From: Squalus acanthias
Taxonomy: Eukaryota
Length of the DNA stretch: 64,000 nt
Assembly: GCA_030390025.1 (NCBI GenBank)
Contig: CM059441.1
Location: forward strand, 52,080,001 to 52,144,000
Direction: 5' to 3'
Shown: one piece after another, positions 1-64,000 of the stretch
Numbering within the stretch: position 1 is the stretch's first letter
Layout: every line of letters begins with the position of its first letter
Notes under the pieces: model-generated
What the model saw: the letters and a program-made list of their open reading frames with translations, nothing else
Databases searched by the model: none
What the model was told of the DNA's origin: nothing
Program-made: the position numbers and the translations under genes

Positions 1-3000
1 CTCTCCCCTTCCCTCTCTCTCCTTCGCTCACTCTCTCCCTTCGCTCTCTCACTCCTTCCTTCGCTCTCTCTCCTTCAAGCTCTCTCTCCCCTTCGCTCTC
101 TCTCACCTTCGCTCTCTCTCTCCCCTTCGCTCTCTCTCTCCCCTTCGCTCTCTCTCTCCCCTTCCCTCTCTCTCTCCCCTTCCCTCTCTCTCCTTCGCTC
201 TCTCTCCCCTTCGCTCTCTCTCTCCCCTTCGCTCTCTCTCTCTCCTTCGCTCTCTCTCTCCCCTTCACTCTTGCTCCTTCGCTCTCTCTCCTTCACTTTT
301 TCTCTCTCCTTAACTCTCTCTCTCCCCTTCGCTCTCTCTCTTCACTCTCTCTCCCCTTTGCACTCTCTCTCCTTTGCTCTTTCTCCCCTTCGCTCTCTCT
401 CTCCTTCACTCTCTCCCCTTTGCTCTCTCTCCCCCTTCGCTCTCTCTCTCCTTTGCTCTATCTCTCCCCTTCGCTCTCTCTCCCCTTCGCTCTCTCTCTT
501 CACTCTCTCTCCCCTTCGCTCTTTCTCTCTTTTGCTCTCTCCCCTTCGCTTCTCTCTCCTTCGCTCTCTCTCCTTCACTCTCTCACTCCTTCACACTCTC
601 GCCCCTTCTCTCTCTCTGTCCTTCGCTATCTCTCTCCTTCGCTCTCTCTCTCCTTCACTCTCTCTCTCCTTCGCTCTCTCTCTCCTTCGCTCTCTTGCCC
701 CTTCGCGCTCTCTGTCCTTCGCTATCTCTCTCCTTCGCTCTCTCTCTCCTTCGCTCTCTCTCCCCTTCTCTCTCTCCTTTGCTCTCTCTCTCCTTCACTC
801 ACTCTATTCTTCACTCTCTCTGTCCTTCGCTATCTCTCTCCTTTGCTCTTTCTCCCCTTCGCTCTCTCTCTCCTTCACTCTCTCTCTCCTTCACTCTCTC
901 TCTCCTTCGCTCTCTCTCTCCTTCACTCTCTCACCCCTTCGCGCTCTCTGTCCTTCGCTATCTCTCTCCTTCGCTCTCTCGCTCCTTCGCTCTCTCTCCC
1001 CTTCTCTCTCTCCTTCGCTCTCTCTCTCCTTCGCGCTCTTTCACCCCTTCGTTCTCTCTCTCCTTACTTCGCTCTCTCTCTCCTTCACGCTCTTTCACCC
1101 CTTCGCTATCTCTCTCCTTCGCTCTCTCACTCCTTCGTTCTCTCACTCCTTTGCTCTCTCACTCCTTCGCTCTCTCGCCCCTTCACTCTCTCTGTCCTTC
1201 GCTATCTCTCTGCTTCGCTCTCTATCTCCTTCGCTCTCTCTCCCCTTCGCTCTCTCCTTTGCTCTCTCTCTCCTTCGCTCTCTCTCTCCTTCGCTCTCTC
1301 TCCTTCATGCTCTTTAACCCCTTCGCTCTCTCTCCCCTTCCTTCGCTCTCTCCCCTTCCCTCTCTCTCCTTCGCTCACTCTCTCCCTTCGCTCTCCCTCT
1401 CCTTCCTTCGCTCTCTCTCCTTCAAGCTCTCTCTCCCCTTCGCTCTCTCTCCCCTTCGCTCTCTCTCTCCCCTTCGCTCTCTCTCTCCCCTTCGCTCTCT
1501 CTCTCCCCTTCCCTCTCTCTCTCCCCTTCCCTCTCTCTCCTTCGCTCTCTCTCCCCTTCGCTCTCTCTCTCCCCTTCGCTCTCTCTCTCTCCTTCGCTCT
1601 CTCTCTCCCCTTCACTCTTGCTCCTTCGCTCTCTCTCCTTCACTTTTTCTCTCTCCTTAACTCTCTCTCTCCCCTTCGCTCTCTCTCTTCACTCTCTCTC
1701 CCCTTTGCACTCTCTCTCCTTTGCTCTTTCTCCCCTTCGCTCTCTCTCTCCTTCGCTCTCTCCCCTTTGCTCTCTCTCCCCCTTCGCTCTCTCTCTCCTT
1801 TGCTCTATCTCTCCCCTTCGCTCTCTCTCCCCTTCGCTCTCTCTCTTCACTCTCTCTCCCCTTCGCTCTTTCTCTCTTTTGCTCTCTCCCCTTCGCTTCT
1901 CTCTCCTTCGCTCTCTCTCCTTCACTCTCTCACTCCTTCACACTCTCGCCCCTTCTCTCTCTCTGTCCTTCGCTATCTCTCTCCTTCGCTCTCTCTCTCC
2001 TTCACTCTCTCTCTCCTTCACTCTCTCTCTCCTTCGCTCTCTTGCCCCTTCGCGCTCTCTGTCCTTCGCTATCTCTCTCCTTCGCTCTCTCTCTCCTTCG
2101 CTCTCTCTCCCCTTCTCTCTCTCCTTTGCTCTCTCTCTCCTTCACTCACTCTATTCTTCACTCTCTCTGTCCTTCGCTATCTCTCTCCTTTGCTCTTTCT
2201 CCCCTTCGCTCTCTCTCTCCTTCACTCTCTCTCTCCTTCACTCTCTCTCTCCTTCGCTCTCTCTCTCCTTCACTCTCTCACCCCTTCGCGCTCTCTGTCC
2301 TTCGCTATCTCTCTCCTTCGCTCTCTCGCTCCTTCGCTCTCTCTCCCCTTCTCTCTCTCCTTCGCTCTCTCTCTCCTTCGCGCTCTTTCACCCCTTCGTT
2401 CTCTCTCTCCTTACTTCGCTCTCTCTCTCCTTCACGCTCTTTCACCCCTTCGCTATCTCTCTCCTTCGCTCTCTCTCCCCTTCGCTCTCTCCCCTTCGCT
2501 CTCTCCTTTGCTCTCTCTCTCCATTGCTCTCTCTCCTTCGCTCTCTCTGCTTCGCTCTCTCTCTCCTTTGCTCTCTCTCTCCTTCGCTCTCTCACTGCTT
2601 CGCTCTCACTCCTTTGCTCTCTCACTCCTTCGCTCTCTCTCTCCTTTGCTCTCTCTCCCTTCGCTCTCTCTCTCCTTCGCTCTCTCTCTGCTTCGCTCTC
2701 TCTCTCCTTCGCTCTCTCTCCCCTTCGCTCTCTCCTTTGCTCTCTCTCTCCTTCACTCTCTCTTCTTCGCTCTCTCTCTCCTTCGTTCTCTCTCTCCTTT
2801 GCTCTCTCTCTCCTTTGCTCTCTCTCCTTCGTTCTCTCTCTCCTTCGCTCTCTCCCCTTCGCGCTCTCTCTCCTTCGCTCTCTCCACTTCGCTCTCTCTC
2901 TCCTTCTCTCTCTCTCCTTCGCGCTCTCTCTCCTTCGCTCTCTCTCCTTCGCTCTCTCACTCCTTCGCTCTCTCTCCTTCGCTCTCTCTCTCCTTCGCGC

Positions 3001-6000
3001 TCTCTCTCCTTCGCTCTCTCCCCTTCGCTCTCTCTCCCCTTTGCTCTCTCTCTCCTTCGTGGTATCTCTCCTTCGCTCTCTCCCCTTTGCTCTCTCTCTC
3101 CTTCGTGGTATCTCTCCTTCGCTCTCTCTCTCCTTCGCGCTCTCTCTCCTTCGCTCTCTCTCCCCTTCGCTCTCTCTCTCCTTCGCTCTCTCTCTCCTTC
3201 GCTCTCTCTCTTCTTCGCTCTCTCTCTCCTTCACGCTCTCTCTCCTTCGCTCTCTCACTCCTTCTCTCTCCTTTGCTCTCTCTCTCCTTCGCTCTCTCTC
3301 TCTCCTTCGCTCTCTCTCCTTCACTCTCTCGCCCCTTTGCTCTCTCTGTACTTCACTATCTCTCTCCTTCGCTCTCTCTCTCCTTCGCTCTCTCTCCCCT
3401 TCGCTCTCTCCTTTGCTCTCTCTCTCCATCCATCTCTCTCTTCTTCGCTCTCTCTCTCCTTCGCTCTCTCTCTCTCCTTCGCTCTCTCTCCCCTTCGCTC
3501 TCTCCTTTGCTCTCTCTCTCCTTCCATCTCTCTGTCCTTCGCTATCTCTCTCCTTCGCTCTCTCTCCCCTTCCCTCGCTCTCTCCCCTTCCCTCTCTCTC
3601 CTTCGCTCACTCTCTCCCTTCGCTCTCTCTCTCCTTCCTTCGCTCTCTCTCTCCTTCATGCTCTCTCTCCCCTTCGCTCTCTCTCCCCTTCGCTCTCTCT
3701 CTCTCCCCTTCGCTCTCTCTATCCCCTTCGCTCTCTCTCTCTCCCCTTCCCTCTCTCCTTCGCTCACTCTTTCCCTTTGCTCTCTCTCTCCTTCGCTCTC
3801 TGTCTCCCCTTCGCTCTCTCTCCTTTGCTCTCTCTCTCTTCCCTTCACTCTTGCTCCTTCGCTCTCTCTCTTTCCTTCACTCTTTCTCTCTCCTTAACTC
3901 TCTCTCTCCTTCACTCTCTCTCCCCTTCGCTCTCTCTCTTCACTCTCTCTCCCCTTCGCTCTCTCTCTCCTTTGCTCTTTCTCCCCTTCACTCTCTCTCT
4001 CTCCTTCGCTCTCTCCCCTTTGCTCTCTCTCCCCCTTCGCTCTCTCTCTTTTGCTCTCTCTCCTTCACTCTCTCTCTCCTTCACTCTCTCCCCCTTCTCG
4101 CTCTCTCTCTCCTTCACTCTCTCTCTCCTTCACTCTCTCTCCCCTTCGCTCTCTATCTTCTTCGCTCTCTCTCTCCTTCGCTCTCTCTCTCCTTCGCTCT
4201 CTCTCCTTCACTCTCTCTCCTTCGCTCTCTCTCTCTCCTTCACTCTCTCGCCCCTTCGCTCTCTCTGTCCTTCGCTATCTCTCTCCTTCACTCTCTCTCT
4301 CCTTCGCTCTCTCTCCCCTTCGCTCTCTCCTTTGCTCTCTCTCTCCTTCACTCTCTCTCTTCTTCCCTCTCTCTGTCCTTCGCTATCTCTCTCCTTCGCT
4401 CTCTCTCTCCTTCGCTCTCTCTCCCCTTCGCTCTCTCCTTCACTCTCTCTTCGTCGCTATCTCTCTCCTTTGCTCTCTATCTCCTTCACGCTCTTTAACC
4501 CCTTCGCTCTGTCTCCCCTTCCCTCGCTCTCTCCCCTTCCCTCTCTCTCCTTCACTCACTCTCTCCCTTTGCTCTCTCTCCTTCCTTCGCTCTCTCTCTC
4601 CTTCACGCTCTCTCTCCCCTTCGCTCTCTCTCCCCTTCCCTCTCTCTCCCCTTCACTCTCTCTCTCCTTCGCTCTCTCTCTCCCCTTCACTCTTGCTCCT
4701 TCGCTCTCTCTCTCTCCTTCACTCTTTCTCTCTCCTTAACTCTCTCTCTCCTTCACTCTCTCTCCCCTTCGCTCTCTCTCTTCACTCTCTCTCCCCTTCG
4801 CTCTCTCTCTCCTTTGCTCTTTCTCCCCTTCACTCTCTCTCTCTCCTTCGCTCTCTCCCCTTTGCTCTCTCTCCCCCTTCGCTCTCTCCCCTTTGCTCTC
4901 TCTCCCCCTTCGCTCTCTCTCTCTTTTGCTCTCTCTCCTTCACTCTCTCTCTCCTTCACTCTCTCCCCCTACTCGCTCTCTCTCTCCTTCACTCTCTCTC
5001 TCCTTCACTCTCTCTCCCCTTCGCTCTCTATCTTCTTCGCTCTCTCTCTCCTTCGCTCTCTCTCTCCTTCGCTCTCTCTCCTTCGCTCTCTCTCTTCACT
5101 CTCTCTCCCCTTCTCTCTCTCTCCCCTTCGCCTCTCTCCATTTCGCTCTCTCTCTCTTTTGCTCTCTCTCTCCTTCGCTCTCTCTCTTTCACTCTCTCCC
5201 CTTCGCTCTCTCTCCTTCGCTCTCTCTCTCCTTTGCTCGCTCTCCCCCATCGCGCTCTCTCTCCTTTGCTCTATCTCTCCCCTTCGCTTCTCTCTCCTTC
5301 GCTCTCTCTCTCCTTCACTCTCTCTCTCTCCTTCACTCTCTCTCCCCTTCACTCTCTCCCCCTTCGCTCTCTCTCCCCTTCTCTCTCTCTCTCCTTCACT
5401 CTCTCTCTCCTTCACTCTCTCTCGCTCCTTCACTCTCTCCCCCTTCGCTCTCTCTGCCCCTTCACTCTCTCTCTCTCTCCTTCACTCTCTCTCTCTCTCC
5501 TTCACTCTCTCTCTCTCTCCTTCACTCTCTCTCTCTCTCCTTCACTCTCTCTCCTTCACTCTCTCTCACTCCTTCTCTCTCCTTTGCTCTCTCTCTCCTT
5601 TGCTCTCTCTCTCCTTCGCTCTCTTTCTCTCCTTCGCTCTCTCTCCTTCACTCTCTCGCCCCTTTGCTCTCTCTGTACTTCACTATCTCTCTCCTTCGCT
5701 CTCTCTCTCCTTCGCTCTCTCTCCCCTTCGCTCTCTCCTTTGCTCTCTCTCTCCTTCCATCTCTCTCTTCTTCGCTCTCTCTCTCCTTCGCTCTCTCTCC
5801 CCTTCGCTCTCTCCTTTGCTCTCTCTCTCCTCCATCTCTCTGTCCTTCGCTATCTCTCTCCTTCGCTCACTCTCTCCCTTCGCTCTCTCTCTCCTTCCTT
5901 CGCTCTCTCTCTCCTTCATGCTCTCTCTCCCCTTCGCTCTCTCTCCCCTTCGCTCTCTCTCTCCCCTTCGCTCTCTCTCTCCCCTTCGCTCTCTCTCTCC

Positions 6001-7710
6001 CCTTCCCTCTCTCTCTCCCCTTCCCTCTCTCCTTCGCTCACTCTTTCCCTTCGCTCTCTCTCTCCTTCGCGCTCTGTCTCCCCTTCGCTCTCTCTCCTTT
6101 GCTCTCTCTCTCCCCTTCACTCTTGCTCCTTCGCTCTCTCTCTTTCCTTCACTCTTTCTCTCTCCTTCACTCTCTCTCCCCTTCGCTCTCTCTCTTCACT
6201 CTCTCTCCCCTTCGCTCTCTCTCTACTTTGCTCTTTCTCCCCTTCACTCTCTCTCTCTCCTTCGCTCTCTCCCCTTTGCTCTCTCTCCCCCTTCGCTCTC
6301 TCCTTTGCTTTATCTCTCCCCTTCGCTCTCTCTCTCTTTTGCTCTCTCTCCTTCACTCTCTCTCTCTCCTTCACTCTCTCCCCCTTCTCTCTCTCTCTCT
6401 CCTTCGCTCTCTCTCTCCTTCACTCTCTCTCCCCTTCGCTCTCTATCTTCTTCGCTCTCTCTCTCCTTCGCTCTCTCTCCTTCTCTCTCTCTCCTTCGCT
6501 CTCTCTCTCTCCTTCACTCTCTCGCCCCTTCGCTCTCTCTGTCCTTCGCTATCTCTCTCCTTCACTCTCTCTCTCCTTCGCTCTCTCTCCCCTTCGCTCT
6601 CTCCTTTGCTCTCTCTCTCCTTCACTCTCTCTCTTCTTCCCTCTCTCTGTCCTTCGCTATCTCTCTCCTTCGCTCTCTCTCTCCTTCGCTCTCTCTCCCC
6701 TTCGCTCTCTCCTTCACTCTCTCTTCGTCGCTATCTCTCTCCTTTGCTCTCTATCTCCTTCACGCTCTTTAACCCCTTCGCTCTGTCTCCCCTTCCCTCG
6801 CTCTCTCCCCTTCCCTCTCTCTCCTTCACTCACTCTCTCCCTTTGCTCTCTCTCTCCTTCCTTCGCTCTCTCTCTCCTTCACGCTCACTCTCCCCTTCGC
6901 TCTCTCTCTCCCCTTCCCTCTCTCTCCCCTTCCCTCTCTCTCCTTCGCTCTCTCTCCCCTTCACTCTCTCTCTCCTTCACTCTCTCTCTCCCCTTCACTC
7001 TTGCTCCTTCGCTCTCTCTCTCTCCTTCGCTCTCTCTCCCCTTCTCTCTCTCTCCCCTTCGCCTCTCTCCATTTCGCTCTCTCTCTCTTTTGCTCTCTCT
7101 CCTTCGCTCTCTCTCTTTCACTCTCTCCCCTTCGCTCTCTCTCCTTCGCTCTCTCTCTCCTTTGCTCGCTCTCCCCCATCGCGCTCTCTCTCCTTTGCTC
7201 TATCTCTCCCCTTCGCTTCTCTCTCCTTCGCTCTCTCTCTCCTTCACTCTCTCTCTCTCCTTCACTCTCTCTCCCCTTCACTCTCTCCCCCTTCGCTCTC
7301 TCTCCCCTTCACTCTCTCTCTCTCCTTCACTCTCTCTCTCCTTCACTCTCTCTCGCTCCTTCACTCTCTCCCCCTTCGCTCTCTCTGCCCCTTCACTCTC
7401 TCTCTCTCTCTCCTTCACTCTCTCTCCTTCACTCTCTCTCCTTCACTCTCTCCCCTTCACTCTCTCCCCCTCACTCTCTGCTCCTTCACTCTCTTTCTCC
7501 TTCACTCTCTCTCGCTCCTTCACTCTCTTCCCTTCACTCTCTCCCCCTTTGCTCTCTCTGCCCCTTCACTCTCTCTCTCTCTCCTTCACTCTCTCTCGCT
7601 CCTTCACTCTCTCCCCTTCACTCTCTTTCTCCTCCCCCATCACCCTCATCTCCCCTGTCTTCTCTCCCCTCTCTCTTCTCTCCCCCCCTCTCTCTCTCTC
7701 TGTCTCTTTC
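1..7710. repeat. Complex pyrimidine-rich satellite, (CCTTCGCTCTCTCT)n-like, with a 1347-bp higher-order duplication
   Basis: The + strand is almost all C/T. Near-identical ORFs recur at a 1347-bp offset (75/1422, 271/1618, 342/1689, 374/1721). The array runs off the window start. Confidence 0.97.
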
Positions 7711-9496
7711 TCGAGTATTTTTAATGTGAGTCTTGCTGATCGAGGTTATTCACTGTTGCAGTTTATAGCGACTCTTGGACTCCCGAGTTTTTTGTATGAC
7801 TTCTGGACTACAGTCTTTAGAATGTGATGTACTATGTAGATAGATAAGTATTCGTGATCTAATTGCACCCAGAAAGTGACTGTGCAAACAGCCAGCTGCA
7901 TTTAACATTGACATTTCCTTGCTTCCTGAAGATATTTTTAGACTGCGCATAAAGTGAGCTGCAGGGTCAGGTGAGGTGTCCTGCATCATCGTGTGGTGCA
8001 GTCTGATGATCAGGCTGGCGCTCCGCCAGCCTCACTAAAGCAAGAGTTGAGTGGCTAACCTTGCCCACTCCCTCACGGGGTCCTGCTGCTGTAATGATCG
8101 TGCCCTTGGGTCAGTCAGAGAGCCACTTCAGAAAGCACATGGACATGTATTTCAATCACCGATGCAGCGCTTCCGTTCTGTGTGAGCAAGAAGCTCAGGG
8201 TCCTGGGTGGGTGGGGATCTGAGACACGGCTCCGAATATTGCTGGCGAGCCCTCAAATCACAAACCAGGCGACGGTGCTGCTCCCGCATTCTACCAGAGA
8301 ATTTGAAATGCAAAATAAACGATTAACGCCGGTCACAAGTTGTATCGAAACCCAAAAGAGGTCAAGTTGCTGGGGTGGGGAGATTGATTTTCCCGTGGAA
8401 TGTGTGGAATTGGATGCTGCACAGCATGGATGGGGAATCTATTGTTGCCGATATTCCTCCCAGTCTCAGTACCCTGGAGGGTGTTGTGTGTGTGAAGCAA
8501 TATTAAAACAGTCTCGGGATTCCGAGTCATTTGGAAACTTCACTGCACAGTCATGCTGCCCTTCCTCTTCTGTGTCTTAGCACCATTGCCTGAAACTTCA
8601 TCAGTCAACAGAAGGAAAGACTTTCCTTTCTACAGCGCCGTGCACAACCTCGGGATGTCCCACAGCGCTTCACAGCCAACTTTTGGAGTCTTAGTCACTG
8701 TTCTATTTTCCAGCCCCTTTTTCCAAGAAAACCAAAATTTGCAGCCGAACTTTTGCTGGAAATGAGAAGCGCAGCTTTAATCTGTGAGCTCACCCTTGGA
8801 TTGACCGCACGGAACGCCACTCTGTCCAAACTGGAAGTACGTTCCTGTCCAAGCAGATACAGTTTGTGCAGTTGATTGAGAATGCTCCACATAACGGTGT
8901 CCAACCTGTCTGCGATTCTTCCCAGTCTCTTGAGAGAGGTCAATGTCACAATTACATTCCCAAGAGGACAAAAGCTTGCAAAATGTTCTTCCAGCTCCCC
9001 GGCAGCGATCCCGTGAGATTGCCGGATATCTGTCTCAAGCTGCACCCCATCCCATTGTAGTGGAGATGGCAGCTGGAGCCTTGTGCGGTTTCTCAATTTG
9101 TGGAGGAATGGTTCGAGACTGGCACCAATACAGTTTACAGTGGCTATTTTATTGCCAGCTAGTAAAATATCAACGCATGCAAGTATTTAAGCAGTAGCTA
9201 ACAGAATAGGGCAAGAATTGATATTACCCGCTCCGATCCTGGGTAAGGCCCAATGTCCCGTTTGCCAGTCACCAGTCAAGCTGTGCCTTCCTCCATTGCG
9301 GTGTGACTCCCAGTGTTGACCCTGCAACTTGAACTGCAAGCTTGCCTCTGCTTTTAACCCCAAGGAACAAGACAGCTGCAGACTGCATTCTCCTTCCCTG
9401 GAGAGTCAATTCAATAGCTTTATCCCATTTCCTGAACCATCACCTCTGTCCAACAGATAATGGCCATCCTGTTTGTTTGACTCCCCTCACTCACAA

Positions 9497-10490
9497 GTGA
9501 GGAGGACATAAAAAACCTACAAGGGGATATAGACAGGCTGGGTGAGTGGGCGGAGATTTGGCAGATGCAATACAATATTGGAAAATGTGAGGTTATGCAC
9601 TTTGGCAGGAAAAATCAGAGAGCAAGTTATTATCTTAATGGCAAGAAACTGGAAAGTACTGAAGTACAAAGGGATCTGGGGGTCCTAGTGCAAGAAAATC
9701 AAAAAGTTAGTATGCAGGTGCAGCAGGTGATCAAGAAGGCCAATGGAATGTTGGCTTTTATTGCTAGGGTGATAGATTATAAAAATAGGGAGGTATTGCT
9801 GCAGTTATATAAGGTATTGGTGAGACCGCACCTGGAATACTGCATACAGTTTTGGTGTACATACTTAAGAAAAGACATACTTGCTCTCGAGGCAGTACAA
9901 AGAAGGTTCACTCGGTTAATCCCGGGGATGGACATATGAGGAGAGGTTGAGTAGATTGGGACTCTACTCATTGGAGTTCAGAAGAATGAGAGGCGATCTT
10001 ATTGAAACATATAAGATTGTGAAGGGGCTTGATCGGGTGGATGCGGTAAGGATGTTCCCAAGGATGGGTGAAACTAGAACTAGGGGGCATAATCTTAGAA
10101 TAAGGGACTGCTCTTTCAAAACTGAGATGAGGAGAAACTTCTTCACTCAGAGGGTAGTAGGTCTGTGGAATTTGCTGCCCCAGGAAGCTGTGGAAGCTAC
10201 ATCATTAAATAAATTTAAAACAGAAATAGACAGTTTCCTAGAAGTAAAGGGAATTAGGGGTTACGGGGAGCGGGCAGGAAATTGGACATGAGGCTGAGTT
10301 CGGATCGGTCAAGGCCCTGTGGGTGGCGGAGCGGGCCCAGGGGCTGAGTGGCTGGGTCCTGCTCCTACTTCTTGTGTTCTTTAGATTTGAGGTTAGGATC
10401 AGATCAGCCATGATCTTATTGAATGGCGGAGCAGGCTCGAGGGGCCGATTGGCCTACTCCTGCTCCTATTTCTTATGTTCTTATGTTCTT
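9497..10490 (+). mobile_element. CR1 LINE, 5'-truncated (RT C-terminus plus 3' UTR)
   Basis: ORFs WQMQYNIGKCEVMHFGRKN...LVRPHLEYC...VQRRFTRLIPG and LGLYSLEFRRMRGDLIE...TRGH; TTCTTATG repeat tail at about 10470-10490. Confidence 0.92.
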
Positions 10491-12735
10491 AACCTACCTC
10501 CCTCTGAACTTGCAGCACTCCATTCTCTCAGATCCAACCCCGACATTGTCATTAAACCTGCTGACATGGGTGGTGCTGTTGTTGTTTGGCGAACCGACCT
10601 CTACCTAGCGGAAGCTGAACGCCAACTCTCCGACACCTCCTCCTACCTCCACCTGGACCATGACCCCACTACCGAACATCAAGCCACCATTTCCAAGACT
10701 GTCACTGACCTCATCTCCTCTGGAGACCTTCCCCCCACGGCCGCCAACCTCATAGTTCCCCAACCCTGCAGAGCCCGCTTCTACCTCCTTCCCAAGATCC
10801 ACAAACAGGACTGCCCTGGTAGACCCATCGTTTCAGCCTGTTCTTGCCCCACGGAACTTATCTCTTCCTATCTCGACTCTTTTTTCTCCCCTTGTCCAGT
10901 CTCTTCCCACCTACATCTGCGACTCTTCCGACGCCCTCCGCCACTTTAACAGTTTCCAGTTTCCCGGCCCCAACCGCCTCCTTTTCAATATGGACGTACA
11001 ATCCCTCTACACCTCCATCCCCCACCAGGATGGCCTGAGGGCGCTCCGCTTCTTCCTTGAACAGAGGCCCAACCAGTCCCCATCCACCACCACCCTCCTC
11101 CGCCTGGCTGAACTTGTTCTCACATTGAACAACTTCTCCTTTGACTCCACCCATTTCCTCCAAATTAAAGGTGTTGCTATGGGTACCTGCATGGGTCCCA
11201 GCTATGCCTGCCTTTTTGTGGGATACGTGGAACACTCTTTGTTCCAGTCCTACTCGGGTCCCCTCCCTCACCTCTTTTTCCGGTACATTGATGACTGTAT
11301 CGGTGCCGTCTCCTGCTCTCGCCCTGAACTAGAACATTTCATTCACTTTGCTTCCAATTTCCACCCTTCCCTCACCTTCACATGGTCCATCTCCGACTCT
11401 TCCCTTCCCTTCCTCGACTTCTCCGTCTCCATCTCTGGGGATAAGTTATTGACTAACATTCACTGCAAGCCCACTGACTCCCACAGCTACCTGGACTACA
11501 CTTCCTCCCAACCCGCTTCCTGTAAGGACTCTATTCCATTCTCCCAGTTTCTCCATCTCTGCCGCATCTGCTCTGACGATGCCACCTTCCATACCAGTGC
11601 TTCCGACATGTCTTCCTTTTTCCTCAACCGAGGATTCCCCTCTACTGTGGTTGACACGGCCCTTGACCGTGTCCATTCTATTTCCCGCACTTCTGCTCTC
11701 ACCCGTTCCCCTCCCTCCCGGAACCACGACAGGGTTCCCCTTGTCCTCACCTTTCACCTCACCAGCCTCCACATTCAACAGATCATCCTCCGCCATTTCT
11801 GCCACCTCCAGCGTGATCCCACCACCAAACACATCTTCCCCTCACCTCCCCTTTCAGCATTCCGAAGGGACCGCTCCCTCCACGACACCCGGGTCCACTC
11901 CTCAATCACCCCCAACACCCCTTCCCCTTCGCCCGGCACCTTCCCGTGCAAGCGCAGGAGATGCAACACATGCCCTTATACCTCCCCTCTTCCCACTGTC
12001 CAGGGCCCCAAACACCCCTTCCAGGTGAAACAGCGATTTACTTGTACTTCCTGCTAATTAGTATACTGTATTCGCTGCTCACGATGTGGTCTCCTCTACA
12101 CTGGGGAGACCAAACGCAGATTGGGTGACCGTTTTGCGGAACACCTCCGTTCAGTCCGTAAGGGGGACCCCGAGCTCCCGGTCGCCTGTCACTTTAATTC
12201 ACCGCTTCACTCCCACTCTGACCTCACCGTCCTCGGCCTATTACACTGTTCCATGGAAGCGCAGCGTAAATTCGAGGAACAGCACCTCATCTTTCGTTTA
12301 GGCACGCTACAGCCCTCTGGACTCAATATCGAATTCAACAATTTTAGATCATAACCTCGGCCCCAATCACATTTATATTTTATTTTTTCATCCACCCTTT
12401 TGTTTGGCCCCCCCTTTTTTTTCCTCCCAGAAGCTGGCAGCTGTCCTTCATTCTGCCCGTGCATTTCACACTTCATTCAACCTCAACCTGTCACATGAAC
12501 ACCTCCTCTTGCCTTGATTATCTCTTAATGTCTCTCAATGTCTCTTAATCTCTCCTTTTGTTCTTTCATCCCCTCCCCCTTTTCGCAGCTTTATCCTTGC
12601 TTTAAATCTATTTCATTTCCTGCCTTTTTCCAGTTCTGACGAAGGGTCTTCGACCTGAAACGTTAACTCTGTTTCTCTCTCCACGGATGCTGCCTGGCCT
12701 GCTGAGTTTTTCCAACGTTTTCTGTTGTTATTTCT
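10491..12735 (+). mobile_element. Penelope-like retroelement (RT plus GIY-YIG endonuclease), frameshifted; a 5' stub at about 9481-9495 is separated by the CR1 insertion
   Basis: Motifs IVIKPADMGG, RFYLLPKIHK, PGRPIVS, MDVQSLYTSIP, GVAMGT, FRYIDD, then YCIRCSRCGLLYTGETKRRLGDRFAEH (GIY-YIG). Confidence 0.93.
12632..12668 (+). ncRNA. Minimal type I hammerhead ribozyme motif in the Penelope terminal region
   Basis: AGTT-CTGACGA-A-GGGTC/TTC/GACCT-GAAA-CG-TT-AACT: CUGANGA and GAAA core, stem II, stem I AGUU/AACU, palindromic AACGTT in place of stem III. Confidence 0.75.
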
Positions 12736-12931
12736 GTTTGTTTGACTATTGGTCAACTTAAACTGTAGTTTCCTGCCTAGCACTTCAAAGGAGCATGAGG
12801 GGAAATTGAGACCATCCCAGATCGTTAATGTGATCTTGGGTGCCTCCATTGTTCTGGCCAATCTGATATTAACACCTCTCATGGGATGTTGCCCCGACTG
12901 CTTGTTCCTGCTTCCCCATTGCCCCGACTAA

Positions 12932-14730
12932 TGGGAATACACAATAAATGGTCGGACACTGAGAAGTGTAGAAGAACAACAGAGGGAACTTGGAGTGCAT
13001 GTCCACAGATCCCTGAAGGCAGCAGGACAGGTAGATAAGGTAGTTAAGAAGGCATACAGGATACTTTGCTTTATTAGCCGAGGCATAGAATATAAAAGCA
13101 GGGTGGTTATGCTTGAATTGTATAAAACACAAGTTAGGCCGCAGCTAGAATACTGCATGCAATTCTGGTCACCACATTACAGGAAGGATGTGATTGCACT
13201 AGAGAGAGTACAGAGGAGATTTACGCGGATGTTGCCAGGACTGGAGAATTTTAGCCATGAGGAAAGATTGGATTGGCTGGGGTTGTTTTCTTTGGAACAG
13301 AGGAGTCTGAGGGGAGACTTAATTGAGGTGTATAAAATTATGAGGGGCCTAGATAGAGTGGATAGAAAGAACTTCGTCATCGACGTCTGCCCTTGTTGAC
13401 AGTAGGCTCTGAGGTATGGGAAGTGGTCCACTTTGTCCAAGGCCTTGTCTAGGATTTTGATAATCGGGGAGCAGTGCTGTGTGGCGGGGGCAGGTTGGTA
13501 AAGGACCTTTGTCTTACGGATGTTTAGTGTAAGGCCCGTGCTCTCGTCCACTTCGGTGAACGATGGTTTGGAGTTTGACCTCCGAGTGTGCGCAGACGCA
13601 AGCGTCGTCTGCATACTGTAATTCGACGACAGAGGAAGGGACGACCTTGGAAGTCTAACACCGCCTTCAGTGTGCAAGTGCAGCCTTCGGTCGCCTGAGG
13701 AAGAGAGTGTTTGAAGACCAAGACCTCAAACCCGGCACTAAGCTCATGGTCTACAGAGCAGTAGTAATACCCGCCCTCCTGTGTGCCTCAGAGACATGGA
13801 CCATGTGCAGCAGGCAACTCAAAGCACTGGAGAGGTACCACCAATGCTGCCTCCGCAAGATCCTGCAAATCCATTGGCAGGATAGGCACACCAACGTCAG
13901 TGTTCTCGCTCATGCCAACATCCCCAGCATCGAAGCTTTGACCACGCTCGATCAGCTCCGATGGATGGATCACATTGTCCGCATGCCCGATACGAGACTC
14001 CCAAAACAAGTGCACTACTCAGAGCTCCGACACGGCAAGAGAGCCCCAGGTGGGCAGAGGAAACGCTTCAAGGACACCCTCAAAGCCTCCTTGAAAAAGT
14101 GTAACATCCCCACCGATACCTGGTAATCCCTGGCCCAAGACCGCACAAAGTGGAGGAGAAGCATCCGGGAAGGCGCCGAACACCTTGAGTCTCTTCGCCG
14201 GGAGCAAGTGGAAGCCAAGCGCAAACAGCGCAAGGAGCGCACGTCAACCCAAGCACCCCTCCCACCCGCCCCTTCAACCACCGTCTGCCCCACCTGTGAC
14301 AGAGACTGTAGGTCCCACATTGGACTCATCAGTCACCTGAGAACTCATTTTTAATGTGGAAGCAAGTCATCCTCGGTTCCGAGGGACTACCTAAGAAGAA
14401 GAGTGGATAGGAAGGACCTATTTCCCTTAGCAGTGAGATCAATAACCAGGGGGCATAGATTTAAAGTAATTGGTAGAGAGATTAGAGGGGAGTTGAGGAG
14501 AACATTTTTCACCCAGAGGGTGGTGGCGGGTCTGGAACTCACTGCCTGAAAGGGTGGTAGAGGCAGAAACCCTCATCACATTTAAAAAGTACTTGGATAT
14601 GCACTTGAAGTGCCGTAACCTACAGGGCTACGGACCAAGAGCTGGAAAGTGGGATTAGGCTCTTTGTCGGTCGGCATGGACACAATGGGCTGAATGGCCT
14701 CCTTCTGTGCTGTAAATTTCTATGATCTAT
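12932..14730 (+). mobile_element. CR1 LINE 3' fragment split by an RTE insertion
   Basis: ORF ...VRPQLEYCMQFWSPHYRKD...RGDLIEVYKIMRGLDRVD resumes at 14401 and ends in a TCTATGA tail. Confidence 0.9.
13366..14399 (+). mobile_element. RTE-clade LINE, 5'-truncated with an inverted 5' segment (13369 to about 13655); 11-bp TSD AGAGTGGATAG
   Basis: Plus strand AAFGRLRKRVFEDQDLKPGTKLMVYRAVV...GGQRKRFKD and (AAG)n tail; minus segment ELQYADDA...LNIRKTKV; TSD at 13355-13365 and 14400-14410. Confidence 0.92.
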
Positions 14731-16199
14731 CCTAATCGGGACAATGACCCGATGATGTGATCAGCTTCTGAGCTGCGTCAGCAGTCTGGGGTTTAAACAA
14801 TATCACTTTAGATGATTTGCAATGCAAGAAACATATTGCCAAGCAAAAGATGCTCATTTTGCTCTTGTGCCCAGTACTCTTACAGTCCCTGCCTTCGGAG
14901 GGCAGCACCACCAGTGCCAACCTCTCACTATTAATATCTGCTGATTCACCTCATTATGTTGGGGTAGTGGGGGGCAGCTCAATGTGTCCAATTGGAGTTT
15001 GTTCTCCCGGGGTGAAGCAAAAGGTGGGCTGCGTAATGTTAGAAGTTTACCATATCAGTTCTATGGACAACATGACTTCTTTCAGTTGTTTCATTGTTCC
15101 CCCAACCACTTGCTGGCTTTCTTTCTCCAACCCTTCCCCTAACAGGACGACTATTCATCTTCTTGCTACTGCGGAAGGGCAGCTCGCTCCAGATTATTAG
15201 CGCGTCGGCTAAGCCTTCTAAGCATGCACTTTAAACAATACATCATAATACAAATATAACAACAACAGCCACTTACTACACCACCAAGACATGTGATGCG
15301 ATTCTGAACATTGAATAGAAAACCTCCGACCCTTCAGGGATCTTGTAAATTGTTACTAGGGTTCATTCAGCCTGCAGTTCATACATTTTCTGTTGCCAAT
15401 ATATGTAGTCCCAGTAGTGACTGTTCCAGTGTGTCCCTCTCTGAACTCCATCTCCAGTGACCATGATGTTGCATGCTTGAGTCATTGGCTGTGGGTCCGC
15501 CCCCAGGTCGGATGTCAGTCTGAGCAGTCGATACCGTCCAATCTCCATTTCCAGTTTTTGTTCTGTAAACCAAGCATATTATGTGTTAATTATCAGTTTC
15601 ACTCCTGACTGACTTAAGCTGGTTGATGTGGTCCCATTTAGTTACCTTTATCGATACACTGGATTCGGTAAATGGCTGGACTTGCTTTGTCCACAATAGG
15701 GAAAGGTTCTTTCCATTATGCTTCAAATAGGTGTTCTTTCCAACTGTAATTTAGTACCATCCCTACATCACCAGCCTCATATTCCGATGGCTTGACTTTT
15801 TTGTCAAAATACTGCTTAGTCTGCTGTTCTGATTTTCCAATGTTTTTAGCCACACGTTGATTGGTCTTATTTACACACTCTACCATCTGATTCAACCTTT
15901 TAATTCCTGCTGCCCCCAATAAGTATCCTGGTGCGTGCATCAGTCTCCCCGTCATTGCCTGATACAGTGAGATACCTGTGGTGGCATGTGGGGTTGATCT
16001 GATTGCCATAAGACACATAGGCAACATATTAGCCCATTGAGTGGGGTGATCTACACAAAAACATTTTCGCACCGTTTTCAGGGCTGATTTCCCCTTTCTA
16101 CTATACCCGAGGACAGTGGGTGATTTGAAATATGCAACTTGTGCTTAATGCCCATAAATCTTTGGAGTTCAGTGAAAATTTTTCCTGTAAAGCATGATC

Positions 16200-17296
16200 A
16201 TTTTTTTTTTATTTGTTCATGGGATGTGGGCGTCGCTGGCAAGGCCAGCATTTATTGCCCATCCCTAGTTGCCCTTGAGAAGGTGGTGGTGAGCCGCCTT
16301 CTTGAACCGCTGCAGTCCGTGTGGTGAAGGTGCTCCCACAGTGCTGTTAGGGAGGGAGTTCCAGGATTTTGACCCAGCGACAATGAAGGATCGGCGATAT
16401 ACTTCCATGTCAGGATGGTGTGTGACTTGGAGGGAAACTTGGAGGTGGTGGTGTTCCCAGGCGCCTGCTGCCCTCGTCCTTCTAGGTGGAAGAGGACGCA
16501 GGTTTGGGAGGTGCTGCTGAAGAAGCCTTGGCGAGTTGCTGCAGTGCATCTTGTAGATGGTACACACTGCAGCCACAGTACGCCGGTGGTGGAGGGAGTG
16601 AATGTTTAAGGTGGTAGATGGGGTGCCAATCAAGCGGGTTGCTTTGTCCTGGATGGTGTCGAGCTTCTTGAGTGTTGTTGGAGCTGCACTCGTCCAGGCA
16701 AGTGGAGAGTATTCCATCACACTCCTTACTTGTGCCTTGTAGATGGTGGAAAGGCTTTGGGGAGTCAGGAGGTGAGACACTCGCCACAGAATACCTAGCC
16801 TCTGACCTGCTCTTGCTGCCACAGTATTTATGTGGCTGGTCAAGTTTAGTTTCTGGTCAATGGTGACCCCCAGGATGTTGATGGTGGGGGATTCAGCGAT
16901 GGTAATGCCGTTGAATGTCATGGGGCGGTGGTTAGACTCTCACTTGTTGGAGATAGTCATTGCCTGGCACTTGTGTGGTGCGAATGTTACCTGCTGGGGC
17001 AGTAATTGGCCGGATTGGATTTGTCCTGCTTTTGGTGGACAGGACATACCTGGGCAGTTTTTCACATTGTCGGATAGATGCCAGTATTGTAGCTGTACTG
17101 GAACAGCTTGGCTAGAGGCGCCGCTAGTTCTGGAGCACAAGTCTTCAGCACGACAGCCGGGATGTTGTCGGGGCCCATAGCCTTTGCTGTATCCAGTGCG
17201 CTCAGCCACTTCTTGGTATGTGGAGTGAATCGAATTGGCTGAAGACTGGCTTCTGTGATGGTGGGACCTCAGGAGGAGGCCGATATGGATCATCCA
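16200..17296 (-). mobile_element. Non-LTR retrotransposon family B (CR1/jockey-group, clade unresolved), RT core internally deleted, inserted into the integrase
   Basis: ORF TFNGITIAESPTINILGVTIDQKL...KAQVRSVMEYSPLAW; upstream segment KAMGPDNIP; A-rich tail at about 16200. Confidence 0.85.
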
Positions 17297-17654
17297 CTCC
17301 GTACTTCTTGATCACTATCTAACTGTATAGGTACTCTGCACCTGCAGATCACTTCACTAATAACCAACAATGTGCCATCAGAAGTTCTATAATTTTTACA
17401 ATACAAAGCAAGTGACAACATGGTGTTGATAGCATAGGCACTGTCAGACCAAATATTAACTGATTGGTCCCTAGTCTGAATTAAAGCTGCCAAAGTGTGG
17501 CACCCACTTGTGCTGGATGACTTGATCTTGGAGAACTACTGCAAACCCTTTTACTGTTTTTCCCTCATAATGGGATGATGATCCATCCACACAGACATGT
17601 GGGGCACCAGGTATTGCAGTCTTCTGAACTGGGTGTGCCTTGAAATCCAACATC

Positions 17655-18070
17655 AGTGGTGTGGACACGCGTGTGGCTCCCCCCTATACAGTGACAGTGG
17701 TGTGGACACGCGTGTGGCTCCCCCCTATACTGTGACAGTGGTGTGGACACGCGTGTGGCTCCCCCCTATACTGTGACAGCGGTGTGGACACGCGTGTGGC
17801 TCCCCCCATACTGTGACAGTGGTGTGGACACGCGTGTGGCTCCCCCCTATACTGTGACAGTGGTGTGGACACGCGTGTGGCTCCCCCCTATACTGTGACA
17901 GCGGTGTGGACACGCGTGTGGCTCCCCCCTATACTGTGACAGTGGTGTGGACACGCGTGTGGCTCCCCCCTATACTGTGACAGCGGTGTGGACACGCGTG
18001 TGGCTCCCCCCTATACTGTGACAGTGGTGTGGACACGCGTGTGGCTCCCCCCTATACTGTGACAGCGGTG
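17655..18070. repeat. Minisatellite, 10 x about 41 bp (GGTGTGGACACGCGTGTGGCTCCCCCCTATACTGTGACAGY), inside the retroviral pol
   Basis: Ten head-to-tail copies counted; no spacers. Confidence 0.95.
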
Positions 18071-18904
18071 GTAGTGGGGTATTTGTTTCGGAGTAATGTC
18101 CAAATGCTGTTCCATTAACAAAAGTGTCCAGTGGCTCAGCCGAGCCCAATAGACAAGGCTGTCTCCGGGGTTCAAGAGCAGATTCAGCAGACTGTGCGGA
18201 GAGTGGATTATCAACGTCTGGAGGCCGGGAATGTACCTAAAATGTTTGACTGCCCAGAAGGTAGCCAACAGGTGTCTCTCGCACGGGTCATAAGGTTTCT
18301 CCACCCCAGTCAGTATTCGTGATACATAAGTGAGAGATTACCTTGCACGTCTTGGCACACGACAGCTGCTAAGCTCTGATCAGTTGCTCCTACCTCCAAA
18401 TGGAAGGGCTTACTCAGGTCCGGGTGCTCAGGCAAGTCGCTGGCATCACTGCTTCCTTTAGTTGCACAGCCTCAGTGCGCTGCTCCGTCCGTTGTGATTT
18501 CACATCGTCCTCCTTTCCTTTAAGCAACTCATAAAATGGTCCAGTGAGATCAGCGAAAGATGAAATCAGAGCCCTCTGATACCCCAGCAAGGCCAGAATG
18601 ATTGGAGGGCTGTTTTAGACACAGGCAGGGGTAGCCGTTGAATGACTTCTACATTATGCAGCCAATCACAGGAGGCGGTGACGAAGATTAATACAGTAAA
18701 AAAAACCATGACCGATCTGAGTTGAATGGCGAGATGGCGAGTTGGGGTGAATTTTCATTAAAAATCACGTGTCTCGCGATTAAATCCAGAGAGTTGGCAA
18801 TACTGTTGGCATAATCTATAACAACACCACACTGGCTTAACACATCGGTTCCCAGTATACCTCTCCCGTCATTAGTTTACATTGCCACCGCAGAGCTGAT
18901 TTTT

Positions 18905-19632
18905 ATTACAACAACAACAACTTGTATTTATATAGCGCCTTTTAAACGTAGTAAAACGTCCCAAGGCGCTTCACAGGAGTATTATAAGACAAAATATTTG
19001 ACACCAAGCCACATAAGGACAAATTAGGACAGGTGACCAAAAGCTTGGTCAACGAGGTAGGTTTTAAGAAGCGTCTTAAAGGAGGAAAGAGAGGGATCGA
19101 GGCAGAGAGGTTTAGGCAGGGAATTCCAGAGCTTAGAGCCGAGGCAACAGAAGGCACAGCCACCAATGGTGAGCGATTATAATGAGGGATACTCAAGAGG
19201 GCAGAATTAGAGGAGAGCAGATATCTCGGGGGGTTGTGGGACTGGAGGAGATTACAGAGATAGGGAGGGGCGAGGCCATGGAGGGATTTGAAAACACCGA
19301 TGAGAATTTTGAAATCGAGGCATTGCTTAACTGGGAGCCAATGTAGTTCAGCGAGCACAGGGGTGATGGGTGAACGGGACTTGGTGCGAGTTAGGACGCG
19401 GGCAGCAGAGTTTTGGATGACCTCTCGTTTACGTAGGGTAGAATGTGGAAGGCCAGCCAGGAGTGCGTTGGAATAGTCAAGTCTAGAGGTAACAAAGGCA
19501 TGGATGAGGGTTTCAGCAGCAGATGAGCTGAGGCAAGGGCGGAGACGGGCGATGTTACAGAGGTGGAAATAGCGGTCTTAGTTATGCTGCGGATATGTGG
19601 TCGGAAGCTCATTTCAGGGTCACATATGACAC
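18905..19632 (-). mobile_element. L2 LINE 3' fragment
   Basis: LAELHWLPVKQCLDFKIL..FKSLHGLAPPYL; (TTG)n tail on the minus strand. Confidence 0.9.
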
Positions 19633-20974
19633 ATTCTGTACCCTGCAATGATAGTCGAGCAGAACCCAACTGAAACGCAAGCTGTGATGAGCCATCAAAG
19701 CCTGTTAAAAGTGCTTCCCTCTGGCCGCAGTGAGGTGTTCAGCATATGGAGGATGAATGATGGTCACTGCTGACCCTGTGTCTGCTGTTGGCTCCCATCA
19801 ATAACAACAGAGACTACAGGTCCAGCTTGGCCATCATGGCGGAACTCCACCACCGACTTTGTTGGGGGGCAACTCCCTTCATTTGCTCTGAGATTGAGGC
19901 CACTGCCCCCCTCTCTGGACGGGAGGGGCAGACAGTTTGTTCACCGCCGCTACATGTTTGTTTGTTTGAGAAGTTCTAGCGATATTACTGGTGGTCATCA
20001 AAGCCAATAGTTTGTCCAGTTTAGCTTCCATCGCTCCCAGGGAGAGGGTTTTCTGATGGCTAGATCCAGATCTCTCACCTGTCTGCCGTCTTTTGTGAAA
20101 TGTCCTGCCTCTCCACTCAAAAGCATATGGAAGTGCTGGAAGCTGTAAAGGAGTGAGATCTACTTCTTTAAAAATTACTAGTACAGCAAGTAATTACCTG
20201 CGCTTGTGAAACCGTAGCGGGTGGGGGTGGAGTCAGTCACACAATAGCAGTTTGCAGAAGCTGTTTTTTTCACTTTTTAAAACTCTTTTGTGTATTTAAT
20301 ACTCGTATTTCAGTCGAAATGAATCCACACCGAGCGCCTTTAATTTAAAATGTCTAACGTCAATTTTCCCCTTAACTCTCCCATTCCTGGGGGGTTACGA
20401 TGTTAAATTGAAAAGAACGTTGAACAACCCATTCACACTCTCACGCACCTTAAAAATGTTGATTCCTGTAATGGGTAATGAACTCTGAAAATGCCAAATA
20501 TTTCCTGATAATCCCAAGTTGTGCACCTAGGGACAGTTCACCGAATTTGCATTAGTGGCTGGCTGCAGTGCAAATCCACTGAACAGCAGTTCCATAATTG
20601 AATCAAACACTCGAGCGAATTACTCCAAATCAGTTCAAAACCAAAACAGAAAACAGCAGCACAGTAATGCCAACCCCACCGTCTCATAGGTCAGGAGACA
20701 AATCTTAAAAACCATGAGATTTGGTATAGAAAGCTTGAGTTGCTATTTTTTTTAAATGTAAACCAATATAGATTGAGAGTTGGTTTATAAACCTCATTAG
20801 TGGCTTTATTTAATCTCCAACAGGTCACAGCTCTTTAGAAAAACTGCTTCTGAAAATGCATTACAAAAAACTTTTGAAAAACTCCTACCTGTCATCACCA
20901 CGTTGCTCTGTTTGATTGCTCCTCTTGAGTTTCGGGCGGGTAATTTTTCAGTATCAGGTAAGCGCGAAATTATT

Positions 20975-21743
20975 GGCCCGTAATTTGCGGTCAGCGGCGA
21001 AGGTGCTTGCCGCTGACCTCGAATAAAGCTGCCCACAGACACGTCGCGATCTCCACGGCGAGAAATTCACCTTCCTCGACGTTTAATTGATTGAAGCGCT
21101 GTCAAACGCGGAACTCCAGCGGAGAGCGGCAGTGATGTCATCAAGCTGTCTAAGCAGCCAATCACAGTGAAGAATTCTCACAGAAAGCAAACCAGGAAAT
21201 GGAATGCACTGATAATCAATCACTTTTTTAAAAAATTTGCAGAGAGCGAAATAAAATTGGGACATGCACATGGGGTTAAAGGCAGAAGCTGAAATATCAT
21301 GAACAAACTTTAAAAAAAATACATTTTTTGATATTTTTTAAATCTAGTAATTTTTATCATAATGGAGAAGTTTGACATTCCACCAACATAAAATTAGTTG
21401 TTCAGGGCCAGAACGGTTGTTTATCAGCAGTTATTAATTAGATCGCCATTAAAACCCAGTTACACCTCGTTGAAAAAGGATTCACTTTTTCCGGGGTTGC
21501 TGACAGCAATATTAGTTGGGAAAAGCTCCAGTTTTTGTCAGATCAAGTGATTTCACTGATTGCCGGCTCTAGGGGGGTTCCATAGGGCAGCCTGTGGCGG
21601 AGCAGGGAATGACAGACCGCAACATCAGGACTTCCGCATTAGGCTGCACGTGCGCTATATCCTGAAGCTCCGGTCAGTTTCAGAGGGGTAATGACGGCGA
21701 ATGCTGACAATTTTGCCGTCAAAAAGCCCGCAAATTCCGGGCC
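20975..21743. mobile_element. Non-autonomous PIF/Harbinger-type MITE (769 bp)
   Basis: TIRs GGCCCGTAATTTGCGG and CCGCAAATTCCGGGCC (15/16 match); 3-bp TSD ATT at 20972-20974 and 21744-21746. Confidence 0.8.
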
Positions 21744-22727
21744 ATTGTATTCTAAAGAAAAAATTAAGATTTCGTACTGCCCGTTTTTTCAAAGACTCAG
21801 CGAGGCGTGGCGTCTTCAATCAATGAAGTATAGCACAACATCCAGTCGGCGTTTATGGCATTTTAAACATTGGTTAATCCCGTCACTTTCTGTCAAAGGA
21901 GGCCCAACCGCCATCTTGATCCGAAACTGAAGTGAGACTGAAGAAATTCAAAGCATGTTGATGGATAGCTCACCTCCAGCCTGCTCATCATAATATGCAT
22001 TTTACATTTGGTACCAACAGGGAACAGTTTAGATGCATTGAGGGCGCTCATTTCACTGGGTACTCTGACGGCAAGAGGTGTGCCCCAGATACCTCTTAAG
22101 AATTGGTGATGTAATTGTGGATAGGATTTACAAAACAGATCCTCAACATCAAGAAAGGAGACTCAATAGTGTAATTAATGCGTCAGCTATATTTATTCGG
22201 GACATGGTTTTTCTCTCCCTTCCCCACCCCATGCTGGAAAAGCGACACTGAATGAAGGGGACAGGTTAGAAGGAGTGCATGTTACTATCCCCGAGGGCTC
22301 AAAATCTTGGACCTGAAAAACAGATGGGAATGTAAGCTCATTAACCTCGTATGATTTACACCTGTGGCAATTAGCACTGTATCTGGAAAATATTGAATTG
22401 AATTTTTCTGTCACACCAACTTAAAATGGTTCTAATGGCATCACCAGCGATTTATTTCAACATAAAATTGCAACATATCTACATGATTTCAGTTTCATAA
22501 GAAATATGCAATAAGTGGCCGGCTGACAACAATCCTGTTACCATATAGAAGTATGTGGTTTACACTTGCTGTAGCCAGCTTGCCCGCACAGTAAATACAA
22601 ACTCAATGCAATTCTGTTTCAACATTGCATCAACAACCAAATCATCCTTCTAAGTATACATAACCAATCGTTCCAATCTTGCAATCCATCTAAAGAGGTG
22701 CCGAACTACTTTAGATTCATTGTGAAA

Positions 22728-23632
22728 GGGATGCTCGCTGATGACTGCACAGTGTTCAGTGCCATTCACAACTCCTCAGATAATGAAGCAGTCCATGTCC
22801 ACATGCAACAAGATCTGGATGATGTTCAGGCTTGGGCTGATAAGTGGCCGGTAACACTCGCGCCACAGAAGTACCAGGCAATGACTATCTCCAACAAGTG
22901 AGAGTCTAGCCACCTCCCCTTGACATACACCGGTATTACCATCGCTGAATCCCCCACCATCAACATCCTGGGGGTGACCATTGACCAGAAACTTAACTGG
23001 ACCAGCCACATAAATACTGTGGCAACAAGAGCAGGTCAGAGGCTGGGTATTCTGCGGCAAGTGTCTCACCTCCTGACTCCCCAAAGCCTTTCCACCATCT
23101 ACAAGGCACAAGTAAGAGTGTGATGGAATACTCTCCAATTGCCTGGATGAGTGCAGCTCCAACAACACTCAAGAAGCTTGACACCATCCAGGACAAAACA
23201 GCCCGCTTGATTGGCATCCCATCCACCACCTTAAACATTCACTCCCTCCACCACCGGTGCACCGTGGCTGCAGTGTGTACCATCTACAAGATCCACTGCA
23301 GCAATCGCCAAGGCTTCTTCGGCAGCACCTCCCAAACCCGCGACCTCTACCACCTAGAAGGACAAGGGCAGCAGGCGCATGGGAACACCACCACCTCCAA
23401 GTTTCCCTCCAAGTCACACACCATCCTGACTTGGAAGTATATCGCCGATCCTTCATCGTTGCTGGGTCAAAATCCTGGAACTCCCTCCCTAACAGCACTG
23501 TGGGAGTACCTTCAGCACACGGACTGCAGCGTTTCAAGAAGGTGGCTCACCACCACCTTCTGAAGGACAACTAGGGATGAACAATAAATGCTAGCCTTGC
23601 CAGCGATGCCCAGATCCCATAAAATGAATAAA
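22728..23632 (+). mobile_element. Non-LTR retrotransposon family B, 3' fragment
   Basis: MLADDCTVF..QAWADKW..ILGVTIDQKLNW..MEYSPIAW; same 3' UTR as the 16200-17296 copy. Confidence 0.88.
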
Positions 23633-24837
23633 ACATTGTTAAAAATTTCAGGAGCTGTTCTCTGCAGGTGGCAAGGACAGAGCTACTAGCAGGAACTGAA
23701 GCAGAAAATAAAGATTTTTAGCTCGATCAAGTGTCAGAGGAACATCCTCCTCCCCCCGCCTCACCCCGCCCCGCCCCGTTTAAAAGAAAACCTGGTGAAC
23801 CTTTTGGCCTAGTAGCTGCTGTCTCACGCTGCGAAAGTGACTCCCATTGTCCATTGGGGATCTAACAGGTTGATTATGCGTCGTAGGTCGGAGCGCAGAC
23901 AGGTGGTAACCGTCTCCACGAGAACATTTGAGCAGTGCGAGGTGAGGAGGTCCTGGAGCGTGGTTTCCTGCTCTTTGCTCCTTTGGCTCTGTCCTCTTGT
24001 GCATCCTACCCTTGGCAGCTGTGACTTCAGCCACCTCAGCTCCATGCTTTAGAATTTCCTCCCCTCCCCAGACCCCTTTTCCTCTCCACCGCCAAGACCC
24101 TACTTAAAGCACATCTCTTTGACCAAGTGTTTGGTCACCCTGCCTAATTTCTCCTTCTTTGGCTTGGTGTCCATTTTTTGATGACACTTCTGTGAAGCAC
24201 TCTGGGACTTTTTACTCCTTAAAGTTGTCGTCGTTTTGCCACCAAATGACTTTGGCTTCAAGTTTGCAAAGGGTGGATACAGAATCTGCCTGCAGCACCA
24301 GTAATCCTTGAATAGAGCAGACCCGCTTATAGCTGGGTCAGTAAGTACACAAGAGTAAATGTGTCATTGGATTCGAGTCATGCACTATATTCCTATGTAG
24401 AAGTTGCAGTCTCACCCCTTCAAGAGTCACTATTCCACGAGTTCCTCTAGTACATGCTTTTGCTGTCACAATAGTTATAGAAAATAAGTCATCAATGCTG
24501 ACTGCTGCAATACGAATCCGGGAGACAAATAGTTCCAATGAATTGGATCAATGCCTGTCGAGAAAGGAAATTGAGGTTTATAGCAAAATTAGTAGATCTG
24601 TTTGATTCACATTGGGATTAGAAAGCGAGTTTACAGATGGGAGGGCGGAGAGTCCATGACTGAGGACATCTGGCAGCTTCTGTGGAAACAGACCTGATGG
24701 AATGTTCTGAGCTGTTTCCAATTTCTATGTATGTCATGTGACCAAGGGTGGGGGGGAAATCCTGAAAATAATGACAGCGATATCTTTTTATAATTTTATG
24801 CTATCTGGTCTTATTGCCAGCTGCTATGATTGCCTGC

Positions 24838-26050
24838 ACTAAGTTAGGAGGGACAGTAAGTAGGGCAGATGGGAGCAGGAAGTTGCAGAGGGACACAGAC
24901 AGGTTAAGTGAGTGGGCAAAAACTGTGGCAAATGGAGTTCAATGTGGGCTAGTGGACCCAAGACAGATAACTCAGAGTATTTTCTAAATGGTGAGAAATT
25001 AGGAACTGTGGAGGAGGCGAGAGATTTGGGAGTCCAAGTACATAAATCATTCAAAGCCGGTACACAGGTACAAAAAGCAATCAAAAGGCTAATGGCATGT
25101 TGGCCTTTATCTCAAGGTGGCTGATATACAAAGGGAAGGAAGTTATGATTGAGGTGTACAGAGCTTTAGTCAGATCCCATCTGGAGCACTGCGTTCAGCT
25201 CTAGGCACCCCACCTCAGGAAGGAGATATTGGTCTTGGAGGAGGTGTAGCGCAGATTCACCATATTGATACCGGGGCTAAGGGAGGGGCTGAGGGAGTTA
25301 ATTTATGAGGAGAGGTTGCATAAACTTGACTTGCATTACCTTGAGTGTAGAAGATGGCGGGGTGATCTGATGGAGATGTGTACAGGATTTGATCGGGCAG
25401 ATATGGAGGAACCATTTTCTCCAGTGGGTGAATCAAGAACAAGGGGACATAATCTTAAAATTACAGCTCGCCCATTCAGGAGCGAAATCAGAAAGTACTT
25501 CTTCACACATACAAAGGGAGTAGAAATCTGGAACTCTCTCTCCCACTCCCACCCCGCAAAAGGCTATGGATGCTGTGGTCAATTGGAGCTTTCAAGACTG
25601 AGATCGGTAGATCTTGTTCGGTAAAGCTATCGAGGGATATGGAGCAAAGGCGGTTAAATGGAATTGAGGTGCGGATCAGCCATGGGTACGGTAGTATAGA
25701 CTAGTAATCCAGAGACGTGAGTTTAACTCCCACCACGGCAGCTGGGGAATTTAAATTCAGTTAATTAAATACATTTGAAATAAAGAAAAAGTTAGTATCA
25801 GTAATGGTGACCATGAAACCACCGACAGTTGTAAAAACCCATCTGGTTCACTAATGTCCTTTAGGGAAGGAAATCTGCTGTCCTTACCCGGTCTGGCCAA
25901 TATGTGACTCCAGACCCGCAGCAATGTGGTTGACTCTTAACAGCCCTCTGAAATGGCCCAGCGAGACACTCAGTTGTAACAAACCGCTACAATCGATTTG
26001 AATGTTGGAGTAGGCTCGAGGGGCTGAATGGCCTCCTGCTGTTACTTCTG
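24838..26050 (+). mobile_element. Degenerate CR1 3' fragment (SINE inserted in its tail)
   Basis: YFLNGEKL..RDLGVQVH, MIPGL..YEERL..RGDL..SRTRGH motifs. Confidence 0.85.
25684..25992 (+). mobile_element. tRNA-headed SINE family B, partial
   Basis: Shares the GGTTCACTAATGTCCTTTAGGGAAGGAAATCTG core with 46465-46950. Confidence 0.8.
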
Positions 26051-26289
26051 AAATGTTTTGTACTAACTGTCATCAGCGGGGTAATAATTAATCCACTTGT
26101 CTCCCATCATGTGGTCTGGTTAGTTTTTGTTTAAAGTTAACTTGTGTTTTCATTCGGTTCAGGCTGCTTCACAAGATATGCCACCCCATAGTTTATCGGT
26201 ATATTTGCATTGACATATAATCTGTGGGATGGAGTGGGTGGCGGGGTATTCATTATGTTGCAGCAGTTGATACTACCATGCAGTATAAT

Positions 26290-27534
26290 TTAGTGACTAC
26301 AATTGGATACCTGTGTGCAATTAATTATTGGGAAGACCAAAACCCCCGCCACAAACTCCGTTCCCCAGCCACTGCTTCCTTCCCCCGCCCTGATCACTGT
26401 CTTGAGGCTGAACCAGCTTGTTTGCATCCTCGGCGTCTTAATTGATCATTGGCTGACATTTTGACTCGATATGCTCTCCATCACCAAGGCCATCTACATC
26501 CACCTGTGTAACATCGCCCGTCTCCACCCCTGCCTCAGCTCATCTGCTGCTGAAACCCTCATCCATGCCTTTGTTACCTCCAGACACGACTATTCTAACG
26601 CTCTCCTGGCCGGCCTCCCATCTTCCACCCTCTGTAAACTTCAGCTCATCCAAAACTCTGCTGCCCCGTGTCCTAACTTGCACCAAGTCCCGTTCACCAA
26701 TCACCAATCGCTGACCGACACTGGCTCCCAGTCCAGCAACGCCTCAATTTTTAAATCCTTGTGTTCAAATCCCTCCATGGCCTCACCCCTCCCCATCTCT
26801 GCAACCTCCTCCATGGCCTCGCCCCTCCCGATCTCTGCAACCTCCTCCAATCCCTCCATGGCCTCGCCTCTCCCGATCTCTGCAACCTCCTCCAATCCCT
26901 CCATGGCCTCGCCCCTCCCGATCTCTGCAACCTCCTCCAATCCCTCCATGGCCTCGCCCCTCCCGATCTCTGCAACCTCCTCCAATCCCTCCATGGCCTC
27001 GCCCCTCCCGATCTCTGCAACCTCCTCCAATCCCTCCATGGCCTCGCCCCTCCCGATCTCTGCAACCTCCTCCAATCCCTCCATGGCCTCGCCCCTCCCG
27101 ATCTCTGTAACCTCCTCCAATCCCTCCATGGCCTCGCCCCTCCCGATCTCTGCAACCTCCTCCAATCCCTCCATGGCCTCGCCCCTCCCGATCTCTGCAA
27201 CCTCCTCCAATCCCTCCATGGCCTCGCCCCTCCCGATCTCTGCAACCTCCTCCAATTCCACAACCCTCAGAGAGCTCTGCGTTCTCCGATTACCTTCACT
27301 CCACCATTGGTGGCTGTGCCTTCTGTTGCCTCGGCCCTAAGCTCTGGAATTCCCTCCCTAAACCTCTCTGCCTCGCTCCCTCTCTTTCCTCCTAAAACCC
27401 ACATCTTTGACCGAGCTGTTGGTCACCTGCCCTAATTTGTCCTTATGTGGCTCGGTGTCAAATTTTGTTTGATAATCGCTCCTGTGAAGCGCCTTGGGAC
27501 GTTAAAGGCGCCATATAAATACAAGTTGTTGTTG
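26290..27534 (+). mobile_element. L2 LINE 3' fragment containing an internal minisatellite
   Basis: AAETLIHAFVTSRHDYSNALLAGLP..LQLIQNSAA; (GTT)n tail. Confidence 0.9.
26768..27256. repeat. Minisatellite, 11 x 45 bp (one 36-bp unit), derived from L2 coding sequence
   Basis: Unit CCCTCCATGGCCTCGCCCCTCCCGATCTCTGCAACCTCCTCCAAT; 15-aa period in the ORF track. Confidence 0.95.
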
Positions 27535-27621
27535 CAGACTCAAAAATAAACGTTAAAATAGGTGGTGTTCGGCCTTTTTAAATTTTGTTTTCGAAAATGG
27601 CTCTAGATTTTTGTCTTGCTA

Positions 27622-27740
27622 TCACTTGAAGTGCTGTAACCTACAGGGCTACGGACCAAGAGCTGGAAAGTGGGATTAGGCTGGAGAGCTCTTTGTCGGC
27701 CGGCACTGACACGATGGGCCGAATGGCTGCTTTCTGTGCC
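27622..27740 (+). mobile_element. CR1 3' tail fragment
   Basis: Matches 14602-14725 (CACTTGAAGTGC..GCTACGGACCAAGAGCTGGAAAGTGGGATTAGG). Confidence 0.8.
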
Positions 27741-28199
27741 GTACATTTCTCTGATTCTGTGAGGGGAGGAGCCATCCAGGGATGGATCCTTCTGTTTTTT
27801 AACTTTGAAATCAGGTTCTAGCCTCCGTTGTTAGTGATGCAGTTATTGTTGCTGGAGGTTTGAGCTTTGCTTCAGGTTATGTTTATGATACTTAGAGTGG
27901 AAGGAAAATCTGGGGAGTACATTTTGATCGAAGTATTTCCCCATTTTAAATAAGAATTTGTTTTGACAATTGAATGAAAACATATTTTGCCACCTGCCGA
28001 TTCTCGAATGTGATCTCCCATCCTGATGGACAACTCCAGTATTGACTGTTGAACATCCCAAGTGGAAAAAAGTGTTAATTCTGACGCTTTCTGACCCTGG
28101 GATACCATCTGCACAGCTGCAACCATTTCATCCAGCTTGCTGGGATTTTTTTTTACAGGGGCCTGTAAAACTTGATGCCAGCTCTTCTAAACTCCATAA

Positions 28200-28645
28200 G
28201 AAAGCAAGACTTACATTTCTATAGCGCCTTTCACGACCACTGGACGTCTCCAAGCGCTTTACAGTCAAAGAAGTATTTTTTGACGTGTAGTCACTTATAA
28301 TGTGGGAAACGTGGCAGCCAGTTTGCGCACAGGAAGCTCCCACTATGATAATGTGATAATGACCAGATTATCTGTTTTAGTGATAAATACTGGCCCGGAC
28401 TCCGGGGATAACTCCCCTGCTCTTCTTCAAAATAGTGCCATAGGATCTGTTACCCCCAGCTGAGAGAGCAGACGGGGCCTTGGTTTAATGTGTCATCTGA
28501 AAGACGGCACCTCTGACAGTGCCGCGCTCCCTCAGCACTGCACTGGAGTGTCAGCCTAGATTTTTGTGCTCAAGTCCCTGGAGTGGGACTCGACCCCACA
28601 ACCTTCTGACTGAGAGGAGAGGGTGCTGCCCACTGAGCCACGGCT
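28200..28645 (-). mobile_element. Deu-domain tRNA SINE (SacSINE1-like)
   Basis: tRNA-like head (GGTTCAAGTCCC-type B box), Deu-domain core and L2-like tail; repeated about 10 times in the window. Confidence 0.85.
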
Positions 28646-29186
28646 TTTTGAAATGCACAACCCTTGCTGAGATCAACAAGCTCAGCCCTGAAAGGGGATT
28701 GAAACTTGAACTCACCTTACCCAAGTGGCCGTTAGTCACATATGAGCTTTGACGCTGAGTAAAAGAATGGCGGCTTCACCGAGCGACGTTGCGGCCAAGC
28801 CTGGGACTGGCCCCGTCCAGCATCCACGCACACGCACTTGGAGTAGGGGCTGCCGGATAGAAAATGGGAAAGGAAACCTTGGGTTGTTTCTCAACCTCCC
28901 CCACCCCGCCCCGCACCACACCACACCCCTTTAACCTCCAAGCCTAGGGACGCTGAGACTAACTGTGGTGCCCGACTGCCAACTGGACTGAGTTCAGCGC
29001 AAGCAGCAGAGACAATCGGACAGTTTTCATGGTCATTTTCGCTGGTGCCAGCCCACAAGTTACCAAATTGATCAACAAGTCCTCACAGTGATTCTTGGCA
29101 GAGCATGCGATCCTAAAGGGCAGCAAAGCTGAGCCCAATCCTATCTTCACCTGACAGACAACCTCTCTTTGCTTTAATGCTTCATT

Positions 29187-29660
29187 GGTGCCATCACCAA
29201 TTAGGACGAAGCAAAGGGGCACAACCAATAAAACTGTAACTTAAACAAAAATTAAAGGCAATTCAATCAAAGTTCTGTTCTGGGGGCTGATGAAGCACTC
29301 CAGGCCTCAAGCGTGCCAGCGCTCCATCTTCAGAGACACCCGGGCGCGAAGGTAGCCGCGGAAAAGAGGCAGGCAGTCGAGCCGAACGACCCCCTTGACT
29401 GCCCTCCTGCCTGGACCTGTTCATGGCCACCTTGGCCAGGCCCAGGAGCAGTCCTACGAGCAGGTCCTCTGACCTGCCCGCTCCCCTCCACACCGGGTGG
29501 CCGTAGATCAGGAGCTTGGGACTGAAGTGTAACCAAAAATTGAGGAGCAGCCCCTTCAAATAGTGGAAGAGGGGCTGCAACCTCTCACACTCAGTGTATA
29601 CGTGGAACACGGACTCCTCCAGGCCGCAGCAAATGCAGGTGGCCTGGGAGTCTGTGAAAC
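29187..29660 (-). mobile_element. Tx1/L1-group LINE 3' fragment (C-terminal zinc-finger region)
   Basis: ACICCGLEESVFHVYTECERLQPLFHYLKGLLLNFWLHFSP..LLGLAK; related copy at 42049-42495. Confidence 0.75.
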
Positions 29661-29814
29661 ACGTGCTTCCAGAGCAAGGGTTACTGAATATTAATCAGGC
29701 ACCAGAGCGCTTGCCAACTTTCCCCTCCCTAATCCGAGGCCAATTGTGGCACCAGTACTCCCACCCTGGCTGTAAGCCGCTAATTGAACACAACCTGGGC
29801 CTTCCTACTCTATA

Positions 29815-30152
29815 GGTGTCAGCTCAGTGGGTCGCACTCTCGCCTCTGAGTCAGAAGGTTGTGGGTTCAAGTCCCACTCCAGAGACTTGAGCACAGATGT
29901 CTAGGCTGACACTCCAGTGCAGTGCTGAGGGAGTGCTGCACTGTCGGAGGCCCCGTCTGCTCTCTCAGGTGGACATATAGGATCCCATGGCACTATTTTC
30001 AGCAAGTGCAGGGGAGTTCTTCCCAGTGTCCTGGCCAATATTTATCCCTCAGACAACATTCACTCAAAAACAGATTACCTGATCATTATCACATTGCTGT
30101 TCGTGGGAGCTTGCTGTGCGCAAGTTGGCTGCCGCGTTTCCCACAGTATAAC
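29815..30152 (+). mobile_element. Deu-domain SINE, internally deleted and 3'-truncated
   Basis: Same head and core as the other copies. Confidence 0.85.
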
Positions 30153-31169
30153 CAATGAAGTGTAATTTTGAAAAGCTCAGTTACCCACTGAATCAACTTG
30201 TCGAGCAATGTGTGAGCTTCCAGTCTGACCCAGTTGATTTATGGATTGATAAATCAGACACCAGCCGAGAGGCAGGAAAGCTCAGTGTGTGCCTGCAAAT
30301 GCAATGCAATGAAATGCAATGCACTCTTGTATCATCACAGCAAACCCTTGTGCTTTGTACAAATGTTTCAACATCTTGTGAATCTGATCCTTTGCAACGT
30401 GGTGACCCAGTTAATTGAAGCTGTGGTCCCACTCCTTCAGAAAATCGCTTGGATGTATTTAGGGTAATGCGATGCCGGGCTTGAATGTCTTTCAGGCCAG
30501 TTGTAAAGTACGTAAGGACAGTCAAGGGTCGTGTGTGTGCTCTGCCAGAGGGCAACACTTCACTGCCAGGAGTATAAACTTGAGAAAATTCCCCTCATTT
30601 GGAAAAACTGGGAACACACAGCAGGTCCATCAGCCTATGAAACAGAAAGAAAGGTTTGGGGGTAAAAATTCAGTTGGTTGCGCCTCCCGTTAGCGCCTTA
30701 AGAGGGCGCTAATGGGGCGCAAAGCCGCTAGCGCCCGGGCGCAGCGATGTTTGCGCCGCTCGGGAACTTAACTAGACATTGTGCGGCGGCGCTAAACCTT
30801 ACCGCCGCGACCACCTGCGCGCGCAGATTGTGACGTCATTCCATGGTGCAACGCCCTTGTGGCGCCCCGGAGCGGAAATTGAGTGGCGCCCCCTGCCTTA
30901 CCGCCTGGCGCATCCAACGACCGGAAGACTGGAACGCTATCAATCGCTGTGGGGCTGGGGGGGGCGCTATTTAAAGGGGGCCTCTTCCTGTCTTTTTCTG
31001 TGGTTGACATTTTTGCACCACTCGTTCTGAGAGAGAGAGAGAGATTCGGAGAGAGAGAAAGAGAGACTTCTGCATTGAGTCAACGCTTTGTGAGGTAGTT
31101 TTGCCTACTGATCCTAACTTCGCTGGTACTTTGGTTGCTGTCCTTCATAACTTTGCTTGCAAAGAGACT

Positions 31170-32330
31170 ATGGGGGCTGCACTGATTGGGGGCGTCGTCC
31201 TGCTCCAGCTGAATCGGAGGACACAGAGACGCAGAGAGAGAGTGGCAATGATGGCCAGACGGAGGAGGGCCAACAGGCGTATGTACAGGAGAGCTTACCC
31301 TCCCAGGGTATATCGTGAACAGCTCTCCTACATTCATATGTCTGAGGAGCTGTGTTTGCGAAGGCTGCGATTCAGCAAGGAGGTGGTCACTGAGCTCTGC
31401 CACCTGCTGCAGCCAGATCTGCAGCCTCAACTGAGGTCCAGGATGTCTCTGTCGGTGGCAGTGAAGGTCACAGTGGCTCTCAACTTCTATGCTACTGGCT
31501 CATTTCAAGCTGCTGCTGGGGACCTCGCCAATATCTCTCAGTTCGCGGTGCATTGCTGCATCCGGCAGGTCACAAATGCCCTCTTTAAAAGGAGACGAGA
31601 GTTCATCTCTTTCCCCATGACCCCAGACAAGCAGCGTGACCGCGCTCTGGGCTTTGCGAGGATAGCGGGCTTCCCCATGGTGCAGGGCGCCATTGACTGC
31701 ACGCATGTGGCTTTGCGTGCTCCACATGAGAATGCCGAGGAATTCCGGAACAGAAAGGGGTTCCATTCCTTGAATGTTCAGTTGGTCTGTGACCACAGAC
31801 AGCTGATACTCGCTGTCAATGCCCACTATCCTGGCAGCTGCCACGATGCTTTCATCCTGCGCCAGACTACTGTGGCAGAACTTTTCGAGGCACCGCATCA
31901 GCCAGTTGGTTGGCTTCTCGGGGACAAGGGGTATCCATTGAGCACCTGGCTGATGACACCACTCCGTACGCCCAACACCCCTGCTGAGCTGCGGTACAAC
32001 GAGAGCCATCAAGCTACCAGGAACATCATTGAGCGCACAATCGGTGTGCTGAAGCAACGGTTCCGCTGTCTCGACCATTCTAGAGGAGCCCTGCAGTACT
32101 CGCCTGAGCGAGTATCCAACTTCGTAGTTGTGTGCTGCATGTTGCATAACATGGCAATCGTCAGGACCCAGCCAATGCCATCAGACCTTGGAGCACCACC
32201 AGAGGAGGAGGAGGAAGAGGAGGAAGAGGACGAGGAGGATGATCATCAGCAGCACCAAGGCGGGAGGGCGGCCCACAATGGTGAAACTGCAAGGGCCGTC
32301 CGTCAACGGCTGATAGCAAGCCGCTTCTAG
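31170..32330 (+). CDS. Harbinger DDE transposase (HARBI1/DDE_Tnp_4 family), intact ORF of 386 aa from the first ATG
   Basis: GAIDCTHV, NRKGFHSLNVQLVCD, PGSCHDAFIL, LLGDKGYPL, RNIIERTIGVLKQRFRCL; all three acidic catalytic positions present. Confidence 0.95.
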   Translation: MGAALIGGVVLLQLNRRTQRRRERVAMMARRRRANRRMYRRAYPPRVYREQLSYIHMSEELCLRRLRFSKEVVTELCHLLQPDLQPQLRSRMSLSVAVKVTVALNFYATGSFQAAAGDLANISQFAVHCCIRQVTNALFKRRREFISFPMTPDKQRDRALGFARIAGFPMVQGAIDCTHVALRAPHENAEEFRNRKGFHSLNVQLVCDHRQLILAVNAHYPGSCHDAFILRQTTVAELFEAPHQPVGWLLGDKGYPLSTWLMTPLRTPNTPAELRYNESHQATRNIIERTIGVLKQRFRCLDHSRGALQYSPERVSNFVVVCCMLHNMAIVRTQPMPSDLGAPPEEEEEEEEEDEEDDHQQHQGGRAAHNGETARAVRQRLIASRF

Positions 32331-32642
32331 GGCCCCTGCTGTGGAAATGGCTTCTGCCATTGCTAACAACATCAATGAACCCAGCACGCAACCCCTAAGC
32401 CGGCCAAGGCACCAATGATTCCAAACACCAAACATGTATATTTTGAATACAAAAACTTATTTATTTTACAAACTCTGTGTGTGTCATTTCCTCATGACAA
32501 ACTCATAGAAATAAACACAAAAAAACAGTCATTAACATAACTGGTTCTCACAACCTGGAGATAATGTCCAAAACACTAAACAAAAGTTGGACCACGAACC
32601 TCGGCCTTTAATAAAAAAATGACCAGCATTTTGTCACGCCTC

Positions 32643-34732
32643 CTACTTTTTGCCCTTCGAGGGTGATCTCTTTCCCTTGCGCACTTCCCCCCTTCTAACC
32701 CTACTGCTCCTCCGTAATGGGACCTCAGTGGCTGCAGCAAGGCTGGTGGAAGGCTGCTGATCGTCAGACCCTGACACTGCAGATGCCCCTGAAGGACGGC
32801 CTCGACCAGTTCTGGGCCTGGAGGGCCCGGCTGCAGACTGCACCAACTCTGCATGGGCGGCAGCAGTCTGTCCTACAGGCGGTGGCAAGTGCAGTGGAGA
32901 AGTGACAGTGTTGGCAGCAGGAATGCTGTCATCGTGAGAGAGGACAGCAACTCCCTGCTCGCCCGACACACTGGCACTCCCACGGGGCAGCACTTCAGCA
33001 TCCGGAACAATCTGCTGGAGCACAGATTGCTGGCCTGCTGCGGCGCGGTGAGAGCCCCGGGGACATGTGAACGAACCATCGAGGTTGGCAGCAGTCAGTG
33101 CTCACGTGGCCTCAATCTGAGTCTGCATGAGAGCAGTCAGAGATGGGATCACGGCAGTCAGTGACTGAATTGCAGCACTAAGCTTTAGTGTGGCATCCGC
33201 CTGTGCTACAGCGAAGTGCTCCACACTCCTTGCCAGTGACTCAATGCATTCGGGCACCCTTCCCACTGCACCCATGAGCTCAGTGTGCATGCCCACCGCC
33301 TGGGTGTTCATTTCTGCGATCAGCCGCTCCTCCTCTGCGTCCATTGCAGTAGGAGTCGCTGGCATACCCTCCCTCTGGGGAGAAGGCCCCCGTTCTTCCC
33401 TACCCCCATGCCGTTGCTGCAGCCCGCTGGGTCCTGGAGCTTCACCCTCATCAGACCCTTCCCCCCTGCTCCCCTCCAGGGAAGGCGTGTTCCCAGTGTC
33501 GGCATGGGCTTCCTCGAGAGAGGGTGGCACTGATGCTCTGGCTTCCTCTTCCTCCTCGGCTGCAGCTTCACTCCCACTGGCAGCTTCAGGGCCCGTCTCC
33601 TCAGCTGGTGAATCACCATCTGAAAGCAGGGAGGTACAAGAGTGGCTTTAGCGTGAGGACAGGGTGGCAGTAAGGGAGGAATAAGTGCAGCGAGTTAACA
33701 AGTTGGATTGAAAGTGTCAAAGGCTGGTGTTGTGAGGGACAAGTGGAAGGACAGAGGACAAAAAGGTGATGACCTTACCATTGCTGTCCAGAACGGGGTC
33801 GGCGTCTCCAGTGGCGACGGGACCGATCACCCGGCTTGCCACAATCCTGTGGACGCGCTCCTCCAGATCGCTGAGGGGTTGCAGCTGAGGCCGCCCTCCA
33901 CCTGTCCGTTGCTGCTGTCTCCTATTATGCGCCAGCTTGGCCTGCAAGAAAAAGGACAGCATCTGAGTAAATATACAGCCATGGTCTTGCCTGATGTGCC
34001 TCCCATAGGTGAATAGCCCTTACTGTATACAGCCATGGTCTTGCCTGATGTGCCTCCCATAGGTGAATAGCCCTTACTGTATACAGCCATGGTCTTGCCT
34101 GATGTGCCTCCCATAGGTGAATATCCCTTACTGTATACAGCCATGGTCTTGCCTGATGTGCCTCCCATAGGTGAATAGCCCTTACTGTATGCAGCCATGG
34201 TCTTGCCTGATGTGCCTCCCATAGGTGAATAGCCCTTACTGTATACAGCCATGGTCTTGCCTGATGTGCCTCCCATAGGTGAATAGCCCTTACTGTATGC
34301 AGCCATGGTCTTGCCTGATGTGCCTCCCATAGGTGAATAGCCCTTACTGTATGCAAAGTGTGGAATGTGTGTGTGTGTTTCATGAAAGGGCCATAGGTGT
34401 TGGATGAGTGTTGTGCATTGGGGTTTTAAGACCCTCTGGCCATAGAGTGAGGTTGAGATGGAGGGATGGAGAGGTATTGAAAAAAAGCCACTCACCCTGA
34501 CGACCTGAGTGAGGTCGTTGAACTTTTTGCGGCATTGAACATGGGTCCTGGGCACCATGCTCCTGGAGGAGACGCTCTGAGCCACCTCCCTCCACACTCT
34601 TCTGTACTCGCGTGGCAAAGGCCTCCTGCCACTCTCAGGGAAGAGCATACATCTTCTGCGCTCCACCGCGCCAACCAGAGCATCCAAGGCCTGCTCGGTG
34701 AAGCGCTGAGCTCGTTCTCTCACCCTCTCCAT
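32643..34732 (-). pseudogene. Harbinger Myb/SANT-like DNA-binding gene, 3 exons (34732-34496, 33941-33779, 33619-32643), with one in-frame TGA at 33104-33102
   Basis: Exon 1 RAQRFTEQALDALV..WREVAQSVS..RTHVQCRKKFNDL; exon 2 RTGGG; GT-AG junctions in compatible phases (0, 1); the frame continues past the TGA to a basic C-terminus. Confidence 0.85.
33972..34353. repeat. Minisatellite, 7 x 54 bp, in intron 1 of the Harbinger Myb-like gene
   Basis: Unit TACAGCCATGGTCTTGCCTGATGTGCCTCCCATAGGTGAATAGCCCTTACTGTA; copies near-identical. Confidence 0.95.
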
Positions 34733-35544
34733 CCTTGGCAGCAAAATGGATTCACAGGTCTCTCCAGGCCGAGATTCAAGGCTGCAATGAGCAGGGTGTG
34801 GCTGGGGAGCAAGTTGGCCCCCCCCCGCTTTAAGAACTGGCCGGCGCCAGTGTGTCTGTGTTCCCTCGCTAACTGGCAGCACCTGCGCTGCGCTCGCGCG
34901 CTGAGTTAGCGCCTCACTGCTCGGCCTTTGCGCCTTAAGACAGGTGTGCAGCGCCTGATTTAGCGCTCCACTCACCTCCCGGGGCGGTAAAAGTGAAGTT
35001 TCCAGTCAGTGGCGATAATTAGCGCCAGGCGCTAATATTTGCGTCCAGACGATATTTGCGCCCCAAACGGGGCGCGACCTAATTTTTCCCCCTTGGGGTT
35101 TAACCCTTCATCAGGACCTGCAAAGTTCACCAGTGGAAGTTTCAGGTCGAGTTCATTCCCTCCCCAAAGCAGCAAGCTCACTTCTGTTCTCACTGAGTAA
35201 ATGAATAACTTAAGCAACACAGAATAACCAAATTAAAATGACTTTGTTCTTTCTACCATTCCCTTGTAATAGATCTCTTGTCAGACGTGCTGTATCGGAG
35301 TCGAGGGTGTGAGCAGGAACCTGCTCCCAGGTCTTTGGCCATTCCTCTGGGATGGCAGGGGCTGTTAATACACTGGTTTGTTTCATTTCCCCTCTCTCTC
35401 CCTGCAGAAAAGTGACTATTCACCAGCTGCTGAATCCAGTGAGTGGAGCCAAGATTGGGAACTTGCCTCACGGGGAAGTGCATCCTGCGAGCTTCGTGGC
35501 ACCAAATTACTGTGTTTTGATTAAATATTTAGGAGGGGAATCAC

Positions 35545-35885
35545 TCAACAATAAGGACTTGCATTTCTATAGCACCTTTAATGTAGTAAAATGTCCCACG
35601 GCCCTTCACTGGAGTGTAAACAGACAAAAATTGACACCGAGCCAAAGAAATAGACATTAGGACAGGTGAGCAAATGCTTGGTCAAAGAGGTAGGTTTTAA
35701 TCCGTGTCTTAAAGGAGGAGTGAGGTCGAGAGGCGAAGAGGTTTGGGGAGGGAATCCCAGAGCTGTGGGCCTACACAGCTGAAGGCACGGTGGGGCGAAG
35801 GGAGTGGGGGATGGTGTCCAGAACTGGAGGAACACAGAGTTGTTGAAGGGTTGTAGGGCTGGAGGAGGTTCCAGAGCTAGGGAGA
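35545..35885 (-). mobile_element. L2 3' tail fragment
   Basis: Matches the 3' end of 18905-19632. Confidence 0.8.
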
Positions 35886-36151
35886 TGGATGCACTGCATG
35901 GTGTGGTCTGAAGCCACTGAGCCCAGCAGGATTCCAGATTGAGTTGCTGGCCTGTGTTGAGGTCGCCAATCTCAGCTAGGGTGCTACAATAGGCTGGATG
36001 CTGCAGAGTTAGGGATAGGAAAAAAACAGCCAGTTTCCACTCCTAATTATTATCCAGTAACCCCCGCCCCCCCACCCCCAAGAATACTGACCTTTATATA
36101 ATGCCTTCTGTCAAAATGTCTCAGAGTGCTTCACATAATGAGTTGTTTTTG

Positions 36152-36620
36152 AGTGTCGGCTGTGGCTCAGTGGGCAGCACTCTTGCCTCTGGGTCAGAAG
36201 GTTGTGGGTTCAAGTCCCACTCCCAGGACTTGAACACAAAAAAAATCTAGACTGACACACCAGTGCAGTGCTGAGGGAGTGCTGCACTGTCGAAGGTGCT
36301 GTCTTTTGGATGAGATGTTAAACTGAGGCCCCGTCTGCTCTCTCAGGTGGACGTAAAATATCCCATGGCACTATTTCGAAGAAGAGCAGGGGAGTTATCC
36401 CCGGTGTCCGGGCCAATATTTATCCCTCAATCAACATCACTAAAACAGATTATCTGGTCATTATCACACTGCTGTTAGTGGGAGCTTGCTGTGCGCACAT
36501 TGGCTGGCTGCCGCATTACAACAGTGACTACACTTTAAAAAGTACTTCATTGGCTGTAAAACGCTTTGAGATGTCCGGCGGGCTTGAAAGGCGCGATAGA
36601 AATCCAAGTCTTTCTTTCTT
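36152..36620 (+). mobile_element. Deu-domain SINE, near full length
   Basis: Head, core and tail ending in TCTTTCTTTC. Confidence 0.9.
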
Positions 36621-36662
36621 ATTGTTGGTTTGTAAACAAACATCAGGAAAAGTTACTGCATT

Positions 36663-38933
36663 TCAAAGTGAAGCGCTTCGGGACATTTGAGAGATGTGAT
36701 AAGGCACTATGTAAATGATATTTCTCCTTTTAGCAGAGTCCCCCACACAGCAATGAGATGCATGGCCAGATTCTTTGTATTTTCGTGGATTATTTGAAGA
36801 AGAAATGTTTGGAATGGGGAGATGAACCGGCTGCGCAGCGATGCTGCTTGTCGTAAGAATGAGCCTTACGCGTGGGTCAGGTTTAATGATGCCATTGCCC
36901 ACACAATAGCCAAGGATGTTGATGGTTGGTTGTGATTCAATGGATTTAGCCGCATTTAATGTCAAATTACGGTGCTGGAGTGCATCCCAAAATCGTTGGA
37001 GATTGGCGTCATGTTCCCGCTGATTGCGACCTGCGACAGTAATATTGTCCAGATAAGGAAACGTATCCTTCAAGTCTTCCTGTTTGACCAGGTCATCCAT
37101 TGCTCGCTGGAAGACAGCCACTCCATTAGTGACCCCAAAGGGGAGGCGACGAAATTGATACAGCCGTCCATTGGCTTCAAAGGCCGTATACTGCTTGTCT
37201 GAGACCTTCAAGGGTACCTGATGATAGGCACTTTTCAGATCATATGTTGAGAACACTGTGTACTCAGCCAGTTTATTAACCATATCATCGATGCGCGGCA
37301 ATGGGTATGCGTCCAAGTCCGTATATTGATTGATGGTCTGTGAATAGTCAATGCACAGCCGTTTCTTGTGAGGTTGTAGAGGGTTCTTAACAATAACGAC
37401 CTGGGCGCACCATGGCGACGAACAAGGCTCGATGATATCCTCTGCTAAAAGCCGAGAAATCTCAGCCGCAATAAAAGACTGGTCTTCCTGACTGAAACGT
37501 CGTGACTTTGTTATAATCGGTTTGCATCGAGGAGGGATACTGGTAAACAGTGAGGGTTCATCCAGTGAAGCTGCTGACAATGCACAGAACGGTAATCGAG
37601 GTAGTATATTAGAAATAGTGAGTTCAGGTTTGGATCCGCCGAACTCAATGGTGAGCTTCTTATGCTGCTTTTGAAAATCCAGCCCTAAGATAAGATCACT
37701 ACATAAATCCTTGAGCACCGAAAGCCGGGTGGAGGGATACCTGTGACCATTAAGTGTTATTTCAACCATACAAAAGCCAGAAATTCTGGTATTAAGTGAT
37801 GACTGAGCCATCGCAATTGCCTGGTCCGATGGGAAAACATGTAGCTTTAACTCTGCAACAATCTGTTCCCTAATGAACCTATCAGTGCTACCTGAGTCAA
37901 TTAAGGCATCTAAAGTATGTCCATTAATTGATGCTTTTGTAGCTGCATGGAATAGGTTCTGAGGACAAGCAGCTGTAATTGGTGTCGTTGCACAAAGAGT
38001 GGCTGAAACTCTAGGTGTGTTTCTTCGAGAGGAAACCCGAGAGGAAGCACAATAGATTTTAGCCAGAACATCTTGATAGGCCCTTACCGGGGCAGTTCGG
38101 TAGGACTTAGCTTGATAAGCCCTCGTAGAGGCTCTTGATAGGCAAACCTTTGCAAAATGACCCTTTTTGTTGCAATGACTGCAAAACGCATTGCGAGCAG
38201 GGCAGAATTTCCGAGGGTGAAACTCATCACCACAAAAGAAGCATTTCTTAGATTGCCAAGAGGCTGCCACAGTGGGGTCATCATCCTCTTCATCAGTGAA
38301 GTCATCAGATTGATCGTCAGGGATAAAGTCCTCCCTAATAGAGTTCACCTGTGGCCTCTTAAATTGCCTGACTGTAGTTAAGGCAGTAGACCGAGGTCTG
38401 GGCACTGTATAAAGGTCTGCATTTCTTTTTGCCAGATCTAGAGAGCAAGCCATGTCATAAGCTCTCTGAAGCTCAAGTGTCTTACTTTCCAGTAGACGCT
38501 GGCGTATAAATGGGGAGGCAAGCCCGCAGATGAAAGCATCATGGATCATTTCTTCACGGTACAGCTCAGCTGAGACCGCCTGAAAGTTACAGTCCATACT
38601 AAGTCTGCGAAGCTCTTGGAGGAATTTATCAATGGATTCCTCCGGCCCTTGTTGGGCTGTAGCTAGTAGATGTCTGGCATAGACCTCATTCGGTGTCTTA
38701 GTATATAGTCTCTTAAGCGTCTGAATTGCCTCCTCGTAACTGCCCCATTCCTCCACATACTGAAATACATTCGGGGTGACACAGTTGATGAGTATCCGCA
38801 ACTTTGAGTCATCATCAGCCTTGCAATATTCAAGAAAATTGTCAAACGTGCGATACCAGTGTTTCCACACCTTACCGGCTGCTGGGGTGTTTGGGTCCAA
38901 GTCAAGACGCGATGGTTTAAGGATGTTTTCCAT
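36663..38933 (-). CDS. Gag-protease-RT polyprotein: 687 element-derived codons, then read-through into the LTR stub and host DNA; RNase H and integrase deleted
   Basis: Two CCHC knuckles CFFCGDEFHPRKFCPARNAFCSHCNKKGHFAKVC, protease LIDSGST, RT RLCIDY..YPLPRI..DLKSAYHQ..LPFGV..YLDN. Confidence 0.9.
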   Translation of the reverse strand: MENILKPSRLDLDPNTPAAGKVWKHWYRTFDNFLEYCKADDDSKLRILINCVTPNVFQYVEEWGSYEEAIQTLKRLYTKTPNEVYARHLLATAQQGPEESIDKFLQELRRLSMDCNFQAVSAELYREEMIHDAFICGLASPFIRQRLLESKTLELQRAYDMACSLDLAKRNADLYTVPRPRSTALTTVRQFKRPQVNSIREDFIPDDQSDDFTDEEDDDPTVAASWQSKKCFFCGDEFHPRKFCPARNAFCSHCNKKGHFAKVCLSRASTRAYQAKSYRTAPVRAYQDVLAKIYCASSRVSSRRNTPRVSATLCATTPITAACPQNLFHAATKASINGHTLDALIDSGSTDRFIREQIVAELKLHVFPSDQAIAMAQSSLNTRISGFCMVEITLNGHRYPSTRLSVLKDLCSDLILGLDFQKQHKKLTIEFGGSKPELTISNILPRLPFCALSAASLDEPSLFTSIPPRCKPIITKSRRFSQEDQSFIAAEISRLLAEDIIEPCSSPWCAQVVIVKNPLQPHKKRLCIDYSQTINQYTDLDAYPLPRIDDMVNKLAEYTVFSTYDLKSAYHQVPLKVSDKQYTAFEANGRLYQFRRLPFGVTNGVAVFQRAMDDLVKQEDLKDTFPYLDNITVAGRNQREHDANLQRFWDALQHRNLTLNAAKSIESQPTINILGYCVGNGIIKPDPRVRLILTTSSIAAQPVHLPIPNISSSNNPRKYKESGHASHCCVGDSAKRRNIIYIVPYHISQMSRSASL

Positions 38934-39206
38934 GATGGGTGATTCCCTGGATCCTTAGTTCCGAGTTCGTCCAAAAAGTTTGAGTGCGAAGTTTTCCAAA
39001 GTTGATTAAATTGTCGTAAGAATGAGCCTTACGCGTGGTGAACTTAAAGTAAGCTTTAATCAACTAAAAAAGGTGCTACATACAAAAGAGGTCTTACTCT
39101 ATGCCTCTCCAGGATCCAACTGATCAGTCCAGTATTTATCCTGGACTAATCACAGGAAGTGATGCAATAAAGTTCGAGTCACAGGAAGCTGTATTGTGTT
39201 ACCACA
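36849..39206 (-). mobile_element. Gypsy (Mag-like) LTR retrotransposon, internally deleted; 5-bp TSD CTGCT
   Basis: 5' LTR 39206-39012 (TG..CA, 195 bp); only the last 27 bp of the 3' LTR remain (36849-36875, identical); TSD at 36844-36848 and 39207-39211. Confidence 0.93.
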
Positions 39207-39916
39207 CTGCTCATGGCCGAACAGTTGTGGCTGGGCTCACATGTGAAGTGTGACCCCGATTGTAAAGTGTCAGAAGATTGCTGGCTTCAGGAAACGAGGG
39301 GCGGGGGTGAGAGGCAGTTGGCAGTGACAGGTTTGCTTTGTACTGGTTTTCCAACACAGGGAATTTGTAGAATTTTCCCTTTTTTTTAAAATCTCCCCGT
39401 TCCAAACACTGACACCACAGCTGTCTGTTGCTGGACATACTTCTCCGATGTCGTGCTGGACTGAAGCGATCAGTGAATGTCTTAAGCTCAGCTGTTCCTT
39501 GCTGAAGAAAGGCTCCAGCGTGGCGTGTCCATGTCTCGGTGATATTCCACATGTGCAATAACACGGTCAGGTCTACAGGCCCCAGTTGGCCGCAGGTCCC
39601 ATACTCCACACAGCCCCAGTTCACAGCTCATTTCACAGGATGAAAGCAGTGCAAATGGGGTCAGCTGTACAGAAGCCAGCAGTTAACATTTAAAAAAAAG
39701 TTAAACTCTGTCGGCAGATTAATCAGGGTCCAGAGCCAAGCACCTTGACTGGCTGGTGAACGGGTGGCGATGGCTTGGACCCTTCCATTTGATCCATTGG
39801 GATCTGCTGTAAGTGTAACAAACTGCCGTACCAGTTGGGAGCAATGCTTGTAGCTGAGGTTAAATTCAATAGTTCTTCTGTGTACAGAATGTTTTAGTTA
39901 TAAAGCTGGAGTTCAG

Positions 39917-40362
39917 AGAAAGAAAGACTTGCATTTATATAGCACCTTTCACGACCAAAGCGCTTTACAGCCAATGAAGTACTTTTTGAAGTGTAGTCAC
40001 TGTTGTAATGTAGGAAACGCGGCAGCCAATTTGCGCACAGCAAGCTCCCACTAATGGCAATGTGATAATGACCAGATAATCTGTTTCAGTGATGTTGATC
40101 AAGGGATAAATTTTGGCCCAGGACACCAGGGATAACTCCCCTGCTCTTCTTCGAAATAGTGCCATGGGATCTTTTACATCTACCTGAGAGAGCAGACGGG
40201 GCCTCGGTGTAACGGACGGCACCTCTGACAGTGCAGCACTCCCTCAGCACTGCACTGGAGTGTCAGCCTAGATTTTTGTGCTCAAGTCCCTGGAGTGGGA
40301 CTGTGAACCCACAACCCTCTGACTCAGAGGGGGGAGTGCTACCCACTGACCCAGGGCTGACA
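39917..40362 (-). mobile_element. Deu-domain SINE
   Basis: Same family as 36152-36620. Confidence 0.9.
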
Positions 40363-41744
40363 CACAGTGCAAAAATCCTAGATTTTCCGATTGGTGAACA
40401 GGGGTGTTAATAATTGCCAATTGGGGAATGTCGGGGTTGGGGTGTTTAAGTAAAGGAGGAGTCCTTGACTGTAATCCTTTAACACCATGCCGATGAACCT
40501 GCTCTAATGCAGTTTTCCCCATCTCGAAATACAAGTCCTGTTGAACATGCCAGGCCAAGGACTTCTATCGTGTTCTTTGGAACTCAAACCTGCCAAACCT
40601 GAAAGTGCGCAGTTGAATTTCTACCAGTAGCAAGCTCGCCTTAACTGCTTCGACACCAGCCTGATTCTGACCTCCTTTTTAAAAGTGTAATAAGAAAGGG
40701 CAGCTTCCATCTAGACCGTTCAGCCTGTATATCTAAACACATATTACAAGGATGCAGTACAAAAGTTGTGCTGTGTTGATGTCTTGCCCCCATCACGCCA
40801 GCAGACATGTGAAGATGTAGTGAAAGGCCCAGCACTCTCGGTACTGCTGGTGTAAAGACTGCTGTCTCTGGGCCGCACTGCACACTCGCACCGGGGCAGT
40901 CAAACTCCACAGGAGGAGGGTGAAACTCCCCAGCGTGCATGTTGCAAATCACGTACTTAGAATATAGATCTTGCCAATGGGACGCCTTTGGTAGCACATT
41001 GCCATAGCAACTCCATGGCAACGGCTCAGAGGACATTGGATTGGCCTGCTGCTTGCTGCTCTGCACCAGAGGCATTGGTGAGCATCTGCCTGCTGACAGT
41101 GTGGCAATGCTGACAGATGTTGGTCTTGAATGAGCTGATGCCACACGGACATCCTCTTGCTACCTCAAGGCGGGTTAATAAAAGACATAATCATTCTCCA
41201 GCAAGAAACCGCAGTGAGTGCAGGATTGTTATACAATACAGATTGTGTGCGTCAAATGAATCCCAGTTACTTGCAGCAGATGACTGACGGGGCCATTACC
41301 CAATCATCCGCATGGTGCCCGGGAATAGTGGTGTCATTCTAATACAGCCACAAACACACCCCCTCGGCCCATGCTCAGGCAGTTAAAGTGAGAGCACCAG
41401 AGTAAACATAGAGTGAGAAATCTTTAAAGAGGACAGGAATCTGGAATGGAATAGGATGCTACAAGGAAATATTAGCTGCAGTATCTATCTCAAGGCCTTG
41501 GCATTGTTTATCTTTGTTTAAACAGTGAGTGCCGGTGCCTGGGAATATGATTGGAAAGAGTTTTTGTTTAGAAAGTTGCTGGAAAGCTGAATTGACACAC
41601 ATGGTAGAAAAATCATAAAAACACGGCTGGATTGCTGACTGATCTTTGTTGCTATAGGCATACACCGTTTTCAAATGAGTGCCTCAAAGTCACGTTTCAC
41701 ATTGTCACACTTCAAAGAGTCAACATTTTAAAAACGAGTTATTT

Positions 41745-42030
41745 AGTGCTGCGCCCCTCCAATTCTGGCCTCTTGAGCATTCCCGATTTTCAGTGTTTCA
41801 CCATTGGCGGCCGTGCCTTCTGTTGCCTAGGCCCTAAGCTCTGGAATTCGCTCCCTAAATCTCTCCGTCTCTCTACCTCTCTTTCCTCCTTTAAGACGCT
41901 CCTTAAAACCTCCCTCACCTGTCCTAATATCTCCTTGCGTGGCTCGGAGTAAAATTTTCTTTGCTAACGCTCCTCTGAAGCACCTTGGGACGTTTTACTC
42001 TGCTCTATAAATGCAACCTCTTTTTGTTTA
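41745..42030 (+). mobile_element. L2 3' tail fragment
   Basis: TIGGRAF..GPKLWNSLP..SFKTLLKT motif. Confidence 0.8.
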
Positions 42031-42048
42031 ATTCTGCTGATTGAGGGC

Positions 42049-42495
42049 TGGTGCCATCACCAATAAAAAAGGAAGGTGCCCCCTTTTAAAGGGACACAAC
42101 CAATAAAACTGTAACACAAACCAAAACTTCTAAAGTAAACTTAACAAATCAAATTAAAGTTTTGTTTCCAGGGGCGATGAAGCACTCCAGTCCCACCGGC
42201 GTTCCATCTCCAGGGACACCCAGGTGCCAACATAGCCGCGGAAGAGAGGCGGGCACATATCAATGATTTGTGCACATATATCCCCCTGGAATCTCTGTTC
42301 ATGCACCCCCTTTAGGATTGTACCCTTTAGTTTATATCCCTAAGGGTCAAATGAACGGGTCCAAGCCATCGCCACATATTACCCATTCACCAGCCAGTCA
42401 AGGTGCTTGAAACAACACTTGGCTCTGGATCCTGATTAATTTGTCAGGCCGAATGACCCCCCTCGACTGCACGCTGCCTGGACCTGCTAATGGCT
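42049..42495 (-). mobile_element. Tx1/L1-group 3' fragment with a 188-bp composite insert (42256-42443)
   Basis: Colinear with 29187-29430 except for the insert. Confidence 0.7.
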
Positions 42496-42711
42496 GTATA
42501 AATGCAAGTTGTTGCTATTGAAGGTTTCATTTGACCTGGAGCTGTGAATTTATCAGCTGACCGACAAACGTCTATTACCAGCAGCAATGAACCCATTCAC
42601 CTCCGAATGTGTCTATTTGTTGTCATTTAGATTTTGTGGCTTTAAAGAGACAGCCTGCGTTAAACACAACTCCACCTTAGCAGCAGGACAATACATTCTC
42701 CAATCGGACAG

Positions 42712-43520
42712 GGCATAGTAGATTAGTGGTTATTTTACTTGACTAATAATCCCGAGAACATGAATTCAAATCTCACCATGGTAGCTTGAAAATTTGAATT
42801 CAGTTGAATATAAATATAAAGCAGGTGATGGGTAAAATTGACCCGGAAGCTGTTGGATTGTTGTAAATACCCAACTAGTTCACTTTAGGGAATCCTTTAG
42901 GGAATCCAGTGTCAGCTGTGTCTCAGTGGGTAGCACACTCGCCTCTGAGTGAGAAGGTTGTGGGTTCATAATCCCACTCTAGGGACTTGAGCACATAAAT
43001 CTAGGCTGACACTCCAGTGCAGTGCTGAGGTGCCGTCTTTTGGATGAGACGTTAAACCGAGGCCCCGTCTGCTCTCTCAGGAGAACGTAAAAGATCCCAT
43101 GGCACTATTTCAAAGAAGAGCAGGGGAGTTCTCCCTGATGTCCTGGCCAATATTTATCCCTCAACCAACATAACAAAAAACAGATTATCTGGTCATTATC
43201 GCATTGCTGTTTGTGGGAGCTTGCTGTGCGCAAATTGGCTGCCGCATTTCCCACATTACAACAGTGACTACACTTCAAAAGTACTTCATTGGCTGTAAAG
43301 CGCTTTGAGACGTCCGGTGGTCGTGAAAGGCGCTATATAAATGCAAGACTTTCTTTTTCTTTTCCTTTAGGGAATGAAACCTGCTGTCCTTACCCAGTTG
43401 ACTCTTAACTGCCCTCTCAAGTGGCCTAACAAGCCACTCAGTTGTTTCAAACCACCATCAGCGATTCAGGAAGAGAGCCTACCACCACCTCTGGGCAACC
43501 AGGGATGGGCAGTAAATGCA
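42712..43520 (+). mobile_element. SINE family B split by a Deu-domain SINE (42906-43362; TSD TCCTTTAGGGAAT at 42893-42905 and 43363-43375)
   Basis: Both SINE families recognisable; 13-bp TSD. Confidence 0.85.
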
Positions 43521-44449
43521 CCATGTACCTGTGCTGTGATGCCAATACACCATGTTACCTGCACCAAAACTTCACCACACAGCCTTTAAGGGATTGTTGA
43601 CATTGGGAGTTGTCTCTCAGCCTAGCTATAATGTCTGCCTTGCAAACTATCCTAAGTGCACCATGTTACCTGTACCTGTACTGTAATGTCAATACACCAT
43701 GTAGCTGTACTGTAATGTCACGAAATTTGTATTAGTTCACAAGACTCGTATAAGCTCCACTAAGTATCTGACACTGCTTTGTGGCTGCTAGTCCATTTCT
43801 CTGGTGCCATCGTTTATCAGCTGCAGGTTTTGCACAGCCAGTGGCAGCGCTTAGCGTGAATAGCAATGGAGACTCACTTATTTCATGGCTATGTGGATCT
43901 GCCATCACAGCCACCACCTCCTTCTATCCAGTTGGCCTTCAGGAGACCAGTTGCAGACTTCATGCATAGAAATGGAATAGAGACACCGGAAGGTCCTCCG
44001 GCCTTCGCTTGCCTCGGACCCAGACTGCATCAAGCTGGCGTGTCGAAACGCCTACAAAAACTGAAGATGTTTCGAGGCATAATCCCATGTTTTTAATGCC
44101 ATGCTTTGTGCAATGACCACACGTGTACACGCAAACTGTCTTGTGCAGCTTTCCTGTTACATTTGTTATGTAACTGCGGTGGGGAAAGGGGAATGACTCT
44201 TCACTGGGGAGGAAAAGATCAAAACTTCACAACACCGCCTCTGAGGGATTGGTGACAGTGGGGGTTGTCTCTCGACCTAGCTATAATATCTGTCTTACAA
44301 ACTGTCCCGTGTTTTCCTGCATTCTACACAGCCCCTTAATGGCTCAGTAGGGGAAAGCACTTCCTGACTCAGAACTCAGTCATGCAGACCAAGAAGGTCT
44401 GAATTTTGACTGGAAGTTTGTGGTATTTTAATTGGTCAGAGGAGAATCA

Positions 44450-44727
44450 TCATAGAAATTTACTGCACAGAAGGAGGCCATTCGGCCCATCGTGTCCACG
44501 CCGGCCGACAAATTGCTCTCCAGCCTAATCCCACTTTCCAGCTCTTGGTCCGTAGCCCTGTAGGTTACGGCACTTCAAGTGCATATCCAAGTACTTTTTA
44601 AATGTGATGAGGGTTTCTGCCTCGACCACCCTTTCAGGCAGTGAGTTCCAGACCCCACCACCCTCTGGGTGAAAACATTTCTCCTCAAATCCCCTCTAAT
44701 TCTTCTACCAATTACTTAAATCTATGG
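44450..44727 (-). mobile_element. CR1 3' end
   Basis: Reverse complement of the 14455-14725 type tail. Confidence 0.85.
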
Positions 44728-46464
44728 CCACAATTGGACCTTGTCTTCTTGGGCTAGAGAGAGGAGAAGGTATACTAGGATTCCCACTCCTGGTGGCGAT
44801 CGAATGACCAGTTCTGGCAAGTGTCTATGTGTAGATGTAAGAAGACAGTAAGTAAGTGCTTTGCTGTGATTTTGCCTTTCTGTCAAATAGCTACAGAGGC
44901 TCTGTGTGGATTATCATTAATTACTGAGTTTGTTAAAAATATTTTTTTTACTGCAAGTCAAATGGCTAATTTGAGGGAAGGACTGTGACATTAGTATCGA
45001 AAGTGGAAAAACCATTTGGCTCCCTTATGGCTTTGTGGACATTTGCATTGCCTGGTGAGTTACTGAACCATACAGGTCAGAGAGCTCCCAGATCCAAACC
45101 CTCGTGATCTGTGCTAATGCAGCCGGTCTAAAGCCAGGAGGGCAGGATATCCTGCTGCTCAGTGGTGCCACAGTTGGCCTTAACATCTCTGGGCCCGGGA
45201 AGGTTACATTCAGCCAGGGTCCTTCTAAATGACCATCGCGCTCAGTGGAAAACGTATTGATTGAGCATAGATGATGCTTAGCTACGATGTGTACTGTCTA
45301 GGCTCACATGAAACAAATAACCACTTGAATGAGGGATCAGAAGACATTTGGCATCCATAGAACTGTGGCCCACCATGAGCTGTACTTTTAGAGTAAGGAG
45401 GCATAATGTGGGAGTGGGGGGGGGGGGGGGAGAAAGCTGTTTTACTTTGGTGAAGGTATGAAGAATCTCTCTCTCTTTTCCACAGGCCCCCAAATGGTGT
45501 TCATTCCTGATCCCTGACCTCCACCAAGCTCTCAAACAAAATACACTTCACACAAGAATGAATTGCTTCCTCCACATCGGCTTCTGTTTGAATCTCTCCT
45601 GTAGTGATTAAGGCTGAGTTAGTCAACTGAAAGACTTTTGGGTGCGTGTTAACATTTTCACATGCTCCATGAATACCAGGTATTCAGATCAGGGCTGCTG
45701 AATGTTACAATTTAATAATAAACTTCACGACTTTGCTCTTGGTCTGCTGAAGACTGAATTGCAAGTACATAGGAACAGGAGTAGGCCATTCAATTTAAAA
45801 CCTCACTTTCCGCCTCTAATGACAGAAGCCTGCTGCCCTTTCCCTCTTGCTAATGAATTAGAGGAGCATGTGCTGAATTATCCAGCCTCTGCCTCAGAAC
45901 TATTGGACATTGTTTGGTATTGATTCAAAATTTACCCTCTCAAACCATAGCTTTCACCAACATAGGATCGGAAGACTGAAGTCATGGTTTGCCATAAACT
46001 CCACTCCTTTGCTGCTGATTCTGTCGATTTACCCGGCCACTCACACAGGTTGAACTAAGCCATGCAGAACTTAGATGTCCTATTTGATCCTGAGCTAAGC
46101 TTCAAATTCTACATCCTATCCGTCGATTGCCTGCTTCTGCCAGGCCAAGATTGTTCGCCTCTACCCCTACCTCAGCCTCTCTGCCAGTGAAATCATTGTC
46201 CATGTTTTTATCACCTCCAGACTGGTTTCTTCCATCCTCCACCCCTTCACAAAGTCCAACTTGTCTGAAACGGAACCACCTGCAACCTGTCCCTCACTAA
46301 ATCCTGATAACTTGTCATTCCCATCCTCGCTGAGCTGCGCTGCCTCCCTGCCCCACAGTCTATTAAATGTAAACTCTTCGTCCTTCTCTTCAGATCTCTC
46401 CTTGGCCTTGCTGAAACCCATCTCCTGCAGCCACCTCCAGTCATATATTTTACCTTACTCTTAA

Positions 46465-46950
46465 GGGTATGGTAGTATAGTGGTAATGTTACTGGACTAA
46501 TAATCCAGAGGCCTGGACTAATGATCTGTGGGACATGAGTTCAAATCCCACCACAGCAGCTGGGGAATTTAAATTCAGTTAATTAAATAAATCTCGAATA
46601 AAAAGCTAGTATCAGTAATGGTGACCATGAAACTATCGGATTGTCGTAAAAACCCATCTGGTTCACTAATGTCCTTCAGGGAAGGAAATCTGCTGTCCTT
46701 ACCCGGTCTGGCCTACATGTGACTCCAGACCCACAGCAATGTGGTTGACTCTGAAATGGCCCAGCAGGCCACTCAGTTGTATCAAATCGCTGCGACAAAG
46801 TCAGCGCTGTGGGAGTAACTTCACCACACGGACTGCAGCGGTTCAAGAAGGCGGCTCACACCACCACCTTCTCAAGGGCAATTAGGGATGGGCAATAAAT
46901 GCCGGCCTTGCTAGTGATGCCCACATCCCAGGAACAAATTAAAAAAAAAC
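46465..46950 (+). mobile_element. SINE family B, full length, inserted in a degenerate L2 (about 45975-47070)
   Basis: tRNA-like head (GAGTTCAAATCCC), conserved core, 3' tail matching the LINE family B 3' end, A tail. Confidence 0.88.
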
Positions 46951-47899
46951 TCTCCTGGCGCCCACCCCACTCTCACCAACACCCTTCAGTCCACTGATTC
47001 TGGGCTTTTGTGTGTGCTTGCTCCCTTTGCCCCTCCGTTGGTCGCAAGTCTTCAGCTGCTGTGCTCCTCCACTGTCTAGTTTGAAAGTGGTGGCATGAAT
47101 TAAGTGTTGAAATCTAACTGTGTTGCAACCAACAATGGGGAGAGTACGCTGCCATGTTGCATTCCGTGATGATTGTGTGTGAGGTCTCGCTGGTGGTGCA
47201 AGGCTTCAAAAACATCTTGCCTGTTACCTGCTTTTTAGGGGTTTGAGAAGTTTCCTATAATTAGAGAGTAAAAGTTTGCATATATTTAACATTATCACAT
47301 GATCACATTTTCAAACCCTGTTGTGGAAGAATTTCAATAAGACTGTGGCAGCGTGGGGCTGATTTTGTGGAGTAACACAGATCCATATTAATTCTCAGAA
47401 AGATTGTTGGGCACTGTGGAGCAAACGGCAACACCCTAATCCTCTCTCCACCCCTGAATAAACAGACATGATACTAACTTCAAGCTTTATAGGGGGATTT
47501 CTGCAATGAAATGTAGATCATTTAAATAATGAAAACTGGAAACAAAGGAGTTCCAATGCAAGGATAAGGACTCAGACACAAAAGTAGCACTTAATAGTTG
47601 AACAGAATTGAACGAGACTGTGAGCCGAGCTCTAATGAAGAGACTTTGAACAATATACCTGGGGATGGGATTCCCCTACCCGAAACACAGATTGTGCAAC
47701 AAATTCAATGCAATGTTTCATACTGGTGCAATATCTATTTTTTTAAAATTGTTCTCGGATGTGGCAGGGCACTGAAAGGGTTAAAGGGCAATTGAAAGTG
47801 ACAACAAATATGGCATGGCCGCATTTATTGCACATCTCTAGTTACCATAGTGATTATTTTAATAACTGAATGGCTTGCTAGAACCAACCACCTAGTGTT

Positions 47900-48560
47900 T
47901 ATTTTTTATTCGTTCTTAGGATGTGGGCATCACTAGCAAAGCTGGCATTTATTGCCCATCTCTAGTTGCCCTTGAGAAGGTGGTGGTGAGCCGCCTTCTT
48001 GAACCTGCTGCAGTCCCTGTGGTGAAGGTACTCCCACAGTGCTGTTAAGGAGGGAGTTCCAGGATTTTGAACCAGCAACAATGAAGGAACGGCGATATAT
48101 GTCCAAGCCGGAATCATGTGTTACTTGGGAGGGAACTTGGAGGTGGTGGTGTTCCCATGCGCCCGCTGCCCTTGTCCTTCTAGGTGGAAGAGGTCATGGG
48201 TTTGGGAGGTGCTGTCGAAGAAGCCTTGGTGAGTTGCTGCAGTGCATCTTGTAGATGGTACACACTGCAGCCACGGTACGCCGGTGGTGGAGGGAGCGAA
48301 TGTTTAAGGTGGTGGATGGGGTGCCAATCAAGCGGGCTTCTTTGTCCTGGATGGTGTCGAGCTTCTTGAGTGATTTTGCAGCTGCGCTCATCCAGGCAAG
48401 TGGAGAGTATTCCATCACACTCCTGACTTATGCCTTGTAGATGAGGCTTTGGGGAGTCAGGATATGAGCCACTCGCCATAGCTTCTGAACTGCTCCAGCA
48501 TTTATGTGGCTGGTCCAGTTGAGTTTCTGGTCAATGGCAATGTCCAGGATGTTGCTGGTG
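47900..48560 (-). mobile_element. Non-LTR retrotransposon family B, 3' fragment
   Basis: MEYSPLAWMSAA..LDTIQDK..RLIGTP. Confidence 0.85.
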
Positions 48561-50389
48561 GAATGTGGGACTGGAGTCATATGTAGACCAGACCAGCTAG
48601 GGGTGGCAGTTTCCCTTCTCTGAAGGACATCAGTAGTTGGACTTTTATGACAATGTAGTCATTTATTTCTAGTACCAGCCTTCCAATTACCAGACTTACT
48701 GAATTCAATTTTACAATTTGCTATGGTGGGATTTAAATTCTGGGATCTTAGTCCATTCCATGCCCATTACTCTGGTGAAGCTGCTGGTGGGAATCATTTG
48801 ATGGAGCCTGTTGTCTGCCATTTGGCCCACTGCCCAAACAGACACAAAAAATAATCCGAAATGGAATAAACCATGTCCAGGCCAATGTTTATCCCTGAAA
48901 CAACGCCACCAAAACAGATTAACTGATCATTTATTGCATTGCTGTTTGTGGGATCTTGCTGTGTGCAAATTGACATCTGCGTTTACCTACATAACCGGAA
49001 TAACTGCACTTCAAAGTAGTTGATCGGCCATGAAGCACTTTGGGAGGGCCAGAGGATGTGAAAGGAGCTATGTAAATGCAAGTTCTTCTCCTTCTTCTTC
49101 CTCCATTGCTTCTAAAGATGCCAAATATTTGAAGAACTCTGCGCTATTCATTGCAAGGAACAGAACATTCCTGTGCTGATCTTTATTAAGAACATAATGT
49201 GCTGTAATTCAAATGACTGATTTACCTTTATGGCTAATTGTTTGCCTTCACCTTGTTGGTGTTCCTCCCTAGTAACATGCTGCAGCCAACATTGTGCTGA
49301 TTTTTCTCTCCTGAAAGTGTGAACTCTTGTCAGAGTACCTTTAGACAGGAGCCAGTGACCGACTGGTACCTTGTCCCAGTGTCACATATGAACCCAGGCG
49401 AGGAGAGTCAGGCAAACCATTCAATGAGTTCATTGTGCCGAGCCTGCTGCTGACATCATCAACGCTTGAATTCCACTTTCCAACATGGGTTAGGAGTGTG
49501 CCCCACAGCTAAGATTTTTTTTTAGCTATTTCCCCCCCCCCCCCTCCCTATCTCAGGGGCCCTGAGACTAATTGCAGCAATGTTGTGTCTCGCCCAGATG
49601 ATTCCAGCTAACTTAGCTCAGACTGGAGATTGAAAAAACAAGATGCTTTGATGAAGCACATAAGATATGTTCTGGCCTGTCAAACATAATGCTCTTCAAC
49701 TATTCCTTATCAAAGAGTGCAACACATATCTGGTCTCAATGAGATTCCTTTTATTGCTAAAGGCAATGATCTAAACTCTGTATTGCTGCCTTATAACTCT
49801 GCGGCGAGTGTTGTCCTATCCATTTCGTGTCATCTGTATCTCGAAGGCCCTCAAGTGACAGCATTCACTCTGGGAAGAGGGCTGCCACTCAGTTCAGTTT
49901 GCAAATTTCTGTAAACTGGACACATCAAGGAGGTGGGAAGATTGCCACTGCCTCCCATCATCATTGGTTGCCCATCGCTGGAGCTCCTGTGACTGTCCTC
50001 CGCCTCTTTATAAGGCAGGACCTGATAGTGATGTTGTGTCTATGGTTCTCCTTCCATTGACTTGTTCTGTATGGCAGCCAGGTCACGGTTTGCAGGCTGT
50101 AGATGTCGTTGGCTAATTCAAGGATTAGCTCATCCGCCTTTTGGTGGCATTTCCTCCCTCAAGGTTCCCACTGACCCTCCTCCAGGTGTTCATCCACCTG
50201 AAGCCATTGGCACTTTCTGGCGGTGACCTGGTTACTTAATTGGCACTCAGTGTTGACCAGTCACAGGTAACATCATCTACTGTTAACACCTGACCCGAAT
50301 GACAAACTACCTTAGCTACACACACCATCTTTGTTTCATGAATGTTTTAAATTATTCTTTCTCTTACTTCACTGAGATAATCTATTACA

Positions 50390-50826
50390 TAAGAAAGAAA
50401 GAACTTGCATTTATATAGCACCTTTCATATTATCAGGACATCCCAAAATGCTTCACCGCCAATGAAGTGTAGTCATTTTTGTAATGTAGGGAAATGTGGC
50501 AGCCAATGTGCACACAGCATCCTCCAAACAGCAATGTGATAATGACCAGATCCAGTGATGTTGTTGAGGGATAAATATTGGCCCCAGGGCACCGGGGAGA
50601 ACTCTCCTGCTCTTCTTCGAATCGTGTCATTGGGTCTTTTACATCCACCTGAGAGGGCAGACGGAGCCTCGGTTTAACGTCTCACCCAAAAGACCGCACC
50701 TCCGGTCGTCCAGCGGTCCCTGGGAGTGTCAGCCTGGATTATGTGCTCAAGTCCCTGGAGTGGAGCTCGAACCCACGACCTTTTGACTCAGATGCCCGAG
50801 TGCTAACACTGGGCCAAGGCTGACAC
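50390..50826 (-). mobile_element. Deu-domain SINE, diverged
   Basis: Same family core and tail. Confidence 0.85.
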
Positions 50827-50929
50827 ATCATCCAACAGTTATTCCACTGATAGTTTCTTTCTGTGCTTGTTCCCTCCCACTTCTATTAATATCATCGCTT
50901 ATATTTCAGTTCTGCAAGCATTAAATATA

Positions 50930-51156
50930 AAATAAAAACAGAAAATGCTGGAAATACTCAGCAGGTCAGACAGCATCTGTAGAGAGAGAAACAGAGTTAA
51001 CGTTTCAGGTCGATGACCTTTCATCAGAACTGGAAAAAGCTGGAGATGTAACAGGTTTTAAGCAAGTGTAGGGGCAGGGAGAGGGGGGAGGGGAGGAAAG
51101 AACAAAAGGGAAGGTCTGTGATAGGATGGAAGGCAGGAGGGATTAAGAGACAAAAG
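50930..51156 (-). mobile_element. Non-coding Penelope-terminal-derived repeat carrying a hammerhead motif (50995-51031)
   Basis: Minus strand AGTT-CTGATGA-A-AGGTC/ATC/GACCT-GAAA-CG-TT-AACT; homologous to about 12540-12735. Confidence 0.78.
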
Positions 51157-51579
51157 CATTAAATATAGACTGTCTTCTTTTAAATGTGCATTTACGATTT
51201 TAATACAAATAGTGAACAGATGAATCCTTCTCTCTCCTCGCCAACTCATAGTCTGTGTTTTTTAAATTGTCTTTGTCTTCCAATTACCTCTGTGTCAGTG
51301 AAGTATTGAGTTGAAGTATTTCATCAGCAGGAAAGGAAAGTTCAGAAGTTGGGTCAGGAAGCTTGGGACTTGATGTGTGGGTATGTGGAGTATGCTGGGG
51401 AATGGAGCGAAGAGGGACACCGGGCTGTCTGAGACTTGGCTCTTGACAAAAAGGACGGTGTGCCTTTAAAAGGGCATTGTGAACCAGGCAATGCAGCAGG
51501 GAGGCTGTGGGAGACGGCCCATCCCCCTCGGAGTCAAATGAAGAGCCGAGAAATGGTGCTGTCACCGGCACACCCACAG

Positions 51580-51630
51580 CGCTCTGCCAATCGCAGGGGC
51601 AGCAGCAACAGGATGCTGTGACGCGACCAA
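51580..51630 (+). promoter_or_regulatory. Putative HK2 proximal promoter: CCAAT box (GCCAATCG, 51586-51593) and CRE-like TGACGCGA (51619-51626)
   Basis: Motifs lie 240-280 bp upstream of the HK2 ATG in a repeat-free, relatively CpG-rich stretch; the TSS is not determined. Confidence 0.45.
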
Positions 51631-51863
51631 AGAGGCTTTCATTCTGCGGGAGGGAAAGATCTGAAACCGCACATTGTGGGTCGCCAGCACTGTGCGAGCA
51701 CCTCATCCAGTACCCGGGGTGTTGTGTGCTGTAACAGAGAGCAGCGGTGGGGGGGAATCCTTTACACAGTCTGCACTGAAATAGAACAGGGGAACCGCGG
51801 CAACATTACAACATCAAACCGACTGCTGCTCTTAACTTGAACAAGCTTCCTTCAGCAGATAAG

Positions 51864-51926
51864 ATGATAGCCTCCCACCTCCTGGCGTATTACTTTACGG
51901 AACTGAAGCATGATCAGGTGCAAAAG
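51864..51926 (+). CDS. hk2: Hexokinase 2, coding exon 1 (N-terminal mitochondrial-binding helix, 21 aa)
   Basis: [21 protein letters not shown] vs human HK2 [21 protein letters not shown] (recalled); 63-bp coding part ending at AAG|GTAAGG; AAGATGA start context. Exon 2 not found in the window. Confidence 0.93.
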
Positions 51927-53630
51927 GTAAGGAATTGCTTCAGTTGTTGGGTATACTTTCTCCATGGCTTTATTCCCATTCAAGCAAAGCTTAAAAGAAC
52001 GAGCCCTCTCCCTGGCCACAGCAGAGTTTCTGCGATCTCCCTCTGCATTCTCCCTAAAAATAATTGATTTCAATTCTCTGCTCTGATACTGGCTTGTGTA
52101 ATTTCCACCAGTTGGGAACACAAGACATCTGGTTAAACTGGCCTGAGCTGCACAATGGGACGGGGGGGAAGGGATGGTGCTGCTTTACATGGCTTCTGAC
52201 TAAAGGTTTTAACACGTTGTCCCGCACGCCGAATGTAAAGGGGCCTCTGGGTGGCTGCTGCTGCAGAATGCGGAGCTGATTCATTCTTAAAAGTTGTAAG
52301 GGGACGGAATGAATGGGCTGCAGCTTTCATTTTCATTCGCTGTTCACAGCCTTTAATTTTGCCATGTGCTGAGTGAGAGGTCCGCGTGAAGCAGGACCTC
52401 CTTTCTCATTAGAGAAGCAGAAATATTAATTGGCGATAGCATTTGAAGGGTAAGCGGTGACTGATGGTCAGCTCGCGTTCACTGCTGTGACTGAGTGCTC
52501 ACCTATACAGACAGCTTTTCTCTGCCCACTGCACATGTTCCCTGGGTGATTCAAGTCATTGTTTTTTTTATCTTGGCCGATTTGTTCGGATTTTCTTGGT
52601 AGAGATACATTTTACTGAGATGTGCCACAAGGTCATGTTGTTGCTGGTTTGCTGTCAAAGGACAGGCAATCTTGAGAACCAATATTTCCCCCAATCTCGT
52701 CCATTTGAATCGAAGGACAGCCCCGGCTGGAGATGTTTGTACAGCTTCAGCATCTCCAGGAAAAAGAATTGCTGAATGAATCAACAAAGTTTGTTTGCAG
52801 GAGGAATTCAGTCATTTGTTTTTTTTTATCTGGTGCGCACACCCCCAGATGTTGACATTCCGGAATTTCCAAAAGGTCTTGAGATGTAAGCATCATGAGT
52901 CGTGTAAGCGGGCTCGCCAAACTGTTCCTCGGAGACAGAGCAAGAAACTCTAAAGCAAGACAATTCAGGGACAGTAATGATGGGCTCTGCACGCAGCATT
53001 CCACACCAGCTTGAGCATTTGTTTCTACAGTACTTGTTCCTGCTCATAAAAGGAAAGGAACGGCGTTTAAACGCGAGGGTCAATTATGCTGTCTATTCAC
53101 AAAGTGCTGACTGCTTCTATTACAGCCGGCTGCTGTGGAGAGCTGACAGTGATCCTGGCGAAAGTATTTCAGTGTGAATTCCTTTCCCAGTCGTTCTCCT
53201 CCTTTCTTTTTTTCCCTCCTCTCGCTAGAATTCTGCTGCTCTTCAGGTGCATGTGAGGAGGGATGCGAGAATACTGTGGGATTAATTGCTTCTTGTTGCC
53301 TCTGAGAAGTATCTTACTCGCTTCAACCACTTGCCCACAGAAAGCTTGACTCAGATCAGGAAGTTAAGTTACTTTATAGTTACGACCGCTTTTGTTAATA
53401 CTGGTACAACATTTACGGCACTTGCACACTGCACTGATGTAATGTCAACACAGCTTTAATAAAACAACACTTTATCAGGAAGCAAAGATAGCTGTTCGGA
53501 TTTAATTTGCATAAGGTATTAAATATGTACCAGATAAAACTTTAAGGCACCCCAGTGTCACAAACTGATCAATATGCGAAGGGATTTCCCCCCCTCAAAA
53601 TAACATTGTCGTGTGCGTCATTCAGTCGGC

Positions 53631-53825
53631 GGGGGAGATTTTCCGGGGTTTGCCCTCTGCACCTCCTGCTCATTGGATCGCTTGTGTGCAGCACATGTAG
53701 GCAAATCGGAGGGGTTGGAGTGCAGGCCTGTAAAGGAACCCTCCCCCACGCCCCTTGCTTTTCTGATGCTTGCTGTGCCCAGGAGAACCGGTACACATGG
53801 GGCATAGACCCAGGAAAACCTCCTC
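53631..53825. mobile_element. Degenerate MITE-like element
   Basis: Imperfect inverted termini GGAGATTTTCCGGGGTTTGCCC and GGGCATAGACCCAGGAAAACCTCC; no clear TSD. Confidence 0.4.
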
Positions 53826-53944
53826 ATTGGGATTTTTTTTTTGCTCTTGTTTCTGTCAATTTACCCCCACCCTCCCTTTCCCACTCTCCTGACTCCGTGT
53901 TGACTCTTTCCTGGAGTTCATGGGTTTTGGTTGCTTCTGATTAT

Positions 53945-55650
53945 AGAATAGTAGTACGGTACTGCACAGAAGGAGGCCATTCAGCCCAGCGAGTCTGTGC
54001 TGTCTCTTTCGAAGAGCAATCCAGTCAGTCCCACTTCCCCGCTCTTTCCCCATGTCCCTGCAAATTTTTCTCCTTCAAGTATTTATCCAATTCCCTTTTG
54101 AAGGCTGCTATTGAATCTGTGTCCACCACCCTATCAGGCAGTGCATTCCAAATCCTAACCACTCGTTCTGTAAAAAAGTTTTTCCTCATGTCGCCTCGAG
54201 TTTTTTTGTCAATCACCTTAAATCTGTGCCCTCTGGTTACCGACCCATCAGCCAGTTTCTCTTTATTTACTCTATCTAAACCCTTCATGATTTTAAACAC
54301 CTCTATCAAATCTCCTCTTAGCCTTCTCTGCTCTAAGGAGAACAATCCCAGCTTCTCCAGTCTCGCCACATAACTGTAATCCCTCATCTCTGGAACCATT
54401 CTAGTAAATCTCTTCTGTACCCTCTCCAAATCCTTCACATCCTTCCTAAAGTGCCCAGAATTGGACACAATACTCCAGCTGGCGCTGAACTAATATTTTA
54501 TATAATATAAAAACAGAAAATGCTGGAAATACTCAGCAGGTCAGGCAGCATCTGTGGAAAGAGAAACAGAGTTAATGCTTCAGGCCGATGACCTTTCATC
54601 AGAACTGGAAAAAGTTCTTGTAATAGATTTTAAGCAAGTACATGGGGCAGGGAAAGGGTGGAGGGGAGGAAAGAAGAAAAGGGGAAGGTCTGTGATAGGG
54701 TGGAAGGCAGGAGAGATTAAATGACAAAAAGTATGGTAGTATAAAGCAAAAGGAGATGGGTGTTTGATATAGTTTTAGCATAACTTCCCAGCTTTTGTAC
54801 TCTCTGCCTCTCTTTCTAAAGCCCAGGATCCCATTTGCTTTATTAGCTGCTTTGTTAACCTGTCCTGCCACCTTCAAAGACCCCCAGGTCTCTCTGTTCT
54901 TACACATGCTTTAACATTGTACCATTTAGTGTGTATGGTCTCTCCTCATTCTTCCGACCAAATTGTATCACCTCACACTTTTCTGCGTTGAGTTTTTCAT
55001 CTGCCATGTGTCCACCCATTCCACCAGCCCGTCTGTGTCCTTTTGAAGTCAATTACTATCTTCCTCACTGTTTGCGACACTTCCAAGTTTCATGTCATCT
55101 GCAAATTTTTTAATTGTGCCCTGTACCCCCCAAGTCCACGTCATTAATGTATATCAAAAACAGCAGTGGTCCTAGTACTGAACCTCGAGGAACACCACCT
55201 TTTACCTCCCTCCAGTCTGGAAAACAGCCATTCACCACAGCTCTCTGTTTGCTATCCCTTAGCCAACTTTGTATCCGTGCTGCTACTGCCCCTTTTAACA
55301 AATTTCCTCCTCATTGCCCCCCCCCCCCCCCCCCAGTTCTTTTGCCAATTATCTTAAAATTGTGTCCTCTGGTCACTGACCCTTCTGCCACTGGAAACCT
55401 TATTTATTCTATCAAATCCCTTTTGAACACCTCTATTAAATCTCCCCTAAACCTTCCCTGCTCTAAGTAGAACAAACTCAGCTTCTCCAGTCTATCCATG
55501 TAACTGAAGTCCCACCTCCGTGGCACCATTCTAGTAAATCTCTTCTGAACCCTCTCTAAGGCCTTGACATCCTTCCTAAAGTGCGGTGCCCGGAATTGGG
55601 CACAATACTCCAGCTGAAGCCTGACCTGTGGTTGATAAAGGTTTAGTATG
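53945..55650 (-). mobile_element. Two CR1 3' fragments; the first is interrupted by a Penelope-terminal repeat (about 54506-54765, degenerate hammerhead)
   Basis: GVPRGSVLGPLLFLIYIND; ERVQKRFTRMVP..RGDLIEVFKIMKG..TRGH. Confidence 0.87.
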
Positions 55651-55864
55651 AAAAAGAGTTTTTAAAAAAAAGGAAGGAAGGAAGATCACTTTTTAAATCA
55701 TAATAAAAGAGAAGCTGACTTGACCATAAAATACGTTAAAAAACCCAGTGTAGATGAAAGAAGAATTGATGTCAGAATCTGAGGAAGAAATCTGTGAAGG
55801 GACTCTTTCTGTAGGAAGTGGCATTCCAGCCACTTAAAAGTGGTTAAGTCCTAAAGATTTGAAA

Positions 55865-56260
55865 CAAACATTCATTTATAGTGCCTGTCGCATCCTTAGG
55901 ACATCCCAAAGCTAATGAACTGCTTTTGAAGTGTAATCGCTTGTGTTTCATAGGAAAATGTCATAGCTAGGTTGCACACAGCAAGGTCCTACAGAGAGCA
56001 GTGAGATAAATGACCAGTTAATCTGTTGATTCAGGACACAGAGAGAACTCCCCTGCTCTTCAAATACTGCCGTGGGATCTTTCACATCCTCTGGAACGGG
56101 TGGAGGTGGCCTCGGTTTATTGTCTCATCCGAAAGACAAGTGCAACACTCCCTCAGCACTGCACTGGAGTGTCAGCCTGGATAATGTGCTAATGAATGGG
56201 GCTTCAACCCATAATCTTCTGACTCAATGGTGAGAGTGCTACCACTGGGTCAAGCTGACA
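55865..56260 (-). mobile_element. Deu-domain SINE, highly diverged
   Basis: CTCCCTCAGCACTGCACTGGAGTGTCAGCC and tail remnants. Confidence 0.75.
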
Positions 56261-56877
56261 TTGTTGGTTATCCACCAGCATTGTCAACAGATTGAGTCAA
56301 GTGGACACACCTGCGCACTGAAATCATCAACAATGTTACTGTACAGTTGCTGTGAAACAGGCTACGTAGCAACAATGAGATGGGAAGAGGCATGACCCTT
56401 TCTGTGTCTGTCTGAGGCTGTGGGTTGGGCGACTGCAGTTTCCAAACCCTGACCACCATGTCCCCTCCCCCTTTGTCAGTGATGACCCTGCAAAAGTTCC
56501 TTCCTGCTTATAAGGAACAATTTTACAATTTCACTGCTCCGGGCCCAGGAACAAAATCCTTCCCATCCTCCAGTACTTTTTATTGGTTCTGGGGATGTTG
56601 GCACCATTTCAATTTTAAGGTTGTGTTTCTTCTCCTTCCCCTTGCGTCAAGGTATTGAAACTCGTAATGCGGACCCTAACATGTTCCTCCCCAGAAGCAT
56701 TTCATGGGCGTCACGTAATGTTGATGAATCATTTGCAAAAATATGGAGGAGCAATACTTAGCATGAGACTTTTAAAAATTATTACCTATGAACCAATTAT
56801 TTCTCTAAAGATGGCAATATTTGAAATTGAATACAATATGAAAATGACAAATATTGTATAAAAGTGTAATTTAAACC

Positions 56878-57101
56878 AAAGTTGCCAAGCCTCCGGGACT
56901 GTCCTGGAGTCTCCAGGAATTGAAGGTTAATCGCCTGGGCATTGCTGCCAGCAGCCCGGGAGAAACAGCCATAAAAAGATTTTTTTTTTCCATTTTCTTT
57001 GAATGTTTTTGTCATAAGAATATTGGAGATGGGGAGGTTGGAGGCGAGAAGTCATGTGATGAAACCTTCAGGAAGACGTCCAACCAGAGTCAGCAATCCT
57101 A
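56878..57101. mobile_element. Probable degenerate MITE with GTTGCCAA-type termini
   Basis: Left end GTTGCCAAGCCTCC, right end GAGTCAGCAATCCTA; similar termini at about 18790-18805 and about 20662. Confidence 0.4.
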
Positions 57102-57442
57102 ATTTAAACTGCTGAGTTGTCCATATCGAGTTAAGCGACACAGTGTGAACTGGAGGTATACACAGACTTACTCTAATGGACATGCTTTGGCAATAAACAA
57201 ACCAGAATTACAAGGGCTGGCTGTTCAGGTCCCTTTCTTCAGAATGTGGAACGTGAGCCACCCTCTGTACATCAGACATTCTGTGTGTGTGTGTGTGTGT
57301 CTCTCTCTTTGGAAGAATGCAGTTCAATGCTTACACTTGTTTTGTCTGTTAGTTGGTTAGTTTGGTTCTCGCCATCGTCAGTGGCCCTCCACACTTTGTT
57401 TTTCTAGGGGCTTCACCTCGGACATGTCAACAATTTGATGGG

Positions 57443-57687
57443 CATTGGCGGCCGTGCCTTCAGCTGCCTTGGCCCTAAGCTCTGGAATTCCCTCCCTAAA
57501 TCTCTCCGCCTCTCTCTCCTCCTTTAAGCTGCTCCTTAAGCCTACCTCTCTGAGCAAGCTTTTGATCACCAGTCCTAATATCCCCTTATGTGGCTCGGTG
57601 CCAACTTTTGTCTGATAATCGCTCCTGTGAGGCACCTTGGGACGTTTTACTGTGTTAAAGGTGCTATATAAATGCAAGTTGTTGTTG
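57443..57687 (+). mobile_element. L2 3' tail fragment
   Basis: Matches other L2 tails; ends in (GTT)n. Confidence 0.85.
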
Positions 57688-58494
57688 CGGGGACTGTTGA
57701 AAGAATTATGTCCTCTTGCCTCAGTAAAAGATTTAAAAAATAAATATATATTCTCCTGCTCTCCCATCGCTCTTGTCAACATGATCATGTGCAGCTTTTG
57801 GTCAGATGCGAGGAGATTCTCTCTGTTCTGCCTCATTCACTGCTGTCCACAACTTGGGAAACCTTTTCATTTCCCACACCAGCTACCCTTATCACATCTC
57901 GGAGACTGTCAAATTTATGCTAAATTGCAAATAAACTAGGAGGTTATTTTATAAAATATATCAGACGGAAACAAATCAGACACAAAGTGTAGTTTCAAGG
58001 GTCCCGTGTAAGGATCTGTTAACACTGGGGACAATCCAGTATTGGGAACAAGGACAGGTACTATAATAAATGCGGTAGTTGTTTTATAACCTCATGTTTT
58101 CTGGGGAGGGTGTTTTATCAGTACATCATGGAGTTTTATTTGGAGCTGGTGTACTTGGCCATTAGCCGTTATATCTTCTGACAGGCGTGCTTGGCCAGCT
58201 CCCCGGGCAGCAGCAGGCGCACTGCTGGTCTGAATCTCCCGGGCGCTTGTTGCAATGGGCCAGGTGGGAAGCCTCACCCACGATGCACTGGCAGGATTGA
58301 AATTCGTGCTGGTTTGTGATTGAAATGGTATGCTTGGTGTGGTTCAATGGAGGTGTAGACATGAGGCTGAGTAAAGAAACATAAAGCACTCACAGTCTTA
58401 ATGCTTTCAGCAATGCAATATGATGAAGGAGCGTATTATATGGCAACATTTTAATATCCTTTAGGCAATTGAAGTGTCTTCAGTACTTGAATAC

Positions 58495-59410
58495 TGTACG
58501 CCGATGACACCCAGCTCTACCTCACCATCACCTCTCTCGACCCCTCCACGGCCTCTAAATTGTCATGCTGTTTGTTGACATCCAGTTCTGGATGAACAGA
58601 AATTTTCTCCAATTAAATATTGGGAAGACCGAAGCCATTGTCTTTAGTCCCCGCCACAAACTCCGTTCCCTAGCCACCGACTCCATCCCTCTCTCTAACA
58701 TCTGTCTGAGGCTGAACCACACTGTTCGCAACCTTGGTGTCATATTTGACCCTGAAATTAGCTTCCGACCACAAATCTGCACCATCACTAAGACCGCCTC
58801 CATAATATCACCTGACTCTATCCCTGCCTCAGCTCATATGCTGCTGAAAGTCTTATCCATTGTTACCTCTAGACTTGACTATTCCAACGCACTCCTGGCT
58901 GGCCTCCCACGTTCTACCCTATGTAAACTTGAGGTCATCCAAAACTCGGCTGCCCGTGTCCTAACTCTCACCAAGTCCTGTTCGCCCATCACCCATGTGC
59001 TCGCTGACCTACATTGGCTCCCGGTAAAGCAACGCCTCGATTTCAAAATTCTCATCCTTGTGTTTAAATCCCTCCATGGCCTCGGCCCTCCCTATCTCTG
59101 TAATCTCCTCCAGCCCTACAAGTCTCCGAGATATCTGCGCTCCTCCAATTCTGCCCTCTTGCGCATCCCTGATTTTAATCACTCCACCATTGGTGGCCGT
59201 GCTTTGTGTTGCCTCGGCCCTAAGTTCTGGAATTCTCTCCCTAAACCTCTCTGCCTCGCTACCTCTCTTTCCTCCTTTAAGACGCTCCTTAAAACCTACC
59301 TCTTTGACCAAGTCTGGCTCAGTGTCACATTTTGTTTGCTTACGTTCCTGTGAAGCGCCTTGGGATGTTTTACTACATTAAAGGTGCTCTATAAGTACAA
59401 GTTATTGTTG
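58495..59410 (+). mobile_element. L2 LINE 3' fragment
   Basis: YADDTQLY..WMNRNFLQLNIGKTE..VRNLGVIFD..SRLDYSN..LHWLPV. Confidence 0.92.
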
Positions 59411-59774
59411 GGATTTTCACGTGGGAAGTGTGATAGGGCAGGATGTCTGTAGGTTTTAATTGACTTTACCAATCACGCTTCCTTAAAAAAGAGACAGTCC
59501 AAGCCAGGGCTCTGACCTGCCACCTGAATAGCAATTAAACTCTGAATGAAGTCACTCAGTGTTTAATTAACAGAAATTAAACTTTGCTGCTTTACGGTCT
59601 CCCGAGGTGCAGAATAATAATAGTGTTGCATGTCATGCTTCCGTCATTATGAACAGTGCTTCCTTCATCTGACTTGCAAGCATTTTGCAATCTGCACAGT
59701 TTCCTCACCAAACGATTAAATTCCGAGGCTCCATTTACTTAACAATAGTTAGACTTTGTGGCATTAAAGGCAGT

Positions 59775-60330
59775 GGGTACGGTAGTGAGGTGGTGACGGT
59801 ATCCAGAGGCCTGGACTAATAATCCGGAGAACAGGAGTTCAGAGCCCACCCAGCAATGTTCCCTCGAACTTTTTTTGTCACGACCCCTATTAAGGGGCTG
59901 CGCGGGCTATTCCGAATCCTGCGCATACGCGGTCCCTACATTGAAAAGCCGGCTGTGCGGGAACCCTGGATTGCTGTGGGCCACACAGCTTACAGGGAAC
60001 GTTGCCACCCAGGGCCGTTTGAGAATGCGAAATCCGTTAAAAAAAAAATCTGAAATGAAAATCCGGCATCCGTATCAGCGACCATCTGTCGGATTGTCAT
60101 TATAAAACCCAAGGGGCTCACTGATGGCCTTTCTGGAAGGAAACTTGCCGCCCTTACCTGGCCTGGGCCTGCATGTGACTCCAGCCCCGCACTAAGGCGG
60201 CTGACTCTTGGCTGCCCACTGAAGTGGCCCAGCAAGCCACTCTATCGCCACCATCTTCTCAAGACAACTAGGGATGGGCAATAAATGCTGGCCTTGCCCG
60301 TGATGCCCACATCCCGAGAATGAAAACAAA
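59775..60330 (+). mobile_element. SINE family B interrupted by a hAT MITE
   Basis: Head, core and tail recognisable on either side of 59854-60004. Confidence 0.8.
59854..60004. mobile_element. hAT-type MITE, 151 bp
   Basis: TIRs CAATGTTCCCT and AGGGAACGTTG; perfect 8-bp TSD CCACCCAG (59846-59853, 60005-60012). Confidence 0.88.
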
Positions 60331-60364
60331 AACATAGCCACACCTCAGCAGCAGAATAATACGT

Positions 60365-61067
60365 TGTGGATTACAGGGTATAACATTCTGGGTACAGGTA
60401 TAGTGTGTATCAGTAAAACAGGTTTATTAAGCATTAAACATCCAGTACAAAGTAGTAATACTTAACAAGGAGATAGTCACAGCCTCGGCGTTCCTTCCGA
60501 GCGACTGTGGCACGGTCTCTTTACCCTCTTGCTGTTTTCTCTTGACTGAAGTTCCTTCAACTCTGATTCTGGGATCGCGCTGCCTTCAGTGTTCAATATC
60601 CGCATCTTTAGACACTGTCCCTGCCTTTGCCTACGTGACTGCAACCAGCTATCCGACACCTGGTACATGTTTTATTACCGTGTTGATCCCACTCGGACTC
60701 GCTTTGTGCATATCAAAGGGCCCTTTATCTTTAGATATTCTCGTTCCAAAAACCATTTCCCAAGATGTTATCTAAATAATCTGTCCATTTTATAGTGTTA
60801 TCACTGAGGGGTGCTTCTCTTATCTCTTTTCTATCACATTACTGAATATCACGTTCCTGACAGTCCCCATAAACTTAGCACTACAGTCCATTCCTTCAGT
60901 AATTGAAACCACAGCAGTTTCAGTCAGGTTGGCATAATTTCCCACCCTGCTTTTCTCTCAGCCATTCACCATTTTATACAGGCTTTTAGGCTTTTAACAT
61001 ACAATTTCACATATTATAGTTATACAAAAATGTTTTACTAAATCATACAAATGCACCCTATCCTACA
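60365..61067 (-). mobile_element. Possible solo LTR
   Basis: TG..CA ends with an imperfect inverted repeat; minus-strand TATAAAA and AATAAA in LTR order; no convincing TSD. Confidence 0.3.
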
Positions 61068-62059
61068 AAGGGTCATCCTCCTAGTAGTACATGCCAGCCT
61101 GTGTCTTATCATGTACACCCCAAGCGGTGCACAGCAGCATTACGTGGCAAAGTACGTGTGTGGTTCTCTTGTATAGGTGATTCAGAAGCCGATAATTCTG
61201 ATCAGAGGGCTGCACCCAGTGTCTGAGGCTGAGAGACCTGGGCTGAGAGCTTCATTCCATTAACCAGCCGGCGCTTGCAGGAGAATCCAGTTGGTGTGCA
61301 GGCTGTGACTACTTTATTATCTCGGTGTCCATTTGAACACGATCACTGCATCCATTGCCACAGCTATCCTTGAGCGATAAAGTCTGACACAGGCAGCCAA
61401 GTAGAAACATGGATGGCCATTAATGGTTAATCAAGCCTCTAATTAGCGCATTCCGATTAAATGAACACTGTTATTTCATAATTGAGATCAGTTTGACAAT
61501 GAGCCGCATTCAAACTCCCATTATAATCATACTGCCTCTATTCAAACATGATATCTTTGCCAGATTAACATCAGATTCCTTTTCTCGCCACCGCCTCCCA
61601 CTGATGATTGCTTCATGCCTCGTGACACGTACAACATAAGCCGAGCGCGGCTTCTGCCTTTCCACTCCCACAGGTAATTTCCCTGCAAATTATTGTTTTA
61701 CATTTAAAATTCTGGCTCCTGATTGCTTTTAGGATTTCATAATTCCCATTTTAAAGGAAGGTATTCCAGTAAAGGGTTGTACTGCAATCTTGTGCAATGA
61801 GCACAAATACCTTGTCTCTCCTCACACTAATTCTGCTGCACCAGTCTCGAAAGCAGATTGAGCCCCTCAGTAATAGGCAGCACTTATATTTAAAAGTGAT
61901 TTGCAGAATCTAAGCTGCAAAGGAAGATTTCAGCAGTCCTGCCCAGGTTGCTTGTCTAGTCGCCCCTTTGCTCAACAATATTTTGCATTTCATTGCCTTG
62001 GTCTTTTTAAGTTGAAAAAGAATTGAAAGGCTAACCCACCCCCCCTCTCCTTTCTGATG

Positions 62060-62529
62060 AAAAAGGAAGACTTGCATTTATATAGCACCTTTCACAACCA
62101 CCAGACATCCCAAAGCGCTTTACAGCCAATGAAGTACTTTTTGAAGTGTAGTCACTGTTGTAATGTGGGAAACGCGGCAGCCAATTTGCGCACAGCAAGC
62201 TCCCACAAACAGCAACGTGATAATGACCAGATAATCTGTTTTAGTGATGTTGGTTGAGGGATAAATATTGACCCAGGACACCGGGGAGAACTCCCCCTGC
62301 ATATCTTCAAAATAGTGCCATGGATCTTTTACCTCCACCTGAGAGAGCAGACGGGGCCTCGGTTTAACGTCTCATCCAAAAGACAGCACCTCCGACAGTG
62401 CTGCACTCCCTCAGTACTGCACTGGAGTGTCAGCCTAGATTTTTGTGCTCAAGTCTCTGGAGTGGGACTCGACCCCGCAACCTTCTGACTCAGAGGCGAG
62501 GGTGCTGCCCACTGAGGCACGGCTGACAC
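62060..62529 (-). mobile_element. Deu-domain SINE, full length
   Basis: Complete head, core and tail. Confidence 0.9.
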
Positions 62530-63621
62530 TAACACGAGTTAGTGATGTGCATGAACCAGACGGCTAATTTCTATTATATTGAGAGAAAGGAGAGAGGGGA
62601 AAGAAAAGAATGTTTTTATGAGACAGCACTTATGGAATGTGTAATGTGGAGAGAGTCTCATTTGAAGCATCATTAATGGACTCACAGGCTAATCCACCCC
62701 AGAACAGCCAAGCACAGGGCTGCTTATAACTGCTCACAAGGAGATTGCAGTTCGAATTGGAGCAAGCTTTCCAGATTTGGCAGGGCTCTGACTGTGATAA
62801 GAGCAATCTCCTCCTGCACCAGTCAACACTGTGTCCTTGTCGGTCACGGAGCAGCATTATTGGTTGTTACCGTGGGCCATCTGCGGGCTGGACCATCCGA
62901 CCTGTCCACTGCCTCAGGGGGTGGCCGGAGTGGGGTTAATAAAGGGAGAGTTAGGAAAAGGGGAACTAATGTGACATTTCAGTCCAAGGTAGCTTCTCAG
63001 AGGCATCATTTTTTTAAAAAAAGGAAATTCGTTTTGTACATTTCTGCTACTTCACAATATTCAAACATCAGAAATCGACAGAAATCATTTTTTAACTGCG
63101 TGTGTGCAAGTCTGCATTTTGGAAGTTAAAATATTGAATATTCAGCACATTGCTTTTGCTGCTTTGACTCAGTAACATTCTATTTTTTCTCCTAAAGTGA
63201 TTAACTGCTCCCCCAAGCAGCCGTTACCAGCCTTGAATGAATGTGTTGGCAGGCTATTCAACTTTGGTGGGCATCACCACCAAGCCCAGTCATATTCTCA
63301 CCTAACATCCGCGTGCGAGTTCTTCCAGCCGGAATCATTGCCCTGCGATCAGGAGTGAGAACTGGGGCTGGTTTCCTTCCCTCTGCATTGTCCAGGCTGA
63401 TTCCAGCACCTCCAGCTAAGATGAGCCTGCAGCACCAGCCCGGGATTAGTTCCGAGGGCTTTGAGCATTGCTGCGCACCAGTGGTTTTTTATTACAAAAG
63501 GTCGGCACGGCAAAGAGATTATCTGTTCAGCACCTTACCCCTCAATGAGCTCATTTCCCTCCCCCCGCCCCCAGCTCCATTGCGGGATGACTGCATTGGC
63601 AAGGCAAGGAGAGCCTGGCTC

Positions 63622-64000
63622 TACTCTAGCTGAGTCAGAAGGTTGTGGGTTCAAGTCCCACTCCAGGGCCTTGAGCACAGAAAGCTGACACTCCAGTGCA
63701 GTGCTGAGGGAGCACTGCACTGTCGGAGGTGCCGTCTTTCAGATGAGATGTTAAACCGAGGCTCTCTCAGGTGGACGTAAAAGATCCCATGGCACTATTT
63801 CGAAGAAGAGCAGGGGAGTTCTCCCCGGTGTCCTGGGGCCAATTTTTATCCCTCAACCAACATAACAAAAACAGATGATCTGGTCATTATCACATTGCTG
63901 TTTGTGGGAGCTTGCTGTGCGCAAATTGGCTGCCGCGTTTCCCACATTACAACAGTGACTACACTCCAAAAAAGTACTTCATTGGCTGTAAAGCGCTTTG
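63622..64000 (+). mobile_element. Deu-domain SINE, cut by the window end
   Basis: Same family. Confidence 0.88.

Follow-up and report, generated by a model that had tools for sequence, protein, structure and literature searches.

The element in the window and its family in the genome

The window, by which we mean the whole 64,000-nt stretch of Squalus acanthias DNA that was analysed, carries on its minus strand a copy, shortened by an internal deletion, of a young Ty3/Gypsy family whose full-length members measure ~4.44 kb (Table 1). In this copy the deletion junction connects positions 1-2331 of a full-length copy, the last of them inside RT, to the 27-28 nt with which the 3' LTR ends, and the AGCAG duplication is intact on either side. 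Public contigs have loose ends at 39206 and 39012, confirming the LTR ends; neither a transcript start nor a splice junction is visible in them. The LTR region was without a match in Rfam. Elsewhere in the window, a DDE_Tnp_4 transposase frame (31008-32330, plus strand) faces a Myb/SANT-like frame that has a tandem repeat of 54 bp (33827-35005, minus strand), a layout that we take to be that of a PIF/Harbinger-type DNA transposon.

Table 1. Features of the Ty3/Gypsy copy, in window coordinates
Feature	Position	Strand	Basis or remark
Target site duplication, 5' side, AGCAG	39207..39211	-	same 5-mer at 36844-36848
5' LTR, 195 bp, TG...CA	39012..39206	-	LTR pairs in 15/16 fetched family copies
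LTR 11-mer AGTTGATTAAA, predicted self-primer, contains ATTAAA (39060-39055)	39055..39065	-	sequence and covariation; role predicted
Predicted cut between 39055 and 39054	inside LTR, 3' of the 11-mer	-	putative cut site
Short second stem, from the first base past the 11-mer	39042..39054	-	predicted fold; weakly supported over 25 elements
U5 hairpin CGTAAG/CTTACG, family-specific	39015..39033	-	sequence and predicted fold
Spacer A, separating the LTR end from the primer site	39011	-	single base in 25 aligned elements, A in 23/25
Primer-binding position TTTAATCAACT, the complement of the LTR 11-mer, without TGG	39000..39010	-	sequence
gag-protease-RT frame, 2 zinc knuckles, RT motif YLDN, ends after RT by internal deletion	36876..38933	-	
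3' LTR remnant, last 27 nt	36849..36875	-	match to full-length copy
Target site duplication, 3' side, AGCAG	36844..36848	-	sequence

The S. acanthias genome itself (3.7 Gb) holds 1,791 candidate members of the family, of which the best 40 are 99-100% identical. Two LTRs were found in 15 of 16 fetched copies, most of them ~4.44 kb long and bounded by 5-bp target duplications, and the LTR pairs of most fetched copies differ by 0-2 bases; the family is young. Unbroken copies encode a single gag-PR-RT-RNaseH-IN protein of ~1,320 aa, a polypurine tract is present, and the paired LTRs, target site duplication and gene order are those of a Ty3/Gypsy element; a domain scan of a full-length copy returned RNase H and integrase and no chromodomain. 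The same 11-mer follows the LTR in all 14 copies with a cleanly readable junction, and in locus L046 as well. Searching the genome for the junction pattern gave 2,797 matches, compared with 255 for a control pattern, and exposed a second family with an identical 11-mer. A separate locus (L281-L282, G000:C1:561000-580000) contains four family copies in tandem, spaced 4,247 bp apart, with neighbours sharing one LTR.

A primer-binding position complementary to the LTR

The preliminary description had read the end of the 5' LTR as being followed by one A and then by TTTAATCAACT (39010-39000), without a TGG, and had found within the LTR its exact complement AGTTGATTAAA (39065-39055), including an ATTAAA; both readings are borne out, as is the polarity that it gave, with the LTR 11-mer's 3' end directed into U5. 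The arms of this 11-bp stem enclose a loop of 44 nt. An 11-nt LTR complement to the post-LTR sequence, at offsets of 0-5, arose by chance in 6 of 20,000 shuffled LTRs. In the predicted fold of the LTR region of the window both the 11-mer pairing and the CGTAAG/CTTACG hairpin are present, and the folding energy of the region is overall ordinary (z -0.16). The hairpin, which the preliminary description had also listed, does lie at 39033-39015, but it is particular to this family, and the feature that recurs in relatives is instead a short stem right after the 11-mer.

Distribution of the clade and conservation of the stem

A search with the Gag region returned 107 relatives, with crustaceans, Trichinella, Paragonimus, Lepidoptera and chelicerates among the named hosts, and further hosts, namely Trichuris, Periplaneta, Myxine and Narcine, came from a search with the RT region. 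Identity over the RT region falls into two ranges, with full-coverage clade members at 49-62% and nearly all other sequences at 35% or less. IMG/VR contained no relatives, and the ESM Atlas generic Gag clusters only. NZ_CP087956.1, a 5.3-kb entry deposited under the label of a Wolbachia plasmid, encodes a Gypsy-type RT-RNase H and is probably a host retrotransposon.

We looked for the stem in metagenome contigs and in the S. acanthias genome, taking the longest inverted repeat within 200 nt upstream of gag. Of 80 metagenome loci returned by the scan, 34 had a match to the Gag N-terminus and 33 of these enough upstream DNA, which, with one copy for each of the two families of the S. acanthias genome, made 35 testable loci. 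A stem of 10-18 bp at the LTR/gag junction, in the same register, was found in 29 of them, compared with shuffle means of 6.2-7.4, and was absent from the 200 nt upstream of gag in the other six (L052, L061, L075, L100, L121 and L126). The partner segment of L052 sits in its 3' LTR; L061 and L075 appear to be 5'-truncated and L100 is degenerate, and the stem is missing from L121 and L126 without visible reason. An apparent TGG site in L052 was discarded after inspection by eye, this contig having the usual primer site and its matching segment in the 3' LTR. Seven of the metagenome contigs (L047, L051, L054, L074, L088, L091 and L126) read in the order 3' end, LTR, primer site and gag, a layout of collapsed assemblies, tandems or one-LTR circles.

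Covariation of the LTR 11-mer and the primer site

The 29 stem-positive loci, minus five near-duplicates (L055, L065, L066, L069 and L093) and plus L100, gave an alignment of 25 elements, and in every one of these the LTR end, one spacer base and the primer site follow one another in a fixed register. Watson-Crick pairs make up 270 of the 275 cells of the 11-bp core and G-U pairs none of them, with 19 different primer-site 11-mers among the 25 elements. The primer site pairs at all 11 positions with its own LTR in 21 of 25 elements, compared with 23 of 600 combinations with foreign LTRs. The covariation score is 0.492, as against 0.148 for shuffled partners, and none of 500 shuffles reaches it, kinship among the elements being a factor that inflates shuffle tests of this kind; controls with a slid register score at most 0.123. 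The complementarity that the preliminary description had seen in one element holds across divergent families. L067 and L070, whose LTRs are near-identical, are separated by one double-sided change in the stem. Three of the near-duplicates that were left out have one imperfect pair each, a G-U in L055. Beyond 11 bp, positions 12-16 are paired in 16-22 of the 25 elements and positions 17-18 in 6, and pairing is at chance level past ~16 bp. Within the family itself, one stem position shows 15 variants, 7 on the LTR side and 8 on the primer side, all of them uncompensated, which is expected of post-insertion mutations and lends no support to the pairing.

The second stem, directly after the 11-mer, averages 4.2 bp, compared with 3.0 in shuffles, over the same 25 elements, and 19 of its 106 pairs are G-U. 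The lack of G-U in the core, set against its presence in the second stem, is suggestive of a primer site that is produced by copying the LTR segment and not solely selected for pairing with it. Upstream of the 11-mer, a conserved splice acceptor was considered but finds no support, with a mean score of 6.0 vs 5.3 in shuffled sequence, none in 7 of 24 elements and no conserved donor. On the evidence of sequence comparison, the self-complementary primer site is a real, conserved and lineage-wide feature.

Proteins and phylogenetic position

Gag of the clade contains two CCHC-type arrays (zinc knuckles), and the Pfam domain lists of all 107 relatives are without a chromodomain, SH3_Tf2-1 or a Ty3-type capsid family. 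In RT, an Asn replaces the second Asp of the YxDD active site in 51 of 73 clade members (alignment A1). Identity over RT-RNase H is at most 35% to chromodomain-bearing proteins and 26-32% to the Mag-like elements of the Squalus genome.

Trees were built from subsets of the collected sequences (92, 63, 39 and 40 rows), in which the groups, assembled without true Tf1, sushi, Mag or Cigr-1 sequences, took their labels from the Pfam domains, the names in databases and the primer sites of their members. Endogenous retrovirus-like loci of the Squalus genome (L231-L235 and L239), some with env-like frames, served as the outgroup. No chromovirus reference was found in the Squalus genome, where 6 of 16 chromodomain matches were checked and none had an RT. 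With both RT-RNase H and RT-to-integrase data, the clade is recovered with full support (100/100) on a long stem, outside the core chromodomain-bearing clade, which the RT-to-integrase data recover at 100/100. A sister position to the Mag-like elements has a support of 98 in one tree and of 99/97 in another, in which the bootstrap was not fully settled, and of 80, hence unresolved, under a mixture model. Nesting with the fungal Tf2-like pair was rejected (p-AU 0.010), while a sister position to the chromovirus clade gave a p-AU of 0.155, and AU tests on a quick tree of RT only rejected no topology.

As judged from these trees, the clade is not a member of Tf1/sushi and is probably sister to the Mag-like elements. 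The preliminary description had called the element Mag-like from its Gag; the two CCHC arrays agree with this, the RT does so only as far as a probable sister relationship to the Mag-like group, and the clade lacks a tRNA site. It had further raised the possibility of an independent tRNA-free lineage and named a position within known Tf1/sushi chromoviruses as the opposing case; the clade stands on its own outside the chromodomain-bearing clade, and an independent origin of the proposed self-priming is no more than likely, because the sister position to chromoviruses was not rejected.

A model of self-priming and its alternatives

Self-priming is established in yeast Tf1, where the pairing is 11 nt long and the RNase H of the element makes the primer cut. 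We consider it fairly probable that the elements described here prime reverse transcription in a Tf1-like manner, with the 11-mer RNA of their own LTR in a folded-back 5' end and with no tRNA. Under this model, transcription would start at the 11-mer or a few bases upstream, giving a primer of 11-16 nt, and the 5' end of the RNA would fold back to pair with the primer site. Cleavage after ...AAA, for which the RNase H of the element is the likely enzyme, would then free a 3' end directed into U5, from which RT would extend through the spacer, U5 and R (44 nt in the Squalus family and 21-70 nt in relatives) before jumping to the 3' repeat. During plus-strand synthesis, initiated at the polypurine tract, the primer would be copied too, so that every cycle would rewrite the primer site with LTR sequence, which would explain the strict Watson-Crick covariation. 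Some families may in addition profit from masking of the poly(A) signal of the 5' LTR.

Copies with switched strands fit such a cycle. A genome search for U3 and the 11-mer followed by T found five places, three of which, small rearranged insertions that change strand within the stem, continue into a reversed U5 (L278, L279 and L280) and on the other strand read LTR end, spacer, primer site and reversed U3, with zero leader bases past the site. In L279 the two LTRs are equally shortened and the 5-bp duplication is perfect; in L280, which is palindromic and has two U3 ends, the duplication matches at 4 of 5 positions. In L118 the loop is inverted and followed by a jump from the primer site into RT. 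Such junctions fit a plus-strand DNA that ended in a primer copy and re-primed on the 11-mer, but they could also result from DNA folding back on itself at inverted repeats of any kind. We also searched for 3' LTRs retaining a primer copy and obtained three matches, all of them 5' ends.

Among the alternatives, the one that survives best also has the primer made of the element's own RNA, in another geometry: the 11-mer copy in the 3' LTR, a second packaged RNA, or a long primer from a far-upstream start. A transcript start exactly at the 11-mer leaves the pairing past 11 bp unexplained, since most relatives pair at positions 12-16, and this pairing, which reaches ~16 bp, extends into the would-be U3. 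In L279, moreover, the end of the primer site was extended along U3 that is missing from its own shortened LTR, so that intermolecular or 3'-copy pairing is possible. A start close to the 11-mer is nevertheless suggested by its first bases, which are an initiator-like pyrimidine-AG in most elements (the initiator consensus being of this form), by the G at stem pair 10 in 25 of 25, and by the drop of pairing to chance past 16 bp. We regard these other geometries as unlikely.

The stem might otherwise serve merely to mask the poly(A) signal of the 5' LTR, or to aid strand transfer, with priming left to something else. The 11-mer contains AATAAA or ATTAAA in 16 of the 25 elements, and it is at the 5' end alone that a partner strand is available, as masking would have it. 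The remaining 9 elements have no hexamer in the 11-mer, and in 2 of these it is unpaired in the loop, so that masking is not a general reason for the stem; a structural stem, furthermore, should allow G-U pairs and need not start one base past the LTR end, and no alternative primer site is visible. These points make a purely structural role improbable.

Turning to host tRNAs, on which the preliminary description had found no matching site, none of the tRNA 3' ends fits the primer site, where TGG is missing; in the three Mag-like elements of the Squalus genome, all three primer sites have TGG, and the LTR complement is only 4-6 nt. A wobble-tolerant genome search gave 71 matches, compared with 2 in a control, pointing to the D-loops of tRNA-Thr and tRNA-Ile; 30 of the 71 were scanned and yielded 7 tRNA genes, the tRNA sequence upstream of the T-loop being covered. 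In the tRNA-Thr genes L205, L208, L224 and L227, the D-loop is one position off the LTR 11-mer and its next bases, a likeness that is either chance or a trace of the origin of the primer. The window has a 93-nt tRNA-Ile(AAT)-like gene call at 46466-46558 on the plus strand. A host tRNA fragment ending in the D-loop, of tRNA-Thr in particular, is highly improbable as the primer even though this loop could pair 11/11 with the site of the Squalus family using one G-U, because the C expected at site position 6 of a copied Thr loop occurs in 0 copies (the three variants there are A, A and G), the loop, taken from the Squalus host and not from the relatives' own tRNAs, mismatches 16 of the 25 aligned sites while these sites track their own LTRs, and the dihydrouridines of D-loops pair poorly.

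Taking the self-priming model together with the trees, we put at a little better than even the chance that a metazoan-wide Gypsy clade, present in nematodes, flukes, arthropods, hagfish and cartilaginous fish and sister to the tRNA-primed Mag elements, left tRNA priming independently of Tf1/sushi for an 11-16 nt self-primer that is rewritten in each cycle and often masks the 5' poly(A) signal.

Significance

Self-priming is regarded as a hallmark of chromoviruses of the Tf1/sushi group, and cases have been predicted in plants. If our reading is true, finding this signature in a large animal clade outside the chromoviruses would mean that RT and RNase H can change from tRNA primers to self-primers repeatedly, a point relevant to the question of which was first in LTR elements, hairpin or tRNA priming. 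Self-primed elements would evade silencing through tRNA fragments directed against the primer site, and annotation tools that require a tRNA site would miss or mislabel them. As the family is very young and has thousands of copies, its priming chemistry is testable on short RNAs.

Comparison with known systems

In the literature, self-priming is tied to Tf1/sushi, plant Tcn1 and TAR copia elements, with an unexplained variant in Skipper (PMC6317226, PMC3601003, PMC6238403, PMC2577118, PMC10085805, PMC4600332, PMC5006619, PMC8556966, PMC11042837, PMC3286476); in literature searches that did not extend to subscription journals, Repbase and GyDB, we found no report of it in a non-chromovirus animal Gypsy clade. 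Several non-Mag, non-chromovirus clades of marine invertebrates have been named, i.e. Cigr-1, MolGy1, MolGy2, MolAn and PolGy, in PMC6238403 and PMC8556966, the main texts of which are without the word PBS. The animal clade described here, which we set beside them by description only, may be one of these and hence already named.

Mag elements (the A, B and C clades and SURL) are described as having small LTRs, one gag-pol frame, a 5-bp duplication and two CCHC-type arrays (PMC2577118, PMC3286476), all of which our clade shares. They have primer sites for tRNA-Ser, -Leu or -Arg (PMC3286476), whereas our clade has no such site and stands on a long stem of its own. For plant Tcn1 (gypsy) and TAR (copia), self-priming was predicted from an LTR complement of at least 10 bp starting 0-5 bp past the 5' LTR (PMC6317226). 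The same prediction applies to our clade, but Tcn1 is a relative of Tf1/sushi and TAR belongs to Ty1/copia, and the animal clade is neither.

The closest parallel in layout is with Tf1 and Tf2 of Schizosaccharomyces pombe, Tj1 of S. japonicus and Tf1/sushi elements, in which, as PMC10085805 and PMC4600332 describe, a segment of the LTR, directed to copy U5, pairs with the primer site just past the 5' LTR, and there is no tRNA site; Tf1 cDNA bears a DNA copy of the primer at its 3' end, and shared-LTR tandem copies are known for Tf1/Tf2 (PMC11042837). Our clade likewise has a primer site complementary to its own LTR just past the 5' LTR, in the same orientation and without a tRNA site, and shared-LTR tandems occur in the Squalus family too. 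It differs from Tf1/sushi in having no chromodomain, SH3_Tf2-1 or Ty3-type capsid, in an RT that is mostly Y-x-D-N and in its two zinc knuckles. A three-duplex 'pretzel' of the Tf1 type is not clearly visible, the comparison of the 25 aligned elements past the 11-mer having returned a weak second stem. The primer of our clade often overlaps a poly(A) hexamer and is followed by a very short R-U5.
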